A DNA stretch of 64,000 nucleotides, from NCBI GenBank assembly GCA_965250285.1, contig OZ252299.1:1792001-1856000 (forward strand), written 5' to 3'. Shown one piece after another: positions 1-64,000 of this stretch. This stretch comes from Myxococcota bacterium (lineage in GTDB: Bacteria; Myxococcota_A; UBA9160; UBA4427). The stretch's first letter is position 1. Each line of letters begins with the position of its first letter. Made by a program: the position numbers and the translations under genes. The notes beneath the pieces were generated by a model. The model had not been told where the DNA came from. It worked only from the letters and a program-made list of their open reading frames with translations, and did no database searches.

Positions 1-18
1 GCGTCTCCTCGCCCGTGG

Positions 19-1500
19 TCAGCCCGGGTACGAAGCCGGCACGGCGATGACCTTCGTCTCGAGGTGCTCCTCGAAGCCCATCACGCCGTTCTCGCGCCCG
101 ATCCCGCTCTGCTTGTAGCCGCCGAAGGGCGTGTCGGGATGGAACCACTGGCTGCCGTTGACGCTGAGCGTGCCCGTTCGGATCCGGCGTGCCACGGCCA
201 GCGCGCGGTCGACGCTCGCAGAGCTGACGGCCCCGGACAGGCCGTACTCGTTGTCGTTGGCGATCCGCACCGCATCGTCGTCGTCCTCGTACGGGATCAC
301 GCAGAGCACGGGGCCAAAGATCTCTTCTTGGGCGATCGTCGACTGGGGGTCGACGTTCGCGAACAAGGTGGGCTCCACGAAGTAGCCCTTCTCGAGGTGG
401 GCCGGGATGCCCCCGCCCACGACACACTCGGCGCCCTCTTCCTTGCCCTTGTCGATGTAGGCGAGCACGCGCTCCTGCTGGCGCTTGCTGATCTGGGGCC
501 CCTGCATGTTGCCCGGATTCGTGGGGTCGCCGTAGTTCCAGCCCGAGAAGGCGGCCTTCAAGAGATCGACGGCCTCGTCATGTCGCGCGCGGGGCACCAG
601 CATGCGGGTGGTGATCGCGCAGCCCTGGCCACCGTGTACGCAGGTCATGGCGCCCATCGGTACGACCGCCTCGAACGCGGCGTCCTCGAGGATCACGTTC
701 GCGCTCTTACCGCCGAGCTCGAGGAAGATCTTCTTGAGCGTCGGCGCAGCGCACTCGGCGATGCGCCGGCCGGTGGCGGTCGAGCCCGTGAACGACACGA
801 GGTCGATGCGCGGATCCGTCGAGAGGATCTCACCCGTGAGGTGGTCGGCCGACGCGACGATGTTCACGACGCCCGCCGGGATGTCGGTCTTCTCGGCGAT
901 GATCTTCGCAATGTGGGTCGCCGACCACGGCGTATCAGGGGCCGGCTTGAGCACGACGGTGCAGCCCGACGCAAGCGACGGGGCGATCTTGGCGATGTTG
1001 AGATAAAGGGGAACGTTCCAGGGCGTGATGGCACCGACCACCCCCATCGCTTCACGGCGCAGGATACGACCCTGCGGGTTGTCCATGAAGTCGACGTCGG
1101 CCATCCGCGTCTCGTACTCGTACGAGCCGGCGAGATCGGCCCAGTACGTCACCATCTCGATCGGATTGTCGACGTGCATGAAGCCCGTCAGCGCGAGTGG
1201 AGCGCCCGCCTCGTGCACGACGATCGCCCTCAACTGCTCCTTCTCTTCGATCAAGCCGTCGTAGAGCTGACGCAGGCACTTTGCACGAAACGCGTGATTC
1301 TCGGCCCAGTCGGTCTCGTCGAAGGCGCGCCGTGCGGCCCCGACGGCGTTCAGCATGTCGTCCTTGGTGCCATCGGGCGCCACGCCGAGCAGGGCCTCCG
1401 TGCTCGGGCTCACGTTGTCGAACGTGTTGCCATTGCTCGCGTCGACGAGAGCCCCGTCGATCAGGTTCTGCGTGCCGGGTGCGAGAGCTTCGAGAGACAT
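19..1500 (-). CDS. Aldehyde dehydrogenase (NAD(P)+)
   Basis: Motifs ITPWNVP, FTGSTATG, LELGGKS, GQGC (catalytic Cys), EEIFGPV, PFGGYKQSG. Start reset to the ATG at 1500 (MSLEAL), preceded by AGGAGG. Confidence 0.93.
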   Translation of the reverse strand: MSLEALAPGTQNLIDGALVDASNGNTFDNVSPSTEALLGVAPDGTKDDMLNAVGAARRAFDETDWAENHAFRAKCLRQLYDGLIEEKEQLRAIVVHEAGAPLALTGFMHVDNPIEMVTYWADLAGSYEYETRMADVDFMDNPQGRILRREAMGVVGAITPWNVPLYLNIAKIAPSLASGCTVVLKPAPDTPWSATHIAKIIAEKTDIPAGVVNIVASADHLTGEILSTDPRIDLVSFTGSTATGRRIAECAAPTLKKIFLELGGKSANVILEDAAFEAVVPMGAMTCVHGGQGCAITTRMLVPRARHDEAVDLLKAAFSGWNYGDPTNPGNMQGPQISKRQQERVLAYIDKGKEEGAECVVGGGIPAHLEKGYFVEPTLFANVDPQSTIAQEEIFGPVLCVIPYEDDDDAVRIANDNEYGLSGAVSSASVDRALAVARRIRTGTLSVNGSQWFHPDTPFGGYKQSGIGRENGVMGFEEHLETKVIAVPASYPG

Positions 1501-1568
1501 CGGGTCCTCCTGGCAGGTTTCGGTGACGGGCGCGCCCGCCGATCGTGGCGCGGTCGATCGAGGTTCGC

Positions 1569-2324
1569 TCAGGGCCGCATGATCTGGCCGCCGTCGACGT
1601 TCATCACCTGGCCAGTGATCCACGCCGCGCCGTCCGAGAGCAGGAAGAGCAGCATGTCGACGTGATCCGCCGGCTGCCCGACCCGCGACAGCGGCAGCTG
1701 CTGCACGATCTGGTCCGCCGCGGCGCCGGCCGTCTTCTTGAGCGCCTCGGTGTCGGTGGGCCCGGGCGCGATTGCGTTGACCCGAATACCCATGTGGCCG
1801 ACCTCGCGCGCCACCGCCTGGGTGATGCCGTTGACCCCGAGCTTCGCCAGGCCGTAGAAGCCGACGCCCATCCACGCCGCGGTGGACGATTGGTTGACGA
1901 TGGCGCCCCCGCCACGCTGCTTCATCGATGGAACGCAGGCGCGCGTGCACAGCAGCGCGCCGTCCATGTTCACGTTCATGACCTGCTTGTAGTAGTCCCA
2001 GTCGACGTGGATCAGCCCGGCCAGCTTCATCGTGCCGAAGATCGCCGCGTTGTTGACGAGGAAGTCGATGCCGCCGAACTGCTCGGTCGCGTGGGCGGCC
2101 ATCGCCTGGGTCGACTCGAGCGAGCCGACGTCGGTATGAACGAAGCTCGCCTTCGCGCCGCTTGCCCCGATCTCCGAGGCGACGCGTTCGCCGCCGTCGG
2201 TATCGACGTCGGCGATCACGACCTGCGCGCCCTGCGCGGCCAGGCCCTTGGCGTACGCCTCACCGATGCCGCCGCCTGCGCCGGTCACGATGGCGACCTT
2301 TCCTTCGATGCCGTCGTACTGCAT
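1569..2324 (-). CDS. Short-chain dehydrogenase/reductase (SDR)
   Basis: TGAGGGIG, NNAA, YGLAK (YxxxK), NAIAPG, ITGQVMNVDGG. Confidence 0.93.
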   Translation of the reverse strand: MQYDGIEGKVAIVTGAGGGIGEAYAKGLAAQGAQVVIADVDTDGGERVASEIGASGAKASFVHTDVGSLESTQAMAAHATEQFGGIDFLVNNAAIFGTMKLAGLIHVDWDYYKQVMNVNMDGALLCTRACVPSMKQRGGGAIVNQSSTAAWMGVGFYGLAKLGVNGITQAVAREVGHMGIRVNAIAPGPTDTEALKKTAGAAADQIVQQLPLSRVGQPADHVDMLLFLLSDGAAWITGQVMNVDGGQIMRP

Positions 2325-2429
2325 GGCTGCCTCCTCGGGCTCACCGGGTCACCCCGGTCGGGCGTTCACACGAGCCGACGCGCCGCCCCCCGCACACGCC
2401 GGTCGATGCTGGTCGGCCACGCTACGGCA

Positions 2430-2453
2430 TTTACCATGCGCCTGCAATGTAAA
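2430..2453. promoter_or_regulatory. Putative TetR operator (imperfect palindrome TTTACCATGC-N4-GCAATGTAAA)
   Basis: AT-rich 8/10 inverted repeat in the divergent SDR/TetR intergenic region. Confidence 0.5.
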
Positions 2454-2497
2454 ATGTGATAGCGTGCCGGCGGTCCAACCGACGGAGTCGCTCCCGC

Positions 2498-3148
2498 ATG
2501 TCCCCTCCTGCCGACCGAGCCCATCGAGCCGATGCCACGGCGCGTGGTCGGCGCTCGCACGCCGAGCGCACGGCCGAGACGCGAGCGCGCATCATGGCTT
2601 CGGTCGTCGAGGCGATCGCCGACCTCGGGTTCCAGAAGACGACCGCAGCCGAGATCGCGCGGCGCGCCGGCGTCACGTGGGGCGCGGTGCAGCATCACTT
2701 CGGCGGCAAGGAAGGGATCCTCGTCGCGGTGCTGCAGGATTCGTTCGCGCGTTTCGCGGAGCGCCTCGCCGACGTCGACCGCGACGCCGCTCCGCTCGAG
2801 CAGCGCATCTCGCTCTTCGTCGATCGGGCATGGGAGCACTTCGCGAGTGACGACTACCGCAGCTCGTTCGAGATCTTGTTGAACTTCACCGCCGACGAGC
2901 CGAGCGATGGCGACGGGCTGTGGCGCACCGAGATGCTGGGCGCGTGGGACGGCGTCTGGAGTCGCTTCTTCGGCGACGTCGAGCTTCCGACCCGCCGCAG
3001 GGTCGTCCTGCAGCACTACACGATCTCGGTGCTTTCGGGGCTCGCGACGATGAAGATGCTCGAAGGCCCCGTCGCCCAGATCCGCCGAGAAGAGCTGCAG
3101 CTGTTGAAGGACACCCTGCTCCAGGCGCTCGGTGGCGCCGTCGCGTAG
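2498..3148 (+). CDS. TetR/AcrR family transcriptional regulator
   Basis: N-terminal HTH GFQKTTAAEIARRAGVTWGAVQHHFGGKE. Start reset to ATG 2498, after GGAG. Confidence 0.9.
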   Translation: MSPPADRAHRADATARGRRSHAERTAETRARIMASVVEAIADLGFQKTTAAEIARRAGVTWGAVQHHFGGKEGILVAVLQDSFARFAERLADVDRDAAPLEQRISLFVDRAWEHFASDDYRSSFEILLNFTADEPSDGDGLWRTEMLGAWDGVWSRFFGDVELPTRRRVVLQHYTISVLSGLATMKMLEGPVAQIRREELQLLKDTLLQALGGAVA

Positions 3149-3238
3149 GGCGGCCCGAACCCTCGATCCACCCGAATTCGATCGACCGGTTTCGTCGACA
3201 CACGTCGACCCCGGTCCAAAGACGAAGGAGCCCACAAG

Positions 3239-3625
3239 ATGGCCGATGACGAGCGCTGGCAACGGGGTGCCGACAAGATCAAGGAGGTCTACGCCGGCGA
3301 CGTGATCACGCCGCCGAAGGGCGCGATGGCGTTCTCCGATCTGATGCTCGAGCAGCTCTTCGCCGAGGTCTGGACGCGGGACGTGCTCTCGATGCGCGAC
3401 CGCCGGCTGCTGCTCCTGGGCGCGATCGCGGCGCTCGGCGAGTCGATGACCTTCGGCATTCAGTCGAAGGCCGCCCTGAAGAACGGCGAGCTGGAACCCG
3501 ACCAGCTGCGCGAGTGTCTGCTGTTTCTGACGCAGTACGTCGGCTACCCGCGCGCGGCGGGCCTCGTGGGCGTGATCGAGAACGCCATTCAGGAGGCCGC
3601 GAAGGACGCGACGGCGGGCGACTGA
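3239..3625 (+). CDS. Carboxymuconolactone decarboxylase (CMD/AhpD-like) family protein
   Basis: FAEVWTRDVLSMRDRRL and YVGYPRA motifs; AAGGAG SD. Confidence 0.85.
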   Translation: MADDERWQRGADKIKEVYAGDVITPPKGAMAFSDLMLEQLFAEVWTRDVLSMRDRRLLLLGAIAALGESMTFGIQSKAALKNGELEPDQLRECLLFLTQYVGYPRAAGLVGVIENAIQEAAKDATAGD

Positions 3626-3699
3626 CGCGCTGCGTCGCCGTTTTGCCCCGCTCTCTTGCGTCGCGAGCCGAGGCCCCTATTGTGACACCGTCCGTGTCC

Positions 3700-3714
3700 G
3701 TGACTAAGAGTCAC
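3700..3714. promoter_or_regulatory. Palindrome GTGACT-AAG-AGTCAC, possible operator
   Basis: Perfect 6-bp inverted repeat upstream of the TauD-family gene. Confidence 0.35.
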
Positions 3715-3833
3715 TGTTGACGCAGAACCCCTGATTCCCGGCCTGCTGCCCCCCAAGAGACGCTGCGCGCGGGGGGGCTGCAGGCCCAGCGTGCCGCCGC
3801 TCGTCGGGGCACCACACGTCGAGGAGACCCAGC

Positions 3834-4721
3834 ATGCTCAGCCGCGTGAAGGTCGGGCCCCGGCCCTATCTCGCCCAGCGCTACGAAGCGCTCCAGTCGA
3901 TCCACTTCGACACGTTCAAGGTCAAGCCCCTGGGCGTCAGCCTCGGCGCCGAGATCCAGGGCGTGCAGCTCGCGCGCCTCGACGACGCGACGCTCGAAGA
4001 CATTCGTCGTGCGCTGCTCGCGTACAAGGTCGTGTTCTTTCGCGACCAGGATCTCACGATCGAGCAGCACAAGGCGTTCGCCCAGCGTTTCGGCGAGATC
4101 GAGGAGCACCCGTTCCTGCCGTCGAAGGACGGCAACGCCGACGTGATCCGCTTCGAGAAGAGCGAAGACATCGCCGGCTACGAGAATCAGTGGCACAGCG
4201 ACGTCAGCTGGCGCGAGGTGCCGTCGCTCGGCTCGGTGCTGCGCGCCGTCGAGGTGCCGGACGTCGGCGGCGACACGCTCTTCGCCGACATGGTCGCCGC
4301 CTACGAATGCCTCGACGATGAGATGAAGGAGCGCATCGACGACCTCGTCTGCGTGCACGACTTCATGAACTCGTTCGGCATGCTGCTGAGCGAGGAAGAA
4401 CGCGAGGCGAGGCGCGCCGAGTTCCCGCCCGCGCGTCACCCGCTGGTGCGCACGTGCCCCGAGACCGGCGAGAAGTGCCTGTACGTGAATGCGATCTTCA
4501 CGAGCCATGTCGAAGGCATGGCGCCCGAAGAGAGCGAGGCCCTGCTCGGCGAGCTGGTGCGAGAGAGCGCGTACCCCGAATACCAGGTGCGCTTCAAGTG
4601 GGAGAACGACAGCGTTGCGTTCTGGGACAACCGCGTGACCCAGCACTATGCGGCGAACGACTACTGGCCGCGCCGCCGCGTGATGGAGCGCGTCACGATC
4701 ATCGGTGAGCGCCCCGAATAG
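3834..4721 (+). CDS. TauD/TfdA family Fe(II)/2-oxoglutarate dioxygenase
   Basis: WHSD (HxD), GGDTLFADM, HPLVR, FWDNRVTQH; GAGGAG SD. Confidence 0.92.
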   Translation: MLSRVKVGPRPYLAQRYEALQSIHFDTFKVKPLGVSLGAEIQGVQLARLDDATLEDIRRALLAYKVVFFRDQDLTIEQHKAFAQRFGEIEEHPFLPSKDGNADVIRFEKSEDIAGYENQWHSDVSWREVPSLGSVLRAVEVPDVGGDTLFADMVAAYECLDDEMKERIDDLVCVHDFMNSFGMLLSEEEREARRAEFPPARHPLVRTCPETGEKCLYVNAIFTSHVEGMAPEESEALLGELVRESAYPEYQVRFKWENDSVAFWDNRVTQHYAANDYWPRRRVMERVTIIGERPE

Positions 4722-4742
4722 CGCTCGTCCGCGGTCGGCCGA

Positions 4743-5048
4743 TCAGCCCGAGTGGCCGCCGCGCAGGTAGCAGTCGTTCTTGCGCATGAACTGCGTGCCG
4801 CTCGGCAGCTGGCACGGGACGATCGGGTCGTTTGGATCCTGCTCGACCTCGCGCGGCTCCCGCTTGTAGTACGCGTCGAGCTTCTCGCGGGCGCTCTGGC
4901 CGCCGGTCGCGGCCGCTTCGGGCTTCGCTTCATCGTTCTTGCCGGCGCCCTCATCGAGCATGGCGCCGACCTCGTTGCAGCCGCCGATGGCGGGCACGAG
5001 CGTGAGCAGAGCGAACAACGTGGCTAGGGTGCGGGCTGAGGTGCACAT
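4743..5048 (-). CDS. Hypothetical small lipoprotein
   Basis: Start reset to ATG 5048. Hydrophobic signal ending IGGC (lipobox-like); C-terminal CQLPSGTQFMRKNDC two-Cys motif. Confidence 0.6.
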   Translation of the reverse strand: MCTSARTLATLFALLTLVPAIGGCNEVGAMLDEGAGKNDEAKPEAAATGGQSAREKLDAYYKREPREVEQDPNDPIVPCQLPSGTQFMRKNDCYLRGGHSG

Positions 5049-5125
5049 CCCCTGTGAATCGGCCGATCCGCCGCCCGACCTGAGCCCGCCCGGCGGGCGC
5101 GCACCTGAGCGCTGCCAGGCCGCGC

Positions 5126-5533
5126 TCAGTCGCCGACGTGGACGATGATGCGCCGGGTCCCGGGCCGGTGGCGGTGCTCCCACAGATAGACCCCCTGCCA
5201 GGTGCCGAGCCCCAGGCGGCCGTCGACGACGGGGATCGACAGGCTCGTCGCGGTGAGGGCGGCCTTCACATGGGCGGGCATGTCGTCAGGCCCTTCTGCG
5301 GTGTGCGTGTAGAGCGGGTCGCCCTCGGGCACCAGGCGTTCGAGCCAGCGCTCGAGATCGGCACGAGCCGAGGGGTCGGCGTTCTCCTGGATCACCAGGC
5401 TGGCCGACGTGTGCTGGACGAAGGCCGTGCAGAGCCCATCGGTGACGCCCGACTGGGTGACCACGCGTGCGAGCTCCTGGGTGAACTCGTGCAGGCCGAC
5501 TCCGCCCGGCCGAAGCTGCAGCGTCTCGATCAC
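5126..5533 (-). CDS. yjbQ: YjbQ/UPF0047 family protein (secondary thiamine-phosphate synthase-like)
   Basis: HTSASL, ENADP, HTAEGPDDMPAHVK, LGTWQGVYLWEHR. Confidence 0.9.
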   Translation of the reverse strand: MIETLQLRPGGVGLHEFTQELARVVTQSGVTDGLCTAFVQHTSASLVIQENADPSARADLERWLERLVPEGDPLYTHTAEGPDDMPAHVKAALTATSLSIPVVDGRLGLGTWQGVYLWEHRHRPGTRRIIVHVGD

Positions 5534-5558
5534 CGTCGCCGCCGAGAGCCCGAGGCCC

Positions 5559-5807
5559 TCAGGCTCCCGTCAGCGCGTTCTTCTGATCGGCCGCAGCGCG
5601 ACGGACCCGCGCGCCCTGCAGACGCTCGAGATCGTCGACCAGAAACGGCCGTGCGCCGCCGGTCTCGCCGTCGATGGCCACGTAGTAGCCGAAGGGCAGC
5701 GTGCCCTGCTCGGTCGCGTTCGGATCGGCCATGACCGTGCCACGGCAGCCCGTGTATTCGCTCTGCGGGGCCTTCACGCGCACGCGATCGCCGGGTCGAA
5801 ACGTCAT
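5559..5807 (-). CDS. Small hypothetical protein with SH3/KOW-like N-terminus
   Basis: MTFRPGDRVRV...GCRGTV pattern; GGAGG SD upstream of ATG 5807. Confidence 0.65.
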   Translation of the reverse strand: MTFRPGDRVRVKAPQSEYTGCRGTVMADPNATEQGTLPFGYYVAIDGETGGARPFLVDDLERLQGARVRRAAADQKNALTGA

Positions 5808-5870
5808 CGGAGCATCCTCCTGGGGGCCGGCGAGATGTAGCGAACGTGGCGCCGATGCGCCCACCCGGCG

Positions 5871-7970
5871 TCAGCTGCCGCCGACCCCGCCGACTTGCTC
5901 GGCGACGATCGGCGACGGCGTCCCGACGCAGGCCAGCCACAGCTGGTGGATCGCCCGCGTGGCCGCGACGTGCAGTCGGCGACGCGACGGGTCGTTGTCG
6001 GGATAGTGCGAGCCGTCGACGTCGACCACGATCACGTAGTCGAACTCGAGCCCCTTCACCTGCTCGATGTCGGTCACCTCGACGCCCGACTCGAAGCTGA
6101 AATCCTGATCGACCACGTGGCGCACTCGCGGCAGCTCGCAGCGCGCGAGCCCCTCGAAGTAGAGCGCGCTGCTCTCGCCATCGGGTGCGAGGATCGCGAC
6201 CGAGGCCATCGGCTCGGCCCCGGCGAGCTCGCGGAGTGCGTCGGCGAGGAACGCGACGCAGGCCCCTCGATCGGTGAATCGGAACAGCTCGACGGGCGGC
6301 CCATCGCGGGTCGTCTCGGGCGGCGAGGGCTCTTCGGCGAGCGGCCCGAGCACGCCGTGGGCAAACGACATGATCTGGCTCGATGAGCGGTAGCTCACGC
6401 GCAGGGTCTCGAGCTCGGTGCCCTCGAGCCCCAGGTGACCGAAGAAGCGCGCCCACGAGGTGAAGCCGCTGTGGTTCACGACGCTCTGCTGCGTGTCGCC
6501 GGCCAGGGTGATCGTCGCGCCCGGCGCGAGGCAGCCGAGCAGCACCTGCACCTCGAGCGGCGAGAGATCCTGCACTTCGTCGATCACGAGATGGCGCAGC
6601 GCGTGGCTTCTGCGGCCGCTCGCACGCAGCGGCCCCACACGCAGCTGCCAGGCGCGCAGCAGCAGCGCGTCGTCTTCGAAGTCGAGCTCGGCGTCGGGCT
6701 CGATCTCGCCCGAGAGCAGCGAAAGCACGCGCTCGACGTGGGGATGCTGATCCTCGACGAAGCGCTTGAGATCCTGCTCGCTCACGTCGTCGGCACCCGC
6801 GGCACGCGCGGCTTCGCCCAGCGCGTGGCCATCGATCATCAGCGACGCCCAGTCGTCGACGGCCTGCATCCAGTCGCCCTCACCCGGTCGCTGCTCGACG
6901 TGCCGCTCGAGGGCCTGGCCTACGAACGGGTGCAGCTTGATGCGCTGCACCAGCGAAGGCGTCGTCTCACGCTGCCGTGTCGGGAGGCTCGGAAAGTGCC
7001 GCTGGCGTTCGTCTCCGACCCAGCCTCGGTACGACTCGACGCTGACCCGATCGAGCCCGAGCGACGGGAGCACCCGCTCGACGAAGCGCTGCAGCGCCCG
7101 TGAGAAGACCACCACCAGCGTGTCGGGGCCGTCGAGCGCCGGATCTTCGAAGGCGAGATACGCGACGCGGTGCAAGGCGACGGTGGTCTTCCCCGAACCG
7201 GCGGCCCCTCGAATGACCACGAAGCCCGCGCGGGGCCGCGAGATCAACTCGAACTGATCCGGGTCGATCAGACCGGTGATCTCGGGCAGTCGTTTGTCAG
7301 CGCGCACCGTGTCGCCGCCCGGTGCCGAGCCAAAGCGGCGATCCCTCGCCGAGTCGGCCTCATGGAAGTGAAACGCGGCGCCCTCGCCGCCGTGCAGTCG
7401 CGGGGCCTCGGTGCGCTCGATGCGCCAGCCGTCGGGCTCGCCCGGGTCGGCGACGAAGTCGCCCTCGGGCGACTGGACGCGGTCGAGCGCGCCGTCGCGA
7501 ATGCGGACCATCCGGCGCGCGACGACCTCGCCGATGCGCTCGCGCCCGGCGATCTCTTCGTCGTACTCGTCGCCCTGGCGGTACGAGTAGAAAATCTTCG
7601 AGATGGGTGCGTCCCGCCAATCGACGATGCGCAGCCCCTTCTCGATGCAGGTCGCGTGGCCGAGGCACAGGTCGCGCTCACGACCATCTTCGGCAAGTCG
7701 CAAGTGGGCGAAGTACGGCGAGCGCGGATCGACGCTCGGCCCACCCGCGCTGCGACGCAGCTGATTCAGGATCGCCGACTGGTTGTGATACTGCTCGGTG
7801 AGAGCCGACAGATCCTTGTTGTCGCTGCCCGAGAGGATCTGCGCGCGGATGCGCTCGAGCTCCTGAACGATCGGCTCTTCGCGCGCGCTCTTCTCCGGCC
7901 CGCGCTCACGCAGCTGATCCGTCACCCGCTCGAGCAGGTCCAGCTCTTCATCGACGACCGGATGGGTCAT
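5871..7970 (-). CDS. HelD-like superfamily 1 (UvrD-type) helicase/ATPase
   Basis: PYFAHL, IVDWRDAPIS, GAAGSGKTTVALHRVAYL, DEVQD, GDTQQ, KGLEFD, LHVAATRA. Start reset to ATG 7970. Confidence 0.85.
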   Translation of the reverse strand: MTHPVVDEELDLLERVTDQLRERGPEKSAREEPIVQELERIRAQILSGSDNKDLSALTEQYHNQSAILNQLRRSAGGPSVDPRSPYFAHLRLAEDGRERDLCLGHATCIEKGLRIVDWRDAPISKIFYSYRQGDEYDEEIAGRERIGEVVARRMVRIRDGALDRVQSPEGDFVADPGEPDGWRIERTEAPRLHGGEGAAFHFHEADSARDRRFGSAPGGDTVRADKRLPEITGLIDPDQFELISRPRAGFVVIRGAAGSGKTTVALHRVAYLAFEDPALDGPDTLVVVFSRALQRFVERVLPSLGLDRVSVESYRGWVGDERQRHFPSLPTRQRETTPSLVQRIKLHPFVGQALERHVEQRPGEGDWMQAVDDWASLMIDGHALGEAARAAGADDVSEQDLKRFVEDQHPHVERVLSLLSGEIEPDAELDFEDDALLLRAWQLRVGPLRASGRRSHALRHLVIDEVQDLSPLEVQVLLGCLAPGATITLAGDTQQSVVNHSGFTSWARFFGHLGLEGTELETLRVSYRSSSQIMSFAHGVLGPLAEEPSPPETTRDGPPVELFRFTDRGACVAFLADALRELAGAEPMASVAILAPDGESSALYFEGLARCELPRVRHVVDQDFSFESGVEVTDIEQVKGLEFDYVIVVDVDGSHYPDNDPSRRRLHVAATRAIHQLWLACVGTPSPIVAEQVGGVGGS

Positions 7971-8158
7971 ACCGACTCCGTTCCGTCCAGTGAGAAGCCG
8001 CAGGATTCCCACTTATACGGGACGGCGACGCCCATTCCAACGAAATCTTCGAGTCACCGGGGACGGCTTCGACCCACCGCGAGGCGGGTCGGCGCAGCGG
8101 GGCGAAAAGCGACCCATTTCCGGGCAGTCACGCCGACAATCAAACGCTGTGCTGGAAC

Positions 8159-9781
8159 TCAGGCCGTGATCTCACCCGTCGCCACGCGCTTCGCCCAGCG
8201 GTAGTCGGGCTTGCCGCTCGGCGCGCGCTCGATCGAGCCCACCGCGTGCAGCTCGCGCGGCACCTTGTAGCCGGCGATCTTCGTTCGGCAGTGCGCCTGC
8301 ACGGCGTCGAGGCTCGGCGCAGCGCCGGCGCGCGTTTCGATCACGGCCGTCACCCGGCTGCCCCATCGTTCGTCGGGCACACCGACGACCACGCAGTCGT
8401 ACACGTCGGGATGGGACTTCACCGCCTGCTCGACCTCTTCGGGGAAGATCTTCTCGCCGCCCGAGTTGATCGAGACCGAGCCGCGTCCGAGCATCGTCAC
8501 CGAGCCATCGGCCTCGACACGCGCGAAGTCTCCGGGCATCGAGTAGCGCACGCCGTCGAACGTCACGAACGTCTCGGCCGTCTTCTTCGCATCCTTGTAG
8601 TACTCGAGCGGGATGTCGCCCGTGCGCGCCACCTTCCCGATCACGTCGCTCCCCGCCTCGATGCGCTCGCCGGTGTCGGGGTCGATCACCAGCGTGCCCG
8701 GACCGGCTGCCACCGTCGGGCCGCCGCCGACCATCGCGGTGTTCCCCTTCGTGATCAGCGCCATGCCCTGGTTGCCCGTCTCGCTCGACCCGATCGAGTC
8801 GATGATGATCAGGTTCGGGAAGTGCTCGAAGAAGGCGTCCTTCACCACGGGCGAGAAGACGGCCGCGCTGCTGGTCAGGACGAAGAGCGACGCCACGTCC
8901 CAGCGCCCGGCGTTCGCGTCGAGCGCTTCGACCATCGGTCGCCCCATCGCATCGCCCGTGATCATGATCGTGCCGATGCGTTCGTCCTGTACGAGCTGCC
9001 AGACCTGTTCGGGCTCGAAGCGTCGAACCAGCACGACCTTCCGCCCCACGAAGGCGCTGCTCATGACGCACCATTGGGTCGCGCCGTGCATCAGGGGGGC
9101 GATCGCGAGCATGACGCCCTGGTTCGGCTCGGCGCGGCCACGTTCGATCATCTCGAAGGGGGTCTCGGCCCGCTTGCCGGTCGCAGGATCGTTGCCTCCG
9201 CCGAGCGCGAAGAACACGTCCTCCTGGCGCCACACGACGCCCTTCGGCATGCCGGTGGTGCCGCCGGTGTACAGGATGTAGCGATCGTCGGGCGAGCGCG
9301 GCTCGAAGTCACGCTCGGTCGACTCGGCGCCGAGCGCCGCTTCGTAGGCCACGGCATCGAGGGTGTTCGAGTCGACGTCGCTCCCGTCGTCGATCTCCAC
9401 GCAGTGCCCGAGCTTCGGCATCGTGTCACGCACCGCGAGAATTCGCGGCGCGAAGGCGCGCTCGTACACCAGCGCCTTGAGGTCGGCGTTGTCGAAGATG
9501 TACGCGAGCTCTTCTTCGACGTAGCGGTAGTTGATGTTCACCCAGACCGCGCGCAGCTTGAACACCGCCCACAGCGTCTCGACCCACTCGACGCTGTTGA
9601 AGCCATAGATGCCGACGTGATCGCCGGGCCCGACGCCGTTCTTCGCGAGGTGGTGGGCGAGCTGGTTCGCCCTCGCCTCCATCTCGCCGTAGGTGCGGCG
9701 CTGCCCTTCGGCGACGAGGTACTCGCGGTCGGGCCACTCGTCAGCAGCCTGCTCGAAGAGGTCGGCGAGATTGAATTCCAT
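8159..9781 (-). CDS. Acyl-CoA synthetase (FadD19-like)
   Basis: MEFNLADLFE start; YTGGTTGMPKGVVW, GSSETG, GRGSVSINSGGEKIFPEEVE, SGKPDY. Confidence 0.92.
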   Translation of the reverse strand: MEFNLADLFEQAADEWPDREYLVAEGQRRTYGEMEARANQLAHHLAKNGVGPGDHVGIYGFNSVEWVETLWAVFKLRAVWVNINYRYVEEELAYIFDNADLKALVYERAFAPRILAVRDTMPKLGHCVEIDDGSDVDSNTLDAVAYEAALGAESTERDFEPRSPDDRYILYTGGTTGMPKGVVWRQEDVFFALGGGNDPATGKRAETPFEMIERGRAEPNQGVMLAIAPLMHGATQWCVMSSAFVGRKVVLVRRFEPEQVWQLVQDERIGTIMITGDAMGRPMVEALDANAGRWDVASLFVLTSSAAVFSPVVKDAFFEHFPNLIIIDSIGSSETGNQGMALITKGNTAMVGGGPTVAAGPGTLVIDPDTGERIEAGSDVIGKVARTGDIPLEYYKDAKKTAETFVTFDGVRYSMPGDFARVEADGSVTMLGRGSVSINSGGEKIFPEEVEQAVKSHPDVYDCVVVGVPDERWGSRVTAVIETRAGAAPSLDAVQAHCRTKIAGYKVPRELHAVGSIERAPSGKPDYRWAKRVATGEITA

Positions 9782-9920
9782 GGCGAGCTCCGTGATGCGC
9801 TTGAGCGGTTCGGGGGCGAGAGAGATGCGGTTGAAGCGAGAGGGCCGCGCGCGGAGCCCGAACGTACCACCACGGGGTGAGGGAGCGGAGGCGACTGCGC
9901 GGGTCAGGTAGCCGGTCGAT

Positions 9921-10940
9921 TCAGTCGAGGAGGTTCTGCCTCGGGTCACCTCGATCGAAGACGTTGAATCGCAGATTGCGGTCGCCCGAAACCTCCTTCC
10001 AACCGATCCGCAGCCCGCGCTGCTCAGCCATGCGACGAGCTGCGAGGTAGACGTCGAAGCTGTCGGGCCAGACGAAGAAACGCACGTACTGCCGGCGTGG
10101 ATTCAGCGCGTCGAGCGCCGCCGCGAACCGGCTGTTTGGGCCGAGTTCGGCCTCGGTCTCGCCCGGAGCAATGTCGCCCGTCGGCACCAGCTCGGCATTG
10201 AGCGAATCGTCGAAGATCCAGCGGTACCCCTGGTCGCCGATCTGCTCCTTCTTGAAGTGGTTCACGATCCACGGCACGTCGGAGCGCTCGATCAGCATGT
10301 TCTCGCGCACAGACCCCGTCGCGTCTCGCATGCCGGCGATCAGGACGTCACCGAGATCGTCGAGGTCGAGCACGTGCACCTCGCCCCCACGGCAGAAGAA
10401 GAACACGCGCTCGAGGCCCGCGGGCACGGGTCTCGGATCGGGGAGTCGGATCGTGATCGGCTCGCCCGCGGCGGCGGGTTCGGCCAGGATCGCCAGCAGC
10501 TTCTCGCGCTCGCCCTCGGCGCGCTTCACCTCGCCCTCGAGGCGCGCCACCTCGACCTTCAGCTGCTCGCGAGCCTCGAGGCTCGGCTGGTCGCCCGCAG
10601 AGGCGCTCGGCCCCGGCAGCGACTCGAACTCGTCGAGCAGCGGGCGCGCATCGGCCAGACGCAGGCCCGCGGTCTGTTCGGCCTTGAATCGCTCGAGCTC
10701 CGACCGCGCCATCTCGATGTCGGCCCGCACGTCGTCGCGTTCGCCGACCAGCTCGGCGAGATCGTTCGGGGTCGCCGCTGCGCGCTCCCCGGCGGTCGCG
10801 CGAATGCGTTCGACGGCGTCGCCGAGCGAGAGCTGCGTCACTGCGACGAGCACGACCAGAATGCCGACGACGTTCGCCATCGTATCGAGCAGCGAGTCGA
10901 TGCTCTGGGCGTCTGCCCGCCTTCGCGCAGCCCGCGCCAT
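9921..10940 (-). CDS. Single-TM coiled-coil protein, ExbD/TolR-like partner of the MotA/TolQ/ExbB protein (Asp-containing TM)
   Basis: Basic N-terminus, TM SIDSLLDTMANVVGILVVLVAV, coiled-coil stalk, C-terminal YVRFFVWPDSF domain. Start overlaps the upstream stop (TGATG). Confidence 0.7.
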   Translation of the reverse strand: MARAARRRADAQSIDSLLDTMANVVGILVVLVAVTQLSLGDAVERIRATAGERAAATPNDLAELVGERDDVRADIEMARSELERFKAEQTAGLRLADARPLLDEFESLPGPSASAGDQPSLEAREQLKVEVARLEGEVKRAEGEREKLLAILAEPAAAGEPITIRLPDPRPVPAGLERVFFFCRGGEVHVLDLDDLGDVLIAGMRDATGSVRENMLIERSDVPWIVNHFKKEQIGDQGYRWIFDDSLNAELVPTGDIAPGETEAELGPNSRFAAALDALNPRRQYVRFFVWPDSFDVYLAARRMAEQRGLRIGWKEVSGDRNLRFNVFDRGDPRQNLLD

Positions 10941-11755
10941 CAGCTGCCGAGCTCCGAGTCGGGCACGTCGAACAGGCTGAAGTCGAGCTCGCCGTCACCC
11001 GGCAGAGGCAGCTTCGCGAAGGGCACGTCGAGGCGAGAGGCTGCGACGGCGGCCTTGTTGAAGGTCTCGATGCCGTCCGGTCGGATCAGAAAGACCAGCT
11101 TGGTGTTGCGGAGCACTCGAATGCGGCGCAGAAATCGCTGAAAGTCGGCGCCGCGCAGCAGATCTTCGGTCGGTACGCGGTATGTGAAGTCGCTGCGCGT
11201 GGTGTGCACTTCGACGTAGCCAGCCGTGCACTCCGCGAAGTACGGGCGGTAGGCCGGGCCGACGCCGGCCGGCGCGATGCGCATGCTCAGATCGCGCTTG
11301 GCCTTGTCGCGCGCATCGACGTCGGCCCGCAGGCCCTGGGTCTGCGCCTCGAGGCTCGCGCGCTTGGCCTGCAATCGGTCGCGCCGGGCGACGACGCGCG
11401 CACTGGCCGCAGACGCGCGCCGCTCGTCGACCAGTCGCTCGAGCTCTTCGAGCGAGATCTCGGGGCTCAGCCCCGCACCATCGAGGCGCGCGAAGAGCTC
11501 GTCCTGGTCGGCCTCGCTCGCCTGCACCGTGTCGAGCTGCTCGTCGAGGTCCTCGAGCTCCTGCTTTGCTTCGACGAGCGCCTGCTGCGCACGGTCGATG
11601 CGCTCGCCCAGCCGGACCCCTGCGAGCGCGCTGCTGCCGACCTGGCTCACCGCCATCGATGCGAGGATCAGCGTCAGCGCACCGATCACGCACGCCAGGA
11701 CGGAGAGGAACGGAAAGAGCGAGACCTCGAGGCCTTCGCGTCGCCTGCGCGCCAC
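10940..11755 (-). CDS. Single-TM coiled-coil protein, ExbD/TolR-like partner (Asp-less TM)
   Basis: MARRRR, TM EVSLFPFLSVLACVIGALTLIL, coiled coil, C-terminal LVFLIRPDG domain; directly downstream of the MotA/TolQ/ExbB gene. Confidence 0.7.
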   Translation of the reverse strand: MARRRREGLEVSLFPFLSVLACVIGALTLILASMAVSQVGSSALAGVRLGERIDRAQQALVEAKQELEDLDEQLDTVQASEADQDELFARLDGAGLSPEISLEELERLVDERRASAASARVVARRDRLQAKRASLEAQTQGLRADVDARDKAKRDLSMRIAPAGVGPAYRPYFAECTAGYVEVHTTRSDFTYRVPTEDLLRGADFQRFLRRIRVLRNTKLVFLIRPDGIETFNKAAVAASRLDVPFAKLPLPGDGELDFSLFDVPDSELGS

Positions 11756-11770
11756 GCCCGCGCCCCTCGG

Positions 11771-12862
11771 CTAGCGCCGCCGCTCGAGCGCGGAGAGGAG
11801 CTTCTCGGCCACGCGATCGGCGACGCGATCGATCGTCGCGTCATCGACGTCGCCGCGGGGCTGTGCCTCACCCAGCCGGCGCACGAGGTGACGCGCGCAG
11901 TAGTCGTCGATCGCCGCGAGATAATCCTCTTCGGCCTTTTGCAGAGAGCTCGTCGGAAACATGATGAAGAGACTCATGACGAGCGCGAGCAGGGTCGTGT
12001 CGAACGCGATCCCCAGGCCGCTCGTGACCGAGCCGATCGACTCCTTCATGACGTCGAGATCGCCGGCGGCCGCGACCGAGTCGGAGAAGCCCGCCACGGA
12101 GGCACCGATGCCGAGCACGGTGCCAATGAAGCCGAGGATCGGCACCGCCCAGATGAAGACGCGCAGCATCGTGTAGCTCGACTCGACGGCGTTCTCGTCG
12201 TTCTGCGCCTGGGCGGCGAGCTGCTCGACCACTTCTTCGGCGCTCTCGCGCGCGGCGTAGTGCTCGAGCGCGCGCGCAATGCGCCCGACCAGGTAGCCAC
12301 GGCGCTGCTCGTCGGGCAGCGTGCGCAGGTAGCTGAGGAAGGCGGGCGCGTTCTCGGGCGTGATCGGGTCACCGATGCCCCGTGGCAGCAGGTCGAGGCC
12401 GAGGGCGCTGCGCTGGCGGCTCAGCACGACCGCCTTCGCGACGAGCATGGCCGCTGCCCAAAACGACAGGAAGCTCACGACGTAGGGGACCCAGCCGCGG
12501 GCGCCGAGCAGCTGTCCGAAAGGCGTGTCGGCAAGCGGGCGCACGACGGCGAGGTAGAACACGGCGGTCAGGGCGAAGGCCGCGAGACCGGTCCAGCTGA
12601 GGGGCACGTCGGTCGTGCCGCCGGTGGCGCGCAGCCCGGGTCCGGCGAGCTCGCGCAGGGGCTCGGGCTGCCCGGGGAGCACCGGCCCAGCCTCTTCATC
12701 CGCCGCGCGGGTTTGGCCGACGACGGCCAGCGGAGCATCGCTCGGCAGGAACGAGTGGCCGCAGGCCTGACAGTCGAGGGGCGCTCGACTGCGCGGGTCG
12801 GTCACCGCGTTCTCCGCGCCGCAGTGCGGACAGATCGCGGCGGTCGATGCACGTTCGGCCAA
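11771..12862 (-). CDS. MotA/TolQ/ExbB proton channel family protein with N-terminal zinc ribbon
   Basis: VPILGFIGTVLGI and GLGIAFDTTLLAL signature helices; two further N-terminal TM segments; CPHC...CQAC. Confidence 0.85.
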   Translation of the reverse strand: MAERASTAAICPHCGAENAVTDPRSRAPLDCQACGHSFLPSDAPLAVVGQTRAADEEAGPVLPGQPEPLRELAGPGLRATGGTTDVPLSWTGLAAFALTAVFYLAVVRPLADTPFGQLLGARGWVPYVVSFLSFWAAAMLVAKAVVLSRQRSALGLDLLPRGIGDPITPENAPAFLSYLRTLPDEQRRGYLVGRIARALEHYAARESAEEVVEQLAAQAQNDENAVESSYTMLRVFIWAVPILGFIGTVLGIGASVAGFSDSVAAAGDLDVMKESIGSVTSGLGIAFDTTLLALVMSLFIMFPTSSLQKAEEDYLAAIDDYCARHLVRRLGEAQPRGDVDDATIDRVADRVAEKLLSALERRR

Positions 12863-12983
12863 TGCAGATCCTCGTCTCGGCGCGGGAATACGCGCGGCGG
12901 GAAGGTAGTCCAGGCCACGGGTTCGGCCCGCGACCGGTCCGCCCCGCGGCGGCGATCCAGGAGCGGGGATAGAATGCGGCGCG

Positions 12984-14303
12984 ATGGCGTCCTCACCGCA
13001 CGATTCCGATGCCGCTCAGGCCCGCCTGGTGCTCGGCCTGTCGGGCGCCGCCAGCGAGGCCGAGCTGCAGGCGGCCTACTGGGCGCTCCGTGCGCACATC
13101 GAGTCGCGCGCGGTCACCAGCGAAGATCCCGGCTTCGTCGCCGCGCGTGTCGCCGAGCTGCAGCAGCTCACCGAGCGGCTCGCCCTCGCCCTCGACGTGC
13201 CGCCCGACTCGCTGCCCTCGCCGCGCATCGAGGCCGTGCAACCCGCTCCGCGCCAGGGCTGGCCGGTCTGGCTCGGCATCGGGGGGTTCGTCGCCGCGCT
13301 GCTGATCGGCCTCGTGTACTGGCTGATGCGAGCCCCGAGCGACGCGACCGACGCATCACCGCTCGCCGCCGTCGCCCAGGGCGACCCGCCTGGGCGACTC
13401 GTCTTTGCCGAATCCCCCACGGCCGCCCGCTTCACCGTGCTCGACGCGGAGGGCACGCGTGTCGTGCGAGCGGGCATCGTCTCGTCCGACCCGGTCGAGC
13501 TGGCGCCGGGCCAGTACTCGGTCTGGCTCTCGGCGCTGGCCTGCGACGCCAGCCGACACAACACGATCCGCGTCGAGACCGACGCCGACATCGAGCTCGT
13601 CGCGCCCGAGTGCACGCGCACGCTCGCGCTCGTGCTGCGCTCGGACGTGACCGGTGATCGCGTGCGCATCGACGGCGAGGACGTCGGCAGCACGGGGCCG
13701 GGTGCGCACATCCTGCAGCCTGGCTCGCACGAGATCGCGATCGAGCACGGCGGGCGGGAGGCGTGGCGCGCCGAGATCGAGGTCGGCTCGGACGACCGGC
13801 TGACGCTGCACGCCGATCTGGCCGCCAAGGCGAACGCAGCCGACGAGCCGGAGGGCTCGCCCGACGCCGGCGACAGCGCGGAGACAGCGCGGCCGCCGCC
13901 TCCGCCGGGCCGCACCGCGGGGCCGCCGCCTCGGCCGCCCGGCTCGAGTGGTCGGCCCGGTGGTACGCGCGAAGGTCTTCCCGGCGGCACGAGCAGTGAA
14001 TCACCGGTGCGCGATACCCAGGTCGCCGGCTCGCGCAGCTGGCACGATGCCGTGCGCCGCCGCTTGATCGACAAGTATGACGAGAACGGATCGCGCAGCC
14101 TCGACACCACCATCGAGATCGCTTCGATTCCCTGCAGCGAGTGGCTCGCGATCGAGAGCCAGTACGAGACCGGGGGGCTGCAGGTGCCGATGACCCGGCT
14201 CTACGGTTTCGACGGCTCCGAATGGGTCGAAGGGGCGCTCGGAGTCGAACGCGGGCTGCGCGACTTCACGTATCGGCGCATGAAGGAGTGCGGGCTCAAG
14301 TAG
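12984..14303 (+). CDS. Membrane-anchored PEGA-domain protein with J-like N-terminus and Pro-rich linker
   Basis: VLGLSGAASEAELQAAY (J-like, no HPD); TM WLGIGGFVAALLIGLVYWL; PEGA-like VRIDGEDVGSTG...LQPGSHEIAIE; PPPPPG linker; EF-hand-like DENGSRSLD. Confidence 0.65.
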   Translation: MASSPHDSDAAQARLVLGLSGAASEAELQAAYWALRAHIESRAVTSEDPGFVAARVAELQQLTERLALALDVPPDSLPSPRIEAVQPAPRQGWPVWLGIGGFVAALLIGLVYWLMRAPSDATDASPLAAVAQGDPPGRLVFAESPTAARFTVLDAEGTRVVRAGIVSSDPVELAPGQYSVWLSALACDASRHNTIRVETDADIELVAPECTRTLALVLRSDVTGDRVRIDGEDVGSTGPGAHILQPGSHEIAIEHGGREAWRAEIEVGSDDRLTLHADLAAKANAADEPEGSPDAGDSAETARPPPPPGRTAGPPPRPPGSSGRPGGTREGLPGGTSSESPVRDTQVAGSRSWHDAVRRRLIDKYDENGSRSLDTTIEIASIPCSEWLAIESQYETGGLQVPMTRLYGFDGSEWVEGALGVERGLRDFTYRRMKECGLK

Positions 14304-14352
14304 CCGCCACGCGACGTCGCCCCACGCCGCACGCCGTTCGACCTCGCCCGAC

Positions 14353-15804
14353 TCAGTCGGCCGCGTCGCCCGCAGCGCCCTGCCCGATCTGGATACTCGT
14401 CCAGCGACCGCCTCGGAAGCGGGTCACGAGCATCGTGCCCTTGACGATGTAGTCGACGATCAGCGCACCGAAGATCCACTCGACGGGCAGTCCCATCCAG
14501 GCGAAGAACCCGGCCGTCACACCCCGCACGATGAGCAGGCCCGTGATCGTCGTGACCAGCGGAAAGCGCGTGTCGCCCGCGCCGCGCAGGGCTCCACCGA
14601 GGGTGAACTCGATCGCCATCAGCGGCTGCATCGCGCCGAGGATGTAGATGAAGACCACCGTCAGCCGCACGACCTCTTCGTCCGCGATCATGAAACGCGC
14701 GATCTGCTCGGCGAACACGACGATGGTGCCGCCCAGCACGATCATGATGCCGATCGAGAACGACATCGCGCGCCAGCCGCTGCGCATGGCACCGGCGGGA
14801 TCCTGGGCGCCGAGGCGCTGCCCCACGTGGGTCGAGGCCGCGATCGAGAAGCCGAAGCCCACGACGAACGAGAACGAGAGGATCTGCACCCCGATGCCGT
14901 ACGCGGCGTAGGGCGCGGTGCCATAGAACGACACGATCCACAGAAAGAGGATGAAGCCGATCTGCACCGCGCCCGACTCGAGCGCCGCCGGGTAGCCGAT
15001 ATGGAACAGCTGCCGCATGCGCGCGCGCGTCAGGCTGCCCTTCGCCCGGGTCCCGATCTTGAGCCAGCCCTGCCACCAGAAGAGCAGCGAGAGCAGCGCA
15101 CCGAACGTGAACGCAGAACCGGTCGCAATCGCGGCCCCCTTCACGCCGAGCGCCGGCGCCCCGAACATGCCGTACACGAGGGTGTAGACCAGGACGACGT
15201 TCACGATGTTCGCGGCCGCGCCGAGGAAGAGCGGCGTGATCGTGTCGCCTGCGGCGCGCACCGCGGTGCCCAGGATCATCGAGACCGCGAAGCTCACGTT
15301 GAAGAGGCTCAGGTAGAAGATGAAGTCGGCCGCCGCGTCGACCGTCATCGCATCGAGCTTGAAGATCGACGCGAGGGGGTGCGAGAAGAGCAACCCGGGC
15401 AGCGACAGCACGAGCCCCATCGCCGCGCCGAGGGCGAGCGACGCCTTCGTGACGCGTTCGGCCTCGGCGTAGTCCTGCGCGCCCCACGCGCGCGCGACCA
15501 TCGCGGTCGTGCCGGCCGAGGTCGCCATGATCACCGCCTGCAGCACGAAGAAGATGCGGTTGCCGGTGGTGACCGCGGCGACGGCCGACGGGCCGAGCGA
15601 ACCGACGATCTTGATGTCGACGAGCGAGACGGTCGAGTACAGCAGGTTGCCCACGACCGCGGGCCAGGCGAGCTGCAGGATACCGGGCGTCTGCTGCGGG
15701 GCTTCCCGCGCACCATGGGGCACGGCCGTCTGCCTGCCCTCACCGGCCGCATCGGGCGCGGCGCCGGCGGTGCCAGCATCGAGCGACGCATCGCGCACCG
15801 GCAT
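14353..15804 (-). CDS. MATE family efflux transporter
   Basis: About 12 TM segments; LAWPAVV, VDIKIVGSLG, RAAGDTITP, GALRGAGDTRFP. Confidence 0.92.
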   Translation of the reverse strand: MPVRDASLDAGTAGAAPDAAGEGRQTAVPHGAREAPQQTPGILQLAWPAVVGNLLYSTVSLVDIKIVGSLGPSAVAAVTTGNRIFFVLQAVIMATSAGTTAMVARAWGAQDYAEAERVTKASLALGAAMGLVLSLPGLLFSHPLASIFKLDAMTVDAAADFIFYLSLFNVSFAVSMILGTAVRAAGDTITPLFLGAAANIVNVVLVYTLVYGMFGAPALGVKGAAIATGSAFTFGALLSLLFWWQGWLKIGTRAKGSLTRARMRQLFHIGYPAALESGAVQIGFILFLWIVSFYGTAPYAAYGIGVQILSFSFVVGFGFSIAASTHVGQRLGAQDPAGAMRSGWRAMSFSIGIMIVLGGTIVVFAEQIARFMIADEEVVRLTVVFIYILGAMQPLMAIEFTLGGALRGAGDTRFPLVTTITGLLIVRGVTAGFFAWMGLPVEWIFGALIVDYIVKGTMLVTRFRGGRWTSIQIGQGAAGDAAD

Positions 15805-16015
15805 GGGAGGGCCCCCGCCCGAGCGTCGCGTGGAGCGGCCTCGGGGGCGATCAGTGAAAGGCTGGGCGCAGTGGGTGGAAGCGGCAGATTAGCCGCGACC
15901 GTCGTGCCGGGAAAGGCGCAGCGCGCCGCGGGCGACGCATGGGCCAGCGGCCTCGGTGTCGGTTCAGCGGGCGCAGAGCGCTCAGCTTGGTTGCTTCAGA
16001 CGGCGCCAGCCGGCG

Positions 16016-17038
16016 TCAGACGGCGGCGGACACCACGGCCCGAGGCTCAGGGCGCGGCAGCCGTGCCGGTTCGCCGGTCGCCGGATAGAACTGCTTCGCC
16101 CACTTGCGATAGGTCGCGACCGGTCCGTCGCCCACGGCGAGCGCGGGCTGCTCTTTGTAGATCTTGTGCTCCCAGACGTCGATGTCCTGGGTCACCTCGA
16201 GGCATAGGAACCAGTGCGTGATGTTGCGGATCACATTGTTCAGCGGTCCGAACTTCTTCTTGATCGACGCCCCGAGGCGCAGGTCGATGTGGCCACCGTC
16301 CTTCGGCACGGGCATCACGAAGAACCGAAGCTCGGCGCCGAACTGCGGCAGGTCGACGTTCACCTGGGAGTAACCCAGGCCCCAGACCTGCACGTCGTAC
16401 TCGACCTCGAGCACGAACTTCGGCATGAAGCTCAGGTTGAACCACGGCATGAAGCGCTGCACGCCGTACCGCGTGTTCAGGTGGGGGCCCTCGGTCTCGG
16501 CCTCGCGCACGATCCGGCCGTTGTCGAAGCCGTGCACCTGGGTGAAGTGCCCGAAGTCGACACTGTTCTCGGTCGTCTCCTGGGGATGCGTCGCGAGCGC
16601 GTACTCCTTCCAGGTGAGTCCGCTCCAGCCTTCGGTCTCGAGCGGCGGGATCTCCCACTCGGGCTCCCGCCCGAGCGCGTCGTACCAGACCATGACGAAA
16701 CCGCCGATCTCGCGGACGGTCCACCGATCGAGCCGCGCGCGCACGGGCGGCGGGCCGTCGTAGGGCGTTGCGGTGCAGCGTCCTTCGGTGTCGAACTGGA
16801 AGCCGTGGAAGCCGCAGCGCAGCGACTCGCCCTTGACCTCGCCGATCTTGCCGAGGTTCGCGCCCATGTGCGGACAGAAGGCGTCGACGACGCGCAGAAC
16901 GCCCGACTCGGTGCGGAAGATGACGAGATCGCTCTCGAAGTACGGCCGCGAGATCAGCTGACCCGGCTTGACCTCGGCGCTCGTCGCGACGGCGTACCAG
17001 CCGCTCGGGAGACTCGGAAACGGAAAACGCTCGCTCAC
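16016..17038 (-). CDS. Rieske oxygenase, KshA/Neverland-like
   Basis: Rieske ligands CPHMG...CGFHG; mononuclear Fe motif ENSVDFGHFTQVH; C-terminal DIDVWEHK...YRKWAKQFY. Start reset to GTG 17038. Confidence 0.85.
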   Translation of the reverse strand: MSERFPFPSLPSGWYAVATSAEVKPGQLISRPYFESDLVIFRTESGVLRVVDAFCPHMGANLGKIGEVKGESLRCGFHGFQFDTEGRCTATPYDGPPPVRARLDRWTVREIGGFVMVWYDALGREPEWEIPPLETEGWSGLTWKEYALATHPQETTENSVDFGHFTQVHGFDNGRIVREAETEGPHLNTRYGVQRFMPWFNLSFMPKFVLEVEYDVQVWGLGYSQVNVDLPQFGAELRFFVMPVPKDGGHIDLRLGASIKKKFGPLNNVIRNITHWFLCLEVTQDIDVWEHKIYKEQPALAVGDGPVATYRKWAKQFYPATGEPARLPRPEPRAVVSAAV

Positions 17039-17371
17039 ACCCTCACCCCTCGATCCTCGGACGCGCTCTTGCCGCCCGGCCACCCGTGCCAGGCGAACCG
17101 CCGCTCGTGACGGGTCCAAAGCGGGTCCTGCCCCGGGGGCCGTGGCGCGGCCGCACGAGAGTCGCACCCCGGCTGTCGCGAAGCACCCCGCTCACGGGCG
17201 TGAAACCGCCGTGAATCGATGCTCCGTCGCTGAAACGCCGCTCAGTGCAGTTTCGCGGAATGTGAATCAGACCCGATCCGCCCACGGGTCAGCGAAAGCC
17301 GATGGGCGTGCCGACTCGGTGCGCCGAGACCGGCTCAGCCTGGCGCGCGCGTCGCCCTGCTTCGGGTGGGC

Positions 17372-18037
17372 TCAGAGTGGGCAGTGCTGGCGCAGCAGCT
17401 CATCGACGCGCTCGCCATTCAGGCTGCGGTGCTCGGCGAGCAGCTGCGACAGCTCGTCGACCGCTTCCCAGTTCGCCCGCAGCAGGCGCAGCGCCTCCTC
17501 CCAATACTCGCGGTAGAAGTGCGTCGCCTGTCGGTCGGCCCCGACCAGGCCGGCCAGGCGCTGCAGCTCGAGGCGGTCCGCCACCGCACGATCCCGCACG
17601 AACGCGGGCTCCATCTCGAGATCGGGCGGCGCAGGCCGCGCGCGACGCGCCTCGCCCTGGGCTGCGTAGAGGCTCTCCGCAGCGAGTCCGGCGTAGGTCA
17701 TCACACCGTAGGCGTCGACGATGCCGTCGATCGAGACCGGGGCCGGCGTGCCGCGCCGCGGGACACCCGCCGGCGGTCGGCACGAGATCGGCACCGGCAT
17801 GAGCGAGTAGGTCGGGATCCCCGGCTGCGCTTCGTCCATGAGCTCGAGTCCCTTCACGACGTGTTCCCCGTAGAGGAGGAAGCAGACCACCGAGTGTCCG
17901 GCCTCGTGGATGGTGCCCGCGTTGGGCGCACGGTCGATCTTCGAGGCGGGCGTCGGGGTCGGCGTGGGGGTCGAGGTCGGGCGAGCGGGAACGGCTGCGG
18001 TCACGAAAATCTCCAGGTCGAAGTGGCTCCGGCGCAC
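17372..18037 (-). CDS. Stand-alone peptidase M41 (FtsH protease-domain)-like protein
   Basis: HEAGH, YAGLAAE, ALRLLRANWEAVDELSQLL...LNGERV; no AAA or TM domain. Start uncertain. Confidence 0.7.
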   Translation of the reverse strand: MRRSHFDLEIFVTAAVPARPTSTPTPTPTPASKIDRAPNAGTIHEAGHSVVCFLLYGEHVVKGLELMDEAQPGIPTYSLMPVPISCRPPAGVPRRGTPAPVSIDGIVDAYGVMTYAGLAAESLYAAQGEARRARPAPPDLEMEPAFVRDRAVADRLELQRLAGLVGADRQATHFYREYWEEALRLLRANWEAVDELSQLLAEHRSLNGERVDELLRQHCPL

Positions 18038-18671
18038 ACATCCCGATGTGCATCCGGGCTTTTCTCATCGTCAAACGGCGAAATCAGTTGAGCCTGCGGG
18101 GACCTCCGAGCCGCATCTCATCCGCCTTGCGTTCAACATGCGAGGGGATCGGGCAACGCATTGTCTGCATTCCGGCCGGATCCGTGTCCGACCGCATCAT
18201 CCACCCCAGCTGGCCGCATTCCGACGCATGTTCGACGCACTGCTTCATTCACCGACGTCGCGCACGGCGCGGGGCCGCCCGAGATTCGGCGACGGTCGGG
18301 ACACCGCATGCGCGGTGCCCGGGTCGTGCCGCAGCGCGGCGCGGCGCGAGCGACCGCGCACGCTCGGGGCACTTGGCCAACCGGTCTCGGCAAGCGATGT
18401 CCGCGTCATCGAGCAGACGTTCGATCGTTGGCCTCGCTGCGCTCGAACGCGCGAGCGGGTCCCCGCGCCCTCGCCCCGGGGCGCGTCGGAAGCTGCGCGA
18501 GCGAACCACTCGCAGGTGCGCGGCGACCGACCATTGGCTAGCAATGGGGCGGGGAAAGCGTGCCGCGGCCGTTCGGCCGGTGGTGACGATTTCATTTCGA
18601 CCCGGATCTGCCGAGCCCATGCCTCAACACATGGGAGTGTGGATCGTTCGCTATTGAGAACGGGGGAACCG

Positions 18672-19505
18672 TTGAAAGCCTTGATTCACGTCTTCGGACA
18701 GCGCGGCCGCACCGGCATCGCCGCCGGCGTCGGAGCGCTCGCACTTGCCGCCGGGGCCACCGTCGCCTCGGTCGCACTCGTGGCCGAGCCCGTCGCGGCG
18801 CAGTCGCAGACGCTCGACTCCGCGATTACGACCAACGCCGAGGGCAACGCCGGCTCCCTCGCGTCCCAGAAGCGCATCGATCAGATCGCCGATGCCACCG
18901 ACGACATGGCGAGCTCGTACCGAGCGAGCCTCGAGCAGATCGAGTCGTTGCGTGTCTACAACGCGCAGCTCGAGAAGCTGATCGCCGCGCAGGAAGCCGA
19001 GCTCACCTCGCTCGACAATCAGATCGGTGAGGTCACGGTCATCGGGCGTGAGATGACGCCGCTGATGCTGCGCATGATCGACGCACTCGAAGCCTTCGTC
19101 GATGCCGACGTGCCCATGCTGCTCACCGAGCGCCGCGACCGAATCGCCGAACTGCGCGACCTGATGGATCGCGCCGACGTCGCGGACAGCGAGAAGTATC
19201 GCCGCATCACCGAGGCCTATCAGATCGAGAACGAGTACGGCCGCACGATCGAGGCCTACAACGGCGACGTCGTGATCGACGGCGAGACCCGCACCGGCGA
19301 CCTGCTCCGCGTCGGCCGCATTGCGCTGATCTACAGCGCGCTGGACGGCAGCGATGTGCGCGCGTGGGATCAGCGCCAGGGTGACTGGGTGCCGCTCGAC
19401 GCCGACGCACGAGACACGATCCGCAAGGGCATCCGCATCGCCCGCAAGCAGGCCGCGCCCGACCTCGTCCGCCTGCCGATCCTGGCCCCCGAGGAGGCGA
19501 ACTGA
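18672..19505 (+). CDS. DUF3450 family periplasmic protein (TtpB-like, TonB2 system)
   Basis: Signal peptide, coiled coil, PLMLRM, EKYRRITEAYQIENEYGRTIE, LRVGRIAL, IARKQAAPDL. Start reset to TTG 18672. Confidence 0.85.
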   Translation: MKALIHVFGQRGRTGIAAGVGALALAAGATVASVALVAEPVAAQSQTLDSAITTNAEGNAGSLASQKRIDQIADATDDMASSYRASLEQIESLRVYNAQLEKLIAAQEAELTSLDNQIGEVTVIGREMTPLMLRMIDALEAFVDADVPMLLTERRDRIAELRDLMDRADVADSEKYRRITEAYQIENEYGRTIEAYNGDVVIDGETRTGDLLRVGRIALIYSALDGSDVRAWDQRQGDWVPLDADARDTIRKGIRIARKQAAPDLVRLPILAPEEAN

Positions 19506-20899
19506 TGTCCCGCTCCACCCAGCTCATCGTGGCCCTGCTGGCCGCGGTCATGGTCGCGCTCGCGCCCACGGCCGTCGTCTTCGCCCAGGCCGATCAGAAG
19601 CTCACCCTCGACGAGCTGCTCGCGAAGGTGAAGGAAGGCTGGCGCGCCGAGCGCGCCGCCAATCGTCAGCGTGAGGCCGAGTTCAAGGCCGACCGCGCCA
19701 ACCAGAAGCAGCTCTTGCAGCAGGCGCTCGCGACCCAGGCCAAGGAAGAGGACCGCAGCGCCGAGCTCGAGGACCTCTTCGCCGCCAACGAGGTGCGCAT
19801 CGCCGAGCAGGAGAAGGCCCTGCAAGAGAAGCTCGGCAGCCTCGGCGAACTCTTCGGCGTCGTGCGGCAGGTCGCGGGTGATACCAAGAGCCAGGTCGAG
19901 AACTCGATCATCAGCTCGGAGTTCCCCGACCGGCAGGCCTTCCTCGACCGACTCGGACAGAGCAAGAAGCTGCCCCAGCTCGAAGACCTCGAAGGTCTCT
20001 GGTACGCGCTGCAGCAGGAGATGACCGAGCAGAGCAAGGTCGTGCGCTACAACGCGCCGGTCGTGCTCTCGTCGGGCGAGGAATCCGAGCTCGAGGTCGT
20101 CCGCATCGGCGCGTTCAACGCCGTCGCCGACGGCAAGTACCTGACCTGGCAGGACCAGGTGCAGCGACTCGCCGAGATCGGTCGCCAGCCGGCCGCGAAG
20201 TACGTCGACACCATCGGGCCCTTCGTCGCCACGACCACGGGCTTCGCCGAGTTCGCCGTCGACCCCTCGCGCGGCACGATCCTCTCGCTGCTCGTCGATA
20301 CGCCGACGTTCCGCGAACGCCTCGAGTTCGGCGGCGTGGTCGGCATGATCATCATCATCCTCGGCAGCTTGACCTTCCTGCTGGCGGTGGTGCGGACGGT
20401 CATGATCTTCATCGTCAGCCGGAAGGTCGCCGCGCAGAAGAAGACGTCGACGCCGAACAAGGGCAACCCGCTCGGTCGACTGCTCCAGGTCTACGCCGAC
20501 AACCGCAACGTCGACACCGAGACCCTCGAGCTGAAGCTCGAAGAGGGCCTGTTGCGCGAGACGGCCAGCCTCGAGCGCTTCCTGTGGCTCATCAAGGTCG
20601 TTTCGGCGGTCGCCCCGCTGCTCGGCCTGCTCGGTACGGTCACCGGCATGATCAACACCTTCCAGATCATCACGCTGTACGGCACCGGTGATCCGAAGAT
20701 GATGGCGGGTGGTATCTCTGAGGCCCTGGTCACGACGATGCTCGGCCTGTACGCGGCGATCCCGCTGGTGCTGATGCACAGCGTCGTGTCGAGCCTGTCG
20801 ACGGGCGTGACCAACGTCCTCGAGGAGCAGACCACGGGCCTGATCGCCCAGCAGTCCGAGGCCGAAGTGCCCGCGACGCCTCGGCCGGTCGAAGGCTGA
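19505..20899 (+). CDS. Large MotA/TolQ/ExbB family protein (TtpC-like)
   Basis: Signal peptide, periplasmic coiled coil, VDPSRG, APLLGLLGTVTGMI, MAGGISEALVTT. Confidence 0.9.
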   Translation: MSRSTQLIVALLAAVMVALAPTAVVFAQADQKLTLDELLAKVKEGWRAERAANRQREAEFKADRANQKQLLQQALATQAKEEDRSAELEDLFAANEVRIAEQEKALQEKLGSLGELFGVVRQVAGDTKSQVENSIISSEFPDRQAFLDRLGQSKKLPQLEDLEGLWYALQQEMTEQSKVVRYNAPVVLSSGEESELEVVRIGAFNAVADGKYLTWQDQVQRLAEIGRQPAAKYVDTIGPFVATTTGFAEFAVDPSRGTILSLLVDTPTFRERLEFGGVVGMIIIILGSLTFLLAVVRTVMIFIVSRKVAAQKKTSTPNKGNPLGRLLQVYADNRNVDTETLELKLEEGLLRETASLERFLWLIKVVSAVAPLLGLLGTVTGMINTFQIITLYGTGDPKMMAGGISEALVTTMLGLYAAIPLVLMHSVVSSLSTGVTNVLEEQTTGLIAQQSEAEVPATPRPVEG

Positions 20900-20922
20900 G
20901 ACGGGGAGCGGAGACAGCGACC

Positions 20923-21438
20923 ATGGACATGATTCTCGAGCCCATCGGCGACTTCATGACTGCGGGCGGCGACGTGCTGAAGCTCATCTTCGCCGTCACG
21001 CTGGCCATGTGGACGCTGATCCTCGAGCGCACCTGGTACTACCGCCTTCAGCTCCCGAAGGAGCTGAAGGTGGTGCTCGAGAAGTGGAACGCTCGAGAGG
21101 ATCAGACCAGCTGGGGCGCGCATCAGATCCGGGATCTGTACATCTCGGAGACCTCGATCAACGTGAATCGCAGTCTGCCGATGATCGCGACCCTCGTGGC
21201 CGTGTGTCCGCTGCTGGGGCTGCTCGGCACGGTGACGGGGATGATCGAGGTCTTCGACGTGATGGCGGCCGCGGGCAACAGCAACCCGCGCGCCATGGCG
21301 TCGGGTGTCTCGAAGGCCACGATCCCGACGATGTCGGGTCTTCTCGCGGCCCTCTCCGGCCTCTACTTCTCGGTCCAGCTCAAACGCTATGCGAACAAAC
21401 AGACCGATCAGCTCAGCGAGCACCTGATCCACAGGTAA
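20923..21438 (+). CDS. exbB: ExbB/TolQ proton channel protein
   Basis: CPLLGLLGTVTGMIEVF, MASGVSKATIPT. Confidence 0.88.
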   Translation: MDMILEPIGDFMTAGGDVLKLIFAVTLAMWTLILERTWYYRLQLPKELKVVLEKWNAREDQTSWGAHQIRDLYISETSINVNRSLPMIATLVAVCPLLGLLGTVTGMIEVFDVMAAAGNSNPRAMASGVSKATIPTMSGLLAALSGLYFSVQLKRYANKQTDQLSEHLIHR

Positions 21439-21492
21439 GCCCCTTCGAACCGAATGCGGCTCACTTCGAGTGAGCGAGAGTCAGGGACGAAC

Positions 21493-21897
21493 ATGCGCCG
21501 TAGACGAACGCGAGAGCAGGAAGAGAGCGAGATCGACATCACCCCGATGCTCGATGTCGTCTTCATCATGCTCATCTTCTTCATCGTGACCGCCAGCTTC
21601 GTGAAAGAGGCCGGCATCGACGTGAACCGCCCCGACGCCTCGACCGCCGAGGTGAAGGAGCGCGGCAACATTCTCGTCGCCATTACCGAGAACAATCAGG
21701 TCTGGATCGACCGTCGCCAGGTCGACGTACGCTCGGTGCGGGCCAACATCGAGCGGCTCCGAGCGGAGAATCCCGAGGGTGCGGTCGTCGTCCAGGCAGA
21801 CAAGAACTCGAAGAACGGGCTTCTGGTCAAGGTGATGGATGCGGCACGGCTGGCCGGCGTCGAGAACGTGTCGCTCGCCGCGACCCAAACGGAGTAG
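21493..21897 (+). CDS. exbD: Biopolymer transporter ExbD
   Basis: EIDITPMLDVVFIMLIFFIVT with the conserved Asp; VVVQAD, VMDAAR. Start reset to ATG 21493. Confidence 0.93.
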   Translation: MRRRRTREQEESEIDITPMLDVVFIMLIFFIVTASFVKEAGIDVNRPDASTAEVKERGNILVAITENNQVWIDRRQVDVRSVRANIERLRAENPEGAVVVQADKNSKNGLLVKVMDAARLAGVENVSLAATQTE

Positions 21898-21906
21898 CGC
21901 TCCAGA

Positions 21907-22515
21907 ATGGCCATCCGCAGCGTCAGCGCTTTCCTGCTCGCCATGGGCATCACCATGGGGCTGTTCTTTCTCATGCAGTCGCTGATCTCGCAGGATCCGA
22001 GCGTCGGCGAAAAGCGCAAGAACAAGTCGATCGAGTTCGTCCGAATCAAGCGAGAATCGACGCTTCAGGAGAAAGAGCGCAAGCTCCCCGACAAGCCCAA
22101 GAAGGAAGAGCCGCCGCCGCCCCCGCAGCTCGATTTCTCGACGCCGGACGACGCAGCGGGCGAGACCATGTCGATCGCGGCGTCGGGCATCGACACGGGT
22201 GTCAGCCTCGGCACGGGCATGGGCGGCCTCGCCACCGCCGACAGCGACGTCGCGCCGATGGTGCGCGTGCTCCCGCAGTACCCCGCTCGCGCCCAGGAGC
22301 GTGGCATCGAGGGCTACGTGATCGTCGAGTTCACCATCGCCGTTGACGGGACAGTGAAGGACGCCATCGTCCTCGACTCGCAGCCCTCGAAGATCTTCGA
22401 TCGCGCGGCCCTGCGCGCCATTCGCAAGTGGAAGTACAAGCCCAAGGTCGAAGACGGCCAGGCCGTCGAGCGATCGGGCGTTCGCGTGCGCATGCCGTTC
22501 GAGCTCGAGAAGTAG
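21907..22515 (+). CDS. tonB: Energy transducer TonB
   Basis: N-terminal TM, Pro-rich linker, C-terminal YPARAQERGIEGYVIVEF...FDRAALRAIRKWKYKP. Confidence 0.92.
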   Translation: MAIRSVSAFLLAMGITMGLFFLMQSLISQDPSVGEKRKNKSIEFVRIKRESTLQEKERKLPDKPKKEEPPPPPQLDFSTPDDAAGETMSIAASGIDTGVSLGTGMGGLATADSDVAPMVRVLPQYPARAQERGIEGYVIVEFTIAVDGTVKDAIVLDSQPSKIFDRAALRAIRKWKYKPKVEDGQAVERSGVRVRMPFELEK

Positions 22516-22539
22516 GAAAGAACGTTCGGAGGACTCCCC

Positions 22540-23901
22540 ATGTCCATCGCATCCATGAAGTCGACTCACTCATTCCGCCGCATCGCCGCCCTCCTCACGA
22601 TGGTGGCTTTCGTCTGCACCCTTCCGCTCGCCGCGCTGGCCCAGGACGACGCCGCGCCGAAAAAGAAGCGGAAGAAAGAGAAGACGTACACGATGCAGCC
22701 GACGACGATGAAGAAGTTGGCGAAGTTCTACGAGTACGCCGAAGAGGAAGACTTCGACAGCGCCCTCGACGTGCTGATCTCTCTTGCGAAGCGCAAGAGC
22801 CTGAAGAAGCACGATCGCGCCATGGTCTATCAGTTCATGGGCTTCATGTACGCCCAGAAGGAAGACTACGGCAGGGCAACGAAGGCGATGGAGCGCGCGC
22901 TCAAGCAGAACGCGCTGCCCTTCTCGACGACACAACAGGTCAAATTCGCGCTCGGTCAGCTCTACATGGCCGAAGACCGCATGGATGACGCGATCGTCGT
23001 GCTTCAGGACTGGTACGACCAGGAGGAGGAGCCCGGCGCCGACGCCAACTTCAGGCTGGCCGCGGCGTATATGGCCACCGAACAGTTCGCGAAGGCGCTG
23101 CCCTACGCCCGCAAGTCCGTGGCCATGTCGACGGAGGAGCCGAAAGAGCGCTTCCTCGCAGTCAACCTGATGACCGAGTTCCAGCTCGGCAACTTCATGG
23201 AGAGCCTCGAGCTCTTGAAGGTGCTCGCGAGCTACTTTCCCAAGAAGCGCTACTACACGCAGCTCGCGTTCGGCTACACCGAGCTCGGCGAGATGGAGAC
23301 GGCGCTGGCCGTTCTGCAGCTGGCCTACGCCGAGGGCTGGCTCGACAAGGAGAGCGAGCTGCTGAGCCTGGCGCAGCGCCTCTATTCGGCCGATCTGCCC
23401 TACCAGGCCTCGCTCGTGATCAGCAAGGGCATCGACGACGAGATCATCGAGCCCACCGAGAAGAACCTCGAGTTCCTCTCGAGTGCCCTGCTCTCGGCCC
23501 GAGAGTACGAGGAGAGCCTCGAGCCCCTCGAGCAGGCCGCCGAGATCTCCGACAGTGGCGACCTGTACGTCCGCCTCGCCCAGGTGCACCTGCAGGTCGA
23601 ACGCTGGCCGGCCGCTCAGCAGGCCCTCGAGAAGGCCGTGCAGAAGGGCGAACTCGACGACGCCGGCCGGGCCCAGCTGCTGCTCGGCATCACCCAGTTC
23701 AACCAGAAGCGCTACCAGTCGGCCCGCGCCGCCTTTGGGCGAGCCGCCAAGGACGAAAACCTGGCCGCCAGCGCGAACCAGTGGATCGAGCACACCGATC
23801 GGCAGATCGCGATTGCCGAGCTCGAAGCGCAGCAGCAGGCTGACGCCGAGCAGCGTCGGGCGGAGGCCGAGGCCGGCAAGTCGGCCTTCGAGCAGCTCTA
23901 G
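22540..23901 (+). CDS. Secreted tetratricopeptide repeat protein (TtpD-like)
   Basis: Signal peptide followed by multiple TPR-like helical repeats; last gene of the TonB operon. Confidence 0.85.
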   Translation: MSIASMKSTHSFRRIAALLTMVAFVCTLPLAALAQDDAAPKKKRKKEKTYTMQPTTMKKLAKFYEYAEEEDFDSALDVLISLAKRKSLKKHDRAMVYQFMGFMYAQKEDYGRATKAMERALKQNALPFSTTQQVKFALGQLYMAEDRMDDAIVVLQDWYDQEEEPGADANFRLAAAYMATEQFAKALPYARKSVAMSTEEPKERFLAVNLMTEFQLGNFMESLELLKVLASYFPKKRYYTQLAFGYTELGEMETALAVLQLAYAEGWLDKESELLSLAQRLYSADLPYQASLVISKGIDDEIIEPTEKNLEFLSSALLSAREYEESLEPLEQAAEISDSGDLYVRLAQVHLQVERWPAAQQALEKAVQKGELDDAGRAQLLLGITQFNQKRYQSARAAFGRAAKDENLAASANQWIEHTDRQIAIAELEAQQQADAEQRRAEAEAGKSAFEQL

Positions 23902-23975
23902 CGCGCGCGTCCCTGCGCGACCGTCCCCTTCCTCCACGCGTGATCCGCGCGAGCGGGTGAAGGGACCGGTGTGCC

Positions 23976-24938
23976 ATGCTCTCGAGCATGGACACCCGCG
24001 GCGGCGACCCGACTCTCGAAGACCTCGGCCAGGGCAACTGGGCCTACCTGCAGCCCGATGGTTCCTGGGGCTACAGCAACGCCGGCTTGATCAGCGACGG
24101 CGAGGCGTCTCTGCTCGTCGACACCCTCTTCGATCTGCCCCACACCGACCGCATGCTGGCCCGCCTGCGGGACGCGTGTCCGGCCGCCGCGTCGATCGAG
24201 ACCGTCGTGAACACGCATGCGAACGGCGATCACTGCTACGGCAACCAGCTGCTACCCGAAGCCCGGGTCGTCGCCTCGAAGGCCAGTGCCGAAGAGATGA
24301 GCGAGCTCCCGCCGGCCACGCTCGCGGCGTTCCTCGAGAACGCGGAGGCGCTCGGCCCGGCCGGCCTCTTCTTCAAGCAGTGTTTCTCGCCCTTCGACTT
24401 TCGAAACATCGAGCTTTCGCCCCCCGATGAGACGTTCTCGGGCGAGCTCGAACTCAAGGTCGGCGACAAGCGCGTCCGGCTGATCGAGGTGGGGCCCGCC
24501 CACACGAAGGGCGACGTGCTCGTCGAAGCGCCCGACGACGGCGTCGTCTATACGGGCGACATCTTGTTCATCGAGGGCACCCCGATCATCTGGGAAGGCC
24601 CGGTGCAGAACTGGATCGACGCGTGCGACCGAATCCTCGCGATGAATGCCAAGACGATCGTGCCCGGGCACGGGCCGCTCACAGACGCGGCGGGCGTGAA
24701 TGGCGTCCGCGACTACCTCGTCTGGGTGCGCGACGAGGCGCGAGCGCGCTTCGACGCCGGTGTGCCGGTGCGCGATGCGATTCGCGACATCGGCTTCGGC
24801 GCGTTCAGCGGCTGGCTCGATCGCGAACGCCTCGCGGTGAACGTCTCGACGCTCTACCGCGAGTTCGGTGACCCGGCCGAAGCGCCGAACGCCATCGAGC
24901 TCTTTGGCATGATGGCCGAGCTCGCAGGGGTCGAGTAG
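23976..24938 (+). CDS. MBL-fold metallo-hydrolase (cyclase-like)
   Basis: SNAGLI, VDT, THANGDHCYGN, AHTKGD, GD, VPGHG. Confidence 0.9.
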   Translation: MLSSMDTRGGDPTLEDLGQGNWAYLQPDGSWGYSNAGLISDGEASLLVDTLFDLPHTDRMLARLRDACPAAASIETVVNTHANGDHCYGNQLLPEARVVASKASAEEMSELPPATLAAFLENAEALGPAGLFFKQCFSPFDFRNIELSPPDETFSGELELKVGDKRVRLIEVGPAHTKGDVLVEAPDDGVVYTGDILFIEGTPIIWEGPVQNWIDACDRILAMNAKTIVPGHGPLTDAAGVNGVRDYLVWVRDEARARFDAGVPVRDAIRDIGFGAFSGWLDRERLAVNVSTLYREFGDPAEAPNAIELFGMMAELAGVE

Positions 24939-24950
24939 CGCGGGCAGCCC

Positions 24951-25763
24951 TCACACCGAGAACAGCACCGGATTGAGGCGACTCGCCGCCAGCTCGCCCG
25001 GCTCGCAGCCGGGCAGCCAGACGTCGCGGTCGAAGCGACGACTCGCGTGATCGAGCGGCGTCACGCGCGCGCCGTCCGCGAAGTAGATCACCGTCATCAC
25101 CTCTCGCATCCGATCCGTCTGGTTGCCTGGAGCACGGTGAAGCGTCCAACCGCTGTGAAACGTGACGTCACCCGCTGCGAATGCGCCGTAGTCGGCGACC
25201 TCGAAGCCCTGCTCGGCCACGCAGTCACCGAGCGCACGCTCCGAGGCGTCGCCGATCGCGTGATCCCCCAGGCTCCCCCGTCGGTGCGAGCCCGATGCGA
25301 ACTGCATCGGGCCCATCTCGGCGGAGACATCGACGAGCGGCATCCACATCGTGATCGTCTTGTCGGTGTCGAGGGGCCAGTAGAACTGGTCCTGGTGCCA
25401 AGGCGTGAAGCCCCCGCCCGGCTCCTTGAAGAGCGCCTGGTCGTGGTAGAGGCGCACCCCGTCGACGCCCAGCAGAGCGGCGGCGACCGACGCAAAGCGG
25501 CGCGCGAACACGAAGGCGCGCGCCTCGTCGTCGTGGGTCCAGAGGTTGAACATCTGCACGAACGCCCGACCGTAGACATCGCGCTCCTCGAGAGGCCGGT
25601 GGTCGTAGCGGCCCTTCGGTGCGGCGCGCAGCAGCCCCGGACGGTACGCCGCCACCTCTTCGGGTGAAGCGAGGCCGCGCACGACCGCGTGGCCGTGCTC
25701 GCGAAAGCCCTGGGCGATGGGTTCGGACACCTCGAAGCGGTCATCGAGATCGGGCAGCGGCAT
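24951..25763 (-). CDS. Phytanoyl-CoA dioxygenase (PhyH) family protein
   Basis: LFKEPGG, TPWHQD, GSHR, GDVTFHSGWTLH. Confidence 0.9.
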   Translation of the reverse strand: MPLPDLDDRFEVSEPIAQGFREHGHAVVRGLASPEEVAAYRPGLLRAAPKGRYDHRPLEERDVYGRAFVQMFNLWTHDDEARAFVFARRFASVAAALLGVDGVRLYHDQALFKEPGGGFTPWHQDQFYWPLDTDKTITMWMPLVDVSAEMGPMQFASGSHRRGSLGDHAIGDASERALGDCVAEQGFEVADYGAFAAGDVTFHSGWTLHRAPGNQTDRMREVMTVIYFADGARVTPLDHASRRFDRDVWLPGCEPGELAASRLNPVLFSV

Positions 25764-25817
25764 GCCTCCGGCTCCTCCCTTGCGACGAGCGAGCTTCCGT
25801 TCGGCCCTTCGGCGCGT

Positions 25818-27284
25818 TCATAGCAGCGGCGAACTCACCCGCGCCACGGCCTCGAGGCCGCGCTGGGTGCCGCTCAGATCGGACCGGTCGGGTTCGGTGA
25901 CGGGCTGCGCGCCGTGGGCATCGCGCTCGAACCAGCGGGCCAGCTCGGCGTTGACGCCGGGGTCGTAGAACATCGCCGTGATCTCGTAGTTCAGATGAAA
26001 GCTGCGGATGTCCATGTTCGCCGAGCCGACGGCCGCCACGTTGTCGTCGATCAACAGATACTTGCTGTGGATCATGCGGGGCGATTCGAAGATTCTGCAA
26101 CCCGCGCCGAGGAGCTCGTCGTAATAGCTGAGCGAGGCCCAGCGAACCCAGGCGTGATCGCCTTCGGCGGGCACGAGCAGCCGCACGTCGACACCCATTC
26201 GAGCCGCGCTCGTGAGCGCGAGCCGCAGGGCGTCGTCGGGGATCAGATACGGGGTCGCGATCCAACAGCGATCGAAGGCCTGCGCGATGGCGGCCGTGAA
26301 CTGGGCCGAGATCGCGCCGGCGAGCCGAGCGTCGGGACCACTCGGGATGATCTGCACGAGTGGTCCCTCCCCCGCCCACGGGTCGACCTCGCTCTCGGCA
26401 GCGACGAGCGCGTCGGCCTCGCCGTCGAGCTCGCCGCCGGCGTCGATCCAGTCGCTCGCGAAGACCACCTCGAGCTCACGCACGGCCGGGCCTTCGAGCC
26501 GGACGACGAGGTCTTCCCAGGTGTCCGACTTCGGGCCGACCCCGAGGTACTCGTCCGCGATGTTGGCGCCGCCGAGGATCCCGATCTCGCCGTCGAAGAG
26601 CGCAATCTTGCGGTGGTTGCGAAAGTTCGCGCGCGCGGTGCGCAGCGAGGCCGCGAAGATCGGCGCGAACGCCCGCACCTCGCCGCCTGCGCTCACGAGC
26701 TCGGCGAAGTGCGACGCCGGCAGCCCGAAGCTCCCCAGGTGGTCATAGAGCACCCGCACGCCCACACCGGCGCGCGCGCGCCGCGTGAGCGCCTCGGTGA
26801 CCGATCGCCCCGCCGCGTCGTCCCGCCAGATGTAGAACTCGAAGTGGATCGTCTCGCGGGCCGTCTCGATGCGCTCGAGCAGCAGCGCATGCGCCGCGGC
26901 ATCGGCTCGGATGAGCCGCACCTCGTGCGCGCGCCGCAGCGGCGTGGGCCCGCTCGAGAGCGCCAGCCGCACGAGCCCCCTCTGGCGCTTGTCGAGCTCG
27001 GCCGGCAGCCGGCCCGGGTGCGTTCGCTGGGCTTCGGCGAGGGCCGTGGCGTGAATGCGGGCGCGGCCGCGACGCGCGTGGCGCCGGGCCGGGCGTCGGC
27101 CAATGGCGAGGTAGAGCAGCAGGCCGACGACGGGCATCAGCACCATGGCGAGGACCCACACGAGGGTGGTGCGCGGATGACGGCGTTCGAGCACGACGTA
27201 GCCGATGCCCGTGACGAGATAGGCAAAGAACCCCGCCTCGAGGGCCCAGCGCGGTACCTCGACCCAGCCGGGCAGCCAATCCAC
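25818..27284 (-). CDS. cls: Cardiolipin synthase (PLD family)
   Basis: Two HKD motifs (NHRKIALFD, IHSKYLLID), GSANMDIRSFHLNYE, two N-terminal TMs. Start reset to GTG 27284. Confidence 0.9.
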   Translation of the reverse strand: MDWLPGWVEVPRWALEAGFFAYLVTGIGYVVLERRHPRTTLVWVLAMVLMPVVGLLLYLAIGRRPARRHARRGRARIHATALAEAQRTHPGRLPAELDKRQRGLVRLALSSGPTPLRRAHEVRLIRADAAAHALLLERIETARETIHFEFYIWRDDAAGRSVTEALTRRARAGVGVRVLYDHLGSFGLPASHFAELVSAGGEVRAFAPIFAASLRTARANFRNHRKIALFDGEIGILGGANIADEYLGVGPKSDTWEDLVVRLEGPAVRELEVVFASDWIDAGGELDGEADALVAAESEVDPWAGEGPLVQIIPSGPDARLAGAISAQFTAAIAQAFDRCWIATPYLIPDDALRLALTSAARMGVDVRLLVPAEGDHAWVRWASLSYYDELLGAGCRIFESPRMIHSKYLLIDDNVAAVGSANMDIRSFHLNYEITAMFYDPGVNAELARWFERDAHGAQPVTEPDRSDLSGTQRGLEAVARVSSPLL

Positions 27285-27498
27285 CTCGCCCCCCTCTTCG
27301 CGCCCCGCCGATGCCCCACTCGATCCGCGGTGCCCTTCGGTCGCCCGTCCCCATCGTATCGCCTTCGCGCGCAAGCGGTGTCGCCCATTGCGCGACGCGC
27401 CCGGCGCCGCCGCACGGTCTCTTCCCACGAGCGAGCGCGGCCGGCCGGGCTATGGTTCGCCGCCGCCCTTCCACCCCCAACGCCCGACGGAGCCCATC

Positions 27499-28830
27499 GT
27501 GTGGGACGAGCTCAGGCGCCTCGCCCGGCTCGCCATGCCCGTCATGGCGGCGCAGGTGGGCGGCATGCTGATCGGCACCGTCGACACGATGATGGTGGGC
27601 CGTGTCAGCGTCGATGCCCTCGCGGCCGCGGCCATCGCGAACGCGTGGATCCACGGCCTGCTGCTGATGGCGCAAGGGGTCGTGTGGGGGATCGATCCCC
27701 TGGTGAGTCAAGCCCACGGTGCTCGCCGGCCCGACCTCGCGGCCGAGGCGATGCAGCGCGGCGTGCTGCTCGGCATCGCCGTGAGCGTGCCCGTGAGCGC
27801 GGCGCTCTACTTCACCGAGGAGGCGCTGCTCCTGCTCGGACAGGCCCCTGAACTCGCCGCAGAGGCCGAGCGCTACTCGGTCGTACAGATCCCGTCGGTG
27901 CCGTGCTTCCTCGTCTTCATGGCGGTCCGCCAGTGGCTGCAGGGGCGCGAGATCGTACGACCCGGCATGTGGATCATGCTCGTCGCTAACGTCTTCAACG
28001 TCGCCGCGAACTACGTGCTGATCTTCGGCGCGCTGGGGGTGCCGGCGCTCGGGCTCGTGGGGGCGGGGATCGCATCAGGGGCGACGCGCATCTTCATCAT
28101 GCTGGCGCTGATGGCGTGGGTATGGGGCTTCAAGCTGCACGTGGGAGCCTGGTCGAAGCCCGGCCGATACCTGTTCGAGCGGGCCGAGCTCGCCCGTATT
28201 CTGAGGGTCGGCATTGCGGTCTCGATCCAGCTCGCGCTCGAGATCTGGGCCTTCGGCGGCTCGACCCTGCTCGCGGGGCTGCTCGATCCGGTTGCGCTGG
28301 CGGCCCATACGATCGCCCTCAACCTCGCGGCGCTCTCGTTCATGATGCCGCTCGGCATCTCGCAGGCCGCGGCCGTGCGCGTCGGCAACCTGATCGGCGC
28401 GGGCGATCGCGCGGGGGCCCAACACGCTGCAACGGTCGCCATGGCCCTCGGTGGCGGCGTCATGGCCGTGGCGGCCGTCGTGTTCGTCTTCGGGCGCGCG
28501 CTGCTGCCGCGCCTGTACACGGGCGACGCCACCGCGATCGCGGCCGCCGCCGCCGTGCTGCCGATCGCGGCGGCGTTCCAGGTCTTCGACGGCGTCCAGG
28601 TGGTCGGCTGCGGCGTGTTGCGGGGCATGGGGCACACGCGCCCCGCCGCCGTGTTCAACTTCGTGGGCTACTGGGTCGTGGGCCTGCCGCTCGGGGCTGC
28701 GCTGGCGCTGCGGTTCGGATGGGGCCTGCCCGGCATCTGGTGGGGGCTCGCGACCGGCCTGCTGCTCGTCGCCTCGTCGCTCGTCGTGTACGTGCGGCGA
28801 CGAGGTCCGGCGCACGCCCGGGCCATCTGA
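27499..28830 (+). CDS. MATE family efflux transporter (NorM-like)
   Basis: LAMPV, VDTMMVG, FQVFDGVQVV, GVLRGMG. Start reset to GTG 27499, after GGAG. Confidence 0.9.
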   Translation: MWDELRRLARLAMPVMAAQVGGMLIGTVDTMMVGRVSVDALAAAAIANAWIHGLLLMAQGVVWGIDPLVSQAHGARRPDLAAEAMQRGVLLGIAVSVPVSAALYFTEEALLLLGQAPELAAEAERYSVVQIPSVPCFLVFMAVRQWLQGREIVRPGMWIMLVANVFNVAANYVLIFGALGVPALGLVGAGIASGATRIFIMLALMAWVWGFKLHVGAWSKPGRYLFERAELARILRVGIAVSIQLALEIWAFGGSTLLAGLLDPVALAAHTIALNLAALSFMMPLGISQAAAVRVGNLIGAGDRAGAQHAATVAMALGGGVMAVAAVVFVFGRALLPRLYTGDATAIAAAAAVLPIAAAFQVFDGVQVVGCGVLRGMGHTRPAAVFNFVGYWVVGLPLGAALALRFGWGLPGIWWGLATGLLLVASSLVVYVRRRGPAHARAI

Positions 28831-28867
28831 CTCGCGCGCGGGCTGTCGTCGCCGCGGCGGTGGACCT

Positions 28868-28948
28868 TCCGATGCAGCGGCACCCGACGGAGCGGCGCCT
28901 GATCCAGCAGCACCCGATGCTGCAGCGCCCGATGCAGCAGCGCCCGAG
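28868..28948. repeat. Degenerate 15-bp tandem repeat (about 5.4 copies, consensus CCCGATGCAGCAGCG)
   Basis: Units tccgatgcagcggca / cccgacggagcggcg / cctgatccagcagca / cccgatgctgcagcg / cccgatgcagcagcg / cccgag. Confidence 0.8.
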
Positions 28949-29276
28949 GGAGAGATGGGGTCTCCGCTCGGGCGCCTACCGTTCGTTCGGGTCGCGGCTC
29001 CATGGCCGACCACGACCGACCATGTGGGGCGCGGCGGCCGGCTCGATACCCCGGATACTCATGGGGGGAAACGAGGTTCGAGTCGTCGCGCGCAGACGTC
29101 GGCTGCGTTCGAAGGCAGCGATCGACGACCAGCACACGGTGCTTCGGGCCGAACGGCCAGCCCGTACGAGGATGATGCGCCTCGTCCCGACGGCCGTCAA
29201 CTTCGAAAGCGTTGATCGACAAAGAATCGTGTCGGCGTGCCACCTGGCGCACCTAGAACCGCGCGCGTGTCGCGGG

Positions 29277-30191
29277 TCACGAAGCCTGGGGCGAAGAGCG
29301 TGTGGGCTCGGCCCGGCGGTCGCGTGGCGTTCGTGCGGCGGCCCGACGCAGCTGGCCGGCCGTGAGCGTGCGCCCGTCGGGGCTCCACCCCGGAGGCCAC
29401 AGCGCATATCGCAGCGCATCGGCGAGGGACGCGGCGCCGGCCACATCCCGCCCGATCGCAGCGAACTCGTGAAACGCGATGCGAACGGGGTTGAACGTGT
29501 CGATCTGCGTGGTGAGCCCGTAGTCGACGGGCGCGCGCTCGGGCTCGAACGTGCCGAAGAGCCGATCCCAGACGATCAGGATGCCGCCGTGGTTGCGGTC
29601 GAGATACTCCACGTTGCGGCCGTGGTGCACGCGGTGGTGCGACGGGGTGTTGAAGAGCCACTCGAAGGGGCCGAGTCGGCCGATCAGCTCAGTGTGGATC
29701 CAGAACTGGTACACGAGACTGATCGCCTGAGCGGTGAAGATCATCGCGGGTGTGAAGCCGACGAACGCGAGCGGCGTCCAGAAGACCGGGCCCGTGAGCG
29801 GCGTCGTCCACGACTGCCGCAGCGCCGTCGACAGATTGTAATGGCGGCTCGAGTGGTGGTTCTCGTGCGCCGCCCACAGCAAGCGCACCTCGTGATGCGC
29901 GCGGTGGAACCAGTAGTAACAGAAGTCTTCGAGCGGGATGAGCAGCAGCCAGGCCACCGCAGTCTCACCGAGCGAGAGCACCCGGTGCTCGTAGCAGAAT
30001 GCGAAGAGTGCGGCCGTGCCCAGCTTTGCAACGAAGCTCACGACCACGTTGCCGATGCCCATCGCGAGGCTCGCCGCTGTGTCCTTCGGCGCATAGCCGC
30101 GCGCCCCTGCTTCGCCGCGATGCGACGCCCAGGCCTCGACGATCATCAGCAGCACGAACGCCGGGACGGCGTAGTAGACGAGCTCACTCAC
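29277..30191 (-). CDS. Sterol desaturase/fatty-acid hydroxylase family protein (alkylglycerol monooxygenase-like)
   Basis: His boxes HRAHH, HENHH, WIHTE, HHRVHH; NHGGILIVWDRLFGTF. Confidence 0.9.
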   Translation of the reverse strand: MSELVYYAVPAFVLLMIVEAWASHRGEAGARGYAPKDTAASLAMGIGNVVVSFVAKLGTAALFAFCYEHRVLSLGETAVAWLLLIPLEDFCYYWFHRAHHEVRLLWAAHENHHSSRHYNLSTALRQSWTTPLTGPVFWTPLAFVGFTPAMIFTAQAISLVYQFWIHTELIGRLGPFEWLFNTPSHHRVHHGRNVEYLDRNHGGILIVWDRLFGTFEPERAPVDYGLTTQIDTFNPVRIAFHEFAAIGRDVAGAASLADALRYALWPPGWSPDGRTLTAGQLRRAAARTPRDRRAEPTRSSPQAS

Positions 30192-30218
30192 GCCGGGATG
30201 CTCGGACGGCTCGGGCGC

Positions 30219-30932
30219 TCACGCGACATGGCCACCGGTCACGACGAGCTGGAGGATCGACGCGGTCGTGCGGATCAGCTCGTCGCGCCGGACGCCCCGG
30301 TCGCCGAGCAGGCGCACGTGAGCGGCGAGCTTCTCGAGCATCGAGACCAGGGCCGCCGCCGCGGCGTACGGGTGCATGCCCGGCCGCTCGGGGTTCTCGG
30401 CCTCGATCTTCTCGGCGAGCGCATCGAGCACGGGCGCAAGCGCCTTACGGCGCGCCTCCTGAAACCGCACGTCGCCGCGGTCGGCCGCGAGATTGCGCAC
30501 CGTCAGCACCGGATGGTGCGTCTCCCAGTGCTCGATGAAACGATCGGCGAGGTCGCGCGAGGTCGTCTCGCCGGCGGTGCCGTGCCACTCGCCGGAGATC
30601 AACGCCAGCAATGCCGGCGTCTCCTCGGCGGCCTGGGCCGCGAGCAGCAGCGCGGCCTCCTCGACATCCTTGAAGTAGTGGTAGAACGTGGCGGGCGAAG
30701 TCTCGGCTCGGCGGGCGATATCAACGACGGCGATGTCGAGGATGCTGCGCTCGCGCAGCAGCTCCTCGGTCGCGTCGAGCAGACGCTGGCGCGTCTTGAG
30801 CGCACGGGGGCCCAGCGTGCGGCCCGTCTGAGCCACCGCCTCCTCGGTCACGACCGGCTCCGCTCCGCTCGCGTCGTGCGCGCTTCCAGGCGCATTCGCT
30901 CGAGCCGCGCTCTGGGGATCGCTCCCGCTCAC
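30219..30932 (-). CDS. TetR family transcriptional regulator
   Basis: TRQRLLDA...VVDIARRAETSPATFYHYFKD HTH. Confidence 0.9.
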   Translation of the reverse strand: MSGSDPQSAARANAPGSAHDASGAEPVVTEEAVAQTGRTLGPRALKTRQRLLDATEELLRERSILDIAVVDIARRAETSPATFYHYFKDVEEAALLLAAQAAEETPALLALISGEWHGTAGETTSRDLADRFIEHWETHHPVLTVRNLAADRGDVRFQEARRKALAPVLDALAEKIEAENPERPGMHPYAAAAALVSMLEKLAAHVRLLGDRGVRRDELIRTTASILQLVVTGGHVA

Positions 30933-31142
30933 CTCTTCACTCCTCCCTCTCTCCTCTGCGCCGCGGCCCAGTCGCCCCTGCTTCGATCAAACTAGCGAAC
31001 GCCTCTGGGCCTCCGCCGCGGCGGCGCGCCCCGAGCATCGACACGGCGTTCGAAGCGGTGCTCGAGATGCCCCCTCCCGCACGACACGCCTTGGCATCGT
31101 GGGGCGCCGGGACGCGCTGGCGGCCCCACGGCCCGTCTGCAA

Positions 31143-31161
31143 ATCTAACGACCCGTCAGCT
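31143..31161. promoter_or_regulatory. Putative operator, copy 1 (ATCTAACG-ACC-CGTCAGCT)
   Basis: Palindrome in the divergent TetR/acyl-CoA dehydrogenase intergenic region; matches copies at 41156 and 48638. Confidence 0.6.
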
Positions 31162-31216
31162 CGCTGGCCGCAGCCGAGCGAGTCGCCCACCCCGCGCACG
31201 GAGCCCGAGTCGCCCC

Positions 31217-32344
31217 ATGGACGTCCAGCTCGACGAAGCGCAGCTGCTGCTCCGCGACACCGCCCGCGAGTTCCTCGCGACCGAGTGCCCGGTCGAAATC
31301 GCGCGCGCGCGGATGGACGATCCTCACTCGTTTGCCGAGGCCGTCTGGAAGCAGATGGCCGAGCTCGGCTGGGCGGGCCTCTACGTGCCGGCCGAACGCG
31401 GGGGCGCCGGCCTCGACCTCGTCACGGTCTCGCTTCTGCTCGAAGAGCTCGGTCGGGTGCTCGCCCCCACGCCCTTTCTGATGTCGGCGCTCGTCGCACC
31501 CGGCACCATCACCCGCTTCGGCTCGATCGCTCAGCAGGCCGACTGGCTGCCCGCGCTCGCCGCCGGCGAGTGGCGCGTCGCCTTCGCACATCTCGGCGAC
31601 GAGCCGCGCTGGGACGTCGCAGGATGCGGCGTCGAGGGCCACCTCGAAGGCGACCGACTGCGCCTCGATGGCCACGCGCGCTTCGTGCAGGACGGCCTGA
31701 CGGCCTCCCATCTGCTGGTCACGTGTCGGCTGGGCGACCGGATCGGGCTCGCGCTGGTGAACAACCAGCAGCCGCGCCTCGCGCACCGCGCCATCGACTT
31801 CAACGAAAAGACGCGCAGCTGGGCCGACATTCGGTTCGATGGCGTGAACGTGCGAAGCGCCGCATTGATCGGCGGTTCGGAGCGCGGTGGCGACGCCTTC
31901 GCGTACGCGCTCGACCTCGCGCGAGCGGGCCTCGCCGCCGAACTCGCCGGGGCCGGTCGCCAGGTGCTCGAGATGTCGGTCCTCTACGCGAAGCAGCGCG
32001 AGCAGTTCGGTCAGCCGATCGGCCAGTTCCAGGCGATCGCCCACAAATGCGCCGACATGCTCGTCGCGGTCGAGAGCATGAGCTCGGCGGCGACCTACGC
32101 GGCGTGGAGCGTCGGCACCGACGAGGCCGATGCACGCACGTCGGCCTGCCTCGCGAAGTCGTTCTGCAGCGACGCCGCGACGCGCGTCGCAGGCGACGGG
32201 ATCCAGGTCCACGGCGGTCTCGGCTTCACCTGGGAGCAGGATCTCCACCTGTACTTCAAGCACGCCAAGGCGGCCGAGTTTCTCTACGGCAACAGCCACG
32301 CGCTGCGTGAGATCGCCGCTCGCGATCTGATCGACGGGGCTTGA
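31217..32344 (+). CDS. Acyl-CoA dehydrogenase (FadE-type, probable non-catalytic subunit)
   Basis: REQFGQPIGQFQAIAH, IQVHGGLGFTWE. Start reset to ATG 31217. Confidence 0.88.
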   Translation: MDVQLDEAQLLLRDTAREFLATECPVEIARARMDDPHSFAEAVWKQMAELGWAGLYVPAERGGAGLDLVTVSLLLEELGRVLAPTPFLMSALVAPGTITRFGSIAQQADWLPALAAGEWRVAFAHLGDEPRWDVAGCGVEGHLEGDRLRLDGHARFVQDGLTASHLLVTCRLGDRIGLALVNNQQPRLAHRAIDFNEKTRSWADIRFDGVNVRSAALIGGSERGGDAFAYALDLARAGLAAELAGAGRQVLEMSVLYAKQREQFGQPIGQFQAIAHKCADMLVAVESMSSAATYAAWSVGTDEADARTSACLAKSFCSDAATRVAGDGIQVHGGLGFTWEQDLHLYFKHAKAAEFLYGNSHALREIAARDLIDGA

Positions 32345-32374
32345 ACCGCTCGCCGGCCCGCCGAGCGCTTCGCC

Positions 32375-33568
32375 CTAGCGGCCCCGCGGCAGCCCCAGCA
32401 CGCGGTGGGCGATGATGCCCCGCTGCACTTCCGACGTCCCGGCGTAGATCGTGGCAGCCCGGCTCCAGAGCGACTCGTAGGCCCAGTAGCCGTCGTCGAT
32501 CGCGAGGGGATCGCCCTCGGCGACCAGGCCGGCCGGGCCGAGCATGTCGAGGGCGGTTTGCTTGACCTGCTGGTCGAGCTCGCTCCAGATGATCTTGAGC
32601 GTCGACCCTTCGGGCCCTGGGATGCCCTTGTCCTTCAAGGCCGACACGTTCCGGTAGGCCGACATCTTCATCACCAGGGTGCGCGCGGCGAAATCCATGA
32701 GCTTCTGACGCAGCTCAGGGTCCTGATCGGCCGTCGAGGCGCCGCGGGGGGTGCGTTTCGCCGCGGCGATCATCAGATCGAGATCGGCCGTCAAGCGGGC
32801 ATGCTGGGCCGATGAGCCGCGCTCGACGGCGAGCGTCGTCATCACGATGTCCCAGCCTCGATCGATCTCGCCCACCACGTTGCCGATGGGCACGGCGACG
32901 TCGTCGAAGAAGACCTCGTTGAACCAGGCGTGGCCCGTCATCTCGACCAGAGGACGAATCGTGATGCCCGGCGAATCCATGTCGACGAGCAGAAACGAGA
33001 GCCCGCGATGCTTCACCGAGTCGGGGTCGGTGCGAACGACCAGAATGCACCACTGCGACTGGTGCGCGAAGCTCGTCCAGATCTTCTGACCATTCACGAT
33101 GATCTCGTCGCCGCGCACCTCGCCACGCGTGCGCAGCGCCGCGAGATCGCTGCCCGCACCCGGCTCCGAGAAGCCCTGGCACCAGATCTCCTCGCCGCGC
33201 AGAATCGGACCGAGAAAGCGCTCCTTCTGCCACTCGGCGCCTTCGGCGATCAGAGTCGGCCCGACGAGCGACGTGCCCACCGACAGGCTGATCAGGTTCG
33301 GGCCACGCGCGCGGGTGTACTCCTCGAGCCAGATCATGTTCTCGACCAGGCCCACCTCCTGACCGCCGTAGGCCTTCGGCCAGTCGAGACCGGCCCAACC
33401 GCCTTCGTAGAGCTGCCCCTGCCATTGCTTCAGAAACGCCACCTCTTCGGCGGGGGTCGAGGGCTTGGGAAACGCTGCCGTGCCCCAGCCCTCGGGCAGG
33501 TTCGCCTCGAGCCATTCGCGCGCCTTGGCGCGGAACTTCGCCTCTTCGGGGGAGTCGTTCAGATCCAC
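32375..33568 (-). CDS. Acyl-CoA dehydrogenase (FadE-type, probable catalytic subunit)
   Basis: WCQGFSEPGAGSDLA, GQKIWTS, FNEVFFD, TLAVER, IYAGTSEVQR. Confidence 0.92.
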   Translation of the reverse strand: MDLNDSPEEAKFRAKAREWLEANLPEGWGTAAFPKPSTPAEEVAFLKQWQGQLYEGGWAGLDWPKAYGGQEVGLVENMIWLEEYTRARGPNLISLSVGTSLVGPTLIAEGAEWQKERFLGPILRGEEIWCQGFSEPGAGSDLAALRTRGEVRGDEIIVNGQKIWTSFAHQSQWCILVVRTDPDSVKHRGLSFLLVDMDSPGITIRPLVEMTGHAWFNEVFFDDVAVPIGNVVGEIDRGWDIVMTTLAVERGSSAQHARLTADLDLMIAAAKRTPRGASTADQDPELRQKLMDFAARTLVMKMSAYRNVSALKDKGIPGPEGSTLKIIWSELDQQVKQTALDMLGPAGLVAEGDPLAIDDGYWAYESLWSRAATIYAGTSEVQRGIIAHRVLGLPRGR

Positions 33569-33584
33569 GACGCTGCGACCTCGC

Positions 33585-34064
33585 TCAGCCGCCGAGCGGC
33601 GGGTTGTACATCGTCAGGCCCTTGTAGACGAGCGCCGGGCGATCGCTGCCCACGACGTGCACCGCGGTCTCGTTCGTGAGCAGCGTGCCCTTCGGCTTCG
33701 CCTGCACGTCGATCAGTCGGCTGTGGGCATGGACCGATGCCCCGCACGGCACCGGCGAGAGAAAGCGCAGACCGTCGGCCCCGTAGTTGGTCGCGTTGCC
33801 ATAGCCGGTCACCACGAAGCCCGCTGCGCCGCCGATGTAGGGCAACAGCGACAGCGTGAAGAAGCCGTGCACGATCGGCCCGCCAAACGGGCTCTGCTCC
33901 TTCGCCCGTTCGACGTCGATGTGGATCCACTGGTGATCCCCCGTCAGGTCGGCGAACTGATTCACCATCTCCTGGGTCACGGTCATCTCACGACCCCAGT
34001 CACCGTAGTCTTCGCTGATCTTGGCCTTCAGTGCGTCGATGTCGTCGAAGCGGATCTGATCCAA
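33585..34064 (-). CDS. MaoC family dehydratase
   Basis: FADLTGDHQWIHID...PFGGPIVHG, NYGADGLRF. Confidence 0.9.
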   Translation of the reverse strand: MDQIRFDDIDALKAKISEDYGDWGREMTVTQEMVNQFADLTGDHQWIHIDVERAKEQSPFGGPIVHGFFTLSLLPYIGGAAGFVVTGYGNATNYGADGLRFLSPVPCGASVHAHSRLIDVQAKPKGTLLTNETAVHVVGSDRPALVYKGLTMYNPPLGG

Positions 34065-34104
34065 GGCTCTGGCTCTCCTCTCGCCGCAGGCACGGGTGCC
34101 GGCC

Positions 34105-36591
34105 CTAGGCCGTCACACCTGCGGCGTGCAAGCGGTCGATCTCGTCGTCGGGCAGCCCGAGCACCTTGCTCAGGATGTGGCGCGTGTGCTCGCCCAGCAG
34201 CGGCCCAGCGGTGCGCGGGCCGCCGGGGGTCTCGGAGAGACGGTAGCCCCGTCGCTCGAATGCGAGAGGCCCGAGCGCCGCATGCTCGAGCTCGACGAAA
34301 TGGCCGCGATGCGCCAGCTGAGGATCGCGCACGAGGTCGTCGAAGTCCTGAACCGGCCCCGCCTCGATGCCCAGCGCCTGCAGCCTCTCGACCATGCCGT
34401 CGAGATCCTGTGTCCGCGTCCAGGCTTCGACCCCCTGCTCGATTTCATCGCGCGCGCCCAGCCGCCCCTCGAGCCAGGCGTAGGCCGCGAGCGCGGCCCA
34501 GTCGGGGCGCCCCATCGCCTCGACCAGCGCAGCCCACGCGGCGTCGTCGCGGACCGCGATGGCGATCCAACGTTCGCGGCCCGTATCGGCTTCGGCGCGT
34601 GCAGCGAACACCCCATGCGGCACCGCGACTTCGCTCGCGTTGCCCATCCGAGCCGGCACCTCACCGGTCGCAGAGTGCCGCGCGATCGCTTCGCTCAGGC
34701 AGTACACACCGGTCTCGATCTGCGAGACGTCGAGACACTGCCCCACGCCGGTGCGCTCCCGCTCGAACATCGCAGCGAGCAGCGTCGCAGCGACGAAGCG
34801 CGGCGAGAGCGAGTCGGTGATGGTCGCGTAGGGGCCGAGGGCCTCGGCATCGGGCCAACCCGTCAGGTGATTGAAGCCCGCGATCGCTGCACCCTGCCCG
34901 CCGAAGCCGGGGTATGCCCGCTGTGGACCGGTCTGGCCGAACAGACAGCCCCGCACCATGATCACCGTCGCGTCGAGTGCGTGCACGCGGTCCCAGCCGA
35001 GGCCGAAGCGCTCCATCACGCCCGGCGCGAAGTTCTCGGCGACGACGTCGGCCCACTCGGCGATCAGGCGTTCGACGATCGCGATGGCCTCGGGCGACTT
35101 CATGTCGAGCGTCAGACTCTGCTTGTCTGCATTCAGCAGCGCGAACATCGGCGCCTGATCGTAGATGCCCGGCTCGTCTCGGTTCTTCGCGGTGACGTGG
35201 AGCAGCCGCAAGAAGTCGGGGCGCCTCGCCGACTCGATGCGAATCACCTCGGCGCCCTGCTCGGCGAGATAGCCGGTGGCGACGGGCCCGGCGGCGCCCG
35301 CGCCGAGCTCGAGCACCTTCAGGCCGGCGAACACCCCAGCCTCGCCGCTCTCGAGCCCGTACGGCGCGGTCGAGCCGTGAAAGGCAACCCGCTCCCGTGA
35401 CGTCGATCCGCGACGCAGCTCGTCTCCGTCGGCATCGAGCACCGGCGCGGGCCCGCGCACGGCGATCTCGGCTGCGCTCGCCCGTGCGAAGAACGCGGGC
35501 GTCTCGAAGACGCGATCGCGCTCCTGCAGCGTCGTGAAGAAGTCGCGCGACCGCAGCTGGGGCTGCGCGAGGATCTCGCGGGCGTCGTTGCACGGCGCGA
35601 GCAGGATGCGCCGCTCGATCGCCGTCTCATACAGCTCGCGCATGGTCTTCGTCGCGAAGAACGCACCGAACGCGGCCTCGAGTCGCGCGAGCTCGTCTTC
35701 GGTCAGCGTGAGCGGCGAGTACGCCGACCAGTCCATCGTGCGCAGCCAGTCGGGCGCGAGCTCGCTCTCGGCCATGTAGTCGACGGTGGCGCTCAGGCTC
35801 GGGATGCGCGCGGGCCCGCCCCGCAAGCCGTACGACACGAAGCCATCGGCACAGCGCCAGATTTCACGCGTCCGCCCCGTCCGCGCGCCACTGCGCGTGG
35901 CGAGCGGTGCGCCGCTGGCGCGCTGGCCCGGCCCGGAGAGCAACGTCGTCAGCTGAGTCTCCTGCAGCGCACAGTCGACGAACTGCCCTCGCCCGATCCG
36001 CGGTCGCGCATGAAGCGCCGTGAGGATCGCAACGACCGCCTCGGCGCCGCCGTGAAACGTGGACGTGGGCAAGCTGCAGCGAAGCGGCGCGCGCGCCGGA
36101 TCCCCGGTCATCGCCATGTTGCCGCCCATCGCCACGATCACCAGATCGCCGGCCCACCAATCGGCTCGAGGTCCCGTCTGGCCGAACGGACTGATGGCGC
36201 AGTGGACGAGGCCGGGATGGCTCGGCGGGCACGCGGCTTCGAGGTCGGCCGTGCGCAGCCGACGCGCGGCTCGCTCGCCGGGGCGACACGTGTCGATCAC
36301 GACGTCGGCCGAGCCGACCAGGTCACCCAGCCCCGCGCGACCATCGGCCGAATCGAGATCGAGCACCACGCTGCGCTTGCCCGCGTTGAGCACCGAGTAT
36401 CGGAGGCTCGGTGCGTCGGCCGACGCGCCGCCGCGCGACCGCACGGCGACGCCGCCCGTCGGCTCGACCAGGATCACTTCGGCGCCGAGGTCGGCGAGGA
36501 TGCGGCCCGCGAGTTGGCCCCGCTCATCGGTCAGGTCGAGCACGCGCAGGCCGCCAAGCACGTCGATCCGCCTCACATCGCCCCGGGGCAC
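34105..36591 (-). CDS. Two-domain (fused) family III CoA-transferase (CaiB/BaiF)
   Basis: Two CoA_transf_3 repeats: LRVLDL...LADLGAEVILVE and LKVLEL...LAEQGAEVIRIE; NAGKRS/NADKQS; FGQTGP twice. Start uncertain. Confidence 0.9.
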   Translation of the reverse strand: MPRGDVRRIDVLGGLRVLDLTDERGQLAGRILADLGAEVILVEPTGGVAVRSRGGASADAPSLRYSVLNAGKRSVVLDLDSADGRAGLGDLVGSADVVIDTCRPGERAARRLRTADLEAACPPSHPGLVHCAISPFGQTGPRADWWAGDLVIVAMGGNMAMTGDPARAPLRCSLPTSTFHGGAEAVVAILTALHARPRIGRGQFVDCALQETQLTTLLSGPGQRASGAPLATRSGARTGRTREIWRCADGFVSYGLRGGPARIPSLSATVDYMAESELAPDWLRTMDWSAYSPLTLTEDELARLEAAFGAFFATKTMRELYETAIERRILLAPCNDAREILAQPQLRSRDFFTTLQERDRVFETPAFFARASAAEIAVRGPAPVLDADGDELRRGSTSRERVAFHGSTAPYGLESGEAGVFAGLKVLELGAGAAGPVATGYLAEQGAEVIRIESARRPDFLRLLHVTAKNRDEPGIYDQAPMFALLNADKQSLTLDMKSPEAIAIVERLIAEWADVVAENFAPGVMERFGLGWDRVHALDATVIMVRGCLFGQTGPQRAYPGFGGQGAAIAGFNHLTGWPDAEALGPYATITDSLSPRFVAATLLAAMFERERTGVGQCLDVSQIETGVYCLSEAIARHSATGEVPARMGNASEVAVPHGVFAARAEADTGRERWIAIAVRDDAAWAALVEAMGRPDWAALAAYAWLEGRLGARDEIEQGVEAWTRTQDLDGMVERLQALGIEAGPVQDFDDLVRDPQLAHRGHFVELEHAALGPLAFERRGYRLSETPGGPRTAGPLLGEHTRHILSKVLGLPDDEIDRLHAAGVTA

Positions 36592-36758
36592 GATGGCCGC
36601 AGGGGTGGGTTCGGCACGGGCCGCCTCATGAACCGAGACGCCACGCGCTCCGTCGAACTCGATCTTCGAATGTAGTTCAGGGGGCCCCGCACCGGGGCGA
36701 CCGTGCCGATGATCGAAGGCGTTTCGAATGAGGGAGGCCGGGGGCGTCGGCGCCTCTC

Positions 36759-36811
36759 AACTCGCCTGACTCGCCTGACTCGCCCAGCTCGCCCGACTCG
36801 CCCAACTCGCC
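36759..36811. repeat. 9-bp tandem repeat (about 6 copies, consensus GACTCGCCY)
   Basis: aactcgcct gactcgcct gactcgccc agctcgccc gactcgccc aactcgcc. Confidence 0.8.
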
Positions 36812-36954
36812 AACGCGTCCACGCGCGGCTCGCGGGGTTCCGGGCGATCGGACAGCGACGGGGGGTGCAATCGAACTCGACGAACGGGGCAGTGCGGTCC
36901 CGCCCCGTTCGCCGGTCGATTCGGATCGGAACGCCGGGCCTTCGCCCGACGGGG

Positions 36955-37122
36955 CTACTTCGACTCGTCGCCCTCGGGCGAAGCCGGGGGCGGCGTCTCG
37001 TCGCCGGTGTCCTCGGACGACGTTCCGTCCGAGCCCGAACCGGTGGCGTCGTCCGACGCCAGCGCGGGCCATCCGATCATCAGTGCGGCCAACAAGCTCA
37101 GAAGAATCACGATGCGCTTCAT
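36955..37122 (-). CDS. Small (55 aa) secreted acidic protein, absent from the ORF track
   Basis: AGGAGG SD, then MKRIVILLSLLAALMIGWPALA-SDDATGSGSDGTSSEDTGDETPPPASPEGDESK*; Sec signal peptide with ALA cleavage site. Confidence 0.7.
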   Translation of the reverse strand: MKRIVILLSLLAALMIGWPALASDDATGSGSDGTSSEDTGDETPPPASPEGDESK

Positions 37123-37332
37123 GGGGGATCGCCTCCTCTTTCTGGGTTCGACCGAGATTCAGAGATGACTGCACCGACGTCGGTGACCCGGGTCACCCGG
37201 GGACGCTCGCGTGAGACCCTGCCTGAATCGAGTGACACGCGAAGGGGTCGGCGCATGGCCGCGCAAAGCCGCTCGAACAGGCGAGGCGACGCTGCGCAGC
37301 GCCTCGACTATCGTCCGCGCGAGGAGGCGCTC

Positions 37333-38124
37333 TTGCACACGCGAGATCTGTTCGATTTGAGCGGCCGCACGGCCATCGTGACGGGCGGCGGCCGCGGAAT
37401 CGGGCGCCACCTCTCGATCGGCCTGGCCGAGGCCGGCGCCCGGGTCGTCGCGGTGTCGCGTCAAGTCGAGGCCTGCGAAGAAGTGGCGGCCCACATCCAA
37501 GCATCGGGCGGCGAAGCCCTCGCCCTCGCCTGCGACGTGTCGAAGCCCGAAGCCATCGATCGGCTCGTCCCCGAGGTCGTCGACCGCTGCGGCGCGATCG
37601 ATGTACTCGTGAACAACGCGGGCATGGTCTGGGCGGCGCCCACACTCGACTATCCGCTCGAGGGCTGGGATCGCGTCTTCGACCTGAACGTCCGCGGGCT
37701 CTTCTATCTGACTCAGCAGGTGGCGCGCCACATGGCCGAACGTGAGCGGGGATCGATCGTGCAGGTCAGCTCGATTTCGGCCTTCCGCTCGGCGGGCGAC
37801 GATCGTGAACCGGTCGTCGCCTACAACGCGAGCAAGGGCGCCGTCGTCTCGCTCACGCAGGATCTCGCGGTGAAGCTCGCGCCCCGCGGCATCCGGGTGA
37901 ACGGCATCGCGCCGGGCCCCTTCATGACCTCCATGATGGATCACGTCCGACACGACGACGCAGCGCTCGCGCGCTTCAACCGTCAGATCCCGATGGCGCG
38001 CTCCGGCGACGAGGACGACATCAAGGGCGCCGTCGTGTTCCTCGCGAGCGACGCGTCGGCCTTCGTGACGGGCCATACCCTGGTCGTCGACGGCGGCATG
38101 CTCTGCGCATCACCCGCGCTCTGA
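37333..38124 (+). CDS. Short-chain dehydrogenase/reductase (SDR)
   Basis: TGGGRGIG, NNAG, YNASK, NGIAPG, VTGHTLVVDGG. TTG start after GAGGAGG. Confidence 0.9.
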   Translation: MHTRDLFDLSGRTAIVTGGGRGIGRHLSIGLAEAGARVVAVSRQVEACEEVAAHIQASGGEALALACDVSKPEAIDRLVPEVVDRCGAIDVLVNNAGMVWAAPTLDYPLEGWDRVFDLNVRGLFYLTQQVARHMAERERGSIVQVSSISAFRSAGDDREPVVAYNASKGAVVSLTQDLAVKLAPRGIRVNGIAPGPFMTSMMDHVRHDDAALARFNRQIPMARSGDEDDIKGAVVFLASDASAFVTGHTLVVDGGMLCASPAL

Positions 38125-38162
38125 GCTTCGACCGACGTCGCGGTGTCGCTCCCTTGCGCAGG

Positions 38163-39878
38163 CTAGGCCTCGGCCTGTGCCCGGTACGTCACGCCGTCGA
38201 TCGTCACGCCGTCCGTCTCCAGGCGTGCGAGGGCGCGTTCGCGCAGCTCGCCGACCTGAAGCTTCGCATTCGCCGTGAACGAGAGCTCGTCGGTGCCGAA
38301 CTCGAGGATGTGCTTGGGGCGCTTGTACGCCGCCAGTCTCTCCTTCAGCTGCGCGTGGATCGAGTCGGCATCGAGCGTCACACCGCGGGCGGCGACCACA
38401 CAGAGCACGATCACCTCGCCGAGCACCGGGTGCGGTACGCCCACCGCCTGTGCCAGGCGCAGGTCGTCGCGCCCGGCGAGCGCCTGCTCGATCTCGAGCG
38501 GTGACACGTTCGCGCCGCCGGTCTTGATCAGATTCGAGAGTCGGCCCGACCAGTGCAGATAGCCCGCATCGTCGAAGTGCCCTCCATCCTGGGTGTGAAA
38601 GAAGCCGTTCTCGTCGAGGAAGAGTTCGGGGGCAACCTTGTAGTAGCCCCGCATCAGGCGCACACCGCGCACCGCGATCTCGCCCTTCGAGCCGGGCTCG
38701 GCGAGATCGGCTCCCGTTTCGGGATCGACGATCTTGAGCCGCATGCCGGGCAGGGGCTTGCCGCTCGTGTCGCGCCGCAGCTCCGGCGGGGCCGAGGCCG
38801 GTAGCGACGACGCGAGCGTGAACGTCTCGCTCATGCCGTACGAGCCGTAAGTGCCCCACTCGTCCCTCTCGATGCCGGCCAACGGCGCGAGCGGTGACGA
38901 GTACTCGATGTGCCGGAGACTCGAGAGGTTGCGCGTCGGAGCGCTCTCGTGCTCGGCCATCGCCTTTTCTTGGTGGGGCCAGGCGTTGAGCGTCGTCACC
39001 TGGCAGGCCTCGACGAGCGCGAGATAGCGCTCGGCATCGAACTTCTCTTCGAGGATCAGCGTGGCGCCCGACGTGAGCGAGGCCCCGAGCGACATCGTCA
39101 TGCCGGCCGTCCAGAAGAACGGCTGGGCCGTGAGCATCACGTCGTCGGGTGTGAGCGCCATGCTCTCCCCGAAGTGCCAACCCATGATCACGCCGGCGCG
39201 CTGCAGATGCAGCACGCCCTTCGGATGGGCTGTGGTGCCCGACGTATAGATCAGCACGCCTTCGTCGGCCGGATGCACCTCGTCGGCGATCGCTTCGACC
39301 AGGCCGGCATCGACGTCTTCTCCGGCGGCGAGCAACTCTGCATAGCCCTGTGCAGCCCCCCGCGCCCGAGCCATCCCGAGAACGAAAACCGACCTCAGGC
39401 ACGGCAGCTCCGCGCAGCGCACGCGGCCCGGCGCGCTCGACGCGATCGCTGGATGCGAGGCCACGAGATCGTCGACGAGATCCTTGCCGAGCAGCGAACC
39501 CTGTAGGAGCAGGATGGCGGCGTCGCTGTGGCGCAGGATGAACGCGCGCTCGTCGCGGGTCGCAAACGTGTTGACGGGGATCAGCACCCCGCCTGCGAGC
39601 CCGACGGCATAGGCTGCAACGACCCAGTCGATGTTGTTGCCGATCAGCACCGCCACCCGGGTGCCCTTGCCGACGCCGACGCCCACGAGGCCTCGCGCGA
39701 GCTGCATGGCCGCATCGCGCAGCTGCTCGAAGCTCAGCTCGCGCGCCACCGCGAAGTCCGCGTCCAGCTCACGCAGGGCCGGTCGATCGCCGAAGCGCTC
39801 GGCGACGTCGAAGAGCTGGCGCGGCACCGTCATGCGCGATGCGTCGGGCTGACGCTCGAGCTCGAGCGAGACCTCCAT
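38163..39878 (-). CDS. Acyl-CoA synthetase (class I adenylate-forming enzyme)
   Basis: YTSGTTAHPKG, YGMSET, IKTGGANVSPLEIE, AAYKRP. Start reset to ATG 39878, after AAGGAG. Confidence 0.9.
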   Translation of the reverse strand: MEVSLELERQPDASRMTVPRQLFDVAERFGDRPALRELDADFAVARELSFEQLRDAAMQLARGLVGVGVGKGTRVAVLIGNNIDWVVAAYAVGLAGGVLIPVNTFATRDERAFILRHSDAAILLLQGSLLGKDLVDDLVASHPAIASSAPGRVRCAELPCLRSVFVLGMARARGAAQGYAELLAAGEDVDAGLVEAIADEVHPADEGVLIYTSGTTAHPKGVLHLQRAGVIMGWHFGESMALTPDDVMLTAQPFFWTAGMTMSLGASLTSGATLILEEKFDAERYLALVEACQVTTLNAWPHQEKAMAEHESAPTRNLSSLRHIEYSSPLAPLAGIERDEWGTYGSYGMSETFTLASSLPASAPPELRRDTSGKPLPGMRLKIVDPETGADLAEPGSKGEIAVRGVRLMRGYYKVAPELFLDENGFFHTQDGGHFDDAGYLHWSGRLSNLIKTGGANVSPLEIEQALAGRDDLRLAQAVGVPHPVLGEVIVLCVVAARGVTLDADSIHAQLKERLAAYKRPKHILEFGTDELSFTANAKLQVGELRERALARLETDGVTIDGVTYRAQAEA

Positions 39879-39921
39879 GCCGTCTCCTTGGCGCGACACC
39901 GATCGACACGAGCAGATCGGG

Positions 39922-41115
39922 TCAGTCGCGCCGCCAGGGCTGCGGCTGCGTCTCGGTCGGCAGCCGCACCTTGACCTCGGCGGTCGCGTTCACGTCGCCG
40001 TTCTGGTTCGACATCGTGACCGAGACGGTCGCCACCGGCTGTCCCGTCGGGTCGTTGAAGTCGACGTGCGAGACCTCGCCGTCGAGGTACGTCAGATCGC
40101 CGGTCATCGCGGGCGATCGGTACGACGCGTTCGAGTGGATGATGTCGGCCCACTCGCCGCCCCAGTTCGCGACGTAGTCGAGGATCCACGCGCCCATCGA
40201 CGCGCCGTAGCCATAGCCGCGGGGCAGACCGATCAGCTGGGCGTACTTCTGCTGCACGTGGCCGCGCGACGGGCCGTGATAGAGCCCGTCGCCCAGCGTC
40301 GGATCGAACTCGACCGCTTCGAGGTCGCGCGACATCTCGGGCAGCCAGCCCGCGTCGTAGAGCGAGCTCGGCCCCCCGTCGGCCCGAAACGCGCTCCAGA
40401 CCGTCATCGTGTAGGCGCGCCACTCCGTGGTGAAGCTCGCGATCGTGTGCGGGCCGATCGGGCGGCGCGGCAGCTTCTCGCCTTCCTTCACGACGGTGCG
40501 TCTTTCGTGGCCGAGCTCGTAGAACGTGCGGTAGTACTCGAACTTCTCTTCTTCGATGGCCATCAGCTGGTCTTCGGTCCACTCGGGATCCTTGTCGTCA
40601 CTGAACAGCTGGCGCTTGCGCGCCTCTTCGGCGAGGTAGCGAATCGAGGTCGAGCGTTGTTTGCAGATGAACTCGCCGTTCTGATTCACGTAGGTCGTGT
40701 CGCCGCGCGAGAACATCGTCGGGCCGGCAAACTTCGTGTTCGCCACCTTGTAGTCGAAGAGCATGCGATCGCGCTTGATGAGGTCGCCGGGCCGGATCCG
40801 CGGCCCGAAGAACCACCACTCGTCACCGCCGAAGAGCATGTGGGTGCCGGGGATCGTGCCCTGGATCGCCGGCGCTGCGCCGTGGCTGTCGTCGGTCACC
40901 ACCGCGAACGACTGCGGCGCCACGAACTCGCCGAACCGCGACTCGGCCGCCGTCTCCTCCTTGAAGAAGAGCGGGTTCGGGTTCTGCATTGCCTGGGCCC
41001 AGCGGCGGATGTCGTTGGGCGCCACGGGATCCTTCGCCTGGCCTCCCCCGAGCGGCACGCCGATCCACGGATCCACGTGACTGGTATCGAACTCGACTTC
41101 TTCGTCCGCGCTCAT
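39922..41115 (-). CDS. Double hot-dog (MaoC-like) dehydratase
   Basis: N-terminal DIRRWAQAMQNPNPLF...FGGDEWWF and C-terminal HVQQKYA...YGYGASMGAWILDY...GDLTYLDG halves. Start ATG 41115. Confidence 0.8.
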   Translation of the reverse strand: MSADEEVEFDTSHVDPWIGVPLGGGQAKDPVAPNDIRRWAQAMQNPNPLFFKEETAAESRFGEFVAPQSFAVVTDDSHGAAPAIQGTIPGTHMLFGGDEWWFFGPRIRPGDLIKRDRMLFDYKVANTKFAGPTMFSRGDTTYVNQNGEFICKQRSTSIRYLAEEARKRQLFSDDKDPEWTEDQLMAIEEEKFEYYRTFYELGHERRTVVKEGEKLPRRPIGPHTIASFTTEWRAYTMTVWSAFRADGGPSSLYDAGWLPEMSRDLEAVEFDPTLGDGLYHGPSRGHVQQKYAQLIGLPRGYGYGASMGAWILDYVANWGGEWADIIHSNASYRSPAMTGDLTYLDGEVSHVDFNDPTGQPVATVSVTMSNQNGDVNATAEVKVRLPTETQPQPWRRD

Positions 41116-41155
41116 CTCGGGGCTCCGGTCAGGGGGTTCGGGTCGAAGCGGGATT

Positions 41156-41174
41156 ATCTGACGGACCGTCAGAA
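41156..41174. promoter_or_regulatory. Putative operator, copy 2 (ATCTGACG-GAC-CGTCAGAA)
   Basis: Perfect 8-bp palindrome TCTGACGG-A-CCGTCAGA in the divergent promoter region between the MaoC-like and VOC genes. Confidence 0.7.
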
Positions 41175-41232
41175 GCGTCAAGCGGCGCTTCGAGACGGGC
41201 CTGGGGCCCCTTTCGGCCGCTACTCTCGCCCG

Positions 41233-41697
41233 ATGCCGATCGAAGCCTTCTCGCACGTGGGGGTCTGCGTCGCCGACCTCGACCGCTCCATCGCGTTCTA
41301 CCGAGACGCGCTCGGCTTCGAAGAGCTGCACCACATGTCGGTGCGCGGTGCCGATGCGGCGCGTCTGCTCGCGCTCGACGATGTCGAGCTCGAGGCGGTG
41401 TATCTGCGGCGGGATGGCGTCGTCGTCGAGCTGCTCGCCTACGGCGCACCGGGCGTCGAGCGGGTCGACACACCCCGCCCGATGAACCGCGCCGGGCTGA
41501 CGCACCTGTCGCTGCGGGTCAGCGACTTCGACGCCGTGCTGGTGCGCATCGAGGCGCACGGCGGCCACGTGCTCCGTGACACCGAGACCCGGCAGCCCGC
41601 CTACGACATGGCCGTCGTGTTCGTGACCGACCCCGACGGCGCCCGCATCGAGCTGCTCCAGGCGCCCGGAGACCCGACGCAGCTGCCCGGCGCCTGA
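41233..41697 (+). CDS. VOC/glyoxalase family protein
   Basis: HVGVCVADLDRSIAFY, VELL, HLSLRV, DPDGARIEL. Start ATG 41233. Confidence 0.9.
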   Translation: MPIEAFSHVGVCVADLDRSIAFYRDALGFEELHHMSVRGADAARLLALDDVELEAVYLRRDGVVVELLAYGAPGVERVDTPRPMNRAGLTHLSLRVSDFDAVLVRIEAHGGHVLRDTETRQPAYDMAVVFVTDPDGARIELLQAPGDPTQLPGA

Positions 41698-41799
41698 TCG
41701 GCGGCCAAGGCCGCGCCGACGTGTCGGCCGCGCCCCATGCGATCCACGCTCAAGGGCCCGTCCCGTCCATCCGACACCAGGCTGTGGAGGGACCACCCC

Positions 41800-42555
41800 A
41801 TGCAGGCACTCGCCGGCGTCTCGTTCACGCTGCTGATCGGCGTCTCACTCGTCGTCGGCGTGCGCATGCTCGCGCTCGCCGCCCGCACCCGTGAGGTGCC
41901 CGAGTGGGCGCTGGGGGCGAACCTGGTGCTGGTGATGGGCGTCGCCTACCCGGGGATGATTCTGCTCGAGAGCGATCTCGGGTGGAGCCTCGGCGTACAG
42001 CGCGCGCTGATGATCGGGTTGAATCTCACGATCAATACCGGCTTCCTGCTGCTCTTCGTCTTCACGGCCCACGTGTTTCGGCCGGGCGTTCGCTGGGCGC
42101 ACTGGCTGATCGCAGCCGCGGCGTGCGCGTTCATCGTGCACGTCTCGCTCGTCGCGCACATCCTGTACACGGCCGAAGACCTCGCGGCGAGCCGGCCCGC
42201 GGCCACGCAGGCCGGCCTGATCTCACTCGGCACGGCATCGATCGGCTACGCGTGGTCAGGCTTCGAGGCGTTCGCCCACTGGAATCGCTTGCGCCGGCGC
42301 GAGCGGCTGGGTCTCATCGACCCGGTGCTGCGCGATCGCATGTGGCTCTGGGCGATGATGATCACGGCGTCGCTCCTCGGCGCAGCGGCCAACTGGGTCT
42401 ACCTGCTGCTCGGGATCGACGTGCTCGTGACCCCGTCGGCGATGCTGATCACGTCGCTCACCGGGCTGGCGCAGGGCGTCTTTCTCTGGCTCACGTTCAT
42501 GCCGCCTGCCGCCTACGTCGCGTGGGTTCGGCGCCGCGCCGAGCCGGCGGCCTAG
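41800..42555 (+). CDS. Hypothetical seven-TM membrane protein
   Basis: Seven hydrophobic segments by eye; GGAGG SD before ATG 41800. Confidence 0.75.
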   Translation: MQALAGVSFTLLIGVSLVVGVRMLALAARTREVPEWALGANLVLVMGVAYPGMILLESDLGWSLGVQRALMIGLNLTINTGFLLLFVFTAHVFRPGVRWAHWLIAAAACAFIVHVSLVAHILYTAEDLAASRPAATQAGLISLGTASIGYAWSGFEAFAHWNRLRRRERLGLIDPVLRDRMWLWAMMITASLLGAAANWVYLLLGIDVLVTPSAMLITSLTGLAQGVFLWLTFMPPAAYVAWVRRRAEPAA

Positions 42556-42574
42556 CGCTCCCACCCGCTCGGCT

Positions 42575-43558
42575 TCAGACCGCCGCCCAGGCTTCGAGCG
42601 CCGCATCGAGGTCGCCGCCGAAGACGGTCGGCGCGATCACCGGCAGATCGACCCCCGCCCGTCGAAACGCAGCGAGCCGACTGGCAATGCGCTCGGCATC
42701 ACCGATCGCGAAGACGCCCTCGATCCACGCGTCGGGCACGAGCGACCGCGCTTCGGCGTGCGCCCCCGCCGCCCACGCCGACGCGATCGCATCGATGCGT
42801 TGGCCCTGCCCGAGCCCGCGGTAGAGCGCGGCGTACGTCGGCACCGCGAGATACGCGGCCAGGGTGCGGCGGGCATGGGCGCGGCCGCGCTCTTCGTCGG
42901 GGTCGAGCAGACACCCGACGCGCAAACACACCTCGCCTCGGCCGCGCGCAGGCTCGGCCGCGCGGAATCGCTCGACGATGCGCGCCGCATGGTCGGGCCC
43001 GACGAGCGAGAGCCACACGCCGTCGGCCTCCCGTGCGGCCAGCTCGAGCATGCGGGGCCCGAGGGCCGCGAGATGGATCGGCGGCGGCGCGTCCAGCGCC
43101 ACGCCGAGTCGAAAGCCCTGCACGCCGAGCGCTTGCCCCGCGTCGTCGGCGCGCGCCCCGGCGAGCGTCGCCCTCAGCCAGCGCAGCGTGTCGCGCATGC
43201 GCGCGTAGGCGCGCCGAAGCGGCAGGCCGTTCCAGCCCTCGACGATCGGCGCCGACGAGGTGCCGAGGCCGAGCGTGAAGCGCCCCGGGGCCGCATCGGT
43301 GAGCGACGCGGCCTGCATCGCGAGCAAGGCCGGCCCGCGCGTGAAGATCGACGCGATGGCCGTCCCCAGCCGAACGCGCTGTGTCTGGGCCGCGGCCGCC
43401 GAGAGCGGCGTGAAGGCATCGTACGCGTCGGTCTCCTGGCTCCAGAGATCGGTGAAGCCGAGCGCTTCGATCCGGCTGAGACGTTCGCCATCCGCGGCGA
43501 GGGAATCGCCCGCGACCGGGCAGTTCAGCCCGATCCGCCGCTCGACGCGGTCAGCCGC
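42575..43558 (-). CDS. LLM-class (luciferase-like) flavin/F420-dependent oxidoreductase; no canonical start codon
   Basis: Frame stays open and LLM-like upstream of the ORF-track start (RIGL...GFTDLWSQE...RVRLGTAI...GRFTLGLGTS, AALGPRML). The expected coupled start position (43558) reads GCG. Confidence 0.75.
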   Translation of the reverse strand, partial: AADRVERRIGLNCPVAGDSLAADGERLSRIEALGFTDLWSQETDAYDAFTPLSAAAAQTQRVRLGTAIASIFTRGPALLAMQAASLTDAAPGRFTLGLGTSSAPIVEGWNGLPLRRAYARMRDTLRWLRATLAGARADDAGQALGVQGFRLGVALDAPPPIHLAALGPRMLELAAREADGVWLSLVGPDHAARIVERFRAAEPARGRGEVCLRVGCLLDPDEERGRAHARRTLAAYLAVPTYAALYRGLGQGQRIDAIASAWAAGAHAEARSLVPDAWIEGVFAIGDAERIASRLAAFRRAGVDLPVIAPTVFGGDLDAALEAWAAV

Positions 43559-44672
43559 GACCGGAGAGCCCCAGTGCGGCCTGGGCCACGACGCTGCGCA
43601 TGATCTCCGTGGTGCCGCCGCCGATCGTCTCCCACAGGCTCTGGCGCCACAGAAACTCGGGCCGTTCGCCCACGACGAGCGCCTCGGGCCCGCCGAGCTC
43701 GAGTACGGCCGTCGCGATGTGCTGGCTCGCCAGCGTATGCGCCACTTTGTTGGCCGCGGCCTCGGCCGCCGCCGGGCGCCCCGCGATCATCGCGTCGAGC
43801 ACGAGCAGGCCGTGCATCTCGACCTCTTCGGCCTCGACCACGAGCTCGGCCATGCGCCGCTGCACCACCGGGTCACGGTGCAACCCCCGCGCTTCGAGCC
43901 AGTCGCGCATCTCTTCGATGTCTCGGCGCACACGGCCGGGCGGAAACTGGATGTGCCGCTCGTCGGCCAGCGCCTCGCCCATGATCGTCCAGGCTCCGTT
44001 CTCGGGGCCCACGCGCTGCGCCTCGGGGACGAACGCACCGTCGAAATGCACCTCGTTCAGCTGATCATCGTCGAGCAGCGGCAGGGGCGTCACCGTCACG
44101 CCCGGCGTCTCCTTCGGCACGATGAAGAGCGAGAGCCCCCGGCCGCGGCTCTCCTGATCGCCGGTGCGCGCGAGCAGCCAGAAGCAGTCCATGTCCTGGG
44201 CGTAGCTCTGCCAGCACTTCTGCCCCTCGATCCGGTAGCCGCCCTCAGCGGGGATCGCGCGGCAGCGCAGACTCGCCAGATCGCTGCCGGCCTCGGGTTC
44301 GGAGTACGCCAGCGAGAAGTGAAGCGACCCGCTTCGAATCTCGGGCAGCCACTGTGCTTTCTGCGCTTCGGTGCCGACGCGGATGAGCGAGCGGGCCACG
44401 ATCCCCGCCGAGAGTGGGTTGCGGGCGGCGCGGGCATACGCGACCTCGTCCCAGAGGATGTACTCGTAGGCCGGGCCCCGGCCGAGTCCGCCGTCGACCT
44501 CGGGCCAGGCGAGCGAGAGCCAGCCGCGCTCACCCATCGCTTCAAAGAGCTGCTTCACTCGGGGCCACTGGTGGCCCTGCTTGAAGAACCCGTCGAGGTC
44601 GCGGTAGTCGGCCAGCAGCGCCCGAACGTCCGTGCGAAACGCTTCTTCGGCCTCGCTGAAGCGGGGGTTCAC
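43551..44672 (-). CDS. Acyl-CoA dehydrogenase (probable catalytic subunit)
   Basis: YSEPEAGSDLA, GQKCWQS, NEVHFD, LADER, TIGGGTTEIMR. GTG start overlaps the upstream stop (GTGA). Confidence 0.9.
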   Translation of the reverse strand: MNPRFSEAEEAFRTDVRALLADYRDLDGFFKQGHQWPRVKQLFEAMGERGWLSLAWPEVDGGLGRGPAYEYILWDEVAYARAARNPLSAGIVARSLIRVGTEAQKAQWLPEIRSGSLHFSLAYSEPEAGSDLASLRCRAIPAEGGYRIEGQKCWQSYAQDMDCFWLLARTGDQESRGRGLSLFIVPKETPGVTVTPLPLLDDDQLNEVHFDGAFVPEAQRVGPENGAWTIMGEALADERHIQFPPGRVRRDIEEMRDWLEARGLHRDPVVQRRMAELVVEAEEVEMHGLLVLDAMIAGRPAAAEAAANKVAHTLASQHIATAVLELGGPEALVVGERPEFLWRQSLWETIGGGTTEIMRSVVAQAALGLSGRG

Positions 44673-45514
44673 TCGTCCTCCCCACTGCGCGCGTTCGGGT
44701 CGGGGTTCCAACGCGGAGCGCGCTTCTCCATGAACGCGCGCGGCCCCTCTTCGAAGTCGGGATGCGCCCAGTGCAGGCGCAGCAACGCCCAGGCGTGCTC
44801 GAGCGCCTGGTTGTAGCCCTGCTCGCGCGCGCCCCACACGGCCTGCTTGCTGAGCGCCACCGCCTGGGGCGAGTTCTCGCAGATCTGCGCAGCGATCTCG
44901 CGTGCCGCCTCGAGCGCCGCTGCCGGATCTTCGGCCAGCTCGTCGACCAGTCCGAGCTGATACGCGCGCTCGGCCTTCATGCGGTAGCCCTTGCCCTGCA
45001 GCGTCAGGCGCAGCGCGGCCCCGAGCGGCAGCCGCATCGCGAGGCCGACGTTCTCGAGCGCACCGACCATGCCGACGTTCACGTGGGTATCGGTGAACGC
45101 GGCGTTCTTCGACGCCACGACGATGTCGGCGTCGACGACGAAGTGGTGGCCGCCCCCGACGCACAGCCCCTGCACCACGCAGAGGACCGGCTTCATGACG
45201 CGATTCTGATACGGAGACCAGAAAACGGCCTCGCTGAGCGGGCGGTTCGCGAACACCTCGTCGGCCTCGTCGCCTTCGGCCTCGGGCACGTCGAAGCCCG
45301 TGCAGAAGTGACGCTCGCCGCTGGCAGTCACGATCGCCACGCGCACCTCCGGGTCGTCACGGACGTCGCTCCAGATCGCACGGACGATGGGCTGCATGCC
45401 CGGCGTCAGTGCGTTGCCGCGCTCGGGTCGATCGAGGGTGATCGTGGCGATGCCTCCGGCCTTCTCGTAGCGAAGCCCCGGCAACGCACCCGAGAGATCG
45501 ATGTCACTCGCCAT
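44669..45514 (-). CDS. Enoyl-CoA hydratase/isomerase family protein
   Basis: ITLDRPERGNAL, FCTGFD, KPVLCVVQGLCVGGG, EGPRAFMEKRAP. Start ATG 45514 (TGATG overlap). Confidence 0.9.
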   Translation of the reverse strand: MASDIDLSGALPGLRYEKAGGIATITLDRPERGNALTPGMQPIVRAIWSDVRDDPEVRVAIVTASGERHFCTGFDVPEAEGDEADEVFANRPLSEAVFWSPYQNRVMKPVLCVVQGLCVGGGHHFVVDADIVVASKNAAFTDTHVNVGMVGALENVGLAMRLPLGAALRLTLQGKGYRMKAERAYQLGLVDELAEDPAAALEAAREIAAQICENSPQAVALSKQAVWGAREQGYNQALEHAWALLRLHWAHPDFEEGPRAFMEKRAPRWNPDPNARSGEDE

Positions 45515-46464
45515 CACGGCTCCTCCGCGCCCGTCGACCAACCGAGACCTTCGAGCACGGCGCCCAGGGCGTGGCGCTCGGTCGGCGCATCGGCCACCCA
45601 CTGGCGCGCCCGCCGAGTGAGATGGTAGATCGGTCCTTCGAGCGTGATCCCGACGGCGCCGAACACCTGGTGGGCGACGTGAATCGTGTCGAGCACTGCG
45701 CGAGCCGACGACAGCCGAGCCTTTGCAGCTGTTCGTCGCGGCGCAGCGATGTCGTGATCGAACGCGTAGGCCGCGGCGCGGGCCAGCCCCGTGGCAGCAG
45801 AGAGCGCCATGTGGACATCGGCCAGCGGATGCGCCACGGCCTGAAAGTCGCCGATCGGCTTGCGAAACTGCTTGCGCGTGCGCGCATGCTCGGCCGCCAG
45901 GCCAACGAGCGCGCGACCGCAGCCCGCCAACTTCGCCGCCCGAGCGATGTCGGCCAGGGTCGAGGCGCGCTCCACGGCGCCGAGCGCGCGCGAATCGACC
46001 AGCTGCACTCGAGCGACGGGGTCGCCGCCGAGGCTCGCCACGGCTTCGGGATCGCCGTTCGGCGTGCCGGCGCGCGCGCCGTCCGAGCCGATCTCGATGA
46101 CGACATCGGCGTCGGAGCCGTACGGAAAGAGCCCGCCCTCGCCGAGCGCGACGAGCGCCTGGCCGTCGGCGACCCGCGCGACCACGTCGGCGTCGCCGAG
46201 GGCCTGGGTGGCGAAATAGGTCGCCGTGAACGGGCCCGGAAACCCACCGGCGCCGAGCGCTTCCATGGCGGCGACGATCTCGAGCGCCCCGCCCTCGCCC
46301 CCCGGCGTGCACGGTGCAAAGACGCCGAGCTCCCCCAGCTCGCTCCAGAGCCCACGCGACCACGCGATGCGGCCCACCGCGTCGTCGGCTCGCTCGGCGC
46401 AGTAGCCCGCGAGCGCGTCGTGGATCGCCTGCTGGCCGTCGTCGAACGCGAGCGAGAGGGTCAT
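45514..46464 (-). CDS. Acyl-CoA dehydrogenase (short, probable non-catalytic subunit)
   Basis: RKQFRKPIGDFQAVAH, HQVFGAVGITLE. ATGA overlap with the upstream stop. Confidence 0.85.
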   Translation of the reverse strand: MTLSLAFDDGQQAIHDALAGYCAERADDAVGRIAWSRGLWSELGELGVFAPCTPGGEGGALEIVAAMEALGAGGFPGPFTATYFATQALGDADVVARVADGQALVALGEGGLFPYGSDADVVIEIGSDGARAGTPNGDPEAVASLGGDPVARVQLVDSRALGAVERASTLADIARAAKLAGCGRALVGLAAEHARTRKQFRKPIGDFQAVAHPLADVHMALSAATGLARAAAYAFDHDIAAPRRTAAKARLSSARAVLDTIHVAHQVFGAVGITLEGPIYHLTRRARQWVADAPTERHALGAVLEGLGWSTGAEEP

Positions 46465-47399
46465 GCGGGCGAAGCGGTCCAGCGCGCTTCGGCGAGCGCG
46501 CGTCGGTGACCGCGAACGCCGCCCATTTCGAGGCGCAGCGCCTGGAGCCGCATCGACCACACGTGCAGGTCGTGCTCGCGGGTGAAGCCGATCGCGCCCG
46601 AGAGTTGATGCGTCTCGCCGAAGACACGCTCGGCGGCGGCGATGGCGAAACTCGCCGCGGCGGCGACCCCCTCGCTCGGTGCACCGCGGTGGGCCGCTTC
46701 GCGAGCCAGCCAGCGGGCCCCTTCGATGTGGATGGCGCACTCGGCGAGCCGATGCTGCACGGCCTGGAACGATCCGATGGTGCGGCCGAACTGACGGCGC
46801 TGCTTCAGGTAGTCGACCGTCTCGTTGAGAGACGCCTCCATCGTGCCCACCGCTTCGACCGCGAGTGAGAGCCGCCAGAGGTCGGCCACGCGCTCGGCCG
46901 AGGCACCCGGCAAGGTTTCACCGGCCGGCGGGGCACCGGTGAGGCGCCCCATCGGATAGCCGAAGTTCGAGGGCACGGGCTCGACCGCGCCCGGCTCGAT
47001 CTCGATGGCCCGCACCGAGTCGGGCGCGACGACGAGCAGGGTGCGCGCGACCCCGAGAAACCGGATCGGCACCGTGAGCGAGCCGACTTCGGTGATCGCG
47101 AGCGCGCCCTCGGTCGAGAGGTCGGTCGTCGGCGCCGCGACCAGCGCGCAGGCCCCGGCCGACACGACGGCCCCGGCCCGCGCGGCCGCTTCGGTCACGA
47201 GCGCCGCTTCGAGCAGGCCCATGCCGCCACCGGCGGCGACGTCGAGAAAGCCCGCATCGGCGAGCGCGGCGTGCAGCTGGTTGTCGTACTCGCCCGCTCC
47301 ACCGAGCGCGATCGCACGGGCGGCGCCAGCCTGCTCAACGAGCAGGCGCTCGACGGCCTCCATCACGGCCGCCTGATCCGAGTCGAGCTCGAAATCCAC
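46461..47399 (-). CDS. Acyl-CoA dehydrogenase (short, probable non-catalytic subunit)
   Basis: RRQFGRTIGSFQAVQH, HQLSGAIGFTRE. Confidence 0.87.
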   Translation of the reverse strand: MDFELDSDQAAVMEAVERLLVEQAGAARAIALGGAGEYDNQLHAALADAGFLDVAAGGGMGLLEAALVTEAAARAGAVVSAGACALVAAPTTDLSTEGALAITEVGSLTVPIRFLGVARTLLVVAPDSVRAIEIEPGAVEPVPSNFGYPMGRLTGAPPAGETLPGASAERVADLWRLSLAVEAVGTMEASLNETVDYLKQRRQFGRTIGSFQAVQHRLAECAIHIEGARWLAREAAHRGAPSEGVAAAASFAIAAAERVFGETHQLSGAIGFTREHDLHVWSMRLQALRLEMGGVRGHRRALAEARWTASPA

Positions 47400-47425
47400 G
47401 CCCTACGCCTCTGCGTCCACGGTGA

Positions 47426-48571
47426 TCACTCCTTCGGCAGTCCGAGAAAGCGCGCGGCGATGAGATTGAGCTGCACCTCGGTGGCCCCGACGGCGACGCC
47501 CGCCGTCATCGCGAGCCGAAAGTTTGCATCGGCGAACGAGCCGTACTCCATCGCGTCGAGGCCGAGGATGTCGAGCGCCAGAGCGCCGACCGCCGTGTCG
47601 GCGGTGGTGCCGAGCACCCGCGCGAGCTGGGTGTCTGCGGTCGGCGGCCGATCCTTCGCGCGAATGTCGATCACCTTGTACGTCAGCACGCGGGCGGCTT
47701 CGCAAAGCGCCCGGGCTTCGGCCAGCTGGTCGACCACCATCGGGTCGGAGAGCAGCCCGCGCTCGCGGGCCATGTCGGCGAGGCGATCGAGGGTGACAGC
47801 CGCCCGCGCATAGCGCGCGGCCCCGACGCGCTCGTACTGCAGGGCGTAGTTGACGACGTCCCAGCCGTCGTGCTCGGGCCCCAGCAGCGTCGACGCCGGC
47901 ACCTCGACGTCGGTGAAGAACACCTCGTGGAAGTAGCGCTTGCCCACGACCGACGGGATCTCGCGCACCTCGATGCCCGGTGTATCCATCGGAACCAGCA
48001 GGACCGAGATGCCGCGATGCCGCGCGCTGTTCGGGTCGGTGCGCACGAGCAAGAAACAGAAGTCGGCGTGATTGCAGTACGACGTCCAGATCTTGCTGCC
48101 ATGGATGACGTAATGATCCCCGACCTTCAGCGCCTGAGTGCGCAGCGCCGCGAGGTCGCTGCCCGCCTCGGGTTCGCTGAAGCCCTGACACCAGAGCACC
48201 TGCCCCGACGAGATCTTCGGCAGGTGAAAGGCCTGCTGCTCGGCGGTGCCGAACTTCATGATCGCCGGGCCGATCCAGTTCACGTTCATGTACTGAGCGC
48301 CGCGGGGCTCGCCGATCGCCCAGCACTCTTCGCCGATGATCGAGTGACGCCATGGTGCGGCGTCTTTGCCGCCGAAAGCGCTCGGCCAGTGCTGGGTCAG
48401 CCAGCCTCGCTCGGCGAGCTGGCCGCAGAAGATGCGCGAGAAGTCGGATTGCAGGTCGCTGCCCGGGCCGTCCTTCGAGAGCTCCTCCCAATCTTCGGGG
48501 AGCGTCTCGTCGAGGAACGCGCGCACCTCGGCTCGGTGCTGCTCGTCTTCGGGGGACCAGTCGAAATCCAC
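47426..48571 (-). CDS. Acyl-CoA dehydrogenase (probable catalytic subunit)
   Basis: WCQGFSEPEAGSDLA, GSKIWTS, FHEVFF, LQYER. Start reset to GTG 48571. Confidence 0.9.
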   Translation of the reverse strand: MDFDWSPEDEQHRAEVRAFLDETLPEDWEELSKDGPGSDLQSDFSRIFCGQLAERGWLTQHWPSAFGGKDAAPWRHSIIGEECWAIGEPRGAQYMNVNWIGPAIMKFGTAEQQAFHLPKISSGQVLWCQGFSEPEAGSDLAALRTQALKVGDHYVIHGSKIWTSYCNHADFCFLLVRTDPNSARHRGISVLLVPMDTPGIEVREIPSVVGKRYFHEVFFTDVEVPASTLLGPEHDGWDVVNYALQYERVGAARYARAAVTLDRLADMARERGLLSDPMVVDQLAEARALCEAARVLTYKVIDIRAKDRPPTADTQLARVLGTTADTAVGALALDILGLDAMEYGSFADANFRLAMTAGVAVGATEVQLNLIAARFLGLPKE

Positions 48572-48637
48572 AGGGGCTGCCCTCGCCGTGGCGGCGCGAT
48601 CCAACAGCGGAGGCGCGCCCGGCACGGGTAGCGAACG

Positions 48638-48656
48638 ATCTGACGGTGCGTCAAAT
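48638..48656. promoter_or_regulatory. Putative operator, copy 3 (ATCTGACG-GTG-CGTCAAAT)
   Basis: 7/8 palindrome about 67 bp upstream of the four-ACAD operon. Confidence 0.7.
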
Positions 48657-48685
48657 CCAGCTTCGACGAGGGTCTCTGGGCCAAT

Positions 48686-49339
48686 TCAAGGCTGTGGGTT
48701 CGCCACTCGCCGGAACCGGGCGCAGGCCGTCACACCGACGGCGAAGGCCGCCGCGATCAATCCCACCGGTGCGAGCAACGGCACCTCGGTGCCGCCCACA
48801 ACCTCGACCGAGGTCGAGCCGAGCGTGGTCACCTGATCGGTGACGTCCGTCCCCGGGTCGAGTAGGAAGATCCCGTCCCCCGAATCGAGCGAGAGGCCGA
48901 ATTCGCCCGGGCCGGGCGTCGAGAGCGCGCGAAAGGTCACCGTCGCGAGCCAGAGGTGCTCGGCCGATGCGCCCGGGTGCAGACTCAGATCGTTGCCGAT
49001 GAAGGCCACGTTGACTTGATTGAACGGGGGGACCGGCCAGAGGATCGGTGGATCTGCATTCGGCACGAGATACCAATACCTGGGCGTATACAACACGTAG
49101 CTCGGCATGGTCGAGAGGGTCGGCTCGTAGGCGAACCGGGTCGGATCGAAGATCACTCCGACGCTGAACATCCAGAGTGGCTGCTCGCCCTGGGTGTCCA
49201 GGTACACCTCGAACTCGACGAGATCGCCGGCCTCGACCGATGCGGGCGCGCGGCTGACGAGCTCGAACTCGATCGCAGCCGCAGGAGAAGCGAGTGCAAG
49301 ACCGACCGAGACGAGGACGATCGCGTTCGACCATCTCAT
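48686..49339 (-). CDS. Secreted cohesin-like protein with IPTL/PEP-CTERM-like C-terminal sorting signal
   Basis: Signal peptide ending AAA; VEAGDLVEFEVYL...VGVIFDP...LATVTFRA beta-sandwich pattern; tail EVPLLAPVGLIAAAFAVGVTACARFRR. Start ATG 49339. Confidence 0.65.
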   Translation of the reverse strand: MRWSNAIVLVSVGLALASPAAAIEFELVSRAPASVEAGDLVEFEVYLDTQGEQPLWMFSVGVIFDPTRFAYEPTLSTMPSYVLYTPRYWYLVPNADPPILWPVPPFNQVNVAFIGNDLSLHPGASAEHLWLATVTFRALSTPGPGEFGLSLDSGDGIFLLDPGTDVTDQVTTLGSTSVEVVGGTEVPLLAPVGLIAAAFAVGVTACARFRRVANPQP

Positions 49340-49391
49340 TCTTCCCGGCCTCCACTCTCGATCAAGGTCTCGGTGCCCGCGCGCTCGGGGG

Positions 49392-49808
49392 TCATGAGCC
49401 AGCGGGAGGGCACGTGCCCTTCTCGTTCGCGGCCGCGCAAGCGAGCCCTGAGGGCCCGGGGAGCGTGTACTGCCCGTTGAAGACGATCGAGATGTCGGCG
49501 AGATCGACGAATCCATCTCCGTCGACGTCGTACTCCGTGTTCGTTCCGTTGATCTCGGTGTAGATCACGTACACATCCTGCAGCGCCGAGACTCCGTCGT
49601 TGTTGAAGTCGCGATCACACAAGGTGCCGTAGCCATCCTCGTCTTCATCGCGTTGGTCGCGGTTCGGGACCAGGGTGCAGTTGTCGAGCGCGTCGGGGAC
49701 GCCGTCCGCGTCTGAATCCGTCGCTCCCTGGGTGCGGGCAGATAGTGGGAAGACGCAGATCACGCCCAGCAGACCGGTCATGGCCAGGCAGCGGACCGTG
49801 CGGTTCAT
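49392..49808 (-). CDS. Secreted Ca-binding protein with thrombospondin type-3 repeats and dockerin-like module
   Basis: Signal peptide; DSDADGVPDALDNC...NRDQRDEDEDGYGTLCD (TSP3); paired loops DFNNDGVSALQD and DVDGDGFVDLAD. GAGGTG SD before ATG 49808. Confidence 0.72.
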   Translation of the reverse strand: MNRTVRCLAMTGLLGVICVFPLSARTQGATDSDADGVPDALDNCTLVPNRDQRDEDEDGYGTLCDRDFNNDGVSALQDVYVIYTEINGTNTEYDVDGDGFVDLADISIVFNGQYTLPGPSGLACAAANEKGTCPPAGS

Positions 49809-49864
49809 GGGGCACCTCCGTATCCAGCGTGAGATCGAAAGCATGAAACACCGCGTGGAAGGAT

Positions 49865-49892
49865 GTCAACGCGTCGCAGAAGACGCGTTGAC
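49865..49892. promoter_or_regulatory. Perfect 11-bp inverted repeat GTCAACGCGTC-N6-GACGCGTTGAC
   Basis: Lies in the divergent intergenic region between the dockerin-like gene and the acyl-CoA synthetase. Confidence 0.45.
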
Positions 49893-49979
49893 GCGTCGCT
49901 CGATCTCGCATGAAATAGGTCAGCCGCACTCTATTCGCCCCGGGGCGCCCCACCGCCCCTCGCCCGACCGGAGCTCCGT

Positions 49980-51602
49980 GTGCCCTTCCCCACCGAAACG
50001 CCCACGATCCCCATCTTCCTGCGCCGCATCGCCGCCGAGCGCGGCGGCACCGACATGATCGTGCTCGACGAGCGGAGGCTGTCCTACACCCAGGTCGAGC
50101 GTCAGTCGGCGCGGCTCGCCCGGGCGCTGCTCGCGCGCGGCGTCGGCAAGGGCACCCGCGTGGCCGTGCTCATGCCGAACGGGCCCGACTGGCTCGTCGC
50201 GTTCCTTGCGACGACGCGGATCGGCGCGCTGCTCGTGCCGCTCAATACCTTCTTTCAGACGCGCGAGCTGCACTGGATCCTGCGGCACGCCGACGTCGAC
50301 ACGCTGCTCACGGTCGACCGGTTTCTGAGTCATGACTACCTCGAGCGGCTCGAGGCGGCCGCGCCGTCACTGGCTGAGGCCAGCGGCGCACCGTTGCGCT
50401 TGCCCGAGCTGCCCTTCCTGCGCCGCGTGATCGTGTGGGGTGAAGGCGAACGCACGTGGACCGAGCCGGGGCCGCCGCTCACGGCCGCCGAACCGCCCGA
50501 CGTCGACGAGGCCTTTCTCGAGGCTGTCGAAGCCCAGGTCACGCCGGCTGACCCGTTGGCCCTCTTCTACAGCTCCGGCAGCACCGCCGATCCGAAGGGC
50601 GCGATCCATACCCATGGCACGGTGCTTCGTCATTCGTTCAATCTCGCCGCCGGTCGCGACGTCGTCGCCTCGGATCGTGTGTGGTCGCCCATGCCCTTCT
50701 TTTGGGTGGGCGGCTTCGTCTTCGCGTTGGTCGGCAACCTGCAGGCGGGCGCCACGACCCTCTGCGAGGAGGTGTTCGACCCCGAGCAGACCCTGCGCTT
50801 TCTCGAGCGCGAGCGCGTGACGGTCGCCATCGGCTGGCCGCACTTCGGCAAGGCGCTCGCCGAACACCCGACCCGGGCCGACCGCGATCTGTCGTCGCTC
50901 CGGGCCGGCAACGTGCCCGACATCCTGCCCGAAGAGATCTGCTCGACCGACCCCGAGCTGCGATCGAATGCCCTCGGCATGACCGAGACCTGCGGACCCC
51001 ACACGTGGAGTCCGACCGTCGGTCGCCTCTCCGAAGATGAGCGCGGCACGTTCGGGATCCCCGTCGAAGGCGTCACGCATCGCGTCATCGACCCCGAGAC
51101 CGGCGAAGACCTGCCGTCTGGCGAGGTCGGCGAGCTGAGTGTCCGGGGCTACAGCCTGATGCAGGGGCTCTACAAGCTCGAGCGTGAAGACGTCTTCGAG
51201 CCCGACGGCTTCTACCGCACCGGCGACGCAGGCTACTTCGACGCCCACGGGCAGCTCGTCTTCAAGGGTCGGCTCGGTGACATGATCAAGACCGGCGGCG
51301 CGAACGTGACCCCGAGCGAGATCGAACAGGTGCTCGTCAGCTACGACGAGGTGAAGGAGGCCTACGTCGTCGGCGTCGACCACCCCGACAAGGGGCAGAC
51401 GGTCGAGGCGGCGGTGACACTCGAGATCGGCCAGACGATCGAAGGCGACGCTCTGCGGTCACGGCTCAAGCAGGATCTCTCGGCCTACAAGGTGCCGCAG
51501 CACGTGTTCGTTTACGCGAGCGGGACGCTGCCCTTCACGACGACGGGCAAGATCGACAAACGCGGGCTCACGGCCGAGTTGAAGGATCGACTCGGCCGCT
51601 AG
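49980..51602 (+). CDS. Acyl-CoA synthetase (class I adenylate-forming enzyme)
   Basis: YSSGSTADPKG, GMTET, YRTGD, IKTGGANVTPSEIE, TTTGKIDK; shares motifs with 38163-39878. Confidence 0.9.
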   Translation: MPFPTETPTIPIFLRRIAAERGGTDMIVLDERRLSYTQVERQSARLARALLARGVGKGTRVAVLMPNGPDWLVAFLATTRIGALLVPLNTFFQTRELHWILRHADVDTLLTVDRFLSHDYLERLEAAAPSLAEASGAPLRLPELPFLRRVIVWGEGERTWTEPGPPLTAAEPPDVDEAFLEAVEAQVTPADPLALFYSSGSTADPKGAIHTHGTVLRHSFNLAAGRDVVASDRVWSPMPFFWVGGFVFALVGNLQAGATTLCEEVFDPEQTLRFLERERVTVAIGWPHFGKALAEHPTRADRDLSSLRAGNVPDILPEEICSTDPELRSNALGMTETCGPHTWSPTVGRLSEDERGTFGIPVEGVTHRVIDPETGEDLPSGEVGELSVRGYSLMQGLYKLEREDVFEPDGFYRTGDAGYFDAHGQLVFKGRLGDMIKTGGANVTPSEIEQVLVSYDEVKEAYVVGVDHPDKGQTVEAAVTLEIGQTIEGDALRSRLKQDLSAYKVPQHVFVYASGTLPFTTTGKIDKRGLTAELKDRLGR

Positions 51603-51653
51603 CCCGTTCGCTCGACAGTCAGCGGTTGCGGCGCCGCGGTCGCGGCGCTCACC

Positions 51654-52391
51654 TCACCCCTGCTGCTCGCGCAGCTGCTGGTCGATGATGCGCTTGAACT
51701 CGCTGAACGGCTTGGCGCCCGACGTGAACTTGCCATTGATGAAGAAGCCCGGCGTGCCGGTCACGCCCAGGCGATTCGCCTCGGCGACGTCGGAGTCGAC
51801 GCGCTTGCGGGTGTCGGCCGAGGCCATGTCGGCCTTGAACTGGTCGATGTCGAGATCGAGCTGACTCGCGTACTCGAGATACTTCGCGCCGCTCATCTCG
51901 CGCTGGTTCGAGAAGATCAGGTCGTGCATCTCCCAGAAGCGGCCCTGGTTCGCGGCCGCCTGGGCGGCGGCGTGGGCCTCGGGGGCCTTCGTGTGCATCG
52001 CGAGCGGCAGGTGCTTGAAGACGATCCGCACGTCGTCGCCGTATTCCTTCTCGATCTGCTTCATGGTGCCGACGACGCGGCCACAGAAGGGGCACTGGAA
52101 GTCGGAGAACTCGACGACGGTGATGGCGGCATCCTCGGGGCCGATCGAGGGCGAGCCCGCCGTATTCACGGCGTAGACGCGATCGGGGTCGGGGCCGCGC
52201 CGCGGACGACGAGTGGGCGCCTGGGCCGCCGCGCCGGCGCCGCCGGCCTTTGCGAGGGCCACGACCGCCTCACCGAGCTGGGCGATCTGCTGCGAATTCT
52301 GGCCGAGCGACTGGGTCATCATGTAGGCGCTGCCCAGAATGCTGAAGCCGATGATCGTGGCGGCGATGACGATGGAGCTGCCATTGTTCAC
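51654..52391 (-). CDS. Membrane-anchored DsbA/thioredoxin-fold protein
   Basis: EFSDFQCPFC, FKHLPL, GVTGTPGFFING; N-terminal TM. Start reset to GTG 52391, after GGAG. Confidence 0.9.
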   Translation of the reverse strand: MNNGSSIVIAATIIGFSILGSAYMMTQSLGQNSQQIAQLGEAVVALAKAGGAGAAAQAPTRRPRRGPDPDRVYAVNTAGSPSIGPEDAAITVVEFSDFQCPFCGRVVGTMKQIEKEYGDDVRIVFKHLPLAMHTKAPEAHAAAQAAANQGRFWEMHDLIFSNQREMSGAKYLEYASQLDLDIDQFKADMASADTRKRVDSDVAEANRLGVTGTPGFFINGKFTSGAKPFSEFKRIIDQQLREQQG

Positions 52392-52692
52392 GGTTCGAAT
52401 CTCCAATGATGCCTGAGAGTGAGTGCGATGATGTGACTGCGGCGGATCGAGGTCGCAGCGTGAGTCGAAATCGAGAGGGATACGGGGCTGGCCCGTGAGC
52501 GGCGCGAGGCGGCAGCATACCACGAGGGCAATCGGCCAGGATACGCAGCGCCGGACCGCTGCCCAGCCCTGAGGGCGCGGCTACGCGGCTCCGCACGGAT
52601 GCGCCCATCGGTTTCGACGCCGCCCGGCGAAGCCGGTTCCCGGCTACCGGTCCACTTCAGCCCTTCTGCCCGCATGGCAATGGCGCAGGGCG

Positions 52693-52935
52693 TCAGAGCT
52701 CCTCGTCTTCGTCGACGTCCTTGATGCAGACCGGATGCGGCGCGTGCTCGGGGCCGTCGTCCCAGCCCGGCAACGAGGCGGCCTGCGCCATCCACGAGTC
52801 GGCCAGCGATTCGTCGAGCACGACGTCGTTGTTGTCGAACCCCTCGATCAACGCATCCCAGAGATCCTGCCCCCCGCTTTCCCACCACTCGCGGCCGGGG
52901 TGCTCGAAGTCGATCGCGAGCCGCACCATCTTCAT
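52693..52935 (-). CDS. Small acidic hypothetical protein (80 aa)
   Basis: MKMVRLAIDFE...; protein-like Trp/Asp/Glu-rich composition; GAGGA SD. Confidence 0.65.
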   Translation of the reverse strand: MKMVRLAIDFEHPGREWWESGGQDLWDALIEGFDNNDVVLDESLADSWMAQAASLPGWDDGPEHAPHPVCIKDVDEDEEL

Positions 52936-53043
52936 CGTTCGAAATCCTCGTCTGCGGCGCCCGAGCGGGGCCAACCGCGCGGGAGCGTAGCGCGAGGGGA
53001 TCGCCGTGGCGGGGCGGAGCCTGCGGCCTCCGCCGGCCTCTTC

Positions 53044-53382
53044 TCAGCCGCGCGGGCGCCAGCGATGACGGCCCAGATCCACGCGACCTCGGGCGTCGAA
53101 GGCGACGCCCTCACGCTCGAGCATCTGTCGCTGGACGTGCTCGGCGCCGGGCTCAGACCGCGCGCTGCACTCGCCCCGGGCGTTGATCACACGCTGCCAC
53201 GGCACGCGCCGCTGCTCGTTTCGCAGGGCATGGAGTGCGTAGCCGACCTGACGCGCATGGCCCTTCAGGCCGGCGAGCTCGGCGACCTGTCCGTACGTGG
53301 CGACGCGACCTTTCGGGATGCGGCGCACGACGGCATAGATCCGGTCGTACGTGTTCGCCTGGGCGCCCGGCGACGCCGTCAC
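53044..53382 (-). CDS. Alkyltransferase-like (ATL/YbaZ, MGMT family) protein
   Basis: IPKGRVATYGQVA, ARQVG, VPWQRVIN (Trp replaces the catalytic Cys). GTG start overlaps the oligopeptidase stop. Confidence 0.85.
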   Translation of the reverse strand: MTASPGAQANTYDRIYAVVRRIPKGRVATYGQVAELAGLKGHARQVGYALHALRNEQRRVPWQRVINARGECSARSEPGAEHVQRQMLEREGVAFDARGRVDLGRHRWRPRG

Positions 53383-55490
53383 GCCGCCGACTTCGCCTCG
53401 AGCCCGGCGTGGCGCAGCAGCGCCTCGGCCGACGGCGCCCGACCGCGGAACGCCTCGAAGACCTCCGACGGCGAGACACTGCCGCCGAGCGCCAGCACGG
53501 TTTCTCGATAGCGTCGCCCGGTCGAGGTCAAGGCCTGCTCGTCTTCGAGGCCGGCCTCTTCGAAGGCCGCGAACGCATCGGCCGACAACACCTCGGCCCA
53601 TTTGTAGCTGTAGTAGCCCGCCGCATATCCACCGGCGAAGATGTGACCGAAGCTGCAGAGAAATCGATCCTCGGGCAGCGGCGCGAGCACAGTCGTGCGC
53701 TCCGCAATGCGGCGTTGAAGGTCGAAAGGCGACAGGTCGCCGCCGGGCACGTATTCGTCGTGCAGGGCCAGATCGGTCGACGCGAAGTAGAGCTGTCGCA
53801 GCATGTCGCTCCCAGCGCGATACGTGCGCGCGGCTTCGACCTTCTCGAAGAGCGCATCCGGCAGCGGTTCGCCCGTCTCGAAGTGCGCCGAGAGGCCGCG
53901 GATCGTCGCACGGTCGTAGCAGAAGTTCTCCATGAACTGGCTCGGCAGTTCGACGGCGTCCCACTCGACGTTGCGGATGCCCGAGGCGAGGCCCTCGTCG
54001 ACCCGCGTCAGCATGTGCTGCAGACCGTGACCGAATTCGTGGAAGAGCGTCGTGACCTCGTCGAAGCTCATGAGCGAAGGCCGATCGTCGACCGGCGGCG
54101 TCTGGTTGCAGACGAGGTAGGCCACCGGCAAGCGCACGGCCTGGCCCACCGGAGCCAGCGCGCGGCTGCGCCCGAGGCACTCGTCCATCCACGCGCCGCC
54201 CCGCTTCTCGGCCGGCCGCGAGTACGGGTCGAGATAGAAGGCCGCGATCGGCCCCCCCGCTTCGTCGGCGACGCGAAAGAACCGCACGTCGTCGTGCCAC
54301 GTCGGCGCCTCGCCATCGGCCGCCTCGATCCGCACGCCAAAGAGGCGCTCGGCGAGCCCGAACAGCCCCTCGAGCACCTGCGGCAGCGGAAAGTAGGGCC
54401 GAAGCTCTTCTTCGCTGTAGTCGAAGCGCTGCTCGCGAATGCGCTCGGCCCAGTACGCGACGTCCCACGGCCGGGGCTCGAAGTCGTCGCCCTCGCGCTC
54501 GCGCGCGAACGCGGTCAGCTCCTCCAGGTCACGCTCGGCCGCCGCGTACGACACCCGGCGCAGGTCTTCCAGCAGGTGCTTCACCGCATCCACATCGGGA
54601 GCCATCTTGCTGGCGAGGCTGACCTCGGCAAAGTTGCGATAGCCGAGGATCTTCGACTCTTCGAGCCGCAGCGCCAGGATCTCCTCGATGATCTGCGTGT
54701 TGTCGTGCTTCCCCTCGCTCGCTCGCGTTACGTAGGCGCGGTAGAGCTGCTCGCGCAGCGGACGGCTGCGCGCGTGCTCCATGAAGGGGCCGAAGCACGG
54801 AAAGTCGAGCGTCAGCCGCCACGGACCGGCGTCGGCCGTCGCCTCGGCCTCACCCGCTTCGCGTGCGTTCTGAGCGGCGAGCTCGCGTAGGCTTTCGGGG
54901 GTGCCTTCCATGTCGGCGGCATCGGTCAGCGTCAGCGAGAACGCGGCCGTCGCGTCGAGCACGTGGTTGCTGAAGTGCATCGCTCGCTGGGCCAGCTCGT
55001 TCTGAATCTCGTTGAAGCGCTCGCGCACCTCGCCATCGAGCCCGACGCCCGCGTGCTTCGCGTCTCGAATCAGACTCTCGACGATGCGCTTGCGGGCGGG
55101 CGCGAGCGCGTCCCAGTCGGCGCCTTCGCGGAGCGTCACCAATGCGTCGTAGATCGGTCGGCTCTGGGCCTGGCGTAGGCCGAAGCTCACGACCTGCGGC
55201 TGCACCGCTTCGTACACCTCGCGCAGCGCATCGCTGTTCTGCACGCCCATCAGGTGCCCGACGACCCCCCAGGCGAACCCCAATCGGTCTCCCATGCGCT
55301 CGAGGGGCTCGATCAACGCTTCCCAGGTCGGCGCCGCGTTCGCCTCGACGGCTTCGAGCTCGGCGGCGAGCTCGCCGAGCAGATGCTCGATGGCGGCGGG
55401 CACGGTCTCGGGATCGACGTCGCGAAAACGCGGCAGCTGGCCCGAGGCGAGCAGCGGGTGATCGTTGAGCAGGTTCGAATCGGCGGACAA
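53379..55490 (-). CDS. prlC: Oligopeptidase A (peptidase M3)
   Basis: KRGGAWM, FHEFGHGLQH, EWDAVELPSQFMEN, HIFAGGYAAGYYSYKWAE. TTG start after GGAGG. Confidence 0.93.
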   Translation of the reverse strand: MSADSNLLNDHPLLASGQLPRFRDVDPETVPAAIEHLLGELAAELEAVEANAAPTWEALIEPLERMGDRLGFAWGVVGHLMGVQNSDALREVYEAVQPQVVSFGLRQAQSRPIYDALVTLREGADWDALAPARKRIVESLIRDAKHAGVGLDGEVRERFNEIQNELAQRAMHFSNHVLDATAAFSLTLTDAADMEGTPESLRELAAQNAREAGEAEATADAGPWRLTLDFPCFGPFMEHARSRPLREQLYRAYVTRASEGKHDNTQIIEEILALRLEESKILGYRNFAEVSLASKMAPDVDAVKHLLEDLRRVSYAAAERDLEELTAFAREREGDDFEPRPWDVAYWAERIREQRFDYSEEELRPYFPLPQVLEGLFGLAERLFGVRIEAADGEAPTWHDDVRFFRVADEAGGPIAAFYLDPYSRPAEKRGGAWMDECLGRSRALAPVGQAVRLPVAYLVCNQTPPVDDRPSLMSFDEVTTLFHEFGHGLQHMLTRVDEGLASGIRNVEWDAVELPSQFMENFCYDRATIRGLSAHFETGEPLPDALFEKVEAARTYRAGSDMLRQLYFASTDLALHDEYVPGGDLSPFDLQRRIAERTTVLAPLPEDRFLCSFGHIFAGGYAAGYYSYKWAEVLSADAFAAFEEAGLEDEQALTSTGRRYRETVLALGGSVSPSEVFEAFRGRAPSAEALLRHAGLEAKSAA

Positions 55491-55602
55491 GGTCGCCTCC
55501 AGTGTTGCGGGGACGCGCAAAAGTAGCAGCTGGACGAAGGGGCTCCCGCCATTCGCTGACGTCGACGTGCTTCGCGGGCCGGGGCGGTACACTGCGCGCC
55601 GC

Positions 55603-57015
55603 ATGTCTTCCCCGTCGTCGCGCGATCGAGCAGTGCAGACCGAGCCGGTCCCGGCCACGGCGCCCCCGCTGCTGCTCGAACGCCCGCCCGCCCCCGAGCC
55701 CGATGCGCCCGACGTCTGGCTGGTGGTCCGCCGATCCGTACAGATGATCGTCGGAGCCGGGGTCTTCGCGGGGGCCTTCGTCGGTGCGTGGGGCCGAGCC
55801 CGGCTGCGACGCGACCCCCAGCCCGCCCTGCGCGGGCTCGGCGTGGCGCTGCGTGTGACGTTCACCCGCCTGGGCGCGACCTTCATCAAGGTCGGCCAGA
55901 TCGCGTCGACGCGAGGCGACCTGCTGCCGCGCCCGATGACTGAAGAGCTCGCGCAGCTGCAGGACAGCGTCCCGCCCGAGCGCACGGCCGTGATCCGCGA
56001 GCGTCTCGAACGCGAGCTCGGCGGCCCGATCGATCAGCACTTCGCGCGCTTCGACCTCGAGCCCGTCGCCGCGGCCAGCGTCGCCCAGGTCCACCGAGCC
56101 GAGCTGCCTGGCGGCCGTGCGGTGGCCGTCAAGATCCGACGGCCCGGCCTCACACAGACGGTCCATCTCGACCGATCGATTCTGCTCTTTCTCACGCGGG
56201 TGCTCGAACGCGTGGTGCCTTCGCTGCGCCTGATCTCGATGCCCGAAGGCGTCATGACCTTCTGTGACGCGGTCGAGGCCCAGCTTTCGCTTCGCGCCGA
56301 GGCCGAGCACAACCGTCGCTTCACCGAGATGTTCGACGACGACGACGACATCGCGTTTCCGACGCTGCACCCCGCCCTTTCGACCGACGCGGTCCTGACC
56401 ATGGACTTCGTCGAAGGCGTGCACGAACGCGACGTCGAGAGCACCGACGTCGACCTGAAGCGCGTCGTCGACGCGGGGATGCGGGCCGTCTCTCGCATGA
56501 TCTTCGATCACGGCTTCGTGCATGCCGATCTGCATCCGGGCAATCTGCTCTTTCGGCCGCCGGGACGGATCGTCATGCTCGATCTGGGGCTCGTCGCCGA
56601 CATCGACGACGTCGATCGTGTGACCACCGTTCGCATCTTCTACGCGCTCGCAACCGGCGACGGCCGCACCTGTGCCCGCATCTTCTACGAGAACGCACCC
56701 CACGCTGCCTGCGACGACTACGCGGCGTACGAGGCCGAGGTGGCCGCCATGGTGGACGACATCGTCGGGCAGGGCCTGATGAACATTCAGGTGACGGGTG
56801 AGATCGCGCGCATCTTCGACATCCTGCGGCGGCACCGCGTGCAGGCGCGGGCCCACATGACGATGGTGAATCTCGCTTTGATGACGGCGGAGGGGCTCGG
56901 CAAGCGACTGGCGCCCGACTTCAACCTCACGCGCGAGGCGCTGCCCCACCTGCAGCGGGCGCTGATGACCGCCCAGCGAGAAGGACGGATCCCAGCCATG
57001 CCACCGCCGCGTTGA
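55603..57015 (+). CDS. ABC1/UbiB/AarF family atypical kinase
   Basis: LGATFIKVGQ, LQD, AAASVAQVH, VAVKIRRP, HADLHPGN, LDLGL. Start uncertain. Confidence 0.9.
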   Translation: MSSPSSRDRAVQTEPVPATAPPLLLERPPAPEPDAPDVWLVVRRSVQMIVGAGVFAGAFVGAWGRARLRRDPQPALRGLGVALRVTFTRLGATFIKVGQIASTRGDLLPRPMTEELAQLQDSVPPERTAVIRERLERELGGPIDQHFARFDLEPVAAASVAQVHRAELPGGRAVAVKIRRPGLTQTVHLDRSILLFLTRVLERVVPSLRLISMPEGVMTFCDAVEAQLSLRAEAEHNRRFTEMFDDDDDIAFPTLHPALSTDAVLTMDFVEGVHERDVESTDVDLKRVVDAGMRAVSRMIFDHGFVHADLHPGNLLFRPPGRIVMLDLGLVADIDDVDRVTTVRIFYALATGDGRTCARIFYENAPHAACDDYAAYEAEVAAMVDDIVGQGLMNIQVTGEIARIFDILRRHRVQARAHMTMVNLALMTAEGLGKRLAPDFNLTREALPHLQRALMTAQREGRIPAMPPPR

Positions 57016-58402
57016 TCGCGACGGCCACCACCCCCATGTGTACGCCCTCGAGGCGTGAGTAGCCCGCGAAGTTGCCCGCGACGGCGACCAAGGTCCCCAC
57101 GACGATCCCCGCGAGCGTGGGCCCGGCCCGCAGCCCCGCCCAGTGAATGCCAACGAGAAAGGCCGGCGCGCACTGGATCAGCAGCTCGAGCTTGAGCTCG
57201 AGCAGGCGCCACAGCGTGACGTCGGGCGCGAGGGCCAGGGGGATCGTCGCCACGAGCATGCCGGCGGCCCAGAGCTTGCCGATGCGCGTGCTCGCCGCGT
57301 CGTCTCCGGTGCGACCGAGCAGATCGCGCGAGAGCAGCGAGCCCAGCGAGAGCAGACACGAATCGGCGGTCGACATGATCGCCGAGAGCGCACCGATGAA
57401 GACGATCACCGCGCCGATGCGCCCGACGAAGCCCGAGCTCGCCCAGTCGGTGAGCATCATCGGCAGAACCTGGTCGCTCGCGACGCCGGTGCCGAGATCG
57501 ACCCGACCGATCGCCGCGATGCCGATCAGAGTGACGACGAGCGTGGTCACGAAGGGCATGAACGTCATGAGCGCGAACGAGCGCGTGAGCGTGCGACCGG
57601 AGCGGGCCGCAAAGATCCGCTGGATCGCCTGGGGATACACGACGCTCGCGATGCCGAGCAGCGCGATCGTGCTGAACCAGCCGTTGCGCGTGGCGCCGGT
57701 CGGCACCGCGACCGCCGCGGGGCGCGTCTCGGCGACCTCCTGCGTCATCGCGGCGAGTCCGCCCTCGCCGACCAGGAGCCAAGACGCGAGCGCCGCGAGC
57801 CCGACGACCATGAGGATGCCCTGCACCGCATCGGTCCACGCCACGGCGCGCATGCCTCCGCGCGTCTCGTAGTAGAGGATCAGCGCTGCGAGCCCGACGA
57901 CCCCCGCCTCGTACGGCACCACGCCACCCGTCACCAGGCTGGTGACGTTGCCCATCGCCCTCAGCTGGGCGAGCAGAAAGTTCGCCAGCGCGATCGCCAT
58001 CAGCGCCCCGATCACGATCCGCAGCGCTCCGAGCTCGGCCTCGCCGGCGAAGCGCGTGCGCACGAAGTCGCCCGGTGTCACGAAACCGTGGCGGACGGCG
58101 AGTGGTCTCAGTTTGGGCGCGAGCGCGTGGAACATCACGATGATCGACATCATGAAGCCGGTCGACATGATGAAGGGGAAGCCGCTCACATAGGCTCGCC
58201 CCGGATACGCGAGCAGCGAGTTGCCCGAGTACGCCGTCGCGTAGAGCGTCAGGAAGAGGACGAAGACGCCGAGGTCGCGACCACCGAGGAAGTGTTCGCC
58301 GGGCGACTCGCGTCGCTTCTGGCGATTGGCCCACTCGGCGATCACCAGCACGAAGACGATGTAGAGGCCGAGGGCCACGAGCCCCTGCTGCTCGAAGCTC
58401 AT
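56927..58402 (-). CDS. Sodium:solute symporter (SSS) family permease
   Basis: FLGGRDLG, ATAYSG, GGMRAVAWTD, SAIMSTADS; about 13 TMs. Confidence 0.9.
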   Translation of the reverse strand: MSFEQQGLVALGLYIVFVLVIAEWANRQKRRESPGEHFLGGRDLGVFVLFLTLYATAYSGNSLLAYPGRAYVSGFPFIMSTGFMMSIIVMFHALAPKLRPLAVRHGFVTPGDFVRTRFAGEAELGALRIVIGALMAIALANFLLAQLRAMGNVTSLVTGGVVPYEAGVVGLAALILYYETRGGMRAVAWTDAVQGILMVVGLAALASWLLVGEGGLAAMTQEVAETRPAAVAVPTGATRNGWFSTIALLGIASVVYPQAIQRIFAARSGRTLTRSFALMTFMPFVTTLVVTLIGIAAIGRVDLGTGVASDQVLPMMLTDWASSGFVGRIGAVIVFIGALSAIMSTADSCLLSLGSLLSRDLLGRTGDDAASTRIGKLWAAGMLVATIPLALAPDVTLWRLLELKLELLIQCAPAFLVGIHWAGLRAGPTLAGIVVGTLVAVAGNFAGYSRLEGVHMGVVAVAINAAVAWLGSVLLAGRSSAPAAGGAAPRA

Positions 58403-58680
58403 GGCGCGGACTCCGACGACTCCACGACCTCACCGGTGGCCTCTTCGGGGTCGCGCACGTCGGTGATCCACCAGGCCCAGGCGTTGAGGATCGCAGCCGC
58501 GAAGTAGCAGAGGATGGCCGTCGTCACCCAGTCGGGCAGCCCGAGCCAGACCCGCACCGGCTCGTCGGCCGAGCGGTACCAGGGCACGGAGAACACGTAG
58601 AGCACGCAGATGATCGCGAGCAGCCACAGGCGAAGTCGGCCTGCACGGCGACGCTGCTCACCGGCTTCGGAGTCGGCCAT
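58399..58680 (-). CDS. Small two-TM protein preceding the SSS permease (DUF3311/DUF997-like)
   Basis: VPWY...WLGLPDWV; ATGA overlap with the permease. Start ATG 58680. Confidence 0.75.
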   Translation of the reverse strand: MADSEAGEQRRRAGRLRLWLLAIICVLYVFSVPWYRSADEPVRVWLGLPDWVTTAILCYFAAAILNAWAWWITDVRDPEEATGEVVESSESAP

Positions 58681-58786
58681 GGCCTGGGTGTAGCATGCCG
58701 CCCGCTCTTCAGGCCGACGCGCGGTGCGCCGAAAGGCGATAGGCTCCGCCGACCTCCGCCCCCGAGCCCGGGAGAACGCTCCGACG

Positions 58787-59824
58787 ATGTCCGCGCCCGA
58801 AGCCGATCCGCACCAGCACCATCTCACCGAGGGGCTCGATCGCCCCCTCACCCCGGTCTTCATGGCCCGGGGCGTGCTGGGGGGCATTCTCATGGGGCTG
58901 GCCAACCTGGTGCCCGGCATCAGCGGCGGGACGATGCTGCTCGCTGCGGGGGTCTATCCCGACTTCGTCGATTCGATCGCGCGGCTGTCGCGACTCGACC
59001 TGAAGATGCGCCCGATCGCGGTGCTCGGGGTGATCGCCGGCAGCGCAGCCCTCGCGATCCTCTTGCTCGCCGGCCTGATGAAGAGCCTCGTCGTCGAAGA
59101 ACGCTGGATCATGTACAGCCTCTTCATCGGCCTGACCCTCGGCGGTGTGCCCCTCGTCTGGCGCATCGCCAAGCCCGCAACGACCGCCACCTGGGTCGGC
59201 GCGGGCGCCGCATTCGCGCTGATGGTGGCGATGGCATTCGGCAGCGAGAGCAGCGGACGCGAGGCCAACCCGCTGCTGCTCATGCTGTCGGGGCTCGCCG
59301 GCGCCAGCGCGATGATTCTGCCGGGTGTGAGCGGCGGCTACCTGCTGCTGCTGCTCGGGCAGTACGAGCCGATTCTCGGTGCCATCGACGACTTGAAGGA
59401 GGGCCTGGTCGGCGACGGAGGGCCGCATCTCGAGCAGATCATCGAGGCCGGTTGGGTCGTGGTGCCCGTCGGGATCGGCGTCGTGGTGGGCGTGATCGGC
59501 GTCAGCAACCTGCTGCGCTGGCTGATGGACCGCTACGAGGCCGCCACCCTCGGCGCGCTGCTCGGGCTCCTGCTCGGTGCGGTGGTGGGTCTGTACCCCT
59601 TTCAGCAGCCGGTCGAGCCCGAGCTCGGCTTCATGCACCGGGGGCGCGTGCTCGAGGCCCATGAGCTCGCCGAGATCGAGATGGACGACTGGCCCCTCGA
59701 GCGATTCTCACCGAGCGGCGGTCAGCTCGCCGCATCACTGGGGCTCGTGCTCGCGGGGCTCGGCGCCACGCTCGCGATCGCCCGGCTCGGCCAGACGGAC
59801 GACGAGACGTCGGGCGACGCCTGA
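58787..59824 (+). CDS. DUF368 family membrane protein (putative undecaprenyl-phosphate translocase)
   Basis: MGLANLVPGISGGT and AMILPGVSGG repeated motifs. Start reset to ATG 58787. Confidence 0.9.
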   Translation: MSAPEADPHQHHLTEGLDRPLTPVFMARGVLGGILMGLANLVPGISGGTMLLAAGVYPDFVDSIARLSRLDLKMRPIAVLGVIAGSAALAILLLAGLMKSLVVEERWIMYSLFIGLTLGGVPLVWRIAKPATTATWVGAGAAFALMVAMAFGSESSGREANPLLLMLSGLAGASAMILPGVSGGYLLLLLGQYEPILGAIDDLKEGLVGDGGPHLEQIIEAGWVVVPVGIGVVVGVIGVSNLLRWLMDRYEAATLGALLGLLLGAVVGLYPFQQPVEPELGFMHRGRVLEAHELAEIEMDDWPLERFSPSGGQLAASLGLVLAGLGATLAIARLGQTDDETSGDA

Positions 59825-60040
59825 CGCGCTCTCGGCAGCGTCGACCGCACCGACGGGTGCGGAAGCGCGATTCCCACATCGGGCACCCCGCCGACCTCAT
59901 CGCCCTGCTCGGCGGTGTGCATCGCACGTGCAGCGACGCGTGTACGGCTCGGATCCACAAGTGAGAAGACCGGGCCTGCGACATGTGCGCACGCATCTTG
60001 CATTGCCCTTGGGTATGCCGCGTACCTACGTCCAGGGCCT

Positions 60041-61054
60041 CTACTTCCTGTTGGGCCTCTTGCTCGCCTTCTTCTTCCTGGCGCCCTTCCTCGCGACCCG
60101 AGGCTGATTGGTCCGGCCGTCGGCCCGACGGCTCGCGGCCTTCTTTCGAGATGCGCCCTGCTTCGGCTTCGTGCCCCTGGCGGCGACCCGAGGCGGCGCC
60201 ACGATCTCGGGCTCCTCGCCGCTGCGCAGGCGATCGACGTACGCCTTGAGCGCGGCGACCTCTCCGGCGCGCAGCGGCCTCGCCTCGCCGCGGCGCAGTC
60301 GACCGAGCGTGATCGGGCCGACCCGCGTCCGGGCCAGGCTCTTCACGGGTCGGCCGATCGCGAGCATCATGCGCCGGATCTGCCGATTCTTTCCCTCGGT
60401 CAGCACGAGCTTGAAGTGGGTCACGCCGCGGTCGGCGTCGTAGCGTGCCGACTCGACGCGTGCGGGCTTCGTGCGCCCCTCCTCGAGCTGAATGCCGCGC
60501 TCGAGCCGACCGATGTCGTTCGGCTTGAGCTCGCCCTTCAACACGACCCGGTACTCCTTCTCGCCGCCGGTCGATGGGTGAAGCAGCGTCTGCGCCATGG
60601 CGCCATCGTTGGTCATCAAGACCAGCCCGGTCGTCTCGACATCGAGGCGACCGACGGGGAACACGCCCGCGGCCCGCGGCGGCAACATGTCGGCGACGGT
60701 CGGTCGGCCTTCGGGGTCGTTCATCGTGGTGACGACGCCCACCGGCTTGTGGAGGATCCAGTAGCTCGGTCGCTGAAGCGCGAGCCGCTCGCCGTCGACG
60801 GCGATCACGTCGGTCGCGGGGTCGGCCGAGTCGCCGAGCTGCGCCGTCTGGCCGTTGACGGTCACGCGCCCGTCGCGCAGATACTGCTCGGTGGCCCGGC
60901 GCGACCCGAGCCCGGCGGCGGCCAGGAGCTTTTGCAGGCGGGCGCGACCGCTCACGAGCTCGGGCCCGGCCGGCTTCGACACGCGGGAGCGACGTGCGCT
61001 CTTCGCGCCCTTCTTCGGGCGGCGCACGTGCCGCGGTGTGCGGGCTGCAGGCAT
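60041..61054 (-). CDS. rluB: rRNA pseudouridine synthase (RluB/RsuA family)
   Basis: S4 domain RLQKLLA...SRR, HKPVG, PVGRLD, EGKNRQIRRM; follows scpAB. Confidence 0.88.
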   Translation of the reverse strand: MPAARTPRHVRRPKKGAKSARRSRVSKPAGPELVSGRARLQKLLAAAGLGSRRATEQYLRDGRVTVNGQTAQLGDSADPATDVIAVDGERLALQRPSYWILHKPVGVVTTMNDPEGRPTVADMLPPRAAGVFPVGRLDVETTGLVLMTNDGAMAQTLLHPSTGGEKEYRVVLKGELKPNDIGRLERGIQLEEGRTKPARVESARYDADRGVTHFKLVLTEGKNRQIRRMMLAIGRPVKSLARTRVGPITLGRLRRGEARPLRAGEVAALKAYVDRLRSGEEPEIVAPPRVAARGTKPKQGASRKKAASRRADGRTNQPRVARKGARKKKASKRPNRK

Positions 61055-61107
61055 CGGTCTGCACCTCGGGCAGGTTCGGAGTCGGGCCTTGGGGCGCGAC
61101 GTGCGGA

Positions 61108-61914
61108 TCAGTCGGTGCGTGTCTCGTCGTCGTTCGCGTCGCCCGCAGTCTCGGCCGCGGCCTCCCCGTCGACGTCGGAGGCCGGGTCGGCCGCGCTCGC
61201 ATCGAGATCGACGACCTGCTCGGCCGGCGGCTCGGGGGCGGGCGCGAGTGCGTCGGCGTCGACCTCGCGCACGCCGAGATCCTTCGCGACGGCCTCGGCG
61301 CTCAGCGCCTCGCCCTCGGCGAGCTCGGTGATCGGCGCGTCGGCGTCGCTGGCGCCTTCGCCGACGTCTTCCCGGCCGACTCCGTGCTCCTTGGCCAGCT
61401 CGTCGAGCTCGCGCAGCGCCGGCAGATCCTTCAACGACTTGAGGCCGAAGACCTCGAGGAAGCGCTTGCTCGTGCCGTAGAGCATCGGTCGCCCCGGCAC
61501 CTCGCGGTGCCCCACGATGCGCACGAGGCGGCGCTCGAGCAGGCTCTTCACGACCGGACCCGTATCGACCCCGCGCACCGCGTCGACCTCGGCGCGGGTC
61601 ATCGGCTGCTTGTAGGCGATGATCGCGAGGCTCTCGAGCGCAGCGCGCGAGAGTCGCAGGGCGCGCGTCTTGCGCAGCTTCTGCAGGTAGCCCGAGAACT
61701 CGGCGAGCGTGCGAATCTGGTAGCCGCCCGCGACCTCCCAGATCTCGAACGAGCGATCCTGCTCCTGGTACTCGGTGTTCAGCTCGTTCACGAGATCCTT
61801 CGCCTGCGCCGTCGTGCAGTACGGGATCAGGTCGGCCAGCTTCGCGGCCGAAATCGGATCGGGCGAGGCGAGAATCAGGGCTTCGATGATGCGGCGCTTC
61901 TCTTTGGCGTCCAT
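61108..61914 (-). CDS. scpB: SMC-Scp complex subunit ScpB
   Basis: IEALIL, VAGGYQIRT, LSRAALESLAIIAYKQP, RGVD, GRPMLYGT. Confidence 0.95.
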   Translation of the reverse strand: MDAKEKRRIIEALILASPDPISAAKLADLIPYCTTAQAKDLVNELNTEYQEQDRSFEIWEVAGGYQIRTLAEFSGYLQKLRKTRALRLSRAALESLAIIAYKQPMTRAEVDAVRGVDTGPVVKSLLERRLVRIVGHREVPGRPMLYGTSKRFLEVFGLKSLKDLPALRELDELAKEHGVGREDVGEGASDADAPITELAEGEALSAEAVAKDLGVREVDADALAPAPEPPAEQVVDLDASAADPASDVDGEAAAETAGDANDDETRTD

Positions 61915-62002
61915 GTCGGCCGGTCCTTCGTGGGGTTTCGGTGCGGGGCTTCGACGCGCTCGCGACCGGCTCGATCGAGCCGGTCGCCGAACCCTGCGCG
62001 CG

Positions 62003-62866
62003 TCACATGGTCTCGGTGATGCGTTCGTGCCAGCTGAGTGCCGTGTCGTCCTGCGGAACCGCCTTCAGGCGAATCGGCCCAGCCGGTGCACCGGTCTCGT
62101 TCGCGCCCTGATAGACGTGCAGCGCGTGGAGGCGTGCCAGCTCGAGCAGCGCGAGAAACGTGGCGACGAGCAAAGGCCGCGATGCACTGCGTCCATGATC
62201 GGGCCCGAAGAGGTCGAGGAACTCGATGCTCTCGACCTGCTCCAGCTGATCCATCACTTCGATCATGCGCTCGCGAACCGTGACGACCTCGGTCTCGACC
62301 TCGTGGGTCAAGACGTCGTCGCTGCGATCGAGCACCTGCTTGAAGGCTTCGATCAGGTCGAAGAGACCGACCTCGATCTGACGCTCCGAGTCGGGCACCG
62401 CCTCGGGCGCAGGCCCCTGGGCCTCGAACACGTCGCGCCCGAGCAGACGCTTCTGGCCGAGGCTGTCGGCGACCTCCTTGAAGCGCTGATACTCGAGCAG
62501 TCGAAGCACAAGCTCGGTGCGCGGGTCGAGCGTCTCGCCGTCGTCCTCTTCGGCTTCGTCGGGGGGCAGCAGCATGCGCGACTTGATCAGCGCGAGCGTC
62601 GCCGCCATGACCAGGTACTCGGCCGCGACGTCGAGATTGAGCTCTTGCATGAGCTCGATGTAACCGAGGTACTGCTCCGCGATCAGCGCGATCGGGATGT
62701 CGGTGACATCCACCTCGTTCTGACGGATCAGATGCAGCAGAAGATCGAGGGGGCCCTCGAAGACCTCGAGCTTGACGGCGTAATCGGCGCCTGCGCCCGC
62801 GTGTCCGAGGGCAGCCCCGATCGCCGCCCCGAGCGGGGCGTCGTCATGGGTGTCGGAAAGGCTCAT
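62003..62866 (-). CDS. scpA: Segregation and condensation protein A (kleisin)
   Basis: FEGPLDLLLHLI, AEYLVMAATL, IKSRMLLP, FLALLEL. Confidence 0.95.
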   Translation of the reverse strand: MSLSDTHDDAPLGAAIGAALGHAGAGADYAVKLEVFEGPLDLLLHLIRQNEVDVTDIPIALIAEQYLGYIELMQELNLDVAAEYLVMAATLALIKSRMLLPPDEAEEDDGETLDPRTELVLRLLEYQRFKEVADSLGQKRLLGRDVFEAQGPAPEAVPDSERQIEVGLFDLIEAFKQVLDRSDDVLTHEVETEVVTVRERMIEVMDQLEQVESIEFLDLFGPDHGRSASRPLLVATFLALLELARLHALHVYQGANETGAPAGPIRLKAVPQDDTALSWHERITETM

Positions 62867-62999
62867 GGCTCCGGCCGGCCTGGGGGGTGAGGGTCAAGGG
62901 GATGGGCACGACGTGGCCTTGCTCGAGCCACTGGAGTATGGGCAATCTCCCGCGCAGCGGCAACGAGATGCGCGTCACAGAGCGCGGCGGCAGACGCGA

Positions 63000-64000
63000 T
63001 CAGCCGTCCGACCCGGGCTTCTTTCCACGGCGCGCCTCGGGGCTCGCGCGGCGCGTCGACGCAGCGGAGGCCTTCGCTTGCCGGCCCGTCGACGGCTTCT
63101 TCTTCGCCGTTCGCTTCCCGGCCGCCGGCTTCTTGGCCACCCGCCTGCCAGCGGCGCGCTGCCGCGGCTGGCCCGCCCCGGCGACACGCGACCGGGCCGA
63201 TCCCCGCTGCGAGAGTTCTTGCGCCAGCGCGAGCGCCTCCTCGCGGTTCGCGACGTCGCCGTCGAGAAAAGCGGCGCGCACGCGGGCGAGCACGCGGCCG
63301 ACGTCGGGGCCGGCCAGACCGAGCGCCGTGACGTCGGCACCCGTCACGGGCGAGCGACGCGGACGATCCTCGGCGGCCCAGCGCACGATCCGCTTGCGCT
63401 CGGCGGGCTCACTCCAGGCCCACAGTGCTTCGAGCACGCCCTCTTCGAGCGGCGCGAGCAGCTCATCGACCCCCCCGCGCCCGCGCAGCATGCGAAGCTT
63501 CGGCAGCAGTCGATCACGCTGTTTGCGAAAGCCACCGATCCGGCGTGCGACGTCGCCGCGGATCGACATGCGGCCGAGCGTGCGTTGTCCGAGGCCCGAC
63601 GGCAGCGATGCGAGCCAGATCGCCATCCCGGCCTGCCACGGGGGCGTCGCGCCGGTCTTCCAGAGCGGCGCCTCGACGAAGCGGCCGAACCGGCGCAGCG
63701 GCGCGATGGCCTCCTTCGGCAGCTTCAGGCCGGGTTCGAGCGCGGGCAGCACGTGCCATTGGTCGAGCAGCCTCAGCGCCGCCGCCGGATTCAGACCGAG
63801 GCGCGCATCGGAGAAGCAGCGCTGAATCTCGCGGCGCAGGCGCTCCCCTGACACGCCCCCGAACGCTCCGTCGCGCAGAGCCCCGCGCAGGGCCGAGCGC
63901 GTCCCGCGCGCGAGTGAGAAGCCGAGCCGGGCGCCGAGGCGCGCGGCTCGGAGCGCGCGCGTCGGATCGTCGTGGAAGCTCCGTTCGTGCAGCACGCGCA
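63000..64000 (-). CDS. CCA-adding/poly(A) polymerase family nucleotidyltransferase, C-terminal part (runs off the window)
   Basis: LHERSFHDDPTRALRAAR, VSGERLRRE, VTGADV...GPDVGRVL. Confidence 0.85.
   Translation of the reverse strand, partial: RVLHERSFHDDPTRALRAARLGARLGFSLARGTRSALRGALRDGAFGGVSGERLRREIQRCFSDARLGLNPAAALRLLDQWHVLPALEPGLKLPKEAIAPLRRFGRFVEAPLWKTGATPPWQAGMAIWLASLPSGLGQRTLGRMSIRGDVARRIGGFRKQRDRLLPKLRMLRGRGGVDELLAPLEEGVLEALWAWSEPAERKRIVRWAAEDRPRRSPVTGADVTALGLAGPDVGRVLARVRAAFLDGDVANREEALALAQELSQRGSARSRVAGAGQPRQRAAGRRVAKKPAAGKRTAKKKPSTGRQAKASAASTRRASPEARRGKKPGSDG

Follow-up and report, generated by a model that had tools for sequence, protein, structure and literature searches.

Models of the 5:2 ion motors (MotA/TolQ/ExbB superfamily) rest on two equivalent, alternating aspartates, and homodimers are the rule among the ExbD, TolR and MotB partners, with TolR/ExbD homodimer structures solved. 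According to PMC11946911 (partial text), the axle aspartate is conserved in all 5:2 motors and is essential to them. In this study, a trio of adjacent genes, A, B and C (Table 1), was analysed in a window of 64,000 nucleotides of Myxococcota DNA, the window being the whole stretch examined. Like the superfamily, the trio has a PF01618 ring subunit (A) with conserved proline and threonine pore residues; unlike it, one axle subunit (B) is without the axle aspartate, having serine instead (S18 in 84/84 homologues), and the other (C) has it (D19, 84/84). The architecture of A-B-C is probably motor-like. The trio is real, conserved and apparently undescribed; no description of it was found in a search of the open-access literature, with subscription journals and the supplements of PMC12204202 outside its reach.

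Table 1. Coordinates of the genes, model regions and related loci discussed (window positions, unless a locus label or residue numbering is given)
Feature	Coordinates	Strand	Remarks
Gene A, ring subunit, MotA/TolQ/ExbB family	11771..12862	-	TTG start, 363 aa
A-B spacing	11756-11770		15 nt
Gene B, axle subunit without aspartate	10940..11755	-	GTG start, 271 aa
Gene C, axle subunit with aspartate	9921..10940	-	ATG start, 339 aa
Divergent single-TM PEGA protein	12984..14303	+	PEGA E 5e-9
221-aa gene, HEAGH motif	17372-18037		
ExbB-ExbB-ExbD-TonB set	19505-22515		
B model (residues)	14-93, 102-154; about 159-252		Helices; TolR-fold head
C model (residues)	to 153; about 159-324		Helical stalk, RLPDPRP linker; TolR/ExbD-like head with insertion
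Stalk-less trios with inserted gene	L196:5821-7911, L198:6040-8031, L202:8956-10923, L211:9328-11325		
A 'AFDTT' trios	L252:3756-6708, L255:2-3371		
AFETT operons	L181:764-10508, L186:996-10875		

The tight coupling of the operon claimed in the original prediction was confirmed by the ORF coordinates, the C start overlapping the B stop in TGATG downstream of the short A-B gap. Hydropathy profiles, in which A showed four TM peaks and both B and C a single one, agreed, together with the ORF lengths, with its description of a four-TM protein and two single-TM proteins, and the related C-terminal motifs that it named, FLIRPDG in B and FFVWPDS in C, were aligned with each other. The separate, normal TonB system that it placed nearby was also present in the same window (Table 1). 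In the host genome (6.25 Mb, 95% complete) the trio was single-copy, and separate ExbB/ExbD sets and TolB were found. A promoter and terminator scan of the locus gave hits at chance level only.

Subunit A matched PF01618 above the cut-off (E 1.3e-9). The pore residues P241, T248, T289 and T290 and D288 of the last TM were invariant in 74/74 A sequences. Alignment with TolQ mapped P241, T248 and T290 to P138, T145 and T178, and T289, D288 and I285 to A177, I176 and E173, respectively; by TolQ numbering, T248 and T290 form the threonine ring. The N-terminus carries a CxxC...CxxC zinc ribbon, which was absent from the original prediction and whose zinc-ribbon domain matches were sub-threshold, and the C-terminus here is a short helix. 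The ribbon was absent in 16 of the 109 A ORFs compared, and the C-terminal tail varied in length from 16 to 403 aa. If PomA T186 is equivalent to TolQ T178, as we take it to be, A T248/T289/T290 resemble the PomA Na+ triad, a mapping made through TolQ with PomA itself outside the alignment. In PomA, the three threonines T158/T185/T186 constitute the Na+ filter (PMC10374538, partial text). By this weak analogy the driving ion may be Na+, a reading weakened by the TT pair that the ExbB within the window also carries.

B and C are paralogous (hhalign 97.7%), with B S18 aligned with C D19. The TM of B (about 13-36) contains SLFPFLS, with S18 at the ExbD/MotB Asp position, and the TM of C (about 15-36) holds D15 and D19; D15 and T20 were invariant in 84/84 C homologues, as was D19. 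At the same site the ExbD of the window reads P-M-L-D and B reads P-F-L-S. This Asp/Ser asymmetry between C and B was absent from the original prediction. No Pfam family beyond coiled-coil noise was detected in B, C or their 84+84 homologues, and none of these matched ExbD, PF02472, OmpA or TonB domains, in keeping with the expectation of an operon free of OmpA and the TonB family; a vWA domain was likewise not matched in the 168 B/C proteins. Searches of the B and C profiles against PDB sequences yielded coiled-coil noise only, and an ESM Atlas search returned hypothetical-protein clusters only. The stalk lengths of B (150-180) and C (140-165) were correlated (rho 0.78, 43 pairs, kin and duplicates counted).

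In the AlphaFold2 models of B and C (pLDDT 88 and 84; pTM 0.53 and 0.57, respectively), both proteins consisted of long helices followed by an alpha/beta head. The B head was most similar to TolR 5by4 (Z 8.3, rmsd 4.3, 87 aligned; Foldseek probability 1.0, E 6e-3). For the C head, Z was middling against both TolR (Z 5.0, rmsd 3.6, 93 aligned) and ExbD 8pek (Z 4.7, rmsd 3.4, 87 aligned), and a Foldseek search with C gave no clear match. These predicted models bear out the ExbD-like C-terminal domains that had been proposed. The predicted complex C118-339:B100-271 scored 0.75, with at least 96% contact agreement between runs and partner pLDDT of at least 83, and the best control scored 0.19; the mark applied to this score was reached by 116/157 solved pairs and 2/215 mismatched pairs. 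The predicted contacts lie in the stalks, which pair as a heptad-patterned parallel coiled coil, in the Pro-rich linkers and at the FLIRPDG/FFVWPDS motifs. The periplasmic halves of B and C are thus predicted to form a heterodimer, with the qualification that solved TolR/ExbD homodimers exist and the score may partly reflect such likeness.

Among 151 class genomes searched with the B profile, matches were found in 40 of the host family's 47 other genomes and strong matches in 2 sister-family genomes. The seven family genomes without B also lacked A, and C was absent from 5/5 of them tested, both in searches without an internal positive control. Scanning GTDB with the A alignment (26/64 parts covered) gave at least 586 relatives, the best 80 of which were examined; these overlap partly with the loci from the class-genome search, and their titles were mostly Myxococcota, Planctomycetota, Verrucomicrobiota and Lentisphaeria. 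The order A-B-C was present in 30/30 class loci among the matches listed and in 68 of these best 80, the others being cut by contig ends (5) or having no C adjoining B (7), and the three genes are in this respect co-conserved as the original prediction supposed. In one genome checked with C away from B, C was kept elsewhere. A split operon, with A-B apart from C, was seen in a Gimesia-containing clade (L047, L048, L050, L051, L054, L056, L206, L207).

Strong C matches (E <1e-50) were found in at least 4/201 Planctomycetota and at least 3/201 Verrucomicrobiota genomes, and matches of any strength in at least 16/201 and at least 31/201, with the centre genomes counted in. Outside Myxococcota, the subtype is patchy. 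The B profile matched 1766 clusters at E <=1e-10, and named close homologues were mostly labelled Myxococcota; in a quick tree the Myxococcota copies formed one clade, including one Verrucomicrobiota row (98). Cultured Pirellulaceae and Kolteria are among the carriers. A proteobacterial range was dropped from consideration, as the single locus so titled (L055) matches Planctomycetota-sample genomes in gene order. Word searches of the supplements of Planctopirus and Verrucomicrobium transposon papers returned nothing that could be mapped to the trio in the parts covered (PMC10632474, PMC12283558).

The gene head-to-head with A encodes a PEGA protein with a J-like N-terminus (weak DnaJ likeness, E 0.009), the PEGA domain, a Pro-rich linker and a conserved Cys-bearing C-terminal domain. 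It held this position in 18/20 class loci and in 0/64 non-Myxococcota loci, and is a candidate lineage-specific partner of the trio. The C-terminal domain is uncharacterised, with the pattern WH...D-x-D/N-x-S-x-x-x-D...C...GFDG...M-x-x-C-x-L and, by eye, an EF-hand-like acidic loop. A UvrD neighbour was less frequent than the PEGA gene (14/20 class loci). The 221-aa gene, which had no Pfam match at 1e-3, was syntenic in 14/20 class loci. Three other neighbours were considered as members or partners. The downstream acyl-CoA synthetase was rejected, being present in 1/20 class loci; the nearby Ton operon was rejected because TonB was syntenic in 3/20 and ExbB in 6/20 and it has its own ExbD; FGE-sulfatase genes, found in 8/64 non-Myxococcota loci with four from one clade, were set aside. 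PEGA and FGE-sulfatase genes adjoin the TPH-vWA-like loci of other Myxococcota in 4/4 cases (L246, L247, L248, L250).

Weak matches brought up sister subtypes of the trio. In the first, A reads 'AFETT' and Asp is present in both partners, and the trio closes operons with GAP1-N2/GAP1-M and GYF-trypsin genes, GAP1-N2/GAP1-M being confirmed in 4/4 long ORFs tested. The AFETT operons (L187 and L189 as well as those in Table 1) also contain an unannotated protein of ~1000 aa, and often the GYF-trypsin gene. A GTPase conflict-system link for the one-aspartate subtype was rejected, since no GAP1-N2 was found in the host genome; the paper describing GAP1-N2 conflict systems does not mention MotA/TolQ/ExbB/ExbD in its main text, as far as covered (PMC7159879). 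The second subtype, of Planctomycetota, has a long B bearing Ala, and the third comprises short Verrucomicrobiota types without a stalk. In stalk-less Verrucomicrobiota trios a gene of ~650-700 aa, with NHL repeats in 3/4, lies between A and B and possibly encodes a periplasmic partner. The fourth consists of pairs resembling the TPH-vWA motors already published; here A reads 'AFNST', and vWA was matched weakly in one only. In a further trio type, with A 'AFDTT', the first partner is short, with E or A at the Asp site, and the second is long; the L252 partner pair matched no Pfam family. Heads were present in every subtype examined, and wherever the residue could be read, C, as second partner of the A-B-C subtypes, keeps Asp.

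The residues at A288 and at the B axle position were tabulated for 137 trios, with one unreadable row dropped and eight B labels read by eye; L251, L253, L254 and L256, with an A288 Asp and what looks like one partner only, were excluded. In 115 trios A288 was Asp and B lacked it; in 19, B had Asp and A288 was E, Y or N; 3 had neither and none had both. B was without the aspartate in 118/137 trios, having S, A, C, N or E instead. With 2-3 independent pairs and a sign test p of 1, covariation of A D288 with loss of the B aspartate is statistically unsupported; the tree needs only three changes, which makes the pattern a lead rather than a result. The single partner of L254 was read with Asp alongside Asp at A288, which counts against strict compensation.

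We tentatively favour an A5-B1-C1 ion motor with one aspartate, a heterodimeric shaft and periplasmic output, a reading given a little less than an even chance. A, B and C would assemble into an ion-driven complex of the inner membrane in which, by extension from the 5:2 family, five A subunits ring the TMs of B and C. According to the predicted models, B and C would make one parallel coiled-coil shaft with a single ion-binding aspartate, C D19. Ion binding at D19, facing the T248/T290 ring, would drive stepwise movement of the ring relative to the shaft, again as inferred from the 5:2 family; as there is one ion site and no second one to alternate with, the motion is proposed to be of a one-stroke or rocking kind. 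The extended stalk of ~110 helical residues, at 1.5 A per residue and with extended helices assumed, would measure ~16 nm, with which the heads would reach the wall or pass it, as with the GldM shaft; in E. coli the wall lies about 90 A from the inner membrane (PMC11946911, partial text). Stalk-less versions exist (L065, L087 and the short Verrucomicrobiota loci), so reach across the periplasm would be dispensable in some. The shaft would deliver force to a target in the cell envelope, the zinc ribbon of A and its variable tail serving as putative regulatory docks; a periplasmic business end is favoured because heads occur in every subtype and the ribbon and tail vary. No fourth gene common to trio loci across phyla was found, which counts against this reading. 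Since the aspartate is described as essential in 5:2 motors, a complex with a single one may be incapable of turning. A more detailed version is unlikely: a single-cylinder 5:1:1 motor, possibly driven by Na+, in which D288 takes part of the ion path, the serine helix is passive, and the shaft drives an envelope machine common to Planctomycetota, Verrucomicrobiota and one Myxococcota family.

The strongest rival, itself doubtful, is that the same A5-B1-C1 complex uses its shaft as an anchor, gripping either the wall or the outer membrane with its heads, and that the ring of A moves, with a cytoplasmic output, as an envelope-state sensor of the MotAB/ZorAB kind. By sequence, the nearest solved relative of A was the ZorA-type chain 8vvn (E 0.0087; another search, of the A profile against the PDB, gave no match at E 0.01), and PADLOC ZorA2 matched A over the channel region only (E 4.8e-6, below cut-off). 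Long C-terminal tails in many A homologues, the GAP1-N2 conflict operons closed by the two-aspartate sister subtype and the recruitment of MglB by the GltJ zinc ribbon (PMC11135422, partial text) point the same way. Against it, the tail is short here, the ribbon is absent in some lineages and no OmpA domain is present; moreover, with GAP1-N2 lacking in its genome, the single-copy locus keeps stable neighbours such as UvrD, unlike a defence island.

It is improbable that the trio forms a non-rotating complex derived from a motor, be it a gated channel for ions or a tether that spans the periplasm passively. The frequent loss of the B aspartate and the predominance of V, T or I in A homologues at the TolQ E173 position are consistent with this; the invariance of C D19 and the threonine ring is more than a passive tether would need. 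That there are instead separate homodimeric complexes, A5C2 being active and A5B2 inactive or regulatory, is very unlikely, as B:C is predicted to be a heterodimer with matched stalk lengths and B and C are retained and lost together, even though the ExbD, TolR and MotB partners are homodimeric and hetero- or homodimerization of AglQ/S was left undecided in PMC9389320 (partial text).

As a widespread one-aspartate family with two-aspartate sisters, these trios provide a natural test of the need for alternation. They also point to an energised process in the envelope of PVC bacteria and of Myxococcota that are uncultured.

Feature tests led to rejection of the trio as a member of the flagellar stator, Ton, Tol, AglRQS or Zorya systems. 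B and C differ from the MotAB/PomAB stator partner in having no OmpA-type wall-binding domain, and flagellin was not found in the host genome. ZorA5B2 is similar in that the A channel is closest in sequence to a ZorA-type chain and many homologues have a cytoplasmic tail (PMC11946911, partial text); unlike it, the trio has no OmpA-type ZorB and no ZorC/D/E, its axle is predicted to be heterodimeric and its tail here is short, and no Zorya effectors were among the shared neighbours of trio loci. GldLM is a functional analogue, with the periplasm-spanning GldM dimer as the shaft and the key acid on the pentamer, but GldM is homodimeric and no GldK/N is linked to the trio (PMC8986121, partial text). 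With ExbB5D2/TolQ5R2 of Ton and Tol-Pal, the trio shares the threonine pair in the ring and single-TM partners with predicted TolR/ExbD-fold heads, and differs in its two unlike partners, one without aspartate, its long stalks, the fourth TM and zinc ribbon of A and the lack of a linked TonB/TolA gene.

The parallel with AglRQS of Myxococcus xanthus drawn in the original prediction holds for the two differing TolR-like subunits, in a complex also predicted to be 5:1:1, and fails at the axle, where AglQ and AglS are both described as having the aspartate and B has serine; AglQ and AglS also work with GltG (PMC11761067, PMC9389320, partial texts). The trio, in addition, has long stalks and no adjoining Glt genes. 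TPH-vWA-like loci of other Myxococcota score against the A profile. The TPH-vWA motors likewise combine a TolQ-like gene with a heterologous pore-inserting pair, for which direct force drive is proposed; they have vWA heads and aspartate in both partners, whereas the trio has predicted TolR-fold heads and one aspartate (PMC12204202, partial text).
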